Part shown: positions 1 to 64,000 of the stretch, in pieces | Numbering within the stretch: the stretch's first letter is position 1 | Layout: every line of letters begins with the position of its first letter | Source of the DNA: Alphaproteobacteria bacterium | Lineage (GTDB): Bacteria; Pseudomonadota; Alphaproteobacteria; CALKHQ01 | Direction: 5' to 3' | NCBI GenBank assembly: GCA_965227515.1 | Contig: CBDDFZ010000001.1 | Coordinates: 2,464,001-2,528,000 of the forward strand | Length of the DNA stretch: 64,000 nt | Notes under the pieces: model-generated | Database searches by the model: none | Seen by the model: only the letters and a program-made list of their open reading frames with translations | Told to the model about the DNA's origin: nothing | Program-made: the position numbers and the translations under genes

Positions 1-174
1 CTCCACTGCAATGGCGACTTCGACGAGATGCAGGCGGTGGCGGCGGCCATGCCGGCGCTGACCGAGCGGGCGCAAGCACGGCTCGCCCTGGCCGAAAGCA
101 ACCGCCAGGCAGGGTTCGCCACCGGCTTCGATCCGGTGGTGGCAGAAGCGCGGCTTGCGGAACTGCTGGGATAG
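1..174 (+). CDS. nagZ: 3' end of probable beta-N-acetylhexosaminidase (partial)
   Basis: Frame 1 reads LHCNGDFDEMQAVAAAMPAL...AELLG*; LHCNG motif and position upstream of scpA fit alphaproteobacterial nagZ. Confidence 0.65.
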   Translation, partial: LHCNGDFDEMQAVAAAMPALTERAQARLALAESNRQAGFATGFDPVVAEARLAELLG

Positions 175-257
175 CGTCTATGTCACTCGCCGGTACCGCA
201 GCCGATGGCAAGGGCGGTATCGGCCAAGACGGCATTTCCCCCAACGGCTGAGCGTGC

Positions 258-1049
258 ATGGCTGAGCAACTGAGCGACAACTGGGACGAACCGGCGGAAT
301 CCCCCGCGCAGATGGCGCTGTTCATCGATGTGGAGGGGTTCGAGGGTCCGCTCGACCTGCTGCTGTCGCTGGCGCGCGAGCAGAAGGTCGACCTGCGCCA
401 TATCTCGATCCTGGCGCTGGCCGACCAGTACATAAGCTTCGTCGAGCGGGTGAAGGAACTGCAGATCGAGCTTGCCGCCGACTATCTGGTGATGGCGGCG
501 TGGCTCGCCTATTTGAAGTCGCGCCTGCTGCTGCCGCAGCCCGAGGCCGATGGCGAGCCCTCGCCGGACGAGATGGCGGCAGCACTCGCCTATCACCTGC
601 AACGGCTGCAGGCGATGCAGGACGCCGGGCGGCACCTGATGCGCCAGCCGCTGCTGGGCGGCGACCGCCTGGTGCGGGGCGCGCCCGAGCCGCTCAAGAT
701 TATCACGCGCAACACCTACGACGTCTCGCTTTATGACCTGCTGGAGGCCTATGGCGCGCAGTACAGGCGCAAGACCGACACGGTGCTGCGCATCCCGCCT
801 CCCAACCTCTATTCGATGGAAGAGGCGCTGCAGCGCCTGACCACCATGCTGGGCGGGCTGCCGGGCGATATCGAGAGCTGGACCGAGCTGTCGAGCTTCC
901 TGCCGGAGACCTTGCGCGGCGGGCTGGTCGGCCGGTCGGCCATCGCGGCGACCTTCGCCGCCAGCCTGGAACTGGCGCGCTCAGGCCACGCCGAGCTGCG
1001 GCAGGATCACGCCTTCGGGCCGATCTTCCTGCGCGCGCGGCGCCACTAG
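258..1049 (+). CDS. scpA: Segregation and condensation protein A
   Basis: FEGPLDLLL, AADYLVMAAWLAYLKSRLLLP, TFAASLEL motifs. Confidence 0.95.
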   Translation: MAEQLSDNWDEPAESPAQMALFIDVEGFEGPLDLLLSLAREQKVDLRHISILALADQYISFVERVKELQIELAADYLVMAAWLAYLKSRLLLPQPEADGEPSPDEMAAALAYHLQRLQAMQDAGRHLMRQPLLGGDRLVRGAPEPLKIITRNTYDVSLYDLLEAYGAQYRRKTDTVLRIPPPNLYSMEEALQRLTTMLGGLPGDIESWTELSSFLPETLRGGLVGRSAIAATFAASLELARSGHAELRQDHAFGPIFLRARRH

Positions 1050-1084
1050 CGCCAGCCAGACGTAGCGCAAAGCAGATTGCCACG

Positions 1085-1795
1085 ATGGACCAGGACCAGA
1101 TCGAGCACTACACGCGGCTGATCGAGGCGATCCTTTTCGCCTCGGCCGATCCGGTGGACGAGGCCAGCCTGGCGCGCCATCTGCCGGCCGGTATCGAGCT
1201 TGCCGACATTATGGGCCACCTGTCCGCGCTCTATGCCGGGCGCGGCGTCGAGCTCGGCAAGGTCGGGCGAAGCTGGGCGTTCCGCACCGCCGCCGACCTG
1301 GCGCCCCTGATGCAGGTGGAGAAGGCGGAGACCCGCAAGCTGTCGCGCGCCGCGGTCGAGGTGCTGGCGATCATCGCCTATCACCAGCCGATCACCCGCC
1401 ACGAGATCGAGGAGATCCGCGGCGTGTCGGTCTCGCGCGGCACCTTCGACACGCTGCTGGAAGCGAAATGGATCAGGCCGCGCGGCCGGCGCAAGTCGCC
1501 GGGCCGGCCGATGACCTGGGGCACGACGCCCGGCTTCCTGGATCATTTCGGCCTGGAGACCTTGGACGCGCTGCCGGGTCTGGACGAGCTGAAGGCGGCC
1601 GGCCTGCTCGACACGCGGCCGGCGGCGGTCGCCTACGCCGCGCAGTCCGATGTCGACGAGGGCGACGGCTTTGCCGGCGACCTGGACCCCGACGATGACG
1701 AGGACGATATCGACCAGGCGGCCCTCGACCTCGACGATATGTTCGAGGAAGGCGAGGGCGAGGATGTCGACCCACGTGATGGCGCGGCCGATTGA
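1085..1795 (+). CDS. scpB: SMC-Scp complex subunit ScpB, acidic C-terminal tail
   Basis: IEAILFAS, LSRAAVEVLAIIAYHQPITRHEIEEIRGV, GRPMTWGTT..FLDHFGL. Confidence 0.95.
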   Translation: MDQDQIEHYTRLIEAILFASADPVDEASLARHLPAGIELADIMGHLSALYAGRGVELGKVGRSWAFRTAADLAPLMQVEKAETRKLSRAAVEVLAIIAYHQPITRHEIEEIRGVSVSRGTFDTLLEAKWIRPRGRRKSPGRPMTWGTTPGFLDHFGLETLDALPGLDELKAAGLLDTRPAAVAYAAQSDVDEGDGFAGDLDPDDDEDDIDQAALDLDDMFEEGEGEDVDPRDGAAD

Positions 1796-1839
1796 GCGTC
1801 AGGTGTCTGATGAGCCAAGTGTCTGATGACGGGCGACCG

Positions 1840-2964
1840 ATGCTGGAACTGAAACACATCAGCCGCGCCTATGGCGACGTACGTGCTGTGATCGATGCCG
1901 ATCTGGACGTGGCGCTGGGCGAGGTGGTGTGCCTGCTGGGCCCGTCCGGTTGCGGCAAGACAACGCTGCTGCGGGTTGCCGCGGGCCTGGAGCATCCGGA
2001 CAGCGGCGAGGTCTGGATCGACGGCAAGCGCGCTGCCGACCGCAGCGGGGGGCTGCCGCCGGAAAGCCGCAGCATCGGGCTGGTGTTCCAGGACTTCGCC
2101 CTGTTCCCGCACCTGAACGTGGCCGACAACGTCGCGTTCGGCATGTCCAAGGTGCCGCCCGGCGGCCGCCGCAAGGCCGTCGACACCCTGCTGGAGCAGA
2201 TGGGCATGGCGGGCAGCGGCACGCGCTTCCCGCACATGCTCTCCGGCGGGCAGCAGCAACGGGTGGCGCTGGCCCGCGCGCTTGCGCCGAAGCCCCACGT
2301 CATGCTGCTGGACGAGCCGTTCTCCGGCCTCGACCGCCAGCTTCGCGAGGCAGTCCGCGACGAAGCGCTGCACCACCTGAAGGGCAGCGGTGCCGCCTCG
2401 CTGCTGGTCACCCACGACGCCGAGGAGGCGATGTTCATGGCCGACCGGATCGCGGTGATGCGCGCCGGACGGATCATCCAGGTCGGCGGGCCCGACGAGC
2501 TCTATTACCGGCCGGCGACGGCGTTCGTCGCCTCGTTCCTGGGCGACGCCAACGTGGTCCGCGCCAAGATGCAGCGCGGCCGGCCGGATCTGCCGCTGCC
2601 GCTGCCGGGCCAGGCGCACGGCCTGGGCGCCGACACGCTGCCGGACGGCACCGAGGTCGACGTGATCGTGCGTCCGGAAGGGCTGCGCCTGACGCCGGAC
2701 ACGGTCGCCGATGCGACCGAGGCGCGGGTGCTGGCCTCGCGTTTTCTGGGCCGCACCAGCCTGGTGCACCTGAGCATTCCCTATCGCGGGAACGATCGCA
2801 GGCCTGAAGATGCGGCTGAAGCCCCCCCCTCGAACGGTGCCGCGAACGACCTGCACCTCCATGCGCGGGTGCCCGGCCGCTATCTTCCGGAGGAGGGTGC
2901 GGCGCTTTCGGTAACGGTCGATCCGCAATTGGCATTTGTATTTCGGGCCGACCATCCGATATGA
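1840..2964 (+). CDS. ABC transporter ATP-binding protein (FbpC/PotA-like)
   Basis: Walker A GPSGCGKTT, LSGGQQQRVALARAL, LLDEPFS; start uncertain (1792-1840). Confidence 0.88.
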   Translation: MLELKHISRAYGDVRAVIDADLDVALGEVVCLLGPSGCGKTTLLRVAAGLEHPDSGEVWIDGKRAADRSGGLPPESRSIGLVFQDFALFPHLNVADNVAFGMSKVPPGGRRKAVDTLLEQMGMAGSGTRFPHMLSGGQQQRVALARALAPKPHVMLLDEPFSGLDRQLREAVRDEALHHLKGSGAASLLVTHDAEEAMFMADRIAVMRAGRIIQVGGPDELYYRPATAFVASFLGDANVVRAKMQRGRPDLPLPLPGQAHGLGADTLPDGTEVDVIVRPEGLRLTPDTVADATEARVLASRFLGRTSLVHLSIPYRGNDRRPEDAAEAPPSNGAANDLHLHARVPGRYLPEEGAALSVTVDPQLAFVFRADHPI

Positions 2965-3092
2965 CACGTCATGAAGGCCGTGCGGCCGGGGCCGCATTGC
3001 AAGCACGGGCCGGTATCTGCCATAATCGGAATGACCGGTTGCCGACGCAGGCGCGGGGCAGGATTGTCTGGCGCGCCTAAGGGAGAGCGAAA

Positions 3093-3323
3093 ATGGGTTT
3101 GAGTGTCTGGCAAATCTTGATCATCGTTGCGGTGGTCATCTTGCTGTTCGGGGCGGGCAAGATTCCGCGGCTGGCGCGCGACATGGGTTCGGGCATCAAT
3201 GCCTTCAAGAAGGGTTTGAAGGAGAGCGAGTCCGGAGGCTCCAAGGCGCAGGCCGACGCGATTGAGTCCACGTCGACCACGACCGTTGACAGCACGGCCA
3301 AGGACGAGGCGGCGAAGAGCTGA
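3093..3323 (+). CDS. tatA: Twin-arginine translocase TatA
   Basis: WQILII..VILLFGAGKIPRLARDMGSGINAFKKG. Confidence 0.95.
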   Translation: MGLSVWQILIIVAVVILLFGAGKIPRLARDMGSGINAFKKGLKESESGGSKAQADAIESTSTTTVDSTAKDEAAKS

Positions 3324-3409
3324 CGCCGTTCTTGCGCGGCGGCCGGGGGTGGCCGCGTGTATTCCAGTGACCTCCGTCGAAGGACGGATGGCGGCCTGAC
3401 GGACGGGGC

Positions 3410-4429
3410 ATGTTAGATTTCGGGTGGACCGAACTGCTGATGATCGCGATCGTCGCGGTTGTGATCATCGGGCCAAAAGACCTGCCCAAGGCCATGGCCT
3501 CGGTCGGCCAGTGGGTGCGCAAGCTGCGTGGCATGGCGAAGGACTTCCAGGGCCAGGTCGATGACGCGGTCAAGGGCACCGAACTGGAAGGCATCACCAA
3601 GACCGCGCGCACCGTCAACAAGTACACGGTCAACCGCAAGCTTAGCAGCCTTGTCGATCCGAAGGGCGCGATCAAGAACGCCCTGACGGAGACGAAGGAG
3701 GTCGCGAATGCCTCGCTGGCACCGCCGACGGAGTTGACCACGGCGAAGGAGGCGAAGGCGGGGTCTGCCACGACTGCGCTGACGTCTTCGAGCACGACGA
3801 CGGCGCTGGCGGATAACGACGTCGCCACCGCGGCGATGGCCGGGACCGCGGGCGCGGCGGCGAAGGCCTCCGGCACCTCGTCCGCGAAGAAGCCGGCGGC
3901 GAAGCGGAAGTCGGCGGCGAAATCCACGACCGCCAAATCGACCACGGCCAAGTCGACCACGGCCAAGTCGACCACGGCTAAGTCGACTTCGGCCAAGTCC
4001 ACCGCCGCCAAGAAGCCTGCCGCCAAGAAGCCCGCCGCCGCGAAACCCGCTGCTGCGAAGACGGGCGGCGCGAAGGCGGCGCCCAAGTCCACAAAGACGG
4101 CGGCCTCGAAGACCTCGGCCAAGAAACCGGCGGCGGCGAAAGCGCCCGCCAGCAAGAGCACGGCCGCCAGCAAGAGCACGGCTGCCAAGCCAGCGGCCAA
4201 AAAGGCGGCCCCCAAAAAGGCGGCCCCCAAGAAGGCCCCGGCCAAGAAGACGGTGGCAAAACCGGCCGCCAATGGCGCCGCCACTAGCTCGACCTCGGGC
4301 GCGACCGCGAGCGACGCCTCCTCCGCGAACGGCGCCAAGCCGGCGACCCGCCGCCGTCGCGCGACCCCGTCCAAGACAGCCACGACCTCGGGCAGCGATG
4401 CACCGAAGGCGGCGGCGTCCAACACCTGA
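3410..4429 (+). CDS. tatB: Twin-arginine translocase TatB with long Ala/Lys/Thr-rich tail
   Basis: MLDFGWTELLMIAIVAVVIIGPKDLP N-terminus; between tatA and tatC. Confidence 0.92.
   Translation: MLDFGWTELLMIAIVAVVIIGPKDLPKAMASVGQWVRKLRGMAKDFQGQVDDAVKGTELEGITKTARTVNKYTVNRKLSSLVDPKGAIKNALTETKEVANASLAPPTELTTAKEAKAGSATTALTSSSTTTALADNDVATAAMAGTAGAAAKASGTSSAKKPAAKRKSAAKSTTAKSTTAKSTTAKSTTAKSTSAKSTAAKKPAAKKPAAAKPAAAKTGGAKAAPKSTKTAASKTSAKKPAAAKAPASKSTAASKSTAAKPAAKKAAPKKAAPKKAPAKKTVAKPAANGAATSSTSGATASDASSANGAKPATRRRRATPSKTATTSGSDAPKAAASNT
3917..4006 (+). repeat. 15-bp tandem coding repeat (AKSTT-like x6) in tatB
   Basis: gccaagtcgaccacg-like units repeated six times. Confidence 0.85.
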
Positions 4430-4446
4430 TCCGGGCCGTCTGAACC

Positions 4447-5361
4447 ATGGCGGAGGCCGTCGAAGACCACAAAATGTCGCTGATCGAGCACCTGACGGAG
4501 CTCCGGCAGCGCCTGATGTACGCCGTGGCCGCGTTCCTGGTCGCCTTTGGCGTGTGCTGGTACTTCGCCAGCGATATCTACGCCTTCCTGGCTGCGCCGC
4601 TGATGGACGTGCTGCAGGAGCGCGGCCAGGACACCGGCATGGTCTACACGGCCCTGTGGGAGGCGTTCTTTACCGAGATCAAGGTCGCCTTCTTCGCCGG
4701 CATCTGCCTGTCCTTCCCGTTCATCGCCACCCAGATCTGGCTGTTCGTGGCGCCGGGCCTGTACTCGAAGGAAAAGCGCGCGTTCCTGCCGTTCCTGATC
4801 GCGACGCCCGTCTTGTTCGTGATGGGCGCGGCGTTCGTCTACTACTTCATCTTCCCGCTGGCCTGGGATTTCTTCGTCAGCTTCCAGTCCGATGGCACCG
4901 ACGGGTCGGTCCGCCAGGACCTGCTGCCGAAGATCAACGAATACCTGTCGATCGTGATGAAGCTGATCTTCGCGTTCGGCCTGTCGTTCGAGCTGCCGGT
5001 GCTGCTGACCCTGATGGCGCGCGTGGGCCTGGTCAGCGCGGAAGGCCTGGGCAAGAAGCGCAAATACGCCATCGTCATCATCGTCGCGGTCGCAGCCCTG
5101 ATCACGCCGCCCGACGTCATCAGCCAGGTCGGCCTCGCGATCCCGATCCTGATCCTCTATGAGATTTCAATCGTCCTCGCACGCGCTGTCGAGAAGAAGC
5201 GCAAGGCGGCGGAAGAGGCGTTCTACGCCGACATCCGGGGCGAGACCGCGGCCTCGGCCAGCGCCGACGGGACCGCCGATGCCGATGCACCGCCGGCCTA
5301 TGACGACCGCGACACCATCGGCCTCGACGCCACCGACTTCAGCTACGCAAAGCGTTCTTGA
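4447..5361 (+). CDS. tatC: Twin-arginine translocase TatC
   Basis: MSLIEHLTELRQRL, FVAPGLY..EKR, FELPV, ITPPD. Confidence 0.96.
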   Translation: MAEAVEDHKMSLIEHLTELRQRLMYAVAAFLVAFGVCWYFASDIYAFLAAPLMDVLQERGQDTGMVYTALWEAFFTEIKVAFFAGICLSFPFIATQIWLFVAPGLYSKEKRAFLPFLIATPVLFVMGAAFVYYFIFPLAWDFFVSFQSDGTDGSVRQDLLPKINEYLSIVMKLIFAFGLSFELPVLLTLMARVGLVSAEGLGKKRKYAIVIIVAVAALITPPDVISQVGLAIPILILYEISIVLARAVEKKRKAAEEAFYADIRGETAASASADGTADADAPPAYDDRDTIGLDATDFSYAKRS

Positions 5362-5486
5362 TTCAGGATCAGCTGACGCTGAGTCGGCACCGGCCCTCTC
5401 CCCCACCCGGCCGCCCAACGGTAGTATCCTGTCTGGGTGGCCGGGTGGGGGAGAGGGCTGGAGCCGACTTGCAAGATCATGCTCAA
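5358..5486. repeat. Palindromic MITE-like repeat family A, copy 1
   Basis: Stem agtcggcaccggccctctcccccacccggccgccca (5382-5417) / tgggtggccgggtgggggagagggctggagccgact (5434-5469); similar to copies at 24614, 51579, 56585. Confidence 0.85.
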
Positions 5487-5676
5487 AGCGCCTCGTCCAC
5501 CGGCTCGCCTGGGCCGGTCATGTGCAGCGCTGCCACACTTCTCCTGGCGTGTTGCCGGATCGGTTAGCCCCGCTCCACAAGTTGCTCAACAGCCTGCTAT
5601 AACCCCAGCGCGCCCCGACTCACCGGGTCTTCCTGACCGGGGCTTCGCAAACACCTCGAGCGCACGAGCGACTGCC

Positions 5677-6954
5677 ATGCATGACATCCGATGGATTCGC
5701 GATCACGGCGACGCCTTCGATGCCGCGATGCAGCGGCGCGGCCTCGCCCCGCAGGCCGACGACATCCTGGCCAAGGATGCTGCCACCCGCGAGCTGACGA
5801 CCCGGCTGCAGGAAATGCAGACCCGGCGCAACGAGGCATCGCGATCGATCGGCCAGATCAAGAAGGAGGGCGGCGACGCCAGTGCGGTGATTGCCGAGGT
5901 CGGCGCGCTGAAGGAGGCGATGCCCGGTGTCGAGGCGGGCCTGCGCGAGGCCGAGCAAGGGCGCGAGGACCTGCTGACCGGGCTGCCCAACCTGCCCGAC
6001 GACGAGGTGCCGGACGGCCCCGACGAGACCGCGAACCTGGAGCTGCGGTCGTGGGGCTCGCCGCGTTCGTTCAACTATCAGGCAAGGCCGCACGACGAGC
6101 TCGGCGACCTGATCGGCGGCATGGACTTCCGCCGTGCCGCGCAACTCGCCGGCGCGCGGTTCGTCGTGCTCAGCGGCCCGATCGCGCGGCTGGAGCGCGC
6201 GTTGGGCGACCTGATGCTGGACATGCAGACCCGCGAGCACGGCTACACCGAAGTGTCGCCGCCATTGCTGGTCAACACCGCGACCCTGTTCGGCACCGGC
6301 CAGCTGCCGAAGTTCGCCGAGGACCAGTTCCGCACCACCGATGACCGCTGGCTGATCCCGACCGCCGAGGTGTCGCTGACCAACCTGGTCGCCGACAGCA
6401 TCGTCGACGAGGCCGAACTGCCGATGCGGTTCACGGCGCGCACGCCGTGCTTCCGGTCGGAGGCGGGCGCCGCCGGCAAGGACACCCGCGGCATGATCCG
6501 CCAGCACCAGTTCACCAAGGTCGAGCTGGTGTCGATCACCACGCCGGAGAGCTCGCGCGACGAGCACGAGCGCATGACCGGCTGCGCGGAGGCGGTGCTG
6601 AAGGCGCTGGAGTTGCCCTATCGCGCGGTCAGCCTGTGCACCGGCGACCTCGGCTTCTCGGCCCACCGGACCTACGACCTGGAGGTGTGGCTGCCCAGCC
6701 AGGAGCGCTATCGCGAGATTTCAAGCTGTTCGAACTGCGGTGCCTTCCAGGCACGGCGCATGAAGGCGCGGTATCGCCGTGCCGCCGACCAGTCGGTCGA
6801 TTTCGTCCACACGTTGAACGGGTCCGGCCTGGCCGTCGGCCGGACCTTGATCGCGGTGATGGAGAACTATCAGAACCAGGACGGCTCCATCACCGTGCCA
6901 GAGGCGCTGCGGCCCTATTTGGACGGTCTCGAACGGATAGGACCCGATGCTTAA
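5677..6954 (+). CDS. serS: Serine--tRNA ligase
   Basis: MHDIRWIR start; [41 protein letters not shown]. Confidence 0.97.
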
Positions 6955-7726
6955 GACCCCTTTTGACCTGAACGGAAAGCGCATCCTGATCGCCAACGAC
7001 GACGGGATCGATTCCCCCGGCATCGAGGCGCTGGAACGGGTGGCGCGGCAATTCACCGACGATGTGTGGGTGGTGGCGCCGTCCACCGAGCAGAGTGCCA
7101 TGAGCCACTCGCTGACCATCCGCCGGCCCTTGCGGCTGCGCAAGGTCGACGACCGCCACTTCGCGGTCGACGGCACGCCGACCGACTGCGTGGTGATGGC
7201 GCTGCGCAGCATCCTGGCCGATCACCAGCCCGACATCATCTTCTCCGGCGTCAACCGCGGCGCCAACATGGCCGAGGACGTGGTCTATTCCGGCACGGTC
7301 GCGGCCGCGATCGAGGGCACCATGCTGGGCATCCCGTCGATCGCGTACAGCCAGGTGACCCCGCGCAACGAGCACTCGAAATGGGCGACGGCTGAGCGCT
7401 TCGCCGGCGAGGTCGCCAAGCGGGTCGTGTCGGTCGACTGGCCCGAGGACACGCTGATCAACGTGAACTTCCCGCCGATCGATCCCGACCAGGTGACCGG
7501 CATGGAGGTCGTGCCGCTGGGCCGCCGCGACGACAAGATGAAGGTGGAGGAGCGGCCGGACCCGTACGGCAACCCCTACTACTGGCTGGTCGACTACGCC
7601 AGCGACGACACCCGCCACGCGGACAACGACCTGTCGACCGTGGCGGCCGGGCGCGTCGCCATCACGCCGCTCAGGATCGACATCACCCACGAAACCCAGC
7701 TCAAGCACTTCGCGGCGGCGTTCTAA
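6947..7726 (+). CDS. surE: 5'/3'-nucleotidase SurE
   Basis: [33 protein letters not shown]. Confidence 0.96.
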
Positions 7727-8391
7727 TGAGTGTTGCGGCGCGCAAGATCCGGTTGATCATGGAGCTGCGCAATGCCGGCGTGACCAACACGGCCGTGCTG
7801 TCGGCCATCGAACTGGTGCCGCGCGAGATATTCCTGCCCGAGACGTTTCAGGACCGCGCCTATGACAACCGGGCGCTGCCGATCGGCCTTGGCCAGACCA
7901 TCAGCCAGCCGCTGGTGGTGGCGATCATGACCGACGCCCTGGAGCTTAACGACCGGATGAAGGTGCTGGAGATCGGCACCGGGTCCGGCTACCAGACCGC
8001 GATCCTGGCCCGGCTGTGCCGCCGGGTCTACACCATCGAGCGGCACAAGCCGCTGCTGCGCGAGGCCGAGGCGCGGCTGGAGACCCTGAAGGTCCGCAAC
8101 GTCACCACCCGCCATGCCGACGGCGCCAAGGGTTGGCCCGAGCAGGCCCCGTTCGAGCGCATCATCGTGACCGCCGCCGCCGCCGAACCGCCGCCCCGGC
8201 TGCTGGAGCAGCTGGCCGACGGCGGCATCATGGTGGTGCCGGTGGGCGGCAATGGCGACCAGGACCTGGTGCGCATTCGCCGCAAGGGCGATGCCTTCGA
8301 GACCGAGCACCTGTGCGGCGTGCGCTTCGTGCCGCTGGTGGAGGGCACGGATTTCCCGGCCAAGGCGGCTGCCGGCAATACTGCCCATTGA
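7726..8391 (+). CDS. pcm: Protein-L-isoaspartate O-methyltransferase
   Basis: GQTISQP, VLEIGTGSGYQTAILA, APFERIIVTAA, VRFVPL. Confidence 0.95.
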   Translation: MSVAARKIRLIMELRNAGVTNTAVLSAIELVPREIFLPETFQDRAYDNRALPIGLGQTISQPLVVAIMTDALELNDRMKVLEIGTGSGYQTAILARLCRRVYTIERHKPLLREAEARLETLKVRNVTTRHADGAKGWPEQAPFERIIVTAAAAEPPPRLLEQLADGGIMVVPVGGNGDQDLVRIRRKGDAFETEHLCGVRFVPLVEGTDFPAKAAAGNTAH

Positions 8392-8454
8392 TCGCCACAA
8401 TCGATCGCGTACGGTGGCCATGCAGGGTGTGACCACCGAGTCGCGAGGCGGTTC

Positions 8455-9651
8455 ATGCTTAAGATGATCATTGCGGCGGCCACGCTGGTGGCCGTTGCCG
8501 GTTGCGGATTCATAGGTGTGCCAGGGCGCACGCCGCCAACAAATACCACTGTCGGTGCCGCGAACCACCGGGTGCAAACCGGGGAGTCCATCTACTCGAT
8601 TGCCACACGCTATGGCACGACGGCGGAGGCGATTGCCGACAACAATGGGCTCGCACCGCCCTATACGCTGACGGCCGGGCAGACGCTGTTCATCCCGTCG
8701 AGCAGCAGCTACGTCGTGCAGCAGGGCGAAACGCTCTACGACATCGCCACCCGCCAGGGCGTCGACGTCGGCGAGTTGGCGCGCATCAATGGCATCGGCC
8801 TGCCCTACGAGGTGGCGCCGGGCCAGACGTTGCGCCTGCCGTACCACGCCACGTCGCTGGCATCCGGCCCGCTGCCCACCGGTCCGGTGCCGTCGGGTGA
8901 CGTGCAGGTCTCGGCGCTGGCCCCCAATGGCACGGTTGCCGGGCAAGGCGTGTATCCGATCCAGCCGCAAGTAGGCACTGCGTATCCGACCGCCGCGGTG
9001 GGGGCACCCCAGCCGCTGTACGATGCGCCGAGCGGGTCTCTCGCTGGCCCGGGCACTGGCGATATCGCGCTGTTGCCGCCGGCGTCGAACGGTCAGGTGC
9101 CGCCTCCGCCGCCGCCGAGCGATCTGGCGGTCACGCCGCCCGCCGACATCGTTCAGCCGGACGTTGCGTCGCCGCCCAGCCTGACCGCGCCGCAACTCGG
9201 CAGCGTCGATCTGCCGCCGTCGCCGGTGCAACCGAGCGAGCCTGCGGCTGTGGCGCCGGCGCCCGCTGCCACCGCCGGTGCCGCCGAGGGTTTCCTGTGG
9301 CCGGTGCGCGGCGACATCCTGTCGAACTTCGCGGCTGGCGGGGCCAATGACGGCATCAACATCGCAGCACCATCGGGCACCCCGGTGCGCGCCGCCGAGG
9401 CAGGCACGGTCGCCTATGTCGGCCAGGATATCGCCAGTTTCGGCAATCTGGTCCTGGTGCGTCACCAGAACGACTGGGTGACGGCCTACGCCCACAACGA
9501 GGCGGTGCTGGTGTCGGAGGGCGAGTCCGTGGCGCGCGGCCAGGTTATCGCGCGGGTCGGGCAGTCAGGCGATGTCTCGCAGCCGCAGCTGCACTTCGAG
9601 TTGCGCCGCGGCACAGACCCGGTCGACCCGATGCCGCACCTGCCGCAGTAG
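8455..9651 (+). CDS. nlpD: LysM / M23 peptidase lipoprotein (NlpD/DipM-like)
   Basis: Lipobox VAGC, two LysM repeats, Pro-rich linker, FLWPVRG...TAYAH...QLHFELR; follows surE-pcm. Confidence 0.85.
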   Translation: MLKMIIAAATLVAVAGCGFIGVPGRTPPTNTTVGAANHRVQTGESIYSIATRYGTTAEAIADNNGLAPPYTLTAGQTLFIPSSSSYVVQQGETLYDIATRQGVDVGELARINGIGLPYEVAPGQTLRLPYHATSLASGPLPTGPVPSGDVQVSALAPNGTVAGQGVYPIQPQVGTAYPTAAVGAPQPLYDAPSGSLAGPGTGDIALLPPASNGQVPPPPPPSDLAVTPPADIVQPDVASPPSLTAPQLGSVDLPPSPVQPSEPAAVAPAPAATAGAAEGFLWPVRGDILSNFAAGGANDGINIAAPSGTPVRAAEAGTVAYVGQDIASFGNLVLVRHQNDWVTAYAHNEAVLVSEGESVARGQVIARVGQSGDVSQPQLHFELRRGTDPVDPMPHLPQ

Positions 9652-9692
9652 CGGGCCTTCCCGTCTTGGGACGGGGCAAGTAGCACAAGTGG

Positions 9693-9833
9693 CCCTCACC
9701 CTCCCATCCGGCTGCGCCGGACGGGTCCCTCCCTCTCCCACTTCGCGGGAGAGGGGAATTAGCGCGCGACCAACTTTCCCTCTCCCCGTGTGGGAGAGGG
9801 AGGGGCGCGGCCGAAGGCTGGGAAGGTGAGGGG
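9693..9833. repeat. Inverted pair of REP-like palindromes (family C: CCCTCACC...CCCTCTCCC-loop-GGGAGAGGG)
   Basis: Copies 9693-9756 and 9778-9833 in opposite orientation between convergent genes; same family at 57878-58105. Confidence 0.8.
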
Positions 9834-9865
9834 GAGGCCGGCTGCCCGGATCTGACCGGGCGCCG

Positions 9866-10723
9866 CTAATCCAGTCGTTTGCCCAGCCGGCCGGCCAGGT
9901 CGACGATGAACTGCCAGGCGACGCGGCCGGACCGCGCGCCGCGGGTGACCGCCCACTCCTTGGCCGCACCGTGAAGCTCGTCCTTCGGCACATCGAGGCC
10001 GTAGTGCGCCGCGTAGGCGTCGATCATGGTCAGGAACGTCGGCTGGTCGCAGCCGTGAAAGCCCAGCCACAAGCCGAACCGGTCCGACAACGAGACCTTC
10101 TCCTCCACTGCCTCGCCGGGGTTGATGGCGCTGGACCGCTCGTTGTCGATCATGTCGCGCGCCATCAGGTGGCGGCGGTTCGACGTGGCGTAGAACAGCA
10201 CGTTGGACGGCCGCCCCTCGACGCCGCCTTCCAACACCGCCTTCAGCGACTTGTACGAGGTGTCTTCGCTATCGAATGACAAATCGTCGCAGAACAGCAC
10301 GAACCGGCGGCGCACCGTCTGCAGGCGCGACAGCAGGAGCGGCAGCGTCGACAGGTCCTCGCGGTGGATTTCGATCAGCACCAACGGCTCGGTGCGGCCC
10401 AGATTGATCGCCGCGTGCACGCCTTTCACCAGCGAGCTCTTGCCCATGCCGCGCGCGCCCCACAACAGGGCGTTGTTGGCCGGCAGTTCGTCGGCAAAGC
10501 GCTTGGTGTTGTCCAGCAGGATGTCGCGCACATGATCGATGCCGCGCAGGAGGTCGATCTCGACCCGGCTGACATTGGCCACCGGCTGCAGCCAGTGGCC
10601 GTCGGCATGCCACACGAAGGCATCGGCCTCCGACATGTCGATCGCCGGCGCCTCCGGCGGGGCCATGCGGTCCAGCGCCTCCGCGATGCGGTTCAGGATG
10701 GTCTGATGTTCGGTCTCGGCCAT
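9866..10723 (-). CDS. AAA+ ATPase, DUF815 family
   Basis: PANNALLWGARGMGKSSLVK, LFCDDLSF, YATSNRRHL, EEKVSLSDRFGLWLGF. Confidence 0.88.
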   Translation of the reverse strand: MAETEHQTILNRIAEALDRMAPPEAPAIDMSEADAFVWHADGHWLQPVANVSRVEIDLLRGIDHVRDILLDNTKRFADELPANNALLWGARGMGKSSLVKGVHAAINLGRTEPLVLIEIHREDLSTLPLLLSRLQTVRRRFVLFCDDLSFDSEDTSYKSLKAVLEGGVEGRPSNVLFYATSNRRHLMARDMIDNERSSAINPGEAVEEKVSLSDRFGLWLGFHGCDQPTFLTMIDAYAAHYGLDVPKDELHGAAKEWAVTRGARSGRVAWQFIVDLAGRLGKRLD

Positions 10724-10946
10724 GATGCGTCGGTTTTTGTTGTCCGGAATTTGGCGGCAGCGCGCCGTTCGCAATTCTGCACGGCTTCGTACGCCCAATC
10801 CAAGCCTTGATATGTGGCGGCAAAGCGCCAATTTGATGATGGTGTATGCGCGGTTTGGGCCGTGGGGAACGCGCATGTGTTTGGGATTGCATCGACGGTC
10901 GCCGTCTGTATAGTCCCGCGGTCGCGACCGATCCGAGGAGATTGTA

Positions 10947-11357
10947 ATGTGGATTTCGACCGCGTTCGCGCAAGAGGGCGCGGCGCCGGCGGCGGGTGAT
11001 CCGTTGGGTGGATTGGGGATGTTCCTGCCCCTGATCCTGATTTTCGTTGTCTTCTATTTCCTGCTGATCCGTCCGCAACAAAAGAAGATGAAGGCGCACC
11101 GGGCCATGGTCGCGGCTGTGCGCCGTGGCGACAAGGTGCTGACCCAGGGCGGCGTCTTCGGCACCGTGACCAAGGTGATCAGCGACACCGAGACGATGGT
11201 CGAGATTGCCGAAGGCGTGCGCATCCGCGTCTTGAAGTCGAGCATTTCCGACGTGCTGAACCGCACGGACGCGAGCGCGGCCGAGGCGGCTTCGTCGTCC
11301 GGCGGCGAGCAGAAGTCCGGCGGCATCCTGAGCCGCGCCAAGAAGTCCAACGGTTGA
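10947..11357 (+). CDS. yajC: Preprotein translocase subunit YajC
   Basis: FYFLLIRPQQKK...GDKVLTQGGVFG; upstream of secD. Confidence 0.95.
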   Translation: MWISTAFAQEGAAPAAGDPLGGLGMFLPLILIFVVFYFLLIRPQQKKMKAHRAMVAAVRRGDKVLTQGGVFGTVTKVISDTETMVEIAEGVRIRVLKSSISDVLNRTDASAAEAASSSGGEQKSGGILSRAKKSNG

Positions 11358-11407
11358 GCGGCCTGGCCCGCCACCGTTCCACCGCCAACCGATAGACGAT
11401 CGCTGCG

Positions 11408-12973
11408 ATGCTGCGTATTTCCCGCTGGCAGATCATCTTCATTCTCGCGGTCATCGTGCTGGGCATCGCCTTCGCGGCGCCCAACGTGGTGTCGGAAGAG
11501 GATGCGCAGGACGCGCCGTCTTGGCTGCCGCACCAGCAGATCAATCTGGGCCTGGACCTGGCCGGCGGCTCGCACCTGTTGCTGGAAGTCGATCTCGACA
11601 AGGTGGTCATCGACCGGCTGGCCAATCTGGACCGCGACATCGGCGACGCGCTGTTCAACGCGGAACCGCGGATCGGCTTCATCGGCGGCATCACCAGCAC
11701 CAGCGAGGCTGTGCTGTTCCAGTTGCGCGATCTGGATGAGCGCGACCGGGCCGAAGAGATCATCGACGGCCTGGCCGACGGGCTGGTCATCGACATCGCG
11801 GATGACGGCGCGGTCCGGGTCTCCTACACCGAGGAGGCGATTGCCGACATCCATGCGCTGGCCATGGACCAGGTGCTGGAGGTCACGCGCCGGCGTATCG
11901 ACGAACTGGGCACCCGCGAACCCAACGTTCAGCGTCAGGGCGACGAGAATATCATCGTCGAGGTCCCCGGGGTCGGCGATCCCAACGAGCTTCTGGACAT
12001 CATCGACGAACCGGGCGTTCTGACGTTCCACCTGCTCAACACGCAGGTTTCGCCGAACGATCCGAACCCGCCGCGCGGCACCGAGATCTATCCGTCCGCC
12101 GAAGAGGGCGGCCCGAACTACGCGCTGTTCCGCGCCGAGCGCAGCGTCAGCGGCACCAACATCGTCAACGCCTATCCGTCGTTCCAGGAGAACAGGTGGG
12201 TGGTGGCCTTCACCTTCGACGGCGCGGGCGGCCGTGGCTTCGGCAATCTGACGTCCGCGCATGTCGGCGACTTGCTGGCGATCGTTCTGGACGGCGAGGT
12301 GATCAGCGCACCGGAGATTCAGACCGGCATCACCGGCGGCTCCGGCATTATCCGCGGCGCGTTCACCGCGGAGAGCGCGAACAATCTGGCCATCCTGCTG
12401 CGCGCGGGTGCGCTGCCGGCCGACGTTAACGTGCTCGAGGTCCGCTCCGTCGGTGCCGGGCTGGGGCAGGACTCCATCGATGCCGGCACCATCGCGTGCG
12501 TCATCGGCCTGATCGCGGTGATGATCTTCATGGGCCTGGCCTATGGCCTGTTCGGCGTCTTCGCCGACGTGGCCCTGGTGGTCAACCTGATCCTGATCGG
12601 CGCGATCCTCTCCGTGCTGCAGGCGACGCTGACACTGCCCGGCATCGCCGGCATCGTGCTGACCGTCGGCATGGCGGTGGACGCCAATGTGCTGGTGTTC
12701 GAGCGCATACGCGAGGAACTGGCCAACGGGCGATCCGTGTTCAACGCGGTCGACAGTGGCTACAAGCGCGCGCTGACCACCATCATCGACGCCAACGTCA
12801 CCACGCTGATCGCCGCCGTGATCCTGTTCAACTTCGGGTCCGGGCCGATCAAGGGGTTTGCGGTGACGCTGTCCATCGGCATCATCACGTCGGTCTTCAC
12901 CGCCACCATGGTGACGCGGCTGTTCGTGGTTTCGTGGCTGCGCCGCTCGCGGCCCGCAGCACTGCAACTCTAG
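11408..12973 (+). CDS. secD: Protein translocase subunit SecD
   Basis: LGLDLAGG, RRIDELG..EP, LRAGALPA, LTLPGIAGIVLTVGMAVDANVLVFERIRE. Confidence 0.96.
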   Translation: MLRISRWQIIFILAVIVLGIAFAAPNVVSEEDAQDAPSWLPHQQINLGLDLAGGSHLLLEVDLDKVVIDRLANLDRDIGDALFNAEPRIGFIGGITSTSEAVLFQLRDLDERDRAEEIIDGLADGLVIDIADDGAVRVSYTEEAIADIHALAMDQVLEVTRRRIDELGTREPNVQRQGDENIIVEVPGVGDPNELLDIIDEPGVLTFHLLNTQVSPNDPNPPRGTEIYPSAEEGGPNYALFRAERSVSGTNIVNAYPSFQENRWVVAFTFDGAGGRGFGNLTSAHVGDLLAIVLDGEVISAPEIQTGITGGSGIIRGAFTAESANNLAILLRAGALPADVNVLEVRSVGAGLGQDSIDAGTIACVIGLIAVMIFMGLAYGLFGVFADVALVVNLILIGAILSVLQATLTLPGIAGIVLTVGMAVDANVLVFERIREELANGRSVFNAVDSGYKRALTTIIDANVTTLIAAVILFNFGSGPIKGFAVTLSIGIITSVFTATMVTRLFVVSWLRRSRPAALQL

Positions 12974-12986
12974 GGGGCTTGGAACG

Positions 12987-13940
12987 ATGCTTCATCTCCG
13001 GCTGGCCCCCCTCAATTCCAAGTACCAATTCATGCGTCGGCGCCATCTGGCGCTGGCTTTCTCCGCGCTGCTCGTGGTTGCGTCGGTCGTGGCTTACGTC
13101 ACCCAGGGCCTCAACTTCGGCATCGACTTCGTCGGTGGCACCCTGATCGAGGTGCGGCATACCGAGGGGCCGGCGGACCTGGGGGGCATGCGCGAGACCG
13201 TGGCGGGACTGGGCTTCGGCGACGCGTCGCTGCAGGAATTCGGCGACCCGCAGACGGTGCTGATCCGCATCCAGTTGCAGGAAGGCCAGGAGGAAGGCGA
13301 GACCACCTCGATATCGGAACTGGTCAGCGAGGCGCTTGGCGACGGCTACGAATACCGCCGGGTCGAGTTCGTCGGCCCCAAGGTGGGCAGCGAACTGCAG
13401 GAACAGGCGCTGTGGGCGGTGCTGATCGCGCTGGCCGCGATCATGGTCTACATCTGGCTGCGGTTTGAGTGGCAGTTCGGCGTCGGCGCCGTCATCGCCC
13501 TGGCCCACGATGTGATCGCGACCATCGGCCTGTTCGCCGTGCTCCAGTTGGAGTTCAACCTGGCCACGGTGGCGGCGATCCTTACCATTGCCGGCTACTC
13601 CATCAACGACACCGTGGTCATCTACGACCGGGTGCGCGAGAACCTGCGCAAGTACAAGCAGTCCGACCTGCCGCAGGTGCTGGACCGCTCCGTCAACGAG
13701 ACCCTGTCGCGTACGTTGATGACCAGTGTGACCACGCTGTTGGCGCTGCTGGCGCTGTTCATCTTCGGCGGAGAGATCATTCGCGACTTTGCCGGCGCCA
13801 TGATGTGGGGCGTCGTGATCGGCACCTACTCGTCGATCTTCGTGGCGGTACCGACGCTGCTGTACTTCAAGCTGCGCCGCGATGCGGACGAAGCCAGCGA
13901 CGAACAGAAGAAAGTCGATGCCGCAGCCGACGCCGGCTGA
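12987..13940 (+). CDS. secF: Protein translocase subunit SecF
   Basis: GLNFGIDFVGG, VGPKVG, GYSINDTVVIYDRVRE, GTYSSIF. Confidence 0.96.
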   Translation: MLHLRLAPLNSKYQFMRRRHLALAFSALLVVASVVAYVTQGLNFGIDFVGGTLIEVRHTEGPADLGGMRETVAGLGFGDASLQEFGDPQTVLIRIQLQEGQEEGETTSISELVSEALGDGYEYRRVEFVGPKVGSELQEQALWAVLIALAAIMVYIWLRFEWQFGVGAVIALAHDVIATIGLFAVLQLEFNLATVAAILTIAGYSINDTVVIYDRVRENLRKYKQSDLPQVLDRSVNETLSRTLMTSVTTLLALLALFIFGGEIIRDFAGAMMWGVVIGTYSSIFVAVPTLLYFKLRRDADEASDEQKKVDAAADAG

Positions 13941-13975
13941 GGCAGCGCCAGCCCCATCCGGCCCACGAGCCGCCG

Positions 13976-14374
13976 ATGGATATCACACCGCAAACCGCCG
14001 CCGGCCGACAGATCGTGCAACGCTATGGGCCAAGCGGCTTCGTCGTCAGCGGCGAGCGTTACACCGGCTCCATCATCCTGTTGGCGGAGCGAACGGTGCC
14101 GTGGGCCGTGGCGTCCTTCGACGAGCTCGATGAGCCCCGCCTCGATGAAGTTGCGGAGATTGCGGCCGGATGCGAAATCCTGCTTCTGGGAACCGGACCA
14201 TCCGCGCAATTGTTGAAAGCTGCGGCGCGACGGCGTTTGCGCGATGCGGGGATTGTGGTAGATGCGATGGACACAGGTGCAGCCTGCCGGACCTTCAACA
14301 TCCTGCAGGCTGAAGATCGTGCCGTGGCCGCAGCTTTAATTGGACTTAGTGTCGGCAACGTTGATAAATTGTAA
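13976..14374 (+). CDS. Mth938-like (DUF498/NDUFAF3-like) protein
   Basis: IVQRYG..GF, EILLLGTG, MDTGAACRTFNIL..EDR.VAAAL. Confidence 0.88.
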   Translation: MDITPQTAAGRQIVQRYGPSGFVVSGERYTGSIILLAERTVPWAVASFDELDEPRLDEVAEIAAGCEILLLGTGPSAQLLKAAARRRLRDAGIVVDAMDTGAACRTFNILQAEDRAVAAALIGLSVGNVDKL

Positions 14375-14428
14375 GACTTGGTCAAGTCGTTGGTGTTTAG
14401 GCGCTTTTTGCGTCGAATGAGAGGAGCC

Positions 14429-14896
14429 ATGACAAGGACGGGGGCGGTCGCGATTCTCGCGCTGTGCGGAGCGCTGGCTGCATGTGAAACGACGGGATCG
14501 CCGGACGACGGCGTCGACTTCGGCGTCGATGCCGACGTGGAAGGTTCCGACACCGGCATCGCGACGGCGACGGATGGCGGCAGCGTCGAAAGCAGCGATC
14601 CGAACGCGGTCATCAACAACGACCGCATCGTGACCTTGCAGGTTGACGACTATCAGGAGTTCCTGGACGACACGATCCGCGAGTACATCCTGTGCATGCG
14701 CTCGACCACCGTGTCGCTGGACGACGGTACCGGCAGCGTCGACGACTTCGCCGCGCTGGCGCAGCGGCGCTGTGAATCCACTTATCGGACGGCGCACCGC
14801 ACCGCGTCGCTGTTGGAATCCCAAGACAAGATCGTTGGCTTGCGGGGCCAGGCCCTGCAACTGGCCATCGAAACGGCGCTGGCCAACCGGTCCTAG
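14429..14896 (+). CDS. Hypothetical lipoprotein
   Basis: GAGGAG RBS, lipobox LAAC; sits between Mth938-like and phytoene synthase-like genes. Confidence 0.65.
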   Translation: MTRTGAVAILALCGALAACETTGSPDDGVDFGVDADVEGSDTGIATATDGGSVESSDPNAVINNDRIVTLQVDDYQEFLDDTIREYILCMRSTTVSLDDGTGSVDDFAALAQRRCESTYRTAHRTASLLESQDKIVGLRGQALQLAIETALANRS

Positions 14897-14935
14897 CGTT
14901 TCAATCCAGCCAAGGCGGATAGGCCAAGGAGGCGC

Positions 14936-15808
14936 ATGGGCGTGGCGGGCGCGGCGCAACGGCTGTCCTATTGCGCGCGTGAAGTGCGCCGCCACGACTA
15001 CCCTCGCTTCCTGACGACCCTGTTCGCACCGCCACAGGCGCGCGAGGCGCTGTTTGCGGTTCTTGCGTTCAACATCGAGGTGGCAAAGACCCGCGCGGTC
15101 GTCTCGGAGCCCATGCTGGGCGAAATCCGTTTGCAGTGGTGGCGCGAAGCCGTCGAGGAGATCTTCGGCGGTACGGTGCGCCAACACGAGGTTGTGCGCC
15201 CGCTGGCCGATGCCGTCGCCGCCCACAAGCTGGACCAGAGCCTGCTGCACACGCTGATCGACGCCCGCGCCCGCGACCTGGACGATACGGCGTTTGCGAC
15301 CTGGGGTGAGGTGGACGCCTACGCAGATGGCACGGTCGGCGCGCTCCTGTCGCTGTGCGCGCGGATCTGCTCGCCGGCGGAGACCCCGGCTGCCGATTTT
15401 TTGCGTCCTCTCGGTCGGGCATGGGCGCTGGCGGGCCTCGCCATGGCCTATCCGTTTGCCCGGGCCGGCGGTATCGTCCCATTCCCGCAGGAATTGGCCG
15501 CGGAACATGGCGTTACCGGCGCCGGCCTGCGACAGCTCGAACCGGGCGAACCACGGTTGGCGGCGATGACCGAGGCGGTCTGCGACCGTGCCGCGGCGGC
15601 GCTTGACGAGGCGCGCGGCCTGGATACCCAGCGTGGCCGGCGCACCCGCCGCGACAGCCGTGCCGTCGGCCTGATGGCCGTAGTGGTGCGGAACAGGCTG
15701 TCCCAACTGCGCCACGCCGGAAACGATCCATTCAGCCTGGACCCGGACCGCGCCCGCCGCCGCCTGCCACTGCGCCTTGTTTGGGCCAATATGCTCGGGC
15801 GATACTGA
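14936..15808 (+). CDS. Squalene/phytoene synthase family protein (NDUFAF6-like)
   Basis: VRRHDYPRFL..LFAP, AFNIEVA, VSEPMLGEIRLQWWRE. Confidence 0.88.
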   Translation: MGVAGAAQRLSYCAREVRRHDYPRFLTTLFAPPQAREALFAVLAFNIEVAKTRAVVSEPMLGEIRLQWWREAVEEIFGGTVRQHEVVRPLADAVAAHKLDQSLLHTLIDARARDLDDTAFATWGEVDAYADGTVGALLSLCARICSPAETPAADFLRPLGRAWALAGLAMAYPFARAGGIVPFPQELAAEHGVTGAGLRQLEPGEPRLAAMTEAVCDRAAAALDEARGLDTQRGRRTRRDSRAVGLMAVVVRNRLSQLRHAGNDPFSLDPDRARRRLPLRLVWANMLGRY

Positions 15809-15831
15809 CCGCCGGGGCATACCTGGGAGCA

Positions 15832-17655
15832 ATGATGTTGAAGAAATTGGTATCGGCGGCGGCTTTGCTGCTGGCGGGCATTGGCGCTGAAGCCGGTGCC
15901 GACGACTATGACCGTGCGCGCGACGCCCTGGATCGTGCCGATTATCCGGTGGCCATCGATGCGCTGGCCGACCTGGCCGAGGATGGCGACCACTTTGCCG
16001 GCACCGTGTTGTCCTACCTGTTGATGTCGCGGGTGACGGATGGGGCGACCAACGGTCTGGCGGCACTGGCCTGGCTGGATCGGGCGGCTGAGGACGGCAG
16101 CATCCTTGCCATGCTGCAGAGTGGGCTGATCTACCGGCACGACACCCACGTCTTCACCTATGAGGTCGAGATGATTGCGGCGGGCTATGGCCAGGCCATC
16201 GACTGGTTCGAGCGCGCCGCCAGCATCGGCTGGCCCGAGGGACATGCCCAACTGGGCCGGCTGTATTGGATGGGCCTGCACTCGGAGTTGAATGGAGCGC
16301 TGTCGGCTGAGCAAGAGGTCGCGCTGGCGCTGGAGAACCTGGAAATCGCGGCCCAGGCCGGCATTCCACACGCGCAGGCGTCGCTGTCTTGGCTGGTGCA
16401 GGGCGACGATCCGGACCGCGCGCTCGAGCTGTTGCGCGAGGCTGGCGCGGCTGGAGACGCCGAGGCGTTGGGCCGACTGGTCACGGTGGCGATGGGCCAA
16501 AGCGTGCTCGAGCTGGGCGATCCGGTCGAGGCCTACAAGTGGGTGCTGGCGGCGCGTATCGCGATCGACTTGCAAGGCGACCCACACTCGCCGGTTCTGG
16601 CGATCGTGGGACTTGAGCAGGCGAGCGAACTGGACCCTCTTGCGGCGACGGTGGCGGCCCGGCTGAGTGGCCAGCAACGCGCAGAGGCCGAGGCGGCGGC
16701 CGATGCCCTGGTGGCTGGCTGGATGAGCAACTTCCCATTCGGGCAGCGGCCCGGCCACGACGGCGAGGGAGACTATGCCACGGTGCGCGCGGCCCTGGAG
16801 GTGGCGGACTATCCAGCCGCCATCGACGCCCTGGCCGACATGGCCGAGGAAGGCGATACCCTGGCGTCCACGGTGCTTGCGTATCTGATGATGTCGCGCA
16901 CCACCGGGCCATCGGCCAACGGTTTTGCCGCGCTGGCGTGGTTGGAGAAAGCCGCGGCCGACGGCAGCGCCCACGCGATGCTGACGTTGGGGTTGACCTA
17001 CCAGTACACGCCGGCTGCGTTTGGCCTTCCTCCGCAGATAGAATCCGGCGGCCGGTTTGCGGCTGACTGGTTCCAGCGCGCCATCGACGCCGGCGCGCCC
17101 CTGGGCGACGCGTTCCTTGGCATGGTGTACCGGATCGGCATGCTGCGGATGCTGGGCGAGGAGATCACCGGCGAAGAGGAAAAAGAACTGGCAATTGCGC
17201 ACCTGGGGCGTGCGGCGGAGGCGGGCGTTGCCTTTGCCCACGCGCAGTTGGCTGTCCTTGCGCGTTTCGACGAGGGCAAGGAGGGCATGTTGCGCTGGAC
17301 ACTGTCGGCGGCGGCCTTGGGCGATGGAACCGCGCTGGGCACGCTGGTGGCGGACAGCCAGGGCGACGGCAGGATCATCGGGCTGGAATCGCCGGTCGAC
17401 GGCTATGCCTGGGCGGTCGCCGCGCAGATCGCGATCCAATACCACGGCGTACTGCGCGATGGTGCCTATCTGATGACCGGCGTGGATGCGCCGGAGGACT
17501 TCGACGGTATTGTGCGAGAGCTTGCCGACCGGCTGACACCGGAAGAGCAGGCCGAGGCCGAGGCCCGCGGGCAGGAGATCGCGTCGGGCTGGATGAGCTA
17601 TATGCCCGACGGACCCAGGCCTGGCTTCGGCGGTGGCCTGTTCGGGCGGAATTGA
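15832..17655 (+). CDS. Secreted Sel1/TPR-like repeat protein, two internal modules
   Basis: Signal peptide; A..W..RAA..G...A...LG motifs; module repeated twice. Confidence 0.75.
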   Translation: MMLKKLVSAAALLLAGIGAEAGADDYDRARDALDRADYPVAIDALADLAEDGDHFAGTVLSYLLMSRVTDGATNGLAALAWLDRAAEDGSILAMLQSGLIYRHDTHVFTYEVEMIAAGYGQAIDWFERAASIGWPEGHAQLGRLYWMGLHSELNGALSAEQEVALALENLEIAAQAGIPHAQASLSWLVQGDDPDRALELLREAGAAGDAEALGRLVTVAMGQSVLELGDPVEAYKWVLAARIAIDLQGDPHSPVLAIVGLEQASELDPLAATVAARLSGQQRAEAEAAADALVAGWMSNFPFGQRPGHDGEGDYATVRAALEVADYPAAIDALADMAEEGDTLASTVLAYLMMSRTTGPSANGFAALAWLEKAAADGSAHAMLTLGLTYQYTPAAFGLPPQIESGGRFAADWFQRAIDAGAPLGDAFLGMVYRIGMLRMLGEEITGEEEKELAIAHLGRAAEAGVAFAHAQLAVLARFDEGKEGMLRWTLSAAALGDGTALGTLVADSQGDGRIIGLESPVDGYAWAVAAQIAIQYHGVLRDGAYLMTGVDAPEDFDGIVRELADRLTPEEQAEAEARGQEIASGWMSYMPDGPRPGFGGGLFGRN

Positions 17656-17678
17656 ATGTGTAACGGGGGGATGCTGCT

Positions 17679-19550
17679 GTGAAACGATATCGGGCGTTAG
17701 GCGCCGCCGTGGCGTTGGTATGTGCCGCTGCAAGCGCGCAGGCAGACGACTACGACCGCGCTCGCGAAGCCTTGGACCGTGCCGACTATCCGGTCGCCAT
17801 CGATGCGTTGGCGGATCTTGCGGAAGCCGGCGACACGCTGGCGGCGACCGAGCTGGGCAACCTGTTGCAGACACGGGTGGCCGATGGCTCCCGGCACATC
17901 ATGGCATCGGTGGCGTGGTTCAGCCTCGCGGCCTACAACGGCAGCGTTCACGCCATGCTGGAGAACGGACTGCTGTTCCAGTACCGCGCGCCCGAGCTGG
18001 GCTACGACACGCGGAACATGGCGGCTGGCTATTTCCGTGCCATCGACTGGTATCAACAGGCCATCGATGCCGGGTCGCCGCTCGCGCAGGCCTATCTCGG
18101 CAGGCTCTATCGCCTGGGTCTGCATTCCTCCATGAACGATGCGATAACGCGCGACGAGGAAGACGCGTTGTCGGCGGAATTGCTGGCCATCGCCGCGGAG
18201 GCCGGCGTGCCCGTGGCCCAGGGCACGCTGGCATTCCAGTCCTCGCGCAACGATCCGGCGGCGGCGATGGCGCTGGCCCGACAGGCGGCAGAGAGCGCCG
18301 ACCCCACGGCGTTGGGCGTGCTGCTGGAGGCCGCCCATCCGCGCGAGGGCCGGGTAAGCCCGATGACGCCGGTCGAGGCCTATGCCTGGGGCCTGGCGGC
18401 GCGCGTGGCCATGGACTACCAGGGCTCGGCGCGGCCGACGATGCTGTTTGCCCTCGGCATCAGGTCCGGCGAGGAATTCGATGCCACCGTCGCCGACCTG
18501 GCCGCCCCGCTGAGCGACGTGCAACGCGCCGAAGCGCAGGCGATGGCCGACGACATCACCGCCGGCTGGATGAGCTACATGCCCGGCGGACCGCGGCCGG
18601 GCCATGACGCCGACGGCACCTACGCCTCGGTCCGCGCCGCTCTGGAGGCGGCCGACTACGCCACCGCCATCGACGGATTGGCCGATATGGCGGAAGCCGG
18701 CGACAATCTGGCCGCGACGATGCTGGCTGAGCTGCTGCTCTCGCGCGCCACGCTGGACGACAACAACGGCCTCGCGGCGGCCGCCTGGCTGGAAATGGCG
18801 GCGGACAGGGGCAGCGTGCATGCCATGCTGCAACTGGGCGACCTGAACCAGAACCATCCGTTCCTGTTCGATGCTGACGTCTCCGATTTGTACGCGCGGT
18901 CACCGCAGGCGCGCGACTGGTATCAGCGCGCCGCTGACGCGGGCGCCCCGTTGGGCTTGGCGCACCTTGGCATGCTGCATCGCCTCGGGGTCCTTTCGCG
19001 CATGGACGAGACCATGGAATTCGAGCAGGAGGCCGAAATGGCGCGCCAGTTCCTGAGCGAGGCGGCCGACGCCGGCATTCCGTTCGCCATATCGACACTC
19101 GGCGTCATGGCGCGCCGCGACAGCAAGGAAGAGATGCAGGCGCTGATGCACCAGGCGGCGGAACTGGGGGACCCGTTGGCCATCGGTCATTTCGTGGGCG
19201 ACGTGGTGCGCGACGGCAGCATCATGGATTTCAACGATCTGCGGGAGGGCCTGGTCTGGGCGGTGGCGGCGGAATTCGTCATCGTGAACCTCGGCGATGC
19301 GCGGTCGCCGGCCTTCATCATCCTCGGCATCGAGAAGGCGAGCGAGTACGGCCCAATCCTGGCCGAGATCTCAGCGCTGGTGACGCCGGAGGAGCGCATG
19401 GCCGCCTATGCCCGCGCGGAGGAGCTGACGGCCGGCTGGATGAGCTACATGCCGAACGGACAGCGTCCCGGCTTCGAGAACGATGCCGCGACACAAGGCG
19501 AGGCCCCGGCGGAGGAACAGTCGAGCGGCGGCCTGTTCGGCCGGGATTAG
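17679..19550 (+). CDS. Secreted Sel1/TPR-like repeat protein, paralog of upstream gene
   Basis: ADDYDRAREALDRADYPVAIDALADLAE nearly identical to upstream paralog; same two-module layout. Confidence 0.75.
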   Translation: MKRYRALGAAVALVCAAASAQADDYDRAREALDRADYPVAIDALADLAEAGDTLAATELGNLLQTRVADGSRHIMASVAWFSLAAYNGSVHAMLENGLLFQYRAPELGYDTRNMAAGYFRAIDWYQQAIDAGSPLAQAYLGRLYRLGLHSSMNDAITRDEEDALSAELLAIAAEAGVPVAQGTLAFQSSRNDPAAAMALARQAAESADPTALGVLLEAAHPREGRVSPMTPVEAYAWGLAARVAMDYQGSARPTMLFALGIRSGEEFDATVADLAAPLSDVQRAEAQAMADDITAGWMSYMPGGPRPGHDADGTYASVRAALEAADYATAIDGLADMAEAGDNLAATMLAELLLSRATLDDNNGLAAAAWLEMAADRGSVHAMLQLGDLNQNHPFLFDADVSDLYARSPQARDWYQRAADAGAPLGLAHLGMLHRLGVLSRMDETMEFEQEAEMARQFLSEAADAGIPFAISTLGVMARRDSKEEMQALMHQAAELGDPLAIGHFVGDVVRDGSIMDFNDLREGLVWAVAAEFVIVNLGDARSPAFIILGIEKASEYGPILAEISALVTPEERMAAYARAEELTAGWMSYMPNGQRPGFENDAATQGEAPAEEQSSGGLFGRD

Positions 19551-19620
19551 GGGTTGCTTTCGATCCGTTGCAAAAATTGGAGGCGCCGCGACCGTTGCTC
19601 TATCCTGCAACAAGGAGAAG

Positions 19621-19802
19621 TTGTCGTCCTCGCCCTTGTGGCGAGGACCCATTCTTGTCCAGCACGCGAATAGGTCAAAGCGAGCAGATATTGAAGATGG
19701 CGGGCGGCTGGACGCGATGGCCTACGCCTCCAGCTTCGATCGGCACTGGCCCGAACTGCCCCGCAAATGGGCCCTCGCCACAAGAGCGAGGGCGACGACA
19801 AA
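19621..19802. repeat. Palindromic element with inverted hairpin arms
   Basis: ttgtcgtcctcgcccttgtggcgaggacccatt (19621-19653) inverted to 19766-19802; left-arm copy at 22978-23010. Confidence 0.7.
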
Positions 19803-19822
19803 ATTCTTGCAGACTCTCTGCT

Positions 19823-21205
19823 CTACTCCGCCGCCGCGCGGTCGGGGCTGAGCCAGCCGTCGAGGTCGGCCAGCGCGCGCGCCGACAGCGCCACCTTGCG
19901 GTCGCGGCCCCGGATGCGGCCCTTCTTCGGCCCGTCGTCGCCGGGCAGCGGCGGGAACAGGCCGAAATTGACGTTCATCGGCTGGAACGTGCGTTCGTCC
20001 GCCCCGCCGGTGATGTGCGCCAGCAGCGCGCCGAGTGCCGTGGTCGGCGGCGGTGCCGGCTGCTCGGTGTCCAGGCGTTCGGCGGCGGCGAAGCGGCCGC
20101 ACAGCAGCCCGATGGCCGCGCTCTCGATATAGCCTTCCACGCCGGTGATCTGGCCGGCGAAACGCAGGCGCGGGTCGGCTTTCAACCGGCAGGTGCCGTC
20201 CAGAAGCTTCGGCGCGTTCAGGAAGGTGTTGCGGTGGATGCCGCCCAGCCGCGCGAACTCGGCGTTCTCCAGGCCCGGGATCATGCGGAACACGCGCGCC
20301 TGCTCGCCGTACTTCATCTTGGTCTGGAACCCGACGATGTTGTAGAGCGTGCCGAGCGCGTTGTCCTGGCGCAGCTGCACCACCGCGTGCGGCCGCCGTT
20401 CGGTATGCGGGTCGGTCAGCCCGACCGGCTTCATCGGCCCGAAGCGCAGGGTCTCGCGGCCGCGCGACGCCATCACCTCGATCGGCAGGCAGCCCTCGAA
20501 ATAGGGCGTGTCGCGCTCCCAGTCCTTGAATTCGGTCGCTTCCGCCGCCAGCAGGGCGTCGATGAACGCCTCATAGCCCGGCCCGTCGAGAGCGCAGTTG
20601 ATGTAGTCGGCGCCGTCGCCCTCCGGCCCCACCTTGTCGTAGCGCGACTGGCGCCAGGCGCGGCTCATGTCGATGCTGTCGGCGTGCACGATGGGGGCGA
20701 TGGCGTCGAAGAACGCGAGGGAGGCCTCGCCGCTCAGTTTCCGGACCGCCTCGGCCAGGCCGGGCGCGGTCAGCGGGCCGGTCGCCACGATGACGCTGTC
20801 CCAGTCTGCCGGCGGCAGGCCGTCGACCTCCTCGCGCACCAGGGTGACCAGGGGCTCGGCCTCCAGCGCCTCGGTGACCGCATCGGCGAAGCGGTCGCGG
20901 TCCACCGCCAGCGCGCCGCCTGCCGGCAGCTTTGCGGCATCGCCGCAGCGCATGATCAGCGAGCCCGCGCGCCGCAGTTCCTCGTGCAACAGGCCGACCG
21001 CGTTGTGCTGCGCATCGTCGGACCGGAACGAGTTGGAGCAGACCAGCTCGGCGAGCTTGCCGGTCTGGTGCGCCTCGGTGCCGCGCACCGGGCGCATCTC
21101 GTGCACCACCACTGGCACACCGGCGCGTGCGATCTGCCACGCGGCCTCGCTGCCGGCGAGGCCGCCGCCGATGACATGAATGGGTTGGGTCGTTGCTGCC
21201 GTCAT
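19823..21205 (-). CDS. trmFO: tRNA m5U54 methyltransferase TrmFO
   Basis: [58 protein letters not shown]. Confidence 0.96.
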
Positions 21206-21348
21206 GGGGCACGTACATATGCCGCCGGGTGGCGCTGGGCAAGCAGCCTGCGCGCAACGTCAAGTTCAGCGCAGTTTGGTTGGCGTGGCGGCGCGTGGCT
21301 GCTATGCATGCGCAGGGTGATACGGGGGAGAGACTGGAAGGATCGACG

Positions 21349-21918
21349 ATGGGTTACATCGGTATGAGCCTGCCGGCGGCATTCGGTGTCGCGACGGCCA
21401 TCTTCCTCACACAGGCCACGGGCGCGCTGGCGCAGGCGCCGGCACCGCAGACCGGCTTCGTGTCCGAGGTGCGCCTGGGCGTGCTGGCCCATGACATCGG
21501 GCCGCTGGTCGTGAACAACGAGAGCGGCATCGACATCAACGGCGAGGTGCTGTTCAACATCGACGTCGAGTTGTTCGAGGACACCGAGCTGCGCCCGCAC
21601 CTCGGCTTCTCCGCCAACACCGCAGGCGACACCAGCCAGGTCTATGCCGGTGCCACGCTGACATGGTTCCCGGACGAGAACTTCTTCCTGGAGGCCGGCG
21701 GCGGCGGTGCGGTCCACGACGGCGAGACCGAGCCGGTGGCCGCCGACAAAAAGGCGCTGGGGTGCAGCGTGCTGTTCCGTGGCGTGCTGGGCGCGGGCGT
21801 GTTGCTCGGCGACAACCACACCTTCTCGCTGCACTACGACCACATCTCCAACGCTTTCCTGTGCGACCACAACGAGGGGCTGGAGACGGTGGGCGTGCGC
21901 TACGGCTACAGGTTCTAG
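21349..21918 (+). CDS. Outer-membrane beta-barrel, acyloxyacyl hydrolase / lipid A deacylase (PagL-like) family
   Basis: EVRLGVLAHD, RPHLG, DHISNA.LC..NEGL, terminal YGYRF. Confidence 0.78.
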   Translation: MGYIGMSLPAAFGVATAIFLTQATGALAQAPAPQTGFVSEVRLGVLAHDIGPLVVNNESGIDINGEVLFNIDVELFEDTELRPHLGFSANTAGDTSQVYAGATLTWFPDENFFLEAGGGGAVHDGETEPVAADKKALGCSVLFRGVLGAGVLLGDNHTFSLHYDHISNAFLCDHNEGLETVGVRYGYRF

Positions 21919-22967
21919 AGCGGGGTCTTTTTTGGAAGAATCGAAAGGGGATTCCCGACTCGGGGGGTAATCTGATTCAACGTGTTGGTCTTGAGAGGAG
22001 GCTGGCGCGATGGGTCGACCCTATTCGAATGATCTTCGTGAGCGTGCTGTTGCTCGAGTGATGGCCGGTGAGACGGTTCGCTCTGTGGCATCCGCGTTCG
22101 ACGTGAGCGTGTCTGCGGTTGTGAAGTGGTCGCAGCGGTATCGGCGCACCGGGAGTGTTGCGCCGGGCAAGGTCGGTGGCCACAAGCGGATCATATTGGC
22201 GCCGCATCGCGACTTCGTGCAGGCCCGTTTGGCAGCCGAGCCGCACCTTCCCTTGCGCTCCTTGCAGCGCGAGCTGGCCGATCGCGGCATCCGGGTGAGC
22301 TACGGCGCGATCTGGCGCTTTGTGCATGCCGAGGGATTGAGCTTCAAAAAAAACCGCGCTGGCCAGCGAGCAGGATCGTCCCGACGTGGCACGGCGGCGC
22401 GCGCGCTGGAAGCGTCATCAGGCAAAGCTTGATCCCGCCCGCCTGGTCTTCATTGACGAGACCTGGGCCAAGACCAACATGGCGCCGTTGCGGGGCTGGA
22501 GCCGGCGCGGTCGTCGCCTCGTCGGCAAGGCTCCGCACGGCCGCTGGCGCACCCTGACCTTCCTCGCTGCTCTGCGCTGCGACCAGCTCACCGCACCGTG
22601 CGTCTTCGACGGCCCGATTAACGGTCAGGCCTTCCTCGCCTATGTCGAGCAAATCCTGGTGCCGACGCTCAAACCCGGCGACATCGTCATCATGGACAAC
22701 CTGGGCAGCCACAAGGGCAAGGCCGTACGGGCCGCCCTGCGCCAAGCCGGCGCAAGGCTGCTCTTCCTGCCGCCCTACAGCCCCGACCTCAATCCCATCG
22801 AGCAGGTGTTCGCCAAGCTCAAGCACCTGCTCAGGCGCGCCGCAGAGCGCACCATCGACGACACATGGCGGCGTATCGGAAAACTACTCGACGCGTTCCA
22901 GCCACACGAATGCAACAACTACATCGTCAATGCAGGATACGCTTCCGCATAAAACGATCCCGCTCTA
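21916..22967 (+). mobile_element. IS630-family insertion sequence
   Basis: Terminal inverted repeats CTAGAGCGGG.../...GATCCCGCTCTAG, TA at both ends, two overlapping transposase ORFs. Confidence 0.92.
22010..22952 (+). CDS. IS630 transposase split in two frames at an A8 run (22346-22353)
   Basis: orfA MGRPYSNDLRERAV (HTH); orfB LVFIDETW, VIMDNLGSHK, LPPYSPDLNPIE (DDE). Confidence 0.9.
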
Positions 22968-23139
22968 GTATCCCCCATTGTCGTCCTCGGCCTTGTGCCG
23001 AGGACCCGTTTGCGCGCTGGGGCTGGAGACGAGCCTGGTTTGCTCGACGCTTGCGCGGATCGGGGCCGACTCAGCGTAAGCGAAAAACGATCCAGCCAGT
23101 CAAATTCCGACCATGTTTGCGTGCCAGCCTGGGCGGATC

Positions 23140-23571
23140 ATGACCGAACCAGATGGAGACGGGCGCGTGCGCACCACCCTGCTGCCCTTGCTGTCGTGCC
23201 TATTGGCGCTGGCGCTCGCCGGCTGTTTAAGCAGCCGGACCCAAGCCAACTACCAGGCCCAGCTCAACAGCTATGTCGGCCAGCACGTCGACGCGGTGGT
23301 GCTGCAATTGGGGCCGCCGGACAGCTCGTACCAGTTGGCGGACGGCCGCTGGATCCATGAGTGGGAGGAGGAACGCACGCAGCAGTCGTTCACCCAGGCG
23401 TTGCCGCGCACCCAGGTGCTGTACGACAGCGACGGCAACCCGGTGCCCATCACCAGCGGCATCACCACCCAGCCGACCACCCGCACCTACAACTGCACCA
23501 CCCGCATCGTGGCCGACAACAAGGGCACGGTGCTGTCGTGGACGGCCGACGGCAACGACTGCCGGTCCTGA
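23140..23571 (+). CDS. Hypothetical lipoprotein
   Basis: Lipobox LAGC; start uncertain. Confidence 0.65.
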   Translation: MTEPDGDGRVRTTLLPLLSCLLALALAGCLSSRTQANYQAQLNSYVGQHVDAVVLQLGPPDSSYQLADGRWIHEWEEERTQQSFTQALPRTQVLYDSDGNPVPITSGITTQPTTRTYNCTTRIVADNKGTVLSWTADGNDCRS

Positions 23572-23665
23572 CGCCGGCCCGAAAAGCGCCTGCGATTGGG
23601 GGTGAATTTCACCCGGCGCGGTGCCAAACTGTGGCCACCGAGAACCCCGGGGAGGACGGCGAGCC

Positions 23666-24616
23666 ATGACGCTGCGGGTGTTGAGCGAAGACGACCAGAA
23701 GAACTGGGACGACCTGGGCTATGTGGTGGTGCACGACGCGGTGCCGCCGGAAAACGTGGCCGCCGCCATCGACGCGATCTGGGAATTCACCGGCTTCAGC
23801 CCGGACCGGCCGGAGGAATGGAACCGGCCGCAGCCGCGCCCCAACGGGATGGAAGAGCTGAACGGCGCCGGCATGGTCGAGATGTACCACCACCCGGCAT
23901 TATGGGCGAACCGGCAGGTGCCGCGGGTGCACGGCGCGTTTGCCGACATCTGGGGGACCGAGGCGCTGTGGGTCACCATCGACCGCGCCAACTTCAACCC
24001 GCCGAAGCGCGGGGAGGGCGGCTTCCAGGGTTTCATCCACTGGGATATCGACACCTCCGAGCAGCCATTGCCGTTCGACGTGCAGGGCGTGCTGGCGCTG
24101 ACCGACGTCAATCCCGGCGATGGCGGGTTCCAGTGCGTGCCCGGCATGCCGAAGCTGTTCCCGGAATGGGTGAAGACGCAGCCGGCCGACCGCGACCCGA
24201 ACCGGCCCGACCTTGCCGACCTCACCGTCGAGGCGGTGGCGCTGAAGGCCGGCGACCTGCTGATCTGGAACAGCCAGTTGGCGCATGGCGTGTCGCCCAA
24301 CCGGGGCACGTGGCCGCGCATGGCGCAGTACATCGCGATGTCGCCGGCGCAGGAGGACAACGAGGCGGCGCGCCAGTGGCGGATCGAGTCCTGGCTGCAT
24401 CGCACGCCGCCGGTGGGCGATCCGTTCCCCGGCGACCCGCGCGAGTGGGAACAGAAGCACGGCACCACCGCGGCACTGACACCGCTGGGCCGCAAGCTGC
24501 TGGGGCTCGACCGCTGGTCCGAGGCGGCGTCGGCGGACAGCAACGCGGTCCAGGCCGATATGTCGCTGGACCAGAAGCGCGGCCGCCGTCGCGCCACGCC
24601 CGGTTTCGCGGCGTAG
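23666..24616 (+). CDS. Phytanoyl-CoA dioxygenase (PhyH) family 2OG-Fe(II) oxygenase
   Basis: GYVVV, HWD, QGVLALTD, GGFQCVPG, AGDLLIWNS.LAHG. Confidence 0.85.
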   Translation: MTLRVLSEDDQKNWDDLGYVVVHDAVPPENVAAAIDAIWEFTGFSPDRPEEWNRPQPRPNGMEELNGAGMVEMYHHPALWANRQVPRVHGAFADIWGTEALWVTIDRANFNPPKRGEGGFQGFIHWDIDTSEQPLPFDVQGVLALTDVNPGDGGFQCVPGMPKLFPEWVKTQPADRDPNRPDLADLTVEAVALKAGDLLIWNSQLAHGVSPNRGTWPRMAQYIAMSPAQEDNEAARQWRIESWLHRTPPVGDPFPGDPREWEQKHGTTAALTPLGRKLLGLDRWSEAASADSNAVQADMSLDQKRGRRRATPGFAA

Positions 24617-24740
24617 ATCTTTTTCGCTTACGCTAAGTCGGCACCAGCCCTCACCCCCACCCGGCCACCCAATCAGGATACTGTCGTGGGTGGCCGGGTG
24701 GGGGTGCGGGCCGGTGCAGATCAACCGAAGATCGCTCTAG
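24614..24740. repeat. Palindromic MITE-like repeat family A, copy 2
   Basis: Stem 24636-24721 with loop CAGGATACT; starts at TAG stop of the PhyH gene, ends GATCGCTCTAG. Confidence 0.85.
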
Positions 24741-24748
24741 GAGCCGAT

Positions 24749-25903
24749 TCAGAACGGCGCCGCCATGCTGGCCACGATGCCCTTGGTCATCGCGGTGATC
24801 GGCATGTGCTTCATCAGCGTGTTGATCAGGGCCGATGTGGTCTTGTGGCGGACCATCATCACCTTGGCCAGATGGCGGGAGTCGGTCTGGTTCTTCTCAA
24901 CGGTCTTCTGCACCCGGCGCTGCCAGCGCGCGAGCGCTGCCGGCACGCTGCTCGCGTCGGCGAGGCTGAGCTCGTAGGCAAGCGCGGCACCGGCCCGCAA
25001 GGCGTTCGACGCTCCGACCCCGGCCGTGGGCAGGAAGCCGATCCCGCTGTCTCCGGCCAAGGCGACGCGGCCGTCGAGCGCGGTGATCTGCGGCGCACGT
25101 ACGTCGTGCAGCTTCCACAGGAAGGGCCGGCCCTCGACGATGTCCCAAAGGCCGTCCAGCTTCGACAGTCCCGGACAGTGATCCAGCACCTCGCGGCGCA
25201 GGGCGTCGATGATCGCGGCCGGTTCCGCGTCGGCGTCAGGCGAGAGGTCGCGCGGCACGCCGACCGCGACGTTGACCTTGCCGGGCATCGGATAGAGGCC
25301 GACGAAGCAGGACGGGCCCCACCATTCCGATGCGGTGTTGGGCGCACCCACCGTTGGCGGTGCCCACCACATCCAGGCGTCGAAGCCGGTGTCGTGCGGC
25401 TCGATGTTGCCGAACAGGGCAGTGCGCAGGCGGCTGTGCATGCCGTCGGCTGCGACGACAACGTCGCCTGAGACACGCTCGCCGTCCTCGGTGACGACCG
25501 AGACACTGTCGCCGTCCGCTTCGGCGGACACGGCGGTGCAGCCGAAGCGCAATGCACCGTCGGGCAGTTGGGCGGCGAGCAGGTCGATCAGGTCGGCACG
25601 GGTGATGCCGAGCATCGGGCCGTAGTCCTGCAGCAGCCCGGCCAGGTCGACCGTCTGCAGCACCGCGCCGTCGGTGCCGTGCACCGTGTAGTCGTTGAGC
25701 GTGGTGGCGCGCGCCTCGAGCTGGTCGTGGATGCCAAGGGCGTTGAAGACGGCGCCACCCAGCGGATAGAGGCCCAGACCGTAGCCCGCCGCGCCATAAG
25801 ACTGCGCGCGCTCCAGCACGGTCACGTCATGGCTGCCGGTGCGCGACAGCAGCGCGCCGACAGTCAGCCCGGCGACACCGCCGCCTGCGATGACCAATTT
25901 CAT
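24749..25903 (-). CDS. FAD-dependent monooxygenase
   Basis: IAGGGVAGL, VVAADGMHS.LR, LAGDS...PTAGVGAS. Confidence 0.85.
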   Translation of the reverse strand: MKLVIAGGGVAGLTVGALLSRTGSHDVTVLERAQSYGAAGYGLGLYPLGGAVFNALGIHDQLEARATTLNDYTVHGTDGAVLQTVDLAGLLQDYGPMLGITRADLIDLLAAQLPDGALRFGCTAVSAEADGDSVSVVTEDGERVSGDVVVAADGMHSRLRTALFGNIEPHDTGFDAWMWWAPPTVGAPNTASEWWGPSCFVGLYPMPGKVNVAVGVPRDLSPDADAEPAAIIDALRREVLDHCPGLSKLDGLWDIVEGRPFLWKLHDVRAPQITALDGRVALAGDSGIGFLPTAGVGASNALRAGAALAYELSLADASSVPAALARWQRRVQKTVEKNQTDSRHLAKVMMVRHKTTSALINTLMKHMPITAMTKGIVASMAAPF

Positions 25904-25975
25904 GGAACCTCCGCTTTGGTTGGCGCGCGAAGCCTAGCCAAGCAGAGTTAATAGATTCAGTTGCTGTGTCCCTGG

Positions 25976-26722
25976 CTACCTTCCACCGGCGACATCGATG
26001 AGGGCGCCGGTGGTGTAGCTCGACCCGTCGTCGAGCAGGAACAGGATCGTATCGGCGACCTCTTGGGCGGTGCCGGGACGGCCAAGCGGCGATTGGTTGC
26101 CGAGGCGTTCGGCGCGGTCCGGCTCGCCGCCGCTGGCGTGGATTTCGGTCTCGATCAGCCCCGGCCGCACCGCGTTGACCCTGATGCCGCGCGGTCCCAG
26201 CTCCTTCGCCAGCCCGATGGTCATGGTGTCCATGGCGCCTTTTGAGGCGGCGTAGTCGACATATTCGAACGGCGAGCCGAGCCTGGAGGCGGCGGACGAG
26301 ACATTGACCAGCGCGCCGCCCTTGCCGTTGCGGTCGCGGTCCAGCCGCCGCGCCGCCTCCCGCGAGACCAGGAAAGAGCCGAGCACGTTGGTGTCCAGTA
26401 CGCGGCGGATGCGCTCCAGCGTCATCTCGGCGAGCGGGATCGAGGGGGCGACGATGCCGGCATTGTTGACCACACCGTCCAGCGGACCGAAGGCGTCCTC
26501 CGCCGCGTCGAACATCGCCAGCACGTCAGGCTCCGCCGTCACGTCGCCGCGCACGGCACGCGCCTGGCCGCCGGCCTGCTCGACCAGCCGCACGGTCTCG
26601 TCGGCCGCGTCCGCATTGTCACGGAAATTGATCGTCACCGCCCAGCCGCGCGCCCCGGCGGCGACCGCCGTCGCACGGCCGATCCCGCGACTACCGCCGG
26701 TGATGAGGATGGATTTCGACAT
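25976..26722 (-). CDS. Short-chain dehydrogenase/reductase
   Basis: ITGGSRGIG, NNAG, YAASK, IRVNAVRPG. Confidence 0.92.
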   Translation of the reverse strand: MSKSILITGGSRGIGRATAVAAGARGWAVTINFRDNADAADETVRLVEQAGGQARAVRGDVTAEPDVLAMFDAAEDAFGPLDGVVNNAGIVAPSIPLAEMTLERIRRVLDTNVLGSFLVSREAARRLDRDRNGKGGALVNVSSAASRLGSPFEYVDYAASKGAMDTMTIGLAKELGPRGIRVNAVRPGLIETEIHASGGEPDRAERLGNQSPLGRPGTAQEVADTILFLLDDGSSYTTGALIDVAGGR

Positions 26723-26941
26723 CGCTTGATCCCTCTGGTGTGTTCGCGGTCACACTACACGCCGGCCTGCCTTCGTGCCGCTGCAACGTTGCCGCGATCT
26801 CGCCTTGCTCCGCCCCCACTTGCACGCTCGACGGGGAGTCGGCGGCGCTCATCCGGCGCAAACAATGGCAACACGCGCCGTATTCGATCAGGATAACGAG
26901 ATCTGAAGTCATCCTGCCTTTCGACGACCAGGGAGCCTCGT

Positions 26942-28456
26942 ATGTATCTGGGAGCAATCAGGCGCGGTGCCATCGTGGCAGCCGTGTCTGTCGGCGCATG
27001 CTGCGCCATGGCAGCGACGGCGTCAGCCGCCGAGCTGATCTTGTTCGACGGCAACAACTGCACCGGCGACTTTCGCATGACCGACCGGTCGATCTCCGAC
27101 CTCAACCAGGTCGGGTTCGACAACCGCGTCAACTCGTTCATGGCGATCACCGGAAGCTGGCGCTTCTATCGCGACGCCAACTACCAGGAAAACAACGGGC
27201 CGTCGTTCCAGATCGGCCCCAGCGGCTACACCGAGACCTGCTGGTCGCTGAACGACGCCTCGCAGGGCAACTTCCCGAACAACCGGATGTCGGCTGTCGA
27301 GCTGTTGCAGGACTCGCCCGGCCCGCAGCCGGAAGGCATCGCCATCCTGTACGACTTCACCAATTTCGGCGGCCAGTACCGCATCCTGACCCGCTCGGTG
27401 CAGGATTTCCGCCAGATCGGCTTCGACAACGACGTCGAGTCCATCCGTGTCGTCTCGGGCACCTGGAATTTCTATCGCGACGCCGGCTTCGGCGCGCCGC
27501 CGGGACGGCCGTCGATCACGCTGGGGCCGGGCGATTACGCCAATGTCGCGAACGTGCCGGGCTATCCGCAGGGCCATTTCCCCGGCGACCTGATGTCGTC
27601 GGCGGAGTTCGCGCTTGAGGGACCGCCCCCGCCCCCGCCGCCGCCGGACCCCGAGCCGCAGCCGTTGCAGTGCGCGCCGGGTCAGGTGGACGCAAACGGC
27701 CAGTGCCTGTCGTGCTGGGAGCCGTTCGGCAACCAGCCGGGCTCGTCGGTGCTGAATGCCGCCGGCAACGCATGCGAGTGCGCGCCGGGCTACGAGTGGG
27801 ACAATTTCGGCGCCACCAATATCGGCGGCACCGTCTTCCGCGACTGCGAGCCGGTGCAGTCGCCGGCACCGCCGGTGTGCCCCGGGCCGTATCAGTATCT
27901 GGATCAGGGCACCGGGCAATGTGCGTTCCAGTGCCACCAGAGCACGCAGCCCAACCTGTCGACCGGCGAGTGCGATTGCCTGCCTGGCACCAGCGAGGCC
28001 GGCGTGCTGGCCGACGGACGGCGCTACTGCCTGGCGTCGACCGTGCCAGAGCCGCCGGCACAGACGGTGCGCTACACGGCGCCGGCGACCCCGTTCCTGG
28101 TCGCGGCCAACGCTGCCGGCTTCACGTTCCAGACCAGCGCCGACCCCGGCGTGACCTGTAACGTCCAGCTTGCCACCGGCCGCATCGAGGTCGAGGTCGT
28201 CGGCCCGACCGTGCCGCAGGCCCGCTCTTGCATCGTCACGATGATGGCCGGCCGGCTGCTGGCGCCGGGCTGGCGGTTCGAGGACTACGCCCTGGTCACG
28301 CTGGCCGGTCAGGCGGTGCCGATCGGGCTGACCGGCATCCTGCCGTTCTCGATCCAAGTGACGGTGCCGCCGTTCCAGCAGGCCGCGGTGGCGCGGGTCG
28401 ACAGCATCGACCTGCTCGGACCGGCAGGCCTGACCTGGCAGCAGGCGTTGCAATAG
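26942..28456 (+). CDS. Secreted beta/gamma-crystallin domain protein with Pro linker and Cys-rich region
   Basis: Two crystallin-like domains (LFDGNNCTG...FDNRVNS...GSWRFYRDANY; LYDFTNFGG...FDNDVESIRVVSGTWNFY), poly-Pro, many Cys. Confidence 0.75.
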   Translation: MYLGAIRRGAIVAAVSVGACCAMAATASAAELILFDGNNCTGDFRMTDRSISDLNQVGFDNRVNSFMAITGSWRFYRDANYQENNGPSFQIGPSGYTETCWSLNDASQGNFPNNRMSAVELLQDSPGPQPEGIAILYDFTNFGGQYRILTRSVQDFRQIGFDNDVESIRVVSGTWNFYRDAGFGAPPGRPSITLGPGDYANVANVPGYPQGHFPGDLMSSAEFALEGPPPPPPPPDPEPQPLQCAPGQVDANGQCLSCWEPFGNQPGSSVLNAAGNACECAPGYEWDNFGATNIGGTVFRDCEPVQSPAPPVCPGPYQYLDQGTGQCAFQCHQSTQPNLSTGECDCLPGTSEAGVLADGRRYCLASTVPEPPAQTVRYTAPATPFLVAANAAGFTFQTSADPGVTCNVQLATGRIEVEVVGPTVPQARSCIVTMMAGRLLAPGWRFEDYALVTLAGQAVPIGLTGILPFSIQVTVPPFQQAAVARVDSIDLLGPAGLTWQQALQ

Positions 28457-28512
28457 GCAGCGCTGGTCTTGATCGGCAATACAGTGGCGGTGGATGGGTC
28501 CATCCTATCCAC

Positions 28513-28663
28513 CGTCATTGCGAGGAGCGCCTGTATCGGCGCGACGCGGCAATCCAGTGCGGTGCTGGCGTCGCCACGGCAATCGCCTGGATCGCCACGC
28601 CGCCCCTCACTAACAATTGGGTCAGCTATCCGGCTGACCCTTGAGGCGCGGCTCGCGATGACG
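28513..28663. repeat. RPE-like palindromic element (GTCATTGCGAG...CTCGCGATGAC)
   Basis: Terminal inverted cgtcattgcgag/ctcgcgatgacg, inner gcggcaatccag/ctggatcgccac. Confidence 0.75.
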
Positions 28664-28703
28664 CCAGATTGAGTGACTGGCCGGCGCAATCCGACCACTG
28701 GTC

Positions 28704-28739
28704 CAAAGCAAACGGCCCGCACCGAAGGGTGCGGGCCGT
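28704..28739 (-). terminator. Intrinsic terminator after rpmG
   Basis: 12-bp stem acggcccgcacc/ggtgcgggccgt followed by TTGCTTTG on minus strand. Confidence 0.65.
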
Positions 28740-28771
28740 GTCTCATGCAAACGGCGACGAGTGCGCGCCGC

Positions 28772-28942
28772 TCACTTCATCTTGGATTCCTTGAACAGCA
28801 CGTGCTTGCGCGCCCGCGGGTCGTACTTGCGCATCTCAAGCTTTTCCGGGTGCTTGGTGGTGTTGCGCTTCGCGACATAGAAATAGCCGGTGTCGGCCGT
28901 GCTCACCAGCTTCACCAGCAGGGCGCCGCCCTTCTTAGCCAT
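28772..28942 (-). CDS. rpmG: 50S ribosomal protein L33 (absent from ORF track)
   Basis: [56 protein letters not shown]; AGGAG RBS. Confidence 0.95.
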
Positions 28943-29062
28943 CTAACTCTCCTGCGGAAAAAACGGGGAGCGGTCACGTGTCCGCCCCGTGCCGCGTCAG
29001 GCCGTGGGACATAAGCGTTCCCCGGCCAATTGTCAATGTCGGTGGGGCAGAACCCCAACAGC

Positions 29063-30634
29063 TCAGTACCGCGCGGTCGCGAATTGCTGGCTGGTCAACT
29101 GGGCGGCCTGGCTGAACAGGTTGCTGTCGGTGATCAGCCGCTGTGCCACCGTCACGTCGACGTCGGTGGTGTCCTCCTCGGGCACGCAGCTTGCGCGCAG
29201 TGCCTGATCCGCGGCGTCGGACTGCGGCGTCGCGCGCCACGCCTCCATCGACTGGCGGGTGCTGGCGATGTTGGAGCGGAAGGCGGCGATCACGGCGGCC
29301 GCGTCGTCGCCGAAGCCGCTGGTGCACACATTCGGCAGGATGCCGCGGCCATGGAACTCATAGCCTGACGGGGCGTGCAGCGCCGACCAGGTGAGGATCA
29401 GCTCGCCGTTGTTGGGCGGGCTCAGCACGGTCTGCACCACGCCTTTGCCGAACGAGGTGGAGCCGACGACGATGGCGCGGCCGGTGTCCTGCAGGGCGGC
29501 CGCCAGCACCTCGGCGGCCGAGGCGGACCGGCCGTTCATCAGCACGACCAGGCTGCGCCCGTTCAGAATGTCCCCGGCCCGCGCCGCGAACTCGTCGCCA
29601 CTGTCGGGGTGGCGTCCCTGCGCCCATCCGACGAGGCCGCGCCCGACGAACAGGTCGGCGGCGATCACCGCCTGGTCCAGCAGCCCACCCGGGTTGTCGC
29701 GCAGGTCGAGCACGACGCCGCTCAGGTTGCCGCCACTCTGGCGCAGAAGCTCGCCGATGGCGTCCTGCAGGTCCTCGGCGGTCGACTGGTTGAAGCCGAG
29801 CACCCTGACGATGCCGATATTGCCTTCCAGCCGCGGATCGACCAGCGATTGCAGGATGAAACCGCGGGTCACCGTCACTTCGAAGGCGGGCGGTTCGCCG
29901 CCGCGCCAGATCGACACCTCGACGCGCGTGCCGATCTGGCCGCGCAGGGCGTTCAGGACCTCGCGCTGGCTCATCGTGTAGACCGATCGTCCCTCGATGG
30001 CGACGATAACGTCGCCGGACTTCAGCCCGGCGTCCTCGCCCGGCGTGTCCGGCAGCACGTTCAGGATCTCGACCCCGTCCTCGGGTGTGTCGTCGATGCC
30101 GATTCCGACCCCGCCGAAGCCATCGCGCTGCGCCCTGTCGTCGGCGGCTTCCGCCGCCGAAAGGTAGCGCGAATAGCTGTCGAGCGTGATCAAGGCGTTG
30201 TCGATCACCGCCTCGTAGATATCCTCCGCGCCGGCGGCAGCCAGGCTGGGCGAGACCGTGCGGCCCGCATTGATGACGTCCGCCGTCAGCGACGCCCATT
30301 GGTCGGGGCTGTTGCTCGCAGGCAACTGGAACTGGGCCACCGGATTGGCGGCATATGACAGGGTCAGGCTGCCGGATGCCTGCTCCACCGAAAACTTGTC
30401 GTCGAGCGTGGCGAGGCCGGCGATGCCGTCGCTGGCAATCTGGGCCACGCTGACCGCGTCGATGTAGCGGCTGTTGATGTTGCGGTAGGTGTAGTCGAAC
30501 ATGCGTTCGGCCGACGCCTGGTTGTAGGTGGCGTTGGGCTCGGTCACCCCGACCGGCGCGGTACAGCCCGCCAACGCCAGCATGGCTGCCGCCATCGTGG
30601 CGGGAACAAGCCGGGTCAGTCTCGGTTCAGTCAT
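29063..30634 (-). CDS. S41 family C-terminal processing peptidase with PDZ domain (lipoprotein)
   Basis: Lipobox LAGC, FGGVGI, VLDLRDNPGGLL, SASAAEVLAAALQD, SFGKGVVQ. Confidence 0.88.
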   Translation of the reverse strand: MTEPRLTRLVPATMAAAMLALAGCTAPVGVTEPNATYNQASAERMFDYTYRNINSRYIDAVSVAQIASDGIAGLATLDDKFSVEQASGSLTLSYAANPVAQFQLPASNSPDQWASLTADVINAGRTVSPSLAAAGAEDIYEAVIDNALITLDSYSRYLSAAEAADDRAQRDGFGGVGIGIDDTPEDGVEILNVLPDTPGEDAGLKSGDVIVAIEGRSVYTMSQREVLNALRGQIGTRVEVSIWRGGEPPAFEVTVTRGFILQSLVDPRLEGNIGIVRVLGFNQSTAEDLQDAIGELLRQSGGNLSGVVLDLRDNPGGLLDQAVIAADLFVGRGLVGWAQGRHPDSGDEFAARAGDILNGRSLVVLMNGRSASAAEVLAAALQDTGRAIVVGSTSFGKGVVQTVLSPPNNGELILTWSALHAPSGYEFHGRGILPNVCTSGFGDDAAAVIAAFRSNIASTRQSMEAWRATPQSDAADQALRASCVPEEDTTDVDVTVAQRLITDSNLFSQAAQLTSQQFATARY

Positions 30635-30835
30635 CGTGTCTTCCGCACACCCATGCATCGTGAGTTGCATCGTGAGTCTTGGGTCCGGTCGCTTTGCGGC
30701 CCGGTTGCCGCCTGGCGGCATGCCTTGCGGGACGCGCCTTGCATCGTGCCGCGTCGATATGGCGACACTTATACAATATTTGTCCGCAATAGCGTTAACA
30801 TGCGTGCGTGCCGTCTGTGCAGGCTGTAGCGACCG

Positions 30836-33133
<2,298 letters not shown>

Positions 33134-33140
33134 CGCGCGC

Positions 33141-35867
33141 TCAGCCGGCAGAGGCGGATGTGTCGCCGCTGTCCTTGCTCTTGGCCTTGCTGGTGCCCTT
33201 GGCCTTGCTGGACTTTGCCTTGCCCGACTTGGCCTTTGTCGTCGCCTTCTTGGCGGCTGGTTTCTTCGCGGCTGCTTTCTTTGGGGCCGCCTTCTTGGCC
33301 CCCGACTTGGCCTTGCCATTGCCGGTCTTCGCGGCCTTGGCGTCGACCAGCGCGACCGCCTCTTCCAGCGTGTAGCCGTCGGTCTCGGTGCCCTTGGGCA
33401 GCGAGGCGTTGATCTTGCCCCATTTCACGTAGGGGCCGTAGCGGCCCTTGTGCAATGTGAGCTCGCCGCCGGAGGGGTGCTCGCCCAGCTTGGCCAGCAC
33501 ACCGCGCGCACCGCCGCTGCTCGCCTTCTCCGCGATCAGGGAGACGGCACGGTTGAGGCCGATCTCCAGCACGTCTTCCAGCGACGGCAGCGAGACATAG
33601 ACGCCGTTGTGGCGCAGATAGGGGCCATACCGGCCGAGGCCGGCCTGGATCGGCTCGCCCGATTCCGGGTGGGCGCCCACCTCGCGCGGCAGCGACAGCA
33701 GCTTCAGCGCCAGCGGCAGGTCGACATCGCCCGGCACCAGGCCCTTGGGGAGCGAGACGCGCTGCGGTTTCTCGCCGTTCTCGCTGCTGCCGGCCTGGAC
33801 GTAGTGGCCGTAGGGGCCCTTGCGCACGCTGACCGGCAGATCCGTGTCGGGGTGCGTGCCCAGCTCGCGCGGGCCGTCGTCGGCCTGGGCCGCCGCCTCG
33901 GCATCGTCCTTCGGCACCGCCAGCGGGCGGGTATGCCGGCATTCCGGGTAGTTCGAGCAGCCGATGAAGGCGCCGTGGCGGCCAAGCCGCAGCCCCAGGC
34001 GTCCATCGCCGCAGGCTGGGCAGACGCGCGGGTCGGTGCCGTCTTCCCGCGCCGGGAAGAAGTGCGGGCCAAGCTCCTCGTCCAGCGCGTCGATGACCTG
34101 GCTGATGGTCAGGTCCTTGGTCTGGTCGACCGCCGCGATGAACGCTTTCCAGAAGTCGCGCAGCACCGCGCGCCAGTCGATCCGCCCGCCGGAAATGTCG
34201 TCGAGCTGGTTCTCCAGGTCGGCGGTGAAGTTGTATTCGACATAGCGCCCGAAGAAGCCGGACAGGAACGCGGTGACCAGACGGCCACGGTCCCCCGGCA
34301 CGAACCGGCGCTTGTCCAGCGACACGTACTCGCGATCCTGCAGCACCTGAATGATGGAGGCGTAGGTGGAGGGGCGGCCGATGCCCAGCTCTTCCATCTT
34401 CTTGACCAGGCTCGCCTCGGTGTAGCGCGGCGGCGGCTGGGTGAAGTGCTGGTCGGCGGCAACGTCTCCAACCTTGTTCTCGTCGCGCTCCTTCAATGCC
34501 GGCAGCGGACGGTCCTGGTCGTTGTCCTGCGCCTCGGGCGCCGCAGCGGCCCCCGCCTTCTCGTCCGGATCGTCGCGATCCTCGCGGTAGACCTTCATGA
34601 AGCCGGGGAAGGCGACGACGCTGCCGGTGGCGCGCAGCCCGATGTCGCCGGCGGGCGAGGTCAGGTCCACGGTCATGCGGTCCATCTCGGCGCTGGCCAT
34701 CTCGCAGGCCACGGTGCGCTTCCAGATCAGCTCATAGAGCCGGCGCTGGTCGCCGTCGAGGTGGTGCTCCATGTCGGCCGGGCGCCGCGACACGTCCGTC
34801 GGGCGGATCGCCTCGTGCGCCTCTTGCGCATTCTTCGCCTTGGTCTTGTAGACGCGCGGCTGGTCCGGCAGGTAGTCGTCGCCATAGAGGTCGGCGATGG
34901 CGTTGCGGATCGACCCGATGGCATCGCGTGAGAGCGTCACACTGTCGGTCCGCATATATGTAATCAGACCAACGGTTTCCGAGCCGATATTAATGCCTTC
35001 ATAGAGCTTCTGGGCGACCTGCATGGTGCGGGTCGCGCTGAACCCGAGCTTGCGCGACGCCTCCTGCTGCAGGGTCGACGTCGTGAACGGCGGCTGCGGG
35101 TGGCGCTTGACCCGCTTGCGCTCGACCGCAGCGACGGTGAAGGTGCCGGCGGCGCGCACCCGGTCTGCGGCGGTGTTGGCGGTCTCCGCGTTGCCCAGCG
35201 CGAACTTGTCCAGCTTCTCGCCGTCCAGCACGCTCAGGCCGGCGACGAACTCCTCGCCGCTGGGCGCGGTCAGCTTGGCATCGACGGTCCAGTACTCGCG
35301 CGGCCGGAACGCCTCGATCTCCGCCTCGCGCTCGCAAATCAGCCTGAGCGCGACCGACTGCACCCGCCCGGCCGAGCGGCTGCCCGGCAGCTTGCGCCAC
35401 AGCACCGGCGACAGGGTGAAGCCGACCAGATAGTCCAGCGCGCGGCGGGCCAGATAGGCGTCGATCAGCGACTGGTCGAGTTCGCGCGGATGCTCGATGG
35501 CATAGAGGACCGCCGATTTGGTGATCTCGTTGAAGGTGACGCGCGAGACCTGCACGCCCTTCAGCGCGCGCTTCTGCGACAGCACCTCCTGCACGTGCCA
35601 GGAGATCGCTTCGCCCTCGCGATCGGGGTCGGTGGCGAGGTAAAGGCGGTCCGCGCCCTTCAGCTCATCGATGATGATCTTGATGTTCTTGGCGCCGCGC
35701 GGGTCGACTTCCCAGTCCATGGCGAAATCGTCCGTCGGGCGCACCGACCCGTCCTTCGGCGGCAGGTCGCGGACGTGTCCGTAGGAGGCGACGACGCGAT
35801 AGTCGTCTCCCAGATACTTGTTGATTGTCTTCGCTTTCGCGGGGGATTCGACGACGACGACGTTCAT
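33141..35867 (-). CDS. topA: DNA topoisomerase I
   Basis: VVVESPAKAKTI, ATDPDREGEAI, SAGRVQS, ITYMRTDS, GIGRPSTY; Lys/Ala-rich tail. Confidence 0.97.
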   Translation of the reverse strand: MNVVVVESPAKAKTINKYLGDDYRVVASYGHVRDLPPKDGSVRPTDDFAMDWEVDPRGAKNIKIIIDELKGADRLYLATDPDREGEAISWHVQEVLSQKRALKGVQVSRVTFNEITKSAVLYAIEHPRELDQSLIDAYLARRALDYLVGFTLSPVLWRKLPGSRSAGRVQSVALRLICEREAEIEAFRPREYWTVDAKLTAPSGEEFVAGLSVLDGEKLDKFALGNAETANTAADRVRAAGTFTVAAVERKRVKRHPQPPFTTSTLQQEASRKLGFSATRTMQVAQKLYEGINIGSETVGLITYMRTDSVTLSRDAIGSIRNAIADLYGDDYLPDQPRVYKTKAKNAQEAHEAIRPTDVSRRPADMEHHLDGDQRRLYELIWKRTVACEMASAEMDRMTVDLTSPAGDIGLRATGSVVAFPGFMKVYREDRDDPDEKAGAAAAPEAQDNDQDRPLPALKERDENKVGDVAADQHFTQPPPRYTEASLVKKMEELGIGRPSTYASIIQVLQDREYVSLDKRRFVPGDRGRLVTAFLSGFFGRYVEYNFTADLENQLDDISGGRIDWRAVLRDFWKAFIAAVDQTKDLTISQVIDALDEELGPHFFPAREDGTDPRVCPACGDGRLGLRLGRHGAFIGCSNYPECRHTRPLAVPKDDAEAAAQADDGPRELGTHPDTDLPVSVRKGPYGHYVQAGSSENGEKPQRVSLPKGLVPGDVDLPLALKLLSLPREVGAHPESGEPIQAGLGRYGPYLRHNGVYVSLPSLEDVLEIGLNRAVSLIAEKASSGGARGVLAKLGEHPSGGELTLHKGRYGPYVKWGKINASLPKGTETDGYTLEEAVALVDAKAAKTGNGKAKSGAKKAAPKKAAAKKPAAKKATTKAKSGKAKSSKAKGTSKAKSKDSGDTSASAG

Positions 35868-35906
35868 GCGTTCGAGCCTGGGGGCATGCGTGGTGTTGTC
35901 TTCTAA

Positions 35907-37049
35907 CTACACGAAATCATTGGGGTTTTCGATATCCGTGGCCAGCGCCACCATGTTGCCGGGGGTGCGGGCAACCTTGCCCGCCAGCTCCAGTTCCAGC
36001 AGCACGGCGTTGGCCTCGGAAGGCGTGACTTCGCATTCTCGGATCAGTTCGTCAACTGCCACCGGTGTCGGCGACAACAGGGAAACGATCCGATCGCGCA
36101 CCGGTTCCAAGCTATCGTCGGCTGGTATGTCGGCCAGCCCGTCGCCATATGGACCGTCCGCCGACGGCTGCAACGGGCGCGTCATCCGGGGCGCGAGCAC
36201 GTTCATGATATCGTCCACCGTTTCGGTCAGCACCGCACCTTCGCGGATCAAGTTGTTGGTACCGTGGCAGCGCGGGTCCAGCGGCGACCCGGGCACAGCG
36301 AATACCTCGCGACCCTGCTCGCCGGCCAGCCGGGCGGTGATCAGCGAGCCTGAGCGTTTGGCGGCCTCCACCACCACGGTGCCCAGCGACAGTCCCGATA
36401 TGATCCGGTTGCGGCGCGGAAAGTGGCGCGCCTGCGGCCGGGTGCCGAACGGCTGCTCGGCGACGATGCAGCCGCGCGCGGCGATGTCCTGCTGCAACGC
36501 CTGGTGCTCCGGCGGATAGACCACGTCCACGCCGCCAGCGACGACCGCGACGGTGCCGCGTTCCAGCGCGCCGGTGTGGGCGGCGGCATCGATGCCGCGG
36601 GCGAGTCCCGAAACCACCGTCATGTCCGCCTTGCCGAGCGCGTTGGCCAGCCCGCGCGCGAATTTCATGCCGATGGCCGATGCATTGCGGGCGCCGACCA
36701 TGCCGACGCAGGGCCGGTTGAGCAGGCCGGCATCGCCCAGCACCGAAATCACCGGCGGCGCGTCCTCGATGGCGGCGAGGGCCGGCGGATAGTCCGGCTC
36801 GCACATGGCAATCAGACGGCCGCCAACGGCTGTCAGGGCGGCAACTTCGCGCTCTGCATCCCGGCGGTCGACGACGCGGACCGGCTTGCCACGCCCGCCG
36901 CGCCGGCTGAGCCCCGGCAGCGCGTCGATGGCCGCCGCTGCGGTGCCGAACCGGCGCAGCAGCGCGTGAAACGTGATTGGCCCAACGTTCTCGGTGCGGA
37001 TCAGGCGCAGCCAGTCCAGCCGCTCGGCCGCGCCCAATGCGCGCGTCAT
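35907..37049 (-). CDS. dprA: DNA-processing protein DprA
   Basis: VGARNAS, VSGLARGIDAAAH, FPRRNRIISG, VVEAAKRSGSLITA. Confidence 0.95.
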   Translation of the reverse strand: MTRALGAAERLDWLRLIRTENVGPITFHALLRRFGTAAAAIDALPGLSRRGGRGKPVRVVDRRDAEREVAALTAVGGRLIAMCEPDYPPALAAIEDAPPVISVLGDAGLLNRPCVGMVGARNASAIGMKFARGLANALGKADMTVVSGLARGIDAAAHTGALERGTVAVVAGGVDVVYPPEHQALQQDIAARGCIVAEQPFGTRPQARHFPRRNRIISGLSLGTVVVEAAKRSGSLITARLAGEQGREVFAVPGSPLDPRCHGTNNLIREGAVLTETVDDIMNVLAPRMTRPLQPSADGPYGDGLADIPADDSLEPVRDRIVSLLSPTPVAVDELIRECEVTPSEANAVLLELELAGKVARTPGNMVALATDIENPNDFV

Positions 37050-37777
37050 GCGGCCTTCTTGCCGATGCGCGGCTCCTCGCCCTTGAACAGGCGGACGATG
37101 TTGGCGCGATGCTTGATCCAGATCAGGATGGCCAGCAGGATTCCCAAGGTCCTGAGCGGCTCAAAGAAGAAATGAAAATAGAATGGCACCAGCGCGAACG
37201 TGCCCAGCGCCGCGAATGACGAATACCGCGACGCCAGTGCCAGGATTGCCCAGCTCATCAGCGCGGCGACGCCGACCAACGGTTCCAGCGCCAGGCACAC
37301 TGCCAGCCCCGAGGCGACGCCCTTGCCGCCACGAAAGCCCAGCCAGACCGGGAACATATGGCCGAGCACTGCGGCAAGCCCGGTGACGCCGCTCGCGGCG
37401 ACTTGGAGCGAGCCGTCGAAGAACTCGAGCGGCATGCCATCCAGGACAGCCGCGTCGGGTGGCGGCGTGAAGATGTCGTAGAACGCGAACGCGACGACCA
37501 GCGTGGGCAGGGCGGCCTTGCACGCATCGAGCATCAGGGTGGCGGCGGCAATGTCCTTGCGGCCGGTGCGCAGCACGTTGGTGGCGCCGATGTTGCCGGA
37601 GCCAATCTTGCGGATGTCGCCCAGGCCGGCGACGCGGGTGAGAATCAAGCCGAACGGGATTGACCCCGACAGATAACCGAACGCGGCGCAGAACAGGATG
37701 GACGCCCATCCGATCTCAAAGGCGATGCTCGCAGGCATGGTAGTCAGGTCGCTCCAAATGGGCTGCGTTGCCGGCAA
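37046..37777 (-). CDS. plsY: Glycerol-3-phosphate acyltransferase PlsY
   Basis: GSIPFG, GSGNIGATNVLR, GHMFPVWLGFRGGKGVA, HRANIVRL..GEE; start uncertain. Confidence 0.93.
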   Translation of the reverse strand: MPATQPIWSDLTTMPASIAFEIGWASILFCAAFGYLSGSIPFGLILTRVAGLGDIRKIGSGNIGATNVLRTGRKDIAAATLMLDACKAALPTLVVAFAFYDIFTPPPDAAVLDGMPLEFFDGSLQVAASGVTGLAAVLGHMFPVWLGFRGGKGVASGLAVCLALEPLVGVAALMSWAILALASRYSSFAALGTFALVPFYFHFFFEPLRTLGILLAILIWIKHRANIVRLFKGEEPRIGKKAA

Positions 37778-37828
37778 GTAATCACATCTGCGCGCTGCAA
37801 TCGATACGGCATGTTGCCCTACTCAGGC

Positions 37829-37909
37829 TGTCATCCTCGGCCGAAGCGAAGCGGAGCGGCGCGTTGAACGCCCTCCGCGTCATGGCCGGGTCAAGCCCGC
37901 GCATGACGG
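37829..37909. repeat. Degenerate palindromic element related to family B
   Basis: cgtcatggccgggtcaagcccgcgcatgacg hairpin. Confidence 0.55.
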
Positions 37910-37920
37910 CGTTGAGGATT

Positions 37921-38397
37921 CTAGGCCGAGCCCTTCCCCAACCGATCCAGCGCCGACTGCAGGATGTAAGCGGCAGCGGCCTTGTCGACCAGTTCGCCAC
38001 GTCGCCGCCGGCTGAGATCGGCCTCGTCGGTCAGCATGCGCTCCACCGCCGCCGTCGACAGCCGCTCATCCCAGAACGCCAGCGGCAGGTCGCGGCGCTT
38101 GAGCAGATTGTGGGCGAACGCCTTGGTCGACTGGGCGCGCGGCCCGGTTGTGCCGTCCATGTTGAGCGGCAGGCCGAGCACGATGCCGTGCACGCCGTGT
38201 CGGTCGATCACCCCGAACAGGGCGTCCAGATCCGGCCCCAGCTTCTTGCCGCGACGGATGGTGTCCAGAGGGGTCGCGATGGTCCAGCGCGTGTCGCTCA
38301 GCGCCATGCCGATGGTGCGGGTGCCAAGGTCGAGCCCCAGCAGCCGGCCGTCGCGCGGGCGACCCTCCGACAGATCAGCCAGCTCGACAATCGCCAC
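37921..38397 (-). CDS. ruvX: Pre-16S rRNA nuclease YqgF / RuvX
   Basis: LLGLDLGTRTIGMALSD, VLGLPLNMDG, WDERLST, VDKAAAAYILQ; GTG start overlaps permease TAG. Confidence 0.92.
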   Translation of the reverse strand: MAIVELADLSEGRPRDGRLLGLDLGTRTIGMALSDTRWTIATPLDTIRRGKKLGPDLDALFGVIDRHGVHGIVLGLPLNMDGTTGPRAQSTKAFAHNLLKRRDLPLAFWDERLSTAAVERMLTDEADLSRRRRGELVDKAAAAYILQSALDRLGKGSA

Positions 38398-39239
38398 TAG
38401 CGTTCTTTCCGATACAGCACCATCGCGATCGGCGCGAAAATCGCGGTGATCACCGCCGGGCCGATCAGCGCCAAGCCGATGTCGGCCCAGTCGCCGGTGC
38501 CATGCACGATGCCACGGATCGCCGTGGTCATCAGCGCCACTGGGTTGACCGCGACGATGGCCTGCAGCCACTCCGGCATGGTGGCCGGGTCGATGTAGAC
38601 GTTGGACAGGAACACCACCGGCATCAGCACCAGCCAGCTGAGCGTCATGACGGTCGACGGCGTGCGCACGATCAGCCCGACGCAGGTAAACACCCAGCCG
38701 ATGCCGGTGGCGAACACCAGCAGCAGCAGGGTGGCCAGCACCAGGGCCATGTACCCGGCCTCCGGCGTGAAACCCAGGATCAGCCCCACCGCGATGACCA
38801 GCGCGGACGACACCGCATGGCGCATCAAATCGCCGCCGATGGCGCCGGCAATCGGCGACGGCGACCAGATCGGCATCGACTTGAAGCGGTCGAAGATGCC
38901 CTTGGAGATGTCGGTGTTCAGGGTGAAGCCGGTGTAGATGCAGGTGAACATCACCGTCTGCACCATGATTCCAGGCAGCAGGAACTGCAGGTAGGCATCG
39001 GTGGAGCCGGCCACCGCGCCGCCGAACAAGAAGGTGAACATGATGGTGAACATCACCGGCGTCACCACCATGTCGAACACCTGCTCCGGGCCGTGCTTGA
39101 TCTTCAGCCACGCCCGCCACGCGAAAGTGGCGACGTTGGCCAGCGCGCCGGGCGGTTGCGGCGCGCGGCGTTCGGCCAGCGCGGTGATCAGGTCGCGGTC
39201 CAGACTGGCATCGCCGCCATTGTCCACCTGCACGCTCAT
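38397..39239 (-). CDS. ABC-2 exporter permease (DrrB-like)
   Basis: [25 protein letters not shown]...VNP. Confidence 0.85.
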
Positions 39240-40237
39240 TGCGCTGCCTCCTGCTGCTGCGGTGCCGGGTCGTCGGGCTTGCGCGCCTTGCCGGTCAGCG
39301 CGAAGAACACCTCGTCCAGGCTGGGCCGGCCGAGCGAGAAGTCGGTCACCTCCAGCCCCTCAGCCTGCAGGGCGGCCAGAGCCTCGGTCGCCTGGCGCGG
39401 CTCGGCGATCTGTGCCGCCAGCGCGTGGCGGTCGGTCTCCGCGCGCACCTGGCCGTCCAACCGCGCCGTCAGCAGCGCGATTGCGTCGTCGCGCCGGTCC
39501 GCGTCAGCGAGCCGGACGTGCAGCACGCTGGTGCCCAGCGAGGCTTTCAGCTCGGCGCTGGTCCCTTCCGCGATCACCGTGCCGTGGTCGATGACGGCGA
39601 TGCGGTCGGCAAGCTGGTCGGCCTCCTCCAGGTACTGGGTCGTCAGCAGCACCGTGGTGCCGCCGGCGACCAGCGCGCGGATGATTTCCCACACCTGGCC
39701 ACGGCTGCGCGGGTCGAGCCCGGTCGTCGGCTCGTCAAGGAACAGCAGTTCCGGCGTGGCGATGATGCTGGCGGCGATATCCAGCCTGCGCCGCATGCCG
39801 CCGGAATAGGTGCGCACCTGGCGCTTGGCGGCATCGTCCAGCCCGAATGCGCGCAACAGTTCGGCGGCGCGCGCTTTCGCTTGCGCGCGGCCGAAGCCGA
39901 GGAGGCGGGCCAGCAGCACCATGTTCTCGGTACCGGACAGGTCCTCGTCGACCGAGGCGAACTGGCCGGTCAGGCTGATCCGCCGCCGGACCTCGGCCGG
40001 GGCCTGCGCCACGTCGTGGCCCAGGACGCAGGCGGTGCCGCCGGTGGGCCGCAGCAGGGTGGCCAGCAGGCGCACCAGCGTGGTTTTGCCGGCGCCATTG
40101 GGGCCGAGCAGGCCGTAGATCGAGCCCTGGCGCACCGACAGGCTGACGCCGTCGACGGCATGGGTGTCGCCGAAGTGCTTGACCAGATCGACGGTCTCGA
40201 TCGCGAGCTGTATCTGAGAGGAAGACGATATCGACAT
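39236..40237 (-). CDS. ABC exporter ATP-binding protein (DrrA-like)
   Basis: [55 protein letters not shown]. Confidence 0.88.
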
Positions 40238-40512
40238 GAAAAACGCAAAGCGGCCTGCGCCACTCGATTGGGTCAAGGGGCGCGGCGGTTGAAAGAGATA
40301 GCGATGTAGGTTGGCCGGCGGCTGACGTTGCATAGCCCGCCCGGCCGCGTGCGTCGAGTGACAATCGACACACCCGGCGACACACGCCGATACTCTGCCG
40401 ACAACTCCTGCCACACGCGCCGCCATGCACGTTCGCCCGCTTGCAGCGAGGGCCGCGCGAGTGATAGTTTCCGGCCGCTTTTTCCACATCCGAGCCCGTC
40501 AGGAACATCGGC

Positions 40513-40800
40513 ATGGCCCTCGACACCGAAACCGTGCGCCGCGTCGCGCGGCTGGCGCGTATCCGCGTCAGCGACGACGAGATCGAAAGCCTCAGCACCG
40601 AGCTGCAGCACATCATGGGCTGGATCGACCAGCTCAATGAGGTCGACACCGCGAACGTCGAGCCGATGACCAGCGCGGTCGAGATGGGGCTGCGCTGGCG
40701 CGAGGACGGGGTGACCGACGGCGGCGCGGTCGACGATGTGCTGGCCAACGCGCCGGCCCGCTCCGACGCCTTCTATACTGTTCCGAAAGTGGTTGAATGA
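40513..40800 (+). CDS. gatC: Asp/Glu-tRNA amidotransferase subunit C
   Basis: [10 protein letters not shown]...VEQL-like, [14 protein letters not shown]. Confidence 0.95.
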
Positions 40801-42293
40801 CGTCCGATATCACATTGACGCATATGACATTGGCGGAGGCGCGCGACAGCCTGCGACAGGGTGCGTTCACCGCTCGTGAGCTGTGCGAGGCGCACCTGCT
40901 GTCGGTGGACCAGCACGCCGGCCTCAACGCCATGATCACGGTCACCTCCGACCAGGCGCTCGACATGGCCGATGCCGCCGACCGCCAGTTGGCCGACCAT
41001 CGCGACGGCGGCGCGGCGCCGGGTGCGCTCGCCGGCATTCCGGTGGCGGTGAAGGATCTGTTCTGCACCGTCGGCGTGCCGACGACGGCGGGCAGCCACA
41101 TCCTGGACGGTTTCACCCCGACCTACGAGAGCACGGTGACGTCGAACCTGTGGGCGGCCGGTGCGGTGATGCTGGGCAAGACCAATCTGGACGAGTTCGC
41201 CATGGGCTCGTCGAACCTGACCAGCTACTACGGCCCGGCGGTCAACCCGTGGCGGGCGGCGGGCGATGACCGGCCCCGCGTCACCGGCGGCTCCTCCGGC
41301 GGCTCGGCGGCGGCGGTGGCGGCGCACATGGCGCTGGGGTCCATCGGCACCGATACCGGCGGGTCGATCCGCCAGCCGGCCTCGTTCTGTGGCGTGGTCG
41401 GCGTGAAGCCGAGCTACGGCCGCTGCTCGCGCTGGGGCGTGGTGGCGTTCGCCTCCTCGCTCGACCATCCGGGCCCGTTCGCCCGCACCGTGCGCGACGG
41501 CGCCATCATGCTGGGCGCGATGGCCGGCTTCGATCCCAAGGACTCGACCAGCGTCGACGTGGCGGTGCCGGACTACGAGGCGTCGCTCGGCGATGGCGTG
41601 CGCGGGCTGAAGATCGGCATCCCGAAGGAGTACCGCACGGACGACATGCCAACTGCCATCGAGGCGTTGTGGCAGGCCGGCGCCGACTGGCTGAAGGCGG
41701 CCGGCGCTGAGATCGTGGAGATCAGCCTGCCGCACACCAAATACGCGCTGCCGGCCTACTACATCATCGCTCCGGCGGAGGCGTCCTCGAACCTCGCCCG
41801 CTATGACGGGGTGCGCTATGGCCTGCGCTCCGAAGGCGCCGACCTGACCGAGATGTACGAGAACACCAGGGGCGACGGTTTCGGCGCGGAGGTCCGGCGG
41901 CGGGTGCTGATCGGCACCTACGTGCTCTCCGCCGGCTACTACGACGCCTACTACAACAAGGCGCGCCGTGTGCGGCAGCAGATCGCCGACGACTTCGCGG
42001 CCGCGTTCCGCGATGTCGACGCCATCCTGACGCCGACGACGCCGAATGCCGCCTTCCCGGTGGACGAGCCGATGACCGATCCGGTCGAGATGTACCTGAA
42101 CGACGTGTTCACGGTGCCGGCGGACCTGGCCGGCATTCCCGGCATCTCGGTGCCGAGTGGTCTGACCGACGACGGCCTGCCGCTGGGCCTGCAGGTGCTG
42201 GCGCCGGCGTTCGAGGAGACGACGGCGTTCCGGGTCGCCCAGGCGATCGAGGATGCGGCCGATTTCGCGGCCCTGCCGGGGGGAGATGCGTGA
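40797..42293 (+). CDS. gatA: Asp/Glu-tRNA amidotransferase subunit A
   Basis: [48 protein letters not shown]. Confidence 0.96.
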
Positions 42294-42314
42294 TGGCGCT
42301 GATTTGAGGAAAAG

Positions 42315-42827
42315 TTAAGAAGCTGAAGCCGGCGGCAAATCCAATGCCTTCAACAACTTAAAAGCTTTCTCAAATCGTCCACCTTCAAGCTTAATGCCTT
42401 TACGCTGCTTTAGCTCCTTTTTCCAGTCCTCAACTTCTTCAACTTCGGATAGCCAATGCATCGTTGCAGCAAGTTCAAGGACCGTCGACGAGTTGTCCTC
42501 CAACTCCCTAACGGCCGACACTAACTTATCTTCCGATAGCAACCTGCTACCTTGAGCCACCGAAGCCTCAGATGGAGATTTATAGACTTCATAAGGCGCT
42601 CCATCGCTATGCCGATAGCGGACCTCCAAATTAAGTTCCCCCAGAGCGACATCAAACTCTACTTGATCGGCCAACTCCCTCGAAAACGGCCCATAATAGT
42701 GGTACGAGAAGGAAAAACCGCTATTCAGGCCAAGCTGATCTAACAGGTAAACGACCTTTTGAAGTCGGATCTTGCCAACCAATTCGCCTCCGTAGTCGCG
42801 AACAAAGTTCGAGATGTCGATGGGCAT
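42315..42827 (-). CDS. YwgA-like protein (Panacea/SocA-like motifs)
   Basis: GELVGKIRLQKVVYLL, YHYYGPFSREL, SSTVLELAATMHW resemble Bacillus YwgA (from memory); directly downstream of HD gene. Confidence 0.7.
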   Translation of the reverse strand: MPIDISNFVRDYGGELVGKIRLQKVVYLLDQLGLNSGFSFSYHYYGPFSRELADQVEFDVALGELNLEVRYRHSDGAPYEVYKSPSEASVAQGSRLLSEDKLVSAVRELEDNSSTVLELAATMHWLSEVEEVEDWKKELKQRKGIKLEGGRFEKAFKLLKALDLPPASAS

Positions 42828-42843
42828 GGCTTCACTCGCTCCT

Positions 42844-44250
42844 TCACATAGCGCTGATTGCGCGTTTCGCTTCTAAAAAGTCTGAATTATCCAAAAAATA
42901 AAATCTCTCAAAATACCTTACCTTCTCAGACCCGGTCAAGGTTGAATCATGAAATGCTGTGATCTCCCTCAGGTTGCCATCTGGCATCATTATCATGAGG
43001 CGTTTATGAGCCTTCTGGTCATCAGCACCAATTTCGCCATACAAAGACAATTTCGCGACATCATTTAAGACTACAGTGCCCATTTTGTCGGAAAATTTCC
43101 TTAGTAGGGCGCTTTTTATACGTCTTTGCTTCTCAAAATCATCTGGGAAGGTGTTTTGGATATCTATGCATTTTGGCTTTTCTCTATGGAGAATTCTTCG
43201 AGCTACATCACGAAGCGGTCCAGTCCCAAACATAGCTATGTCATGGATTGCCCCCCAGACAACTGTATCGTCCAATGCCCTATAATTACTGAGAGTCTCG
43301 CCACCAAGAGAAAAAAATTTAATCACCGGGTTTGTATTAGCTAAGCCTGATATGCAATTACCATCATTGATTTCATCAGAAACTAGGCGGAAAAATGCCG
43401 AAATCATCTGCTCGATGCCACGGGTGGTTTTGTGAAAATATACGTTTGTGTAGAGTCTATATCTGGACAATAAAAAGTCTTCTGCAGCGTCGCGTGCTTT
43501 GTGATACAGGCAGAAGCTATGGCCAATAATCTCACTATCGGTGTTGTCTGCTTCAGCAGGAGAAAAATCAATTGCGGCGACCCGGGCGTTATCCATCAAC
43601 CATTCTAAATCAATTGCACCGGATCCGGTGCCGGTCATATATCTGTCTCGGACAAGATAATCGAGTCGATCAGCGTCAAACGAGCTTGATACAATAGCGT
43701 GGTACATGTCTTCGGGCGTATCGTTCTCGAACAGATGAGCCACCTGATCGACATCGATATTTTCGGCAGTTAAAATAGAATGGATTTCCCCCTCGTTGTC
43801 TCTGATCATATCAGCAGTAAATTTTTCATGCGCGCGAATCGTATCGGATGCCCCACCTCTTTTCTTTGCAATGGATTTGCGCGCTTCTTCGAATGCATGG
43901 CTGAATGGTCCATGCCCTATATCATGCAGCAACGCTCCTAATACGCAAATTTTTGCACGTTCTTCGTCAAAGCTACCTTCGACACGTTCAGAGTCGATCT
44001 CTCGCTTGATAAGTTTGACGAGCCGCCGGGCGTTATGGAAAACACCCACTGAGTGTGCAAATCGCGTATGGCTGGCGGATGGGTAAACGAACTCGGAGAC
44101 GCCCAACTGCTTGATGCGTCGAAGACGCTGGAAGTCCGGAGTTTCGAGAAGCCTCCACGCGACTTTGTCAATGGGATCATCGAGTTCGAACACGATGATG
44201 TCGTGGATCGGATCACGCAATCGTTCTGTTTTTGTATGGCCAATGGTCAT
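42844..44250 (-). CDS. HD-domain dNTP triphosphohydrolase-like protein (SAMHD1/YwfO-like)
   Basis: RDPIH, FQRLRRIKQLG, YPSASHTRFAHSVG, LLHDIGHGPFSHAFE, DADRLDYLVRD, VYFHKTTR. Confidence 0.88.
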   Translation of the reverse strand: MTIGHTKTERLRDPIHDIIVFELDDPIDKVAWRLLETPDFQRLRRIKQLGVSEFVYPSASHTRFAHSVGVFHNARRLVKLIKREIDSERVEGSFDEERAKICVLGALLHDIGHGPFSHAFEEARKSIAKKRGGASDTIRAHEKFTADMIRDNEGEIHSILTAENIDVDQVAHLFENDTPEDMYHAIVSSSFDADRLDYLVRDRYMTGTGSGAIDLEWLMDNARVAAIDFSPAEADNTDSEIIGHSFCLYHKARDAAEDFLLSRYRLYTNVYFHKTTRGIEQMISAFFRLVSDEINDGNCISGLANTNPVIKFFSLGGETLSNYRALDDTVVWGAIHDIAMFGTGPLRDVARRILHREKPKCIDIQNTFPDDFEKQRRIKSALLRKFSDKMGTVVLNDVAKLSLYGEIGADDQKAHKRLMIMMPDGNLREITAFHDSTLTGSEKVRYFERFYFLDNSDFLEAKRAISAM

Positions 44251-44366
44251 GTGAACGTGCATAGAACAGATGATTGAGGATGTCAACCGAATCGCCAGCT
44301 AGATGGGCAACAGAGAATGCGCTACTTAGACGAAATGGTACTGTATGGCAAAGTATGGGACGAACC

Positions 44367-45824
44367 ATGGCGCTGATCCGAGGCACCACCGGCGATTGGG
44401 AACTGGTGATCGGGCTGGAAGTCCACGCCCAGGTCATGTCCGACGCCAAGCTGTTCTCAGGCGCGGCCACCGCGTTCGGCGCCGAGCCCAACCACCAGGT
44501 CAGCCTGGTCGACGCCGCCATGCCCGGCATGCTGCCGGTGATCAATGGCGCCTGCGTGCGCCAGGCGGTGCGCACCGGCCTCGGCCTGGGCGCCGAGATC
44601 AACCTGCGCTCCATCTTCGACCGCAAGAACTACTTCTACCCGGACCTGCCGCAGGGCTATCAGATCAGCCAGTACAAGGACCCGGTGGTCGGCCGCGGCG
44701 CGGTGGAGATCGACCTGGAGGATGGGTCGACCAAGACCATTCATATCGAGCGCCTGCACCTGGAGCAGGATGCCGGCAAATCGGTGCACGACCGCGACCC
44801 GCGCGTCACCTGCATCGACCTCAACCGCTCCGGCGTCGCGCTGATGGAGATCGTGTCGGAGCCGGACATGCGCTCGGCCGACGAGGCGGCGGCCTACGTC
44901 ACCAAGCTGCGCGCGATCATGCGCTATCTCGGCACCTGCGACGGCAACATGGAGGAGGGGTCGCTGCGCGCCGACGTCAACGTTTCGGTGCGGCGCGCCG
45001 GGGCCAACGAATACGGCACCCGTTGCGAGATCAAGAACGTCAACTCGATCCGTTTCATGCGCCAGGCCATCGCGTTCGAGGCGCACCGCCAGATCGAGAT
45101 CCTGGAGGATGGCGGCAGCATCGACCAGGAGACCCGGCTGTTCGACGCCAAGCGCGGCGAGACGCGGTCCATGCGCTCCAAGGAGGAGGCGCACGACTAT
45201 CGCTATTTCCCCGATCCCGACCTGTTGCCGCTGGAGCTCGACGCCGACTGGGTCGAGGAACTGCGCGCCGGCCTGCCCGAACTGCCCGACGCCAAGAAGC
45301 AGCGCTTCATGGCCGACTTCGGTCTCGGAGCCGAAGATGCCGCCGTGCTGGTGGCCGAGCGCGAGGCGGCCGAGTACTACGAGCGTGTCGTGGCCGTCGG
45401 CGGTGAGCCGAAGCTGGCGGCGAACTGGGTGGTCACCGAGCTGTTCGGCGCGCTGAACCGGGCCGGGCAGGGCATCGCGGACTCGCCCGTCTCGGCGGAG
45501 GATTTGGGCGGGCTGATCAAGCTGATCGCCGACGACACCATCTCCGGGCGCATCGCCAAGGACGTGTTCGCGGAGATGATGCAGACCGGCAAGCCCGCGA
45601 ACCAGATCGTCGAGGAAAAGGGCCTGCGCCAGATCACCGACACCGGCGCGATCGAGACCGCCATCGACGAGCTGATCGCCGCCAACCCGGACCAGGTGGC
45701 CGGCTACCGCGGCGGCAACCAGAAGCTGATCGGCTGGTTCGTCGGCCAGGTGATGAAGGCGACCCAGGGCAAGGCCAACCCGAAACTGGTCAACCAGGTG
45801 CTGCGGGCCAAGCTCGATGGCTGA
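44367..45824 (+). CDS. gatB: Asp/Glu-tRNA amidotransferase subunit B
   Basis: [58 protein letters not shown]. Confidence 0.97.
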
Positions 45825-46470
45825 CGGCGTGACCGAGAACCGGCCCATCGTCGACGACCCGGACGGCCCCGGCGCGTTCTGGGACGCCAAGTACCAGGAC
45901 GACGCCTACTTCTACGGCACCGAGCCGAACGCGTGGCTGACCCGCCAGCGCCATCGGCTGCCCGACGGCGGGCAGGTGCTTTCGGTGGCTGACGGCGAGG
46001 GTCGCAACGGCGTGTGGCTGGCCGGACAGGGCATGAAAGTGACGTCGGTCGATGCGTCCGGCCGCGCCCAGGCGAAGGCGAGCGCGCTGGCGCTGAAGCG
46101 CGGCGTGGCGCTAACCCAGGTCACCGCCGACCTCACCACCTGGGACTGGCCGACCGGCAAGTTCGACGCGGTGGTGGCTATTTTCGCCCATTTCCGGCGC
46201 GACCAGCGGCCGTCGATCCACCGCAACATGCTGGCCGCCTGCAAGCCCGGCGGTCTGGTGCTGCTGGAGGCGTTCTCGCCCTACCAGCGCATCTACGGCA
46301 CCGGTGGGCCGAAGGACATCGACATGCTCTACACCGCCCAGCGCCTGCGCGAGGATTTCGCCGACGCGGAAATCCTGGAGGTGGCGGAGGTGGAAGTCGA
46401 ACTCGACGAGGGCCCGGGCCACCGCGGCCCGTCGGCGGTGGCGCACATCGTGGCGCGTCGGCGGCCCTAG
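45817..46470 (+). CDS. Class I SAM-dependent methyltransferase
   Basis: [36 protein letters not shown]. Confidence 0.87.
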
Positions 46471-46517
46471 AGCTGACGGTGGCCATAGCAGACCAAGTCG
46501 GCAGCACAACACAACCT

Positions 46518-46643
46518 GTCATGGTCGGGCTTGGTGAGCCCGCCCTTGGGCCGGCCTCCGGCCGGTCCCGAGGGACCATCCACGAGCTGGCCGCTCAAGC
46601 GGCCAACAAGACGTGGATGCCCGCAACAAGTGCGGGCATGACG
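46518..46643. repeat. Palindromic repeat family B, copy 1 (extra nested hairpin)
   Basis: GTCATGGTCGGGCTTG...GACCATCCACG...CGTGGATGCCCGCAACAAGTGCGGGCATGAC. Confidence 0.85.
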
Positions 46644-46678
46644 AATATGGTTTGGGCAATTGTGTATGGTTCGGCGCC

Positions 46679-47371
46679 ATGATCATCCCGCTCTATGACG
46701 GCAATCCGCGCCACCGCATCCCGTTCCAGTGGGTCACGGTGCTGCTGATCGGCGTCTGCGGCGTGGCGTTCCTCTACCAGCTCACTCTCTCAAGCGACGG
46801 CGAGGGCCTGCTCTATTGCCGCCTCGGCATGATCCCGGCCGACCTGTTCAACGTCTACGAATTGCCGGCGATGTGCGAGGTCGTGCCGGACTACGTGACG
46901 CTGCTGACGTCGGCGTTCCTGCATGCCGACTGGTGGCACCTGCTTGGCAACATGCTGTTCCTGTGGGTGTTCGGCGACAATGTCGAAGACGCCATGGGCC
47001 ATGTCCCGTTCATCGTCTTCTACGTCGTGTGCGCCGGCCTGTCGGCGCTGGCCCACGGCCTGATCGACACGGACTCGCTGTCGCCGCTGATCGGCGCCAG
47101 CGGCGCGATCTCCGGCGTCATGGGCGCCTATCTGATGCTGCACCCGCGCAAGGGCGTTTGGGTGCTGATCCTGATGCGGGTGCCGTTCAAGCTGCCGGCG
47201 TGGATCGCGCTAGGTGCCTGGTTCGGCTACCAGATCTTCAACGCCGTGTTCCTGGCAACCGACTACGACGCGACCGCCTGGGTCGCGCACATCGCCGGCT
47301 TCGTCGCCGGCGCGGCCCTCATCATCCCGATGCGCCACAAGTCGGTGCCGTTGTTCGACGGCAAGCGTTAG
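46679..47371 (+). CDS. Rhomboid family intramembrane serine protease
   Basis: SAFLH...HLLGNMLFLWVFGDNVED, GASGAISGV, AHIAGF. Confidence 0.92.
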   Translation: MIIPLYDGNPRHRIPFQWVTVLLIGVCGVAFLYQLTLSSDGEGLLYCRLGMIPADLFNVYELPAMCEVVPDYVTLLTSAFLHADWWHLLGNMLFLWVFGDNVEDAMGHVPFIVFYVVCAGLSALAHGLIDTDSLSPLIGASGAISGVMGAYLMLHPRKGVWVLILMRVPFKLPAWIALGAWFGYQIFNAVFLATDYDATAWVAHIAGFVAGAALIIPMRHKSVPLFDGKR

Positions 47372-47394
47372 TTGGGCGAACGCGGCGCTGGGCG

Positions 47395-47790
47395 CTACTC
47401 GCAGAGAACGAATGAGCCGTGGCGGCTCTGCCACGCCTCCAGTTCGGCCGCGTCGGTCTGGCCGCCGATCCGGTAGTCGATGATCTCCAGCTTGCCGCCG
47501 GCGGGCAGCAACTCGATCACGTGGCCGGCCGGCTCCATCATCTCGGCGACGATGGTGCCACTGGCGGAGATCTCGTACTTGGCGACGGTCTGCGGGTCGC
47601 GGCCGTTGCCTGCCTGGATCTGCACCATGAAGTCGTCGGTCACGATGATGTATTCGCCGTCGGCGCCGCACCCGAGACGGCCCGCGGTGTCGCCGTAGCT
47701 GCCGGCCAGGGCCGATGGCTCCAGTGCCTGGGCGGCCGCGATGGGCAGGGCGAAACAGGCAAGGGCGATCAGGCTGGTGGTCAGGCGCAT
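47395..47790 (-). CDS. Hypothetical secreted protein
   Basis: Signal peptide ending AAAQA; plausible composition. Confidence 0.6.
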   Translation of the reverse strand: MRLTTSLIALACFALPIAAAQALEPSALAGSYGDTAGRLGCGADGEYIIVTDDFMVQIQAGNGRDPQTVAKYEISASGTIVAEMMEPAGHVIELLPAGGKLEIIDYRIGGQTDAAELEAWQSRHGSFVLCE

Positions 47791-47898
47791 GTCATGGCTC
47801 CGGAACATATTTCTTGAATTCGGATCGGCGTCGATATCGCGGCAATATGGCGATTTGCCGGCATGGCCGTGCGCGCGGTCACACCTTGGTCTGTCGCA

Positions 47899-51273
<3,375 letters not shown>

Positions 51274-51334
51274 CGGGCCTCGCAGGCCATGACAAAACTC
51301 CATTGTCGTCCTTGACTGGCTCCTACAACTTCAT

Positions 51335-51426
51335 CGTCATGGTCGGGCTTGACCCGACCATCCACGAGGATGGCCGCTCAAGCGGCCAATAAGACGTGGA
51401 TGCCCGCAACAAGTGCGGGCATGACG
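51335..51426. repeat. Palindromic repeat family B, copy 2
   Basis: cgtcatggtcgggcttgacccgaccatccacg...cgtggatgcccgcaacaagtgcgggcatgacg between imuB and dnaE2. Confidence 0.85.
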
Positions 51427-51445
51427 GGGTTGGTGAAGTCGTGCC

Positions 51446-53209
51446 TCACCCGAACACCCCATGCACGAACCAGCGCGATGTAGGCGCGGTGGGCGAGGGG
51501 GCGCGGTAGAGCCAGAACCGGCGGCCGTCGACAACCTCGACGCAGTAGTAGTCGCGGGTGTCTTTTTGCGCCTCGCCTAAGTCGGTACCGGCCCACACCC
51601 CCTCCCGGCCGCCCAGATACGATACTGCCGTTGGGTGGCCGGGAGGGGGTGTGGGCCGGTGCCGATTAAAATCATCCAATGCCCGCCACCATTCCGGGGC
51701 CAGCCGTTCCGGGCCCTGGGCGCGGGCGACATCAAGCGTCTGCCGGCGCCAGCGGAAGCGGGTCGGCGGTGACGCGGGGTCGGCGGCGATGGCGTCCACC
51801 GGCTCCGGGCGCGGCAGCAGACGCGGCGGCCGCGGTGCCTGCTCCGGGTCGGCGGCGGGCCAGGTGCGCGCGGTCGCCGCGGTCGCTGCCGGCACCGCCG
51901 TCCACGCCCGTTCCGGCCAATGGCTCTCCTGCACCGCCAGGCGGTAGACGTTCTTGCGCCCCAGCCGGTTGAGCAGGCGGTCGAGCAGGGCGTCGCGCGC
52001 CGGCAGGTCGGGCGCGCCCGCTGCCTTCTCGCCGCCGGCGACCGCCAGCCCGGCCTGGGGGGTGGCGAACGCCTGGGTCGCGGTCGCGGTCAGCCGCACG
52101 ATCTCGATGCCGAAACCGGGGTCGATCAGCCCCAGCCGGTCGCCGAACAGCCGGGCCAGATGGGTGCGGTCGCGTGCCGGGCGTCCGGTGCCGACGCGCA
52201 CGTGCGCCACGTCACCGTCGACCCGGTAGCAGGCGAAATCGAGCCGGCGCGCGCCCTGGCCGGCGTCGGTGAGCTGGCGCTGCAGGTCGTCGAGCAGCAG
52301 GTCGAGGGCGGCGGCGATGTCCTCGGGCCGGCCGATCGGTTCTGCGAACTGGCGGCAGGCAGTGTAAACCTCGGCCGGCTGGCGCGGCGAGATCGGCTCG
52401 GCAACCGCGCCCAATGCCTCGTCGAGCCGGTGCAGCAGGCGCGTGGCGAAGCGCTGGGTGACCGCGCCGCGCGGCAGGTCGTAGAGATCGCCGATCCGGC
52501 GCAGGCCGAGCCGGCCGAGATCGGATGCGATGTCGGCCGGCAGCCGCAGGGCGGCGATCGGCAATGGCGCCAGAGCCTGCCGCTGTTCGCCCGGCGACAC
52601 CACTTGGTCCTGGTCCGGCGCGGCGAAGCGCGCGATGGCCCAGGCCGCGCCCGGGGTGTCGGCGATGGCGGCACGGGCGGTGAAGCCGCCGGCCTCCAGC
52701 CGCGCCAGCAAGTCGTCGCGCAATCCTGCCTCGCCGCCGAACAGGTGGGCGCAGCCCTGGATGTCGAGCCACAGTCCGGCACCGCCGCCGAACTCCGCCC
52801 CGCCGTCCGCCACCCAGGGCGAATAGCGCCCGCACCAGTCGGCCAGCCGGCTGCGGGCATGGGCCTCCGCCGCCGGATCGGCATCCAGCAGCGTCAGGTT
52901 GGGAGCGATGGCGCGGGCGTCGGTGACCGCCATGCCGGGGGCAAGCCCGGCCTCCACCGCCTGGCCATCGGCGGCGTGCAGCGCCCGCCGGCCCCGCACC
53001 TCCATGACTAGGCCCAGCGGTGCCAGGGGAGATGGGGCCAGGGAAGACGGCGCGCGCTCAGCCGGTGCGCCGTGCGCGACCTGGCGGCGCCGTACCAGAT
53101 CGGTCGCAAACCGCGGCAGCCACAGCGACACGATTCGTCGTGACGTTGGGCGTGACGTTGGCCGTGACGTTGGGCGCGATGTCCCGCGAGACGGCTGCTG
53201 TTCCGTCAT
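51446..53209 (-). CDS. imuB: Y-family polymerase-like protein ImuB
   Basis: [50 protein letters not shown]. Confidence 0.92.
   Translation of the reverse strand: MTEQQPSRGTSRPTSRPTSRPTSRRIVSLWLPRFATDLVRRRQVAHGAPAERAPSSLAPSPLAPLGLVMEVRGRRALHAADGQAVEAGLAPGMAVTDARAIAPNLTLLDADPAAEAHARSRLADWCGRYSPWVADGGAEFGGGAGLWLDIQGCAHLFGGEAGLRDDLLARLEAGGFTARAAIADTPGAAWAIARFAAPDQDQVVSPGEQRQALAPLPIAALRLPADIASDLGRLGLRRIGDLYDLPRGAVTQRFATRLLHRLDEALGAVAEPISPRQPAEVYTACRQFAEPIGRPEDIAAALDLLLDDLQRQLTDAGQGARRLDFACYRVDGDVAHVRVGTGRPARDRTHLARLFGDRLGLIDPGFGIEIVRLTATATQAFATPQAGLAVAGGEKAAGAPDLPARDALLDRLLNRLGRKNVYRLAVQESHWPERAWTAVPAATAATARTWPAADPEQAPRPPRLLPRPEPVDAIAADPASPPTRFRWRRQTLDVARAQGPERLAPEWWRALDDFNRHRPTPPPGHPTAVSYLGGREGVWAGTDLGEAQKDTRDYYCVEVVDGRRFWLYRAPSPTAPTSRWFVHGVFG
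51579..51667. repeat. Palindromic repeat family A, copy 3, in frame within imuB
   Basis: Stem aagtcggtaccggcccacaccccctcccggccgccca / tgggtggccgggagggggtgtgggccggtgccgatt; loop GATACT. Confidence 0.85.
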
Positions 53210-53981
53210 CACCCGATCCTCCGATGTTGCCCCCGATATCAACAGAGACATCCCACTCTCCCGTCACGCCCGCGCGGCTGCGCACCAGGGCCAGGCGCCA
53301 ATGGGCGCGCCGCCCGATCTCGTTGTGCCGGTCTTCGCTTTCCCCGGGCGGTGGCCGGCTGGTCACGAACCAGCGGGTAGCCGCGGCGCTGGCGCCCATC
53401 GCCTGGGCGGCCGCCGGATCGCGCCGGCCGGGCGGCGGCGCACGCAGCAGGATGCCGAGCGCGCCATGGGTGGCGGCGGCCAGGTGCAGGCGCCGGCTGG
53501 CGGTCAGGCCTACTGCCTCGCCGGCCAGGAAGGTGGCGGCGACCATGCCGATGCCGGGGCAGCGCAGCCCCTCCTCCATCGCCCACAGCCGGTCGATGCG
53601 GTCGCCGGCCTGTGCCATCACCATGAGGTCGGGATCGAGCCCGTGGCACGCTAGGCCGGGGCCATAGAGCGCGCGGTCCGGCGCGCACCACAGCAGCGAG
53701 GCGGGCGGCGGGGTGCCGCAAGCGGCCAGCAACCGGCCGATCAGCCAGAGCACGAAGCCGGTGCCGGCGCCCAGCACCTCGCCCACCACTTCGTGCAGCG
53801 CGCCGCGGGCGAGCCCGCCGCCGGGCAGCCGGGCGTCGATCGCGTCCAGGCCCAATGGAATGCGGGCCGGTGCACCGCGTGCGCCATGGTCTGCGCTGTC
53901 ATACCCACTGGCATATCCAGCACCGCGCTCGAGCCGGGCGATGGCGCTCTTCAGGTCGGCTAGGGGTGTCGGCTGGGTCAT
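53058..53981 (-). CDS. imuA: ImuA (RecA/SulA-like mutagenesis protein)
   Basis: [24 protein letters not shown]...[30 protein letters not shown]. Confidence 0.9.
53139..53174. repeat. 12-bp tandem repeat x3 in imuA/imuB overlap
   Basis: cgtgacgttggg cgtgacgttggc cgtgacgttggg. Confidence 0.85.
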
Positions 53982-54024
53982 GGTCCGATGCTGGGGTCCG
54001 GTGCTGGGATCCGATGCGCGGCAT

Positions 54025-54154
54025 GTTCGAATGTTCACAAATGTTCTATCTAAATGGCCCCCGTTCGTCAATCATATGTTCTCTCTTTTTCGCGAACTTC
54101 GCCCTTGCCGCGCCACAATTCTCGGGGCAATTTGCGGCGCGAACAAACAAGAAC
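54025..54154. promoter_or_regulatory. LexA (SOS)-box-like direct repeats upstream of imuA
   Basis: GTTCacaaatGTTC (54033-54046), GTTCtctcttTTTC (54078-54091), GAACaaacaaGAAC (54141-54154); spacer N6. Confidence 0.6.
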
Positions 54155-54219
54155 ATCGCGCCGGGACATGGGCGGTCCGCAGGCGCGCAACGGGGATGAG
54201 CGGGGATGAGCCAGGCCGC

Positions 54220-55356
54220 ATGAAGATTGACGGCACGCACCACCGCACGATCTGGGTGAACGCGGACGGCTGGTCGGTCGAGATCATCGACCAGACCAGG
54301 CTGCCCCATGCCTTCGTCACCACGACCCTGCGCTCGATGGACGAGGCGGCGCGCGCTATCGCCGACATGCTGGTGCGCGGCGCGCCCCTGATCGGCGCCA
54401 CCGCCGCCTATGGCATGTGCCTCGCCGTGCGCGACGACCCTGGCGACGACGCCATCGACCGCGCCTACGACACGCTGCTGGCGACTCGCCCGACCGCGAT
54501 CAACCTGCGCTGGGCGCTGGACGAGATGCGCCGCACCCTGGCCAACGTGCCCCACCGCGACCGGGCCGACACCGCCTATCGCCGCGCGGCGGAGATCTGC
54601 GACGAGGACGTAGCGATCAACGCGTCCATCGGCGATCACGGCCTGGGCCTGATCCGCGACCTCGCCGCCGCGAAGACGACGCCCGGCGACCCGGTGAACA
54701 TTCTGACCCACTGCAATGCCGGCTGGCTCGCCACTGTCGACTGGGGCACAGCGACCGCGCCGATCTACAAGGCGCACGACGCCGGCATCGCGGTGCATGT
54801 GTGGGTCGACGAGACCCGGCCGCGCAACCAGGGGGCGGCGCTGACTGCGTTCGAGCTCGGCCACCACGGCGTGCCGCACACGGTGATCGCCGACAATGCC
54901 GGCGGCCACCTGATGCAGCACGGCATGGTCGATATGTGCATCGTCGGCACCGACCGCACCACCCGCGCGGGCGATGTCTGCAACAAGATCGGCACCTACC
55001 TGAAGGCGCTGGCCGCCCACGACAACGGGGTGCCGTTCTATGTCGCGCTGCCGTCGCCGACCATCGACTGGACCATCCGCGACGGTGTGGCCGAGGTGCC
55101 CATCGAACAGCGTGCCGGCACCGAGCTGTCCGACGTGACAGGGCGCACCGCGGATGGCCGCATCGAAACGGTGCGGATCACGCCGGAAGGCAGCCCTTCG
55201 GGCAACTACGCCTTTGACGTCACGCCGGCGCGGCTGGTCAGCGGCCTGGTTACCGAGCGCGGCGTGTGCGCGGCCAGTGAGCCTGCAATCTCGGCGCTTT
55301 TCCCAGAGTCGGCGCTTTTGCAAGAGTCGGCGCTTTTCCCAGGGGCGGCATCGTGA
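54220..55356 (+). CDS. mtnA: Methylthioribose-1-phosphate isomerase
   Basis: [57 protein letters not shown]. Confidence 0.95.
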
Positions 55357-55445
55357 TATGCGACCGCGCGGCGTCGGTGCGACGGGTTGCCGAATCCGGC
55401 CGCGTCAGGCATGACATTGAAAAAAACACATGGAAGCGCAAGCAC

Positions 55446-55988
55446 ATGAGCCGGATCATCCTTTTTGCAGCCTCCGCCCTGTTGGCCGCCGTGACGGCAT
55501 GGCCGGCACTGGCGCAATCGGACCTGCTGGCCCTCAACGCGGTCGCCAGCGAGCGCATCGGCCCGACCGAATGGCGGCTGACGCTCACCTTCGGGCGCGC
55601 CGACCGGTCACCCAATGCGAGCGCGCGCTCGGTGAACGCACCGGCCCTGGGTGAGGGGCAGATCGTGCTGCAGACCGGAGACGGCCTGGCGGCACCGTTC
55701 ATCATCCATGCGATCGCGGCACCGAACGGCCCGGACATTCGCCTGCGCGCCGAATACTTCGCCGCCGGCACGCCGCCCGAAGGCTACGAGTTCCAGGTGG
55801 CTATCGTCGGCGAGGCGCGGATCGACCCCGAGCGCAGCGTGGTGCCATTCGCCCTGATCGCGCCGGGTGTGGAAGCGGAGATCATTGAGGTTGGTGATGA
55901 CGAGCTGGAGGAGCTCGATGTCGACAACAGCGAAACCTACGATCGCGACCCGGACGACATCGCGGTCGACGAGAACGCGCCGGGGTAA
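55446..55988 (+). CDS. Hypothetical secreted protein with acidic tail
   Basis: Signal peptide ending PALA; no family recognised. Confidence 0.6.
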   Translation: MSRIILFAASALLAAVTAWPALAQSDLLALNAVASERIGPTEWRLTLTFGRADRSPNASARSVNAPALGEGQIVLQTGDGLAAPFIIHAIAAPNGPDIRLRAEYFAAGTPPEGYEFQVAIVGEARIDPERSVVPFALIAPGVEAEIIEVGDDELEELDVDNSETYDRDPDDIAVDENAPG

Positions 55989-56006
55989 GGCCGGCATGGG
56001 CAGCCC

Positions 56007-56588
56007 ATGCCCGTGCTGATCCCACCGATCCGTCGCGCGCAGGCGCCCGACGGGGCGGCACTCGCCGCCCTTGTGAACTATGCCGGCGAAGGGCTGGCGC
56101 ATTACCTTTGGTCGAAGATGGCGGCCCCCGGCGAAGATCCCTGGGAGGTCGGTCGGCGGCGGCAGGAAGCCAAGATCGCGAGCGCCGAAGTGTTCGTTGT
56201 CGATCAGGGCGATGGGGTGATCGCCGGCCTGACCGGCTATGCGGTGCCCGCAGAGCCTGAACCCATTCCCGACGACATGGACCCGATGTTCCGTCCGCTG
56301 CAGGAGCTGGAGAACCTGGCGCCCTCGACGTGGTACGTGAACGTGCTTGCCGTGATGCCGGACCATCGCGGCCAGGGCTGGGGCAACCGTCTGTTGGACG
56401 TGGCGGAAGCCTGCGCCGTCGAAACCGGCACCGACGGCCTTAGCATCATCGTTGCAGATCGGAATGACGGTGCGTTCCGCCTCTATGCCAAGCGCGGCTA
56501 TGTCGAGTACGCCCGCCGCCCGATGCTGAAAGAGGGCTGGCAGACCGACAGCAACGAGTTCGTGCTGCTGACCCGGCCAGCGACCTAG
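56007..56588 (+). CDS. GNAT family N-acetyltransferase
   Basis: WYVNVLAV.PDHRGQGWG..LL, N.GA.RLY.K.GY. Confidence 0.88.
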   Translation: MPVLIPPIRRAQAPDGAALAALVNYAGEGLAHYLWSKMAAPGEDPWEVGRRRQEAKIASAEVFVVDQGDGVIAGLTGYAVPAEPEPIPDDMDPMFRPLQELENLAPSTWYVNVLAVMPDHRGQGWGNRLLDVAEACAVETGTDGLSIIVADRNDGAFRLYAKRGYVEYARRPMLKEGWQTDSNEFVLLTRPAT

Positions 56589-56695
56589 GCCGGGATCAGC
56601 TTACGCTGAATCTGCGCCAGCCCTCTCCCCCACCCGGCCACCCAGCAGGATACTTTCGTGGGTGGCCGGGTGGGGGAGAGCGACTGTCTTTTGTG

Positions 56696-57832
<1,137 letters not shown>

Positions 57833-57877
57833 CTAGGGTGGCGCAAACGAGAGGTAGGGCAGGGCTCGTCTGTTTTT

Positions 57878-58105
57878 CCTCTCCCCGCCGCGCAGCGGTG
57901 TGGGAGAGGAAGGGGCCCAGCCGCAGGCTGGGAAGGTGAGGGGCGTGGCGTGGTCAGTCGCGATCTCACACGCCTGAGGCAAGAGAACGACAGTCTCATC
58001 CGCCGGGCTGAAACGCCGCTTCCGCCGGAACCTTGGCCCTCACCCTCCCGCAAACCTGCGGTTCGCGGGCCCCTCCCTCTCCCGCGCGTACCGCTGGGAG
58101 AGGGG
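57878..58105. repeat. Inverted pair of REP-like palindromes (family C)
   Basis: 57878-57943 and 58037-58105, similar to 9693-9833. Confidence 0.78.
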
Positions 58106-58183
58106 AAGTGAAGCCCGTCCGTAGTTATGTGGCGCCAGAAAGGATGTGGCTGTTAGGCCCTCATCAGCCCAACGGCGCGGTCA

Positions 58184-58627
58184 TCAGGAATAGTGGCATT
58201 CGTAGTTCAGGCTGCCGTCGCTGAAGGTCTGGATGACGACAACCCCGCCATAGAAGCTGCAGATGTTGTTGAACTGCTCGGCGTCGCAGCCTTGCACCCA
58301 GGCCGAGTTGCAGCACGTGATCATGCCGTAGCAGACGTCGTGGCCATAGGCCAGGTCGGTCGCGCCCAGCAGGATCAGGTCGATCTGGCGATCCTGATCT
58401 GCAATTTCCGGGTCAATCGGCAGCAGGGCCGGCACATCGATTTCGCCGATGCCGCCGACGGTCGGCCGCGTGGTGTCCATGGAGGGCGGGGCGACGGATG
58501 TCGGGTTCACGGTGTCGCGCGGCGGCGTGGGGTGGGTCGACCCGTTCGGGTCGGTGGCCAGCGCCGGGCCGATGGCGAAAAGGGTGGTGGCGAGCGCCGT
58601 TGCGGCGAATTTGCGGATGTTGGTCAT
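58184..58627 (-). CDS. Hypothetical secreted protein, Pro/Thr linker and Cys-rich C-terminus
   Basis: AGGAG RBS, signal peptide ending PALA, six Cys in last ~50 aa. Confidence 0.65.
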   Translation of the reverse strand: MTNIRKFAATALATTLFAIGPALATDPNGSTHPTPPRDTVNPTSVAPPSMDTTRPTVGGIGEIDVPALLPIDPEIADQDRQIDLILLGATDLAYGHDVCYGMITCCNSAWVQGCDAEQFNNICSFYGGVVVIQTFSDGSLNYECHYS

Positions 58628-58766
58628 TGTTCTTGTCTCCTGATCTTGGGCGGCTGGATGCCGCCGGTATCGGGAGGTCGCACGACGCGCGGAATTGGTT
58701 CATGCAAATGGCGGGAATGTGTCGGGCGGGCGAAGCGGACGTCGCGGCCGGTCGGTTGCGCGGCGT

Positions 58767-60365
58767 CTATTCGGCCACCAGTGCCGCCAGTTCGCGCCGG
58801 TGCTCGTGCATTTTCAGGAACGCCTGGTAGCGCCGGTCATAGAGCGGGCGCACCGCCGGGTCCGGCGCGACCGTGCGGCCGGTGCGCGCCATCGCAGCAC
58901 CCGCGGCGCCCAGGTCCGGGTGCAGGCCGGCGGCGGTGGCCGCCAGCATGGCGGTGCCGATCAACACCCCTTCCTCCTGCTCCGGCAGTGCCACGGTGCA
59001 GCCGGTGGCATCGGCGTAGAGCGACAGCAGCAGCGGGTTGTGGCGGTGGCCGCCGGTCAGGTGCAGGTGGCGGATGCGGTAACCGGTGTCGTTCATGGCG
59101 TCGATGATGTGGCGGGTGCCCAGCACCACGCCGAGCGCGGTGGCGAAATACACGCGCGCAAGCGCGTCGTCGCCGGTTTCCATGGTCAAGCCGCTGATCA
59201 CCCCGCGCGCGTTCGGGTCGGCCAGCGGCGAGCGGTTGCCGTGAAAGTCCGGCAGCACCATCAGTTCCGGGTCCAGCCCCGGCCCATGCGCCGCCCGCAG
59301 GCGTTCGACGGTCGCCACGACCTCGGCGTGGGTGGCCGCGTCCGGCGTGCGGCCGTGCAGCTCCAGGATGTGGTCCAGCAGCGAACCGCTGGCGCCCTGG
59401 CCGCCCTCGTTGACCCACATGCCGGGCACGATGGCCCCGAAATAGGGGCCCCAGACGCCGTCGATGAAGCGCGGTTCCGGCGACAGCGCCATGTGGCAGG
59501 TGGACGTCCCGGCGATCAGCCCGATGCGGTTGTCGATGGGGGCGCCATCGGCGGCGCCGATGGCATCGCCCAGCACGCCGAGCATGCCGGCATGGGCGTC
59601 GATCAGGCCGGCGGCGACGATGCAGTCGGTGCCGAGCCCCAGGTCGGCGGCGGCAGCCTCCGTCAGCCGCCCGATGGGGGTCGCCACCGCGACCGCGCGT
59701 TCCGGCACCGGGATGTGGTCCATCATGTCGTCCAGCCCGACCGCCTGGTGCAGGGTCGATGGCCAGCCGTCCTTCTCGTGGGCCAGATAGGTCCACTTGC
59801 AGGTGACGGTGCAGGTCGAGCGCGCGTCGCTTCCGGTCGCGCGCCAGGTCAGGTAGTCGGTCAGGTCGAACACGTTGCCGGTGCGCGCCCAGGTGTCGGG
59901 CAGGTGGCGTTTGACCCACATCGACTTCGGGATCTGCATTTCCGGCGACATCACCCCGCCGACATGGCGCAGCGCCGGGTGGCCGGTGGCTGAGCATTCC
60001 TCCGCCTCTGCGATGGCGCGGTGGTCGGCCCACACGATGGTGTCCCAGCGCGCGTCGCCATCAGCCGAGATCGATATCGGGCGCATGTCGCGGTCCCGCC
60101 ACACCAGGGTGCACGACGTGGCATCGAAGCTGAGGCCGACGATCTGCTCCGGCGAGAGGGCGGCATCGGCCAGCGCCGCACGCATTGCCCCGCAGACGGC
60201 CGCCCAGATGTCTTCCGACGAATGCTCCATGTGGCGTGGGCGCGGCCGGTTGACGGCAATATCGCGCACCGCGTACGCCCTGATCTCGCCGCGCGCGTCC
60301 ACGATGGCGGCGCGCGCGCTGCCGGTGCCGACGTCGATTGCGGCCACAAAGGGTCGATTCACCAC
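58767..60365 (-). CDS. FGGY-family carbohydrate kinase (pentulose/ribulokinase-like)
   Basis: IDVGTGSARA, FDATS, VWADHRA, MSPEMQIPK, IDAHAG, GTSTCHM, PDFHGNRSP. Confidence 0.9.
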   Translation of the reverse strand: MVNRPFVAAIDVGTGSARAAIVDARGEIRAYAVRDIAVNRPRPRHMEHSSEDIWAAVCGAMRAALADAALSPEQIVGLSFDATSCTLVWRDRDMRPISISADGDARWDTIVWADHRAIAEAEECSATGHPALRHVGGVMSPEMQIPKSMWVKRHLPDTWARTGNVFDLTDYLTWRATGSDARSTCTVTCKWTYLAHEKDGWPSTLHQAVGLDDMMDHIPVPERAVAVATPIGRLTEAAAADLGLGTDCIVAAGLIDAHAGMLGVLGDAIGAADGAPIDNRIGLIAGTSTCHMALSPEPRFIDGVWGPYFGAIVPGMWVNEGGQGASGSLLDHILELHGRTPDAATHAEVVATVERLRAAHGPGLDPELMVLPDFHGNRSPLADPNARGVISGLTMETGDDALARVYFATALGVVLGTRHIIDAMNDTGYRIRHLHLTGGHRHNPLLLSLYADATGCTVALPEQEEGVLIGTAMLAATAAGLHPDLGAAGAAMARTGRTVAPDPAVRPLYDRRYQAFLKMHEHRRELAALVAE

Positions 60366-60488
60366 CTGTTTCCCTCCCCATCGGCCGGTCCGGCTGCCGG
60401 CCTTGCCTATTCATCCGCGTTGTGCGGCCCTGCCCACGCGGCTAAGTTCTACCTTGCTGAAGCAAAAGACCAAACCCGGGAGGAGCCG

Positions 60489-60929
60489 GTGCTCAAGGGC
60501 CTCGACCCCATCTTGAATGCCGATCTGCTGCATATCCTGCGTGCCATGGGGCACGGCGACGACCTGGCCATCGTCGACGCCAATTTCCCGGCGACCACCA
60601 TGTCGAAGCGGCTGGTGCGGATGGATGGCCACACCGCCACCCGGGTGCTGGATGGCGTGCTGTCGGTCATGCCGCTGGACACCTTCGTCGACACCGCCGC
60701 CTGGCACATGGAGCCGGTTGACGATCCCACCAGCGTGCCGCCGGTATGCGGGGAATTCCAGCAGATCGTCGACAAGCACGAAGGCGCCGGCAAATTCCCC
60801 CTCGGCACGATCGAGCGGTTCGCGTTCTACGATCACGTCCAGTCCTGTTTCGCGGTGATCGCGACCGGCGAGCGGCGCCTTTATGGCAACGTGATCCTGC
60901 GCATGGGAGTGATCCATCCCGATGACTAG
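60489..60929 (+). CDS. RbsD/FucU family mutarotase
   Basis: LKGLDPIL, MGHGDDLAIVDANFP, IERFAFY, ATGERRLYGN; GGAG RBS, GTG start. Confidence 0.9.
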   Translation: MLKGLDPILNADLLHILRAMGHGDDLAIVDANFPATTMSKRLVRMDGHTATRVLDGVLSVMPLDTFVDTAAWHMEPVDDPTSVPPVCGEFQQIVDKHEGAGKFPLGTIERFAFYDHVQSCFAVIATGERRLYGNVILRMGVIHPDD

Positions 60930-61209
60930 GCAAGACGGACATGGGCGGGCCTTGCGCGCCGGTGCGCTTCTCGCGGCCGGTGCGTTGGCACTTGGGCTTG
61001 CCGGCTGCGGCAGCGATCACGAGCTGTCGCTGTTCACGCCTTACGGTGCCGGCTATTCGGACGGTTGCGAGAGCGGCTATGCCGACGCCGGGGTCAACTA
61101 TTTCGAATACGACCACAATGGCGGCCTGTTCGGGTCCGGCGGCTATGGCGACGGCTGGGACAATGGCTACGAATGGTGCCAGGCGTTCTGGCGCGCGGCG
61201 GATATGTAG
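60922..61209 (+). CDS. Small hypothetical lipoprotein
   Basis: Lipobox LAGC; GY.DGC.SGY...GY.DGW..GY..C pattern. Confidence 0.6.
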   Translation: MTRQDGHGRALRAGALLAAGALALGLAGCGSDHELSLFTPYGAGYSDGCESGYADAGVNYFEYDHNGGLFGSGGYGDGWDNGYEWCQAFWRAADM

Positions 61210-61410
61210 CCAACACTGTCGTGCGGCGTGGCGCGGCTGCATCCATTCCGGTTTCTCGCCAAGCATTCCTGCCGATCCGTGACCCAGCGTGATCGACAGA
61301 TTGCCCTTCGGTAAGCTATAAGTCGCGCGAATCGCGGTACCGACTTCGGGGCGTATGTCCGGCTCCGCCGGCCCGGGTCGCGACGTGGTCTGGAACTGCT
61401 ACGGGGCGCC

Positions 61411-63141
61411 GTGTTTACGCCGACCAAGTCCATCTGGCAGAAAACCGCCGCGCTGGCGCTTGCTGGCGCGTGCCTGACCGCACCGCTGACCGAGGCGGAG
61501 GCGCAGGTTTTCGACGGCCAGCGCGTCGCCCTGGTGGTTGGCAACAGCCAGTATGAAGACGTCGGTGCGCTGGTCAATCCGCGCAACGATGCCATCGCCA
61601 TGGCCAACGCCCTGCGCGCGCTCGATTTCGACGTCATCGAAAAGGTGGATGTCGACCGCGAGACGTTCTTCGACGCACTGCGCGATTTCAGCGCCAGCCT
61701 GCGCCCCGGTGTGCTGGCGGTGTTCTACTACGCAGGCCACGGTGTGCAGGTGGACGGCCGCAACTACATCCTGCCGGTCGATGCGCGCCTGTCGGTGAAC
61801 GAGGACTTCGACCTCCACGCGGTCAACGCATCCGACGTGCTCGGTATCATGGAGGCATCGGGCGCCGGGCTCAGCGTGATGATCCTAGATGCCTGCCGCG
61901 ACAACCCGTTCCCGCAGTGGTCGAGCAGGGTGCACAGCGGCCTGGCGGCGATGGAGGCCGGCTCCGGCCAGACGCTGATCGCCTACGCCACCGCGCCCGG
62001 CAACGTCGCCGACGACGGCAATGGCGTTCACAGCCCCTACACCCAGGCGCTGCTGCAGGTGGTCCGCGAGCCGGGCCTGGAGATCGGCCTGATCTTTCGC
62101 AAGGTGCGGCGCCTGGTGCGCGAGGCGACCAACGGCACCCAGATCCCATGGGTCTCCGGCACGCTGGAGGATCAGTTCTATCTGACGCCGCCCAATGTCG
62201 TCCCCGATGCCGCCGGCACCGATGTGATCGCGTGGCAGTCGGTGCAGCAGATCGAGGACGTGGCGTCGCGCGCCGACGCGCTGCGCCATTACCTGGAGCG
62301 CTATCCGGACGGGCGCTTTGCGATGCTGGCCCTGCTGCAATTGCGCGATCTGGTTGGCACCACCGAGTTCGAAGGTGTGGCCGAGCCGGCTGGCGGCACC
62401 CAGCCGCGGGCGGTGACCACCGACGAGCTGGTGGAGAACGAGTCCGATCTCAGCGAGGCGGAGCGTCGTCGCATCCAGGAAGCGCTACAGTTGGTCGATG
62501 CCTACTATGGCGAGATCGACGGCATGTTCGGCCGCGGCACCCGTCAGGCGATCCGCCGGTTCCAGGAGCGGCTGGAGCAGGAACCGTCGGGCTACCTGAC
62601 CGACCAGCAGCGGCTGGCGCTGGCAGTGGCGGCGGCAGACCAGGCGGCGCAGACCGCGTTCGGCGTGGCCGCCCAGGCCCGCGCCGCGCGGGAGAAGGCA
62701 CTGGAAGTGGCGGCGAGCGTCGCCGCGGTCTCCGGCAGCGTCAACGAGGGCGCCTACACCGGCCAGCCGCTGGCGCGCAATGGCGTGTCCTATGGCGTGC
62801 TGGGGCTGGAGAGCGGGGACCTGTTCACCGGCGAGTTCGAGCATGGCCAGGCGGTGCTGGGCGTGCGCGCGTTCACCAATGGCGACATCTATATGGGCGC
62901 CTTCCGCAATGGCTTGCCGGAGGGTTTCGGCGTCTACCAGTTCTCCAGCGGCGGCGAGGTGGCGGGCCAGTGGAAGGCCGGCGTCCTGGACGGTTTCGCG
63001 TTGAGCCAGGACTCGACCAACCGGCGCATCGCCGGCGAGTGGCAGGAGAACCGCCCGCATGGGTTCGGCGTCGCTTCGCTGGCCGACGGCACCATTGCCC
63101 GCGGTTTCTGGGTCGACGGCGAGTTCACCCAGATGCTCTAG
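61411..63141 (+). CDS. Secreted caspase-family (C14) peptidase with peptidoglycan-binding and MORN-like repeats
   Basis: RVALVVGNS.Y, YYAGHG, ILDACRDNP; IQEAL...IDGMFG.GTR.AI..FQ; Y.G.F.NG..G.G repeats. Confidence 0.85.
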   Translation: MFTPTKSIWQKTAALALAGACLTAPLTEAEAQVFDGQRVALVVGNSQYEDVGALVNPRNDAIAMANALRALDFDVIEKVDVDRETFFDALRDFSASLRPGVLAVFYYAGHGVQVDGRNYILPVDARLSVNEDFDLHAVNASDVLGIMEASGAGLSVMILDACRDNPFPQWSSRVHSGLAAMEAGSGQTLIAYATAPGNVADDGNGVHSPYTQALLQVVREPGLEIGLIFRKVRRLVREATNGTQIPWVSGTLEDQFYLTPPNVVPDAAGTDVIAWQSVQQIEDVASRADALRHYLERYPDGRFAMLALLQLRDLVGTTEFEGVAEPAGGTQPRAVTTDELVENESDLSEAERRRIQEALQLVDAYYGEIDGMFGRGTRQAIRRFQERLEQEPSGYLTDQQRLALAVAAADQAAQTAFGVAAQARAAREKALEVAASVAAVSGSVNEGAYTGQPLARNGVSYGVLGLESGDLFTGEFEHGQAVLGVRAFTNGDIYMGAFRNGLPEGFGVYQFSSGGEVAGQWKAGVLDGFALSQDSTNRRIAGEWQENRPHGFGVASLADGTIARGFWVDGEFTQML

Positions 63142-63217
63142 GTCCGGCGTCGGAGCGTAGGGTCCCATCCGTCATTGCGTTGATATGGCGGTCAATCACC
63201 ACGAAATTATTCACCTT

Positions 63218-63307
63218 CGTCATGGTCGGGCTTGTCCCGACCATCCACGACTTGGCCGCTACGCGTCCAATAAGGCGTGGATGCCCGCAACAAGTGCGGG
63301 CATGACG
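63218..63307. repeat. Palindromic repeat family B, copy 3
   Basis: cgtcatggtcgggcttgtcccgaccatccacg...cgtggatgcccgcaacaagtgcgggcatgacg. Confidence 0.85.
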
Positions 63308-63379
63308 GTAAGGGGTGGCCGGGAAATCCATGCATCGGATGCAGTGAGGGCGCCATTTGCCCGGCGCAGCAAAGCCGCC

Positions 63380-64000
63380 TCAGTCCTTCTTCTGCTGCAC
63401 CTCGTCCAGCTTCAGCGCGAATGGCACCGCGCCCAGGGACATGACGGCGAAGATCGCCAGCACGGTCGCCTCGCCCGCGACGTGAGCGACCACGCCGAAC
63501 ACGCCGCCGGCCAGCAGCAGCACGCCGATGATGGTGTTGGACAGCGCCGTGTAGGCTGCGCGGGTCTCCGCGTCGGCCATGTCGACCAGGTGGGTCGAGC
63601 GCCCCAGCCGCACGCCCTGATGGGCGACCACCAGCACGAACAGCAGCACCGGCGCGACCCAGGCGACCGACAGCGCCGTGTGTGCCGCGAAGGCAAGGGC
63701 GGCGGAGACGCCCAGCACGGCGGCGGCGGCGATCCCCGCCAGCGCCAGCACCTTGCGGCTGGACCGGTCGGCAAGCCGTCCCCAGGCGTAGGTGCTGACC
63801 GCACCGGCCAATGCCGACGCGATGATGAACGGACCCAGCGCGCCGATCTCGTTCTCGCCGGCGCGCCCCGCCAGCGCGAGCAGGAACGGCGGCGCCAGCG
63901 CGGTGGCGGTCAACAGCCCGCGCGCGATGATGAACAGGCGCAGTTGCCGGTCCTGCCGCAGCAACGAGAATTGCCGCAGCACCCCCTTGAGGCCCTCGTT
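63380..64000 (-). CDS. MFS transporter (3' part, truncated by window edge)
   Basis: Hydrophobic helices, WGRLADRSSR, GVRLGRSTHLVDMA, YTALSNT. Confidence 0.8.
   Translation of the reverse strand, partial: NEGLKGVLRQFSLLRQDRQLRLFIIARGLLTATALAPPFLLALAGRAGENEIGALGPFIIASALAGAVSTYAWGRLADRSSRKVLALAGIAAAAVLGVSAALAFAAHTALSVAWVAPVLLFVLVVAHQGVRLGRSTHLVDMADAETRAAYTALSNTIIGVLLLAGGVFGVVAHVAGEATVLAIFAVMSLGAVPFALKLDEVQQKKD

Follow-up and report, generated by a model that had tools for sequence, protein, structure and literature searches.

A two-gene cassette, encoding an HD-domain enzyme of the EF1143/SAMHD1 type and a small YwgA-like protein, has been inserted between gatA and gatB in the alphaproteobacterial window (the whole stretch of 64,000 nt that was analyzed). 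The explanation that accounts best for the observations, to which we give a probability of about one half, is a horizontally moving cassette in which a dNTP triphosphohydrolase is held by a brake resembling the DarG C-terminal/Panacea domain and, when freed, would deplete dNTPs. The features of the locus are:

40513..40800, + strand: gatC (Pfam GatC)
40797..42293, + strand: gatA (Pfam Amidase, 481 bits)
42293..42309: left direct-repeat copy, at the former gatA-stop/gatB-start junction
42310..44366: low-GC inserted island of about 2.06 kb, containing two genes only
42315..42827, - strand: small YwgA-like gene, 170 aa, an ORF with an N-terminal winged-helix-like half and a helical half
42828..42843, - strand: intergenic spacer of 16 nt, with AGGAG 11 nt before the ATG of the small gene
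42844..44250, - strand: HD gene, 468 aa, dNTP triphosphohydrolase of the EF1143/SAMHD1 type by homology
44367..44383: right direct-repeat copy, the initial 17 nt of the intact gatB
44367..45824, + strand: gatB (Pfam GatB_N, 399 bits; GatB_Yqey, 182 bits)

The pair is an insertion that splits gatA from gatB, tRNA-amidotransferase genes of an essential operon. As the gat neighbors lie on the plus strand and the pair on the minus strand, the pair is antisense inside gatCAB. The ORF of the HD gene spans 42844-44286; the ATG at 44250 gives the 468-aa product, and alternative starts are located at 44262 (ATG) and 44286. The GC content is 0.42-0.50 over positions 42250-44250 and 0.62-0.73 on either flank, with 46.4% for the gene pair compared to 68.1% for the remaining window. 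An initial annotation of this DNA had described two co-oriented, AT-richer genes 16 bp apart with a ribosome-binding site, lying antisense in gatCAB, and the ORFs, the GC content, and the Pfam neighbors all agree with that description. The island is flanked by direct repeats of 17 nt (repeat family D4) that are 88% identical, with 11 nt exact and a spacing of 2074. The left copy now encodes no more than a remnant of five codons that runs into a stop, and the GatB encoded to the right of the island is 74-79% identical to the GatB of relatives. The gatA/gatB junctions of four relatives (G001-G004) were aligned and contain no island at the site; in G001, this empty site is also evident from the ORF coordinates, which place gatA next to gatB. 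The ORFs of the island include no integrase or transposase.

By homology, the HD protein is an EF1143/SAMHD1-type enzyme in which the catalytic and allosteric residues are conserved. It scored 50.4 bits with the Pfam HD model (cut-off 22) and 23.3 bits with HD_assoc_2, which is barely above the cut-off of 23.1. In a phmmer search, the EF1143 structure 2o6i was matched with an E-value of 1.3e-45, residues 11-452 of the query aligning with residues 40-444 of the chain; the EF1143 structures 3irh and 4lrl were also matched full-length, and SAMHD1 was matched by the N-terminal part of the HD protein (E 2e-21). The metal, dyad, substrate-contact, and allosteric residues of EF1143 are listed in PMC3190883, and the HD protein shares all four sets. 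The metal ligands H66, H109-D110, and D194 correspond to H66, H110-D111, and D183 of EF1143; the catalytic dyad H141-E121 together with H113 to H129-E122 and H114; the substrate contacts R63, Y198, and Y404 to R63, Y187, and Y368; and the dGTP-type allosteric residues Q41, R44, F64, R356, and K360 to Q41, R44, F64, R326, and K330. These key residues are invariant in 36 homologues, except for F64, which is nearly invariant, and K360, which is held by the majority only. The counterpart of EF1143 K14 is uncertain; R10 is invariant among the 36 homologues. Other motifs are R42...Q48-L49-G50 and D194-R-L-D-Y198-L-V-R-D202. The Pfam HD match, the EF1143 homology, and the invariant residues thus uphold the earlier description of a SAMHD1-like HD dNTPase with H...HD...D, RxxxxxQLG, and DRxDYxxRD motifs. 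Judged from its sequence, the protein is predicted to be an allosterically regulated dNTP triphosphohydrolase and is probably tetrameric.

The HD protein is a member of the EF1143 branch, and its scores with the dGTPase models are far under their cut-offs. The anti-phage dGTPase model NF041026 gave 26.4 bits where 400 are required, TIGR01353 gave 40.2 bits where 152 are required, and the PADLOC dGTPase model aligned with residues 33-145 only (33 bits). Unlike EF1143, the HD protein contains about 11-15 extra residues at ~227-241, an insertion that is absent from EF1143 and from seven solo homologues, and it has a dedicated small partner and is accessory and horizontally moving here.

The small protein contains the motifs L22-Q-K-V-V-Y27 and Y45-G-P-F-S49, and its family is characterized by RLQKxxYLLD, YGP(F/Y)S, and TVLELAAT. 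The motifs of the two proteins are not due to chance, because they are invariant or nearly so in the 36 HD homologues and in 28 homologues of the small protein. No Pfam family matched the small protein at E ≤ 10, and just one of the 28 family members touches the PF13274 model (SocA_Panacea/DUF4065), with an E-value of 0.056. A PDB sequence search gave a chance-level match alone (E 0.24). Partial matches were obtained with residues 170-300 of 329 in the PADLOC DarG model (38 bits) and with profile positions 185-310 of 338 only in NCBIfam antitoxin_DarG (NF048014), the latter reaching 26.5 bits where the cut-off is 250. An Atlas cluster with PF13274 in 13% of its members scored 0.91, and is a lead only.

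The AF2 model of the small protein (pLDDT 90.3) adopts the fold of a DarG C-terminal/Panacea-like domain. A Foldseek search at E ≤ 0.001 returned only chains B and D of 7yk3 (E 2.4e-4, TM 0.59/0.54), which are the DarG C-terminal domain within the DarT-DarG complex. VIA-align against 48,161 chains placed 7yk3_D first with a Z-score of 11.4 (rmsd 4.5, 157 residues aligned), the next match having a Z-score of 5.3, so that the DarG C-terminal domain is the sole full-length structural match. DUF4065 proteins have been described as homologous to the toxin-binding C-terminal domain of DarG (PMC13621843, 2026). The Panacea signature is a GPV motif in a strand next to a central helix (PMC8832971). Both the central helix and the GP signature are found in the small protein, in which G46-P47 is invariant and strand 46-48 lies beside helix 19-31 of the model, but the third residue is F/Y and not V. 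The protein is labeled ‘uncharacterized protein YwgA’ at JGI. Its profile matches 3,026 clusters at 50% identity, and among 10 cluster representatives of the distant family the one name present is YwgA, for a Helicobacteraceae MAG. The partner had been annotated as YwgA/Panacea-like; the YwgA name, the DarG-C/Panacea-like fold, and the GP motif speak for this, but the small protein fails the Pfam SocA_Panacea model.

Two other readings are, even when taken together, very improbable: that the small protein works mainly as an operon regulator binding DNA by a winged helix, or as a nucleic-acid sensor, instead of inhibiting stoichiometrically, or that the pair is a stranded accessory of a larger R-M-like system. 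Residues 1-100 of the small-protein model do align with PadR/MarR/Fur-type winged-helix regulators, with Z-scores of 4.3-5.3, but the full-length DarG-C match lies far above these. A regulator is also disfavored by a complex model that passes its controls and by an HD insertion that co-varies with the presence of the partner, both of which are described below.

The HD gene and the small gene constitute a conserved, co-inherited module. Of 81 related loci, which were found with an alignment query, a single small-protein query having found none, 75 have an HD homologue immediately upstream of the small gene in the same orientation. Among the 75 paired loci, the best HSP covers at least 400 of the 468 residues in 58, is cut by a contig end in 8, and is shorter in 9, and the gaps between the HD and small-gene matches are mostly 13-100 nt (16 nt here). 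Of the six loci without an upstream HD gene, four have at most 419 bp of upstream sequence; L068 and L082 each have an orphan small protein, and no HD gene occurs in the 8 kb upstream of it. In a class sample of 401 Alphaproteobacteria genomes, the HD gene is adjacent in all 11 genomes positive for the small protein. Pairwise distances of HD and small proteins correlate (r 0.84, 54 pairs), and none of 999 permutations gave a value as high. In the HD tree, the 54 paired HDs make up one side of a branch (SH-aLRT 96) versus the 7 solo HDs, and the segment matching residues 222-246 of the window protein has 21-32 residues (median 24) in the paired HDs as opposed to 9-13 in the solo ones. The upstream HD gene, the correlated distances, and the insertion tied to the partner corroborate the earlier proposal of a two-component unit.

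Multimer modeling, which had been suggested as a check, predicted a complex of the HD protein and its partner with an ipSAE of 0.72 (median of 3 runs) versus 0.39 for the best control, in which the partner was kept and the HD protein replaced. This mark is attained by 58 of 80 solved complexes compared with 2 of 110 mismatched pairs, counts that hold only roughly here, as custom alignments were used for the prediction. At least 83% of the contacts are common to the runs, and the pLDDT of the partner is at least 84. The lowest-error contacts connect residues 228-233 and 429 of the HD protein with residues 17-21, 71-81, and 114-115 of the partner, and the core of the predicted interface is the insertion of paired HDs (~227-241) that is absent in the 7 solo HDs. 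The model therefore supports binding of the partner by the HD protein, through a predicted interface that fits inhibition and activation alike.

In the mechanism that we consider best, the partner would bind the HD enzyme via the insertion at ~227-241 and C-terminal beta elements at ~372-376 and 412-444. The corresponding beta elements of EF1143 overlie the active site and form part of the allosteric site of the neighboring subunit. Most likely, the bound partner would be a brake that restrains the dNTPase in the manner of an antitoxin. If the partner were lost or displaced, for instance upon phage infection or loss of the cassette, the enzyme would be freed, and the ensuing dNTP depletion would stop DNA replication. 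We infer inhibition rather than activation, and likewise the trigger and any role in defense.

The cassette has been acquired horizontally, here and elsewhere. The pair is present in 11 of the 401 Alphaproteobacteria genomes (11 of 307 genera), and the small protein was detected in 2 of 41 genomes of relatives, that of the window included, and was not found in 3 genomes of the same family. The GC content of the pair is below that of its flanks in 57 of 60 loci, by 9 points on average, and neighboring genes are highly variable, the largest neighbor cluster comprising 11 loci. The HD tree departs from taxonomy, with two Actinomycetota MAGs nested among the Alphaproteobacteria. A horizontally moving unit had been proposed from this locus, and patchy presence, low GC content, the empty site in relatives, and the mismatch of tree and taxonomy all sustain it. 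A tblastn search with the small protein gave no match in 72,556 plasmid records or in 50,697 phage records.

The patchy presence, the low GC content, and the tree weigh against a housekeeping or fitness module free of any conflict role, in which the HD enzyme would regulate or sanitize the dNTP pool and the small protein would be a subunit that regulates or activates it, for example by linking dNTP hydrolysis to the status of replication or repair. EF1143 itself was presented as a dNTP-pool regulator (PMC3190883). The related YwfO of Bacillota is described as persistent, as co-evolving with PolC, and as retained in the minimal genome JCVI-Syn3.0 (PMC3814617, PMC4993169), which agrees with a housekeeping function in the family at large. 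An HD-domain ‘TA group’, which may have another partner, is reported to be present in 619 of 621 Staphylococcus genomes and is in this respect core-like (PMC10244574). The lack of matches in plasmid and phage records is in line with such a role, as are uvrA as a neighbor in 5 loci and radA in 2. A housekeeping function is nevertheless unlikely, given that the pair is rare and patchy in the Alphaproteobacteria, was not found in the 3 same-family genomes, is lower in GC than its flanks, follows a tree incongruent with taxonomy, and in the window splits an essential operon.

Whether the pair is associated with defense genes had been raised as a check. Clear defense genes occur at most three genes away in only 12 of 70 loci, or in 16 on a lenient list, these being raw counts from which no enrichment is claimed. 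Most loci lie among housekeeping genes such as gatAB, radA, argS, and uvrA, and the 54 to 58 loci without a defense gene within three genes also speak for the housekeeping alternative. In L040 the pair adjoins a type III R-M system, in L054 a type I R-M system and a TIR protein, and in L075 ZorD. Several PADLOC calls among the neighbors were dropped: mad3/AriA, since Pfam shows the housekeeping ATPases UvrA and ABC-F, and PycC (an adenylate-cyclase domain), an oxidoreductase, Csa3, and CSD, as non-specific after a Pfam check.

In 8 loci, the pair is part of one co-oriented operon with an SNF2 helicase and a DrmMI/Eco57I-like methyltransferase. In the three operon loci that were extended upstream (L096-L098), a DruE/DrmA-like helicase (MZB) is followed by the SNF2 helicase, which matches the DpdE model with 620 bits, the Eco57I/DrmMI-like methyltransferase, the pair, and mostly an HNH gene. 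Across the loci, an HNH gene is found downstream of the pair in 11. These operons resemble DISARM and Druantia, but the window contains no helicase-methyltransferase genes of this kind, and the DISARM-like loci showed no DrmC/PLD gene but had in its place the HD protein and the small protein, often with HNH. The helicase-methyltransferase operons and the HNH gene after the pair are what would suggest a remnant of a larger R-M-like system, but in the HD tree the operon-embedded pairs are scattered inside a single sub-clade, and the majority of pairs are free-standing.

A selfish addiction cassette, that is, a type II TA pair retaining itself by post-segregational arrest through dNTP depletion and having no part in phage defense, is a further alternative. 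By gene distance and conservation, the pair qualifies under the type II TA criteria used for PanAT loci (PMC8832971), with a TA-like layout of short gaps and pairing across many species. The enzyme gene comes first and the DarG-like gene second, the mobile unit here consists of the two genes alone, and insertion beside essential genes makes deletion risky. However, addiction modules are common on plasmids, where the small protein was not found, and the part of the family within DISARM/Druantia-like operons points to defense rather than pure addiction. Addiction is quite unlikely, somewhat more so than a housekeeping function.

The brake-and-effector reading can be set beside several known systems. 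In PanA/PanT and SocAB, the small partner likewise has a central helix and a GP motif, and the two-gene layout is tight across species. Complex formation has been demonstrated for PanAT (PMC8832971) but is predicted only for the HD protein and its partner. The small protein also differs from Panacea in failing PF13274 and in being associated nearly always with one enzyme family rather than many. The main text of the Panacea paper contains no HD domain, SAMHD1, dNTP, or phosphohydrolase, and its datasets may list such a partner (PMC8832971). DarTG has the same order of enzyme followed by DarG-like protein, but the small protein here, unlike DarG, has no macrodomain, and the enzyme is an HD hydrolase and not an ADP-ribosyltransferase. 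PADLOC v2.0.0 did not recognize the pair as a system, and literature searches returned no paper describing an HD and YwgA-like pair, in keeping with the initial annotation, which knew of no such defense system.

SAMHD1-like nucleotide depletion is an antiviral strategy common to animals and bacteria. The published bacterial restraint on such an enzyme that was found is that of Clover, in which the CloA dNTPase, a nucleotide-depleting HD enzyme, is restrained via the partner gene for the NTase CloB, through an inhibitory nucleotide (PMC12265719). The brake proposed here would instead be a binding protein. The locus does not belong to Clover, which has a Pol-beta-type nucleotidyltransferase partner: the island has two genes, the partner is DarG-C-like, and Pfam, NCBIfam, and PADLOC gave no NTase match for the small protein. 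If the proposed mechanism is true, a dedicated protein partner would be a different way of keeping a dNTPase harmless, and the Panacea/DarG-C fold would be extended to a new enzyme class. Because the insertion that forms the predicted interface is clade-specific, the idea can be tested directly. The pair, widespread and undescribed in the literature searched, may be a brake-and-effector module in phage conflicts.

The ywfO and ywgA genes of B. subtilis presumably form a similar uncharacterized pair, for which the mechanism, if true, would also provide a long-missing function; PF19276 matches were obtained in the B. subtilis control genome. A broader view is more tentative and somewhat doubtful: YwgA-like proteins may be a large unrecognized Panacea/DarG-C branch acting as protein brakes or infection-sensing switches for SAMHD1-like dNTPases, which would provide bacteria with an immune module of protein-gated nucleotide depletion. 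Its 2-kb recombinase-free cassettes may insert at the ends of essential genes and duplicate host sequence as they do so. Flanking repeats were confirmed at two loci (L012 and L067), and seven of the nine loci at the maximum k of 30 in the flanking-repeat scan were rejected as artifacts, with the HD gene starting at the contig edge. In the window, a promoter and terminator scan over 42150-44550 was uninformative on the transcription of gatB or the island, giving 4 and 3 sites compared to 2.4 and 2.1 expected from shuffles.

The pair consists of two co-oriented minus-strand genes placed antisense among plus-strand neighbours, an arrangement borne out by the Pfam assignment of those neighbours.

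Genes of the pair and its flanks in the window
Flanks of the pair, plus strand: gatC, gatA and gatB (Pfam)
42315-42827, minus strand: small gene, ORF of 170 aa
42844-44286, minus strand: HD gene ORF; 468-aa form from the ATG at 44250, alternative ATG at 44262

Homologues start to align with the HD protein near residue 7 of its 468-aa form. The intergenic gap is 16 nt and contains AGGAG 11 nt 5' of the second ATG. The GC content over 42250-44250 is 0.42-0.50 vs 0.62-0.73 in the surroundings, and overall 46.4% for the pair vs 68.1% for the remaining window. ORFs, GC profile and sequence thus agree with the initial annotation, and all motifs it named in the two proteins were found at positions invariant or nearly so across homologue alignments.

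The island represents an insertion. Direct repeats of 17 nt (15/17 overall, 11 nt exact) lie at 42293-42309 and 44367-44383, 2074 nt apart. As the left copy holds an ATG that overlaps the stop of gatA and opens only four further codons before a stop, and the right copy is the true gatB start, the old gatA/gatB junction has been duplicated. Among relatives, gatB begins where gatA ends in G001, and the junctions of all four genomes compared (G001-G004) are alignable and carry no insert. The small protein occurs in 2 of 41 relatives' genomes, counting the window's own, and was absent from the matches in all three same-family genomes searched. An ORF scan found no integrase or transposase within the island. 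With its flanking duplication, low GC and a site empty in four relatives, the proposed horizontal acquisition holds. The insert (42294-44366) separates gatB (44367-45824) from gatA (40797-42293) by 2 kb of antisense genes and replaces the region upstream of gatB, where relatives show an overlap with the gatA stop.

Direct repeats of host sequence surround the pair in at least three loci besides the window.

Host-sequence repeats around the pair in other loci
L012, 6300-6499 and 8584-8783: at least 200 nt, 93% identity, spacing 2284 nt, 5' part of radA
L067, 1371-1450 and 3442-3521: 80 nt, 96% identity, spacing 2071 nt, 3' end of a GST gene
L024, 3523-3537 and 5787-5801: 15 nt, 100% identity, spacing 2264 nt

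In L012 the radA-like fragments measure 103 aa upstream and 338 aa downstream. Across the four bracketed cassettes the repeats vary (17, at least 200, 80 and 15 nt), the spacing stays within about 2.07-2.28 kb, and no cassette contains a recombinase gene. This combination suggests a circular intermediate that integrates by a single crossover on short homology, which fits better than a transposase. The GC content of the pair is below that of its flanks in 57 of 60 loci, by 9 points on average and by at least 8 points in 31. Searching the plasmid and phage collections by tblastn with the small protein gave no match.

That the two genes form one unit is well supported. An alignment-based scan of species genomes yielded 243 relatives, from which 80 loci, nearly all alphaproteobacterial, were kept; with L002 added (n = 81), 75 have an HD homologue immediately upstream in the same orientation. 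The HD match is a single HSP of at least 400 residues in 58 of these, cut by a contig end in eight and shorter in nine. Four of the six remaining loci are short of upstream sequence and two are true orphans lacking an HD gene within 8 kb upstream, one (L068, 7920-8500) adjoining an IS5-type transposase gene and the other (L082, 7953-8453) following a PAS_5-domain gene. In an even class sample of 401 genomes, the small protein was found in 11 and an HD homologue in 30, and the two genes were adjacent in all 11. Around seven strong HD homologues, a search of 2-3 kb with a threshold as loose as E <= 10 returned no small-protein match. These solo enzymes are 32-39% identical to the window enzyme vs 41-64% for paired ones, and a quick maximum-likelihood tree, in which the solo branches are long, provisionally puts 54 paired and seven solo HDs on opposite sides of one branch (SH-aLRT 96). 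Pairwise distances of the two proteins correlate over the 54 pairs (r 0.84; 0 of 999 permutations as high). Three HD copies beside a small gene appear broken, one matching in two overlapping pieces, a second matching as a C-terminal piece that is interrupted by a TAG, and the third having an internal TGA (G056:C2:95451-96843, G328:C61:63995-64540, G402:C21:2630-3985), and may be decaying cassettes.

The HD protein matches Pfam HD and HD_assoc_2, and its best solved-structure match is EF1143, the E. faecalis dNTP triphosphohydrolase (2o6i/3irh/4lrl; E 1.3e-45, residues 11-452). Matches to SAMHD1 (about 1e-19 to 2e-21) are limited to the N-terminal part, as are the weak matches to anti-phage dGTPase models. 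When functional residues reported for EF1143 in the consulted part of PMC3190883 are transferred through the alignment, the predicted equivalents are H66, H109, D110 and D194 for the metal ligands, H141-E121 with H113 beside it for the proposed catalytic dyad, R63, Y198 and Y404 for substrate contacts, and Q41, R44, F64, R356 and K360 for the allosteric dGTP site. Across 36 aligned homologues these residues are invariant, except for F64 (nearly invariant) and K360 (majority only). Homology and conserved residues together place the protein in the EF1143/SAMHD1 branch, with intact active and activator sites, in line with the SAMHD1-like identity first proposed, and it would be expected to act as a dNTPase.

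The small protein matched no Pfam family, even at E <= 10, and reached the PADLOC DarG model (38 bits) and NCBIfam antitoxin_DarG (26.5 bits vs a cut-off of 250) only through the models' C-terminal parts. Its best 120 of 262 homologues are at most 56% identical, many carrying the JGI name 'uncharacterized protein YwgA' and one the UniRef name 'DUF4065 domain-containing'. A profile search retrieved 3,026 cluster representatives at E <= 1e-3, a number that falls to 729 at 1e-10 and to 84 at 1e-30; the best 150 of the 3,026 are all short stand-alone proteins. With an AF2 model from 28 sequences (pLDDT 90.3), Foldseek gave two matches at E <= 0.001; both are to chains of 7yk3, in which the C-terminal domain of DarG is bound to DarT. 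VIA-align, run independently as an all-against-all search, also returned 7yk3_D (Z 11.4, 157 residues aligned), ahead of winged-helix regulators (Z 5.3) covering residues 1-100 only. DUF4065 proteins are described as homologous to the DarG C-terminal domain in a 2026 paper (PMC13621843), and the Panacea signature, according to the portion of PMC8832971 consulted, is a GPV motif in a strand adjoining the central helix. In the model, invariant G46-P47 sits in strand 46-48 beside helix 19-31. PF13274 (SocA_Panacea, DUF4065) is touched by just one of 28 family members (E 0.056). The protein is therefore Panacea-like in fold but outside the Pfam family, so that the suggested Panacea relationship stands for fold and GP motif and not for PF13274.

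The predicted complex of the two proteins scored 0.72 (median of three runs) vs 0.39 for the best control. Among 80 solved complexes 58 reached that mark, as did 2 of 110 mismatched pairs, counts that are approximate because our own alignments were used. The runs share at least 83% of contacts, with partner pLDDT of at least 84. We know of no comparable complex, although DarT-DarG has been solved. The modelled interface would involve HD residues 136-137, 172-180, 227-243, 372-376 and 412-444, and the lowest-error contacts are predicted between HD 228-233 plus 429 and partner 17-21, 71-81 and 114-115. Independently of the model, alignment shows HD 227-241 to be an insertion absent from EF1143; the segment holding it has 21-32 residues (median 24) in 54 paired HDs vs 9-13 in seven solo ones. 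The beta7-beta8 loop that overlies the active site of EF1143 aligns with HD 402-417, and beta6/beta7 elements help form the neighbouring subunit's allosteric site (PMC3190883, in part). From the interface, the insertion and these beta-element positions, the partner would dock on the regulatory and oligomerisation face, a placement compatible with inhibition or activation alike.

PADLOC v2.0.0 did not recognise the pair as a system, in keeping with the view that it matches no named one. Literature searches found no paper on an HD dNTPase with a YwgA/Panacea-like partner, though supplementary Panacea datasets may list the pair. Clover, according to its abstract, differs in combining a dNTPase with a nucleotidyltransferase (PMC12265719). 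A YwgA/Panacea-like partner goes unmentioned in the main text of a 2026 dGTPase survey, and YwfO figures, in the parts of PMC3814617 and PMC4993169 consulted, only as a persistent gene of Bacillota whose function is guessed. The pair can be read as a predicted nucleotide-depleting enzyme with a regulatory partner gene or, equivalently, as a TA-type, Panacea-like pair whose enzyme belongs to a new class. Components, pairing, predicted binding and foreign origin are well supported; we infer which way the regulation runs and any part in defence, and put the brake-and-effector reading at a probability of about one half.

The suspected proximity to defence genes was seen in a minority of loci. As raw counts, clear defence genes lie at most three genes away in 12 of 70 loci (16 by a lenient list), whereas many other neighbours proved on Pfam checks to be core genes (uvrA, radA, argS, ABC-F). 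Neighbours vary greatly, the commonest of 289 neighbour clusters in the 70 loci occurring in 11. The clearest defence context is found in eight loci, where the pair sits inside a helicase-methyltransferase operon, whose upstream extent was read in three.

Co-oriented operons containing the pair
L096, 5789-19190
L097, 1057-14247, minus strand
L098, 4803-19316

The order is a DruE/DrmA-like helicase of about 1,730 aa with an MZB (DUF1998) domain, a SNF2 helicase of about 920 aa (DpdE model, 620 bits), an Eco57I/DrmMI-like methyltransferase of about 1,300 aa, sometimes an M78 peptidase, then the HD gene, the small gene and, in most, an HNH gene. In these three loci the pair forms part of a DISARM/Druantia-like system, and in L096 a large serine recombinase gene (3355-5223) lies just upstream. 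In 11 loci (L019, L023, L030, L032, L043, L045, L047, L049, L050, L062, L075) the next gene after the pair, in the same orientation, is an HNH_2 endonuclease gene (about 260-300 aa), forming a three-gene variant that is absent from the window.

DNA-repair genes recur as direct cassette neighbours in unrelated hosts, uvrA in five loci (L018, L031, L042, L055, L063) and radA in two (L008, L012), which may reflect coincidence, a common preference in insertion site or a functional connection with the supply of dNTPs for repair. A minus-strand ORF of 1,134 aa (47899-51303), some 2 kb downstream from gatB, resembles, by eye from its translation, an alpha-type subunit of DNA polymerase III, of the error-prone DnaE2 type.
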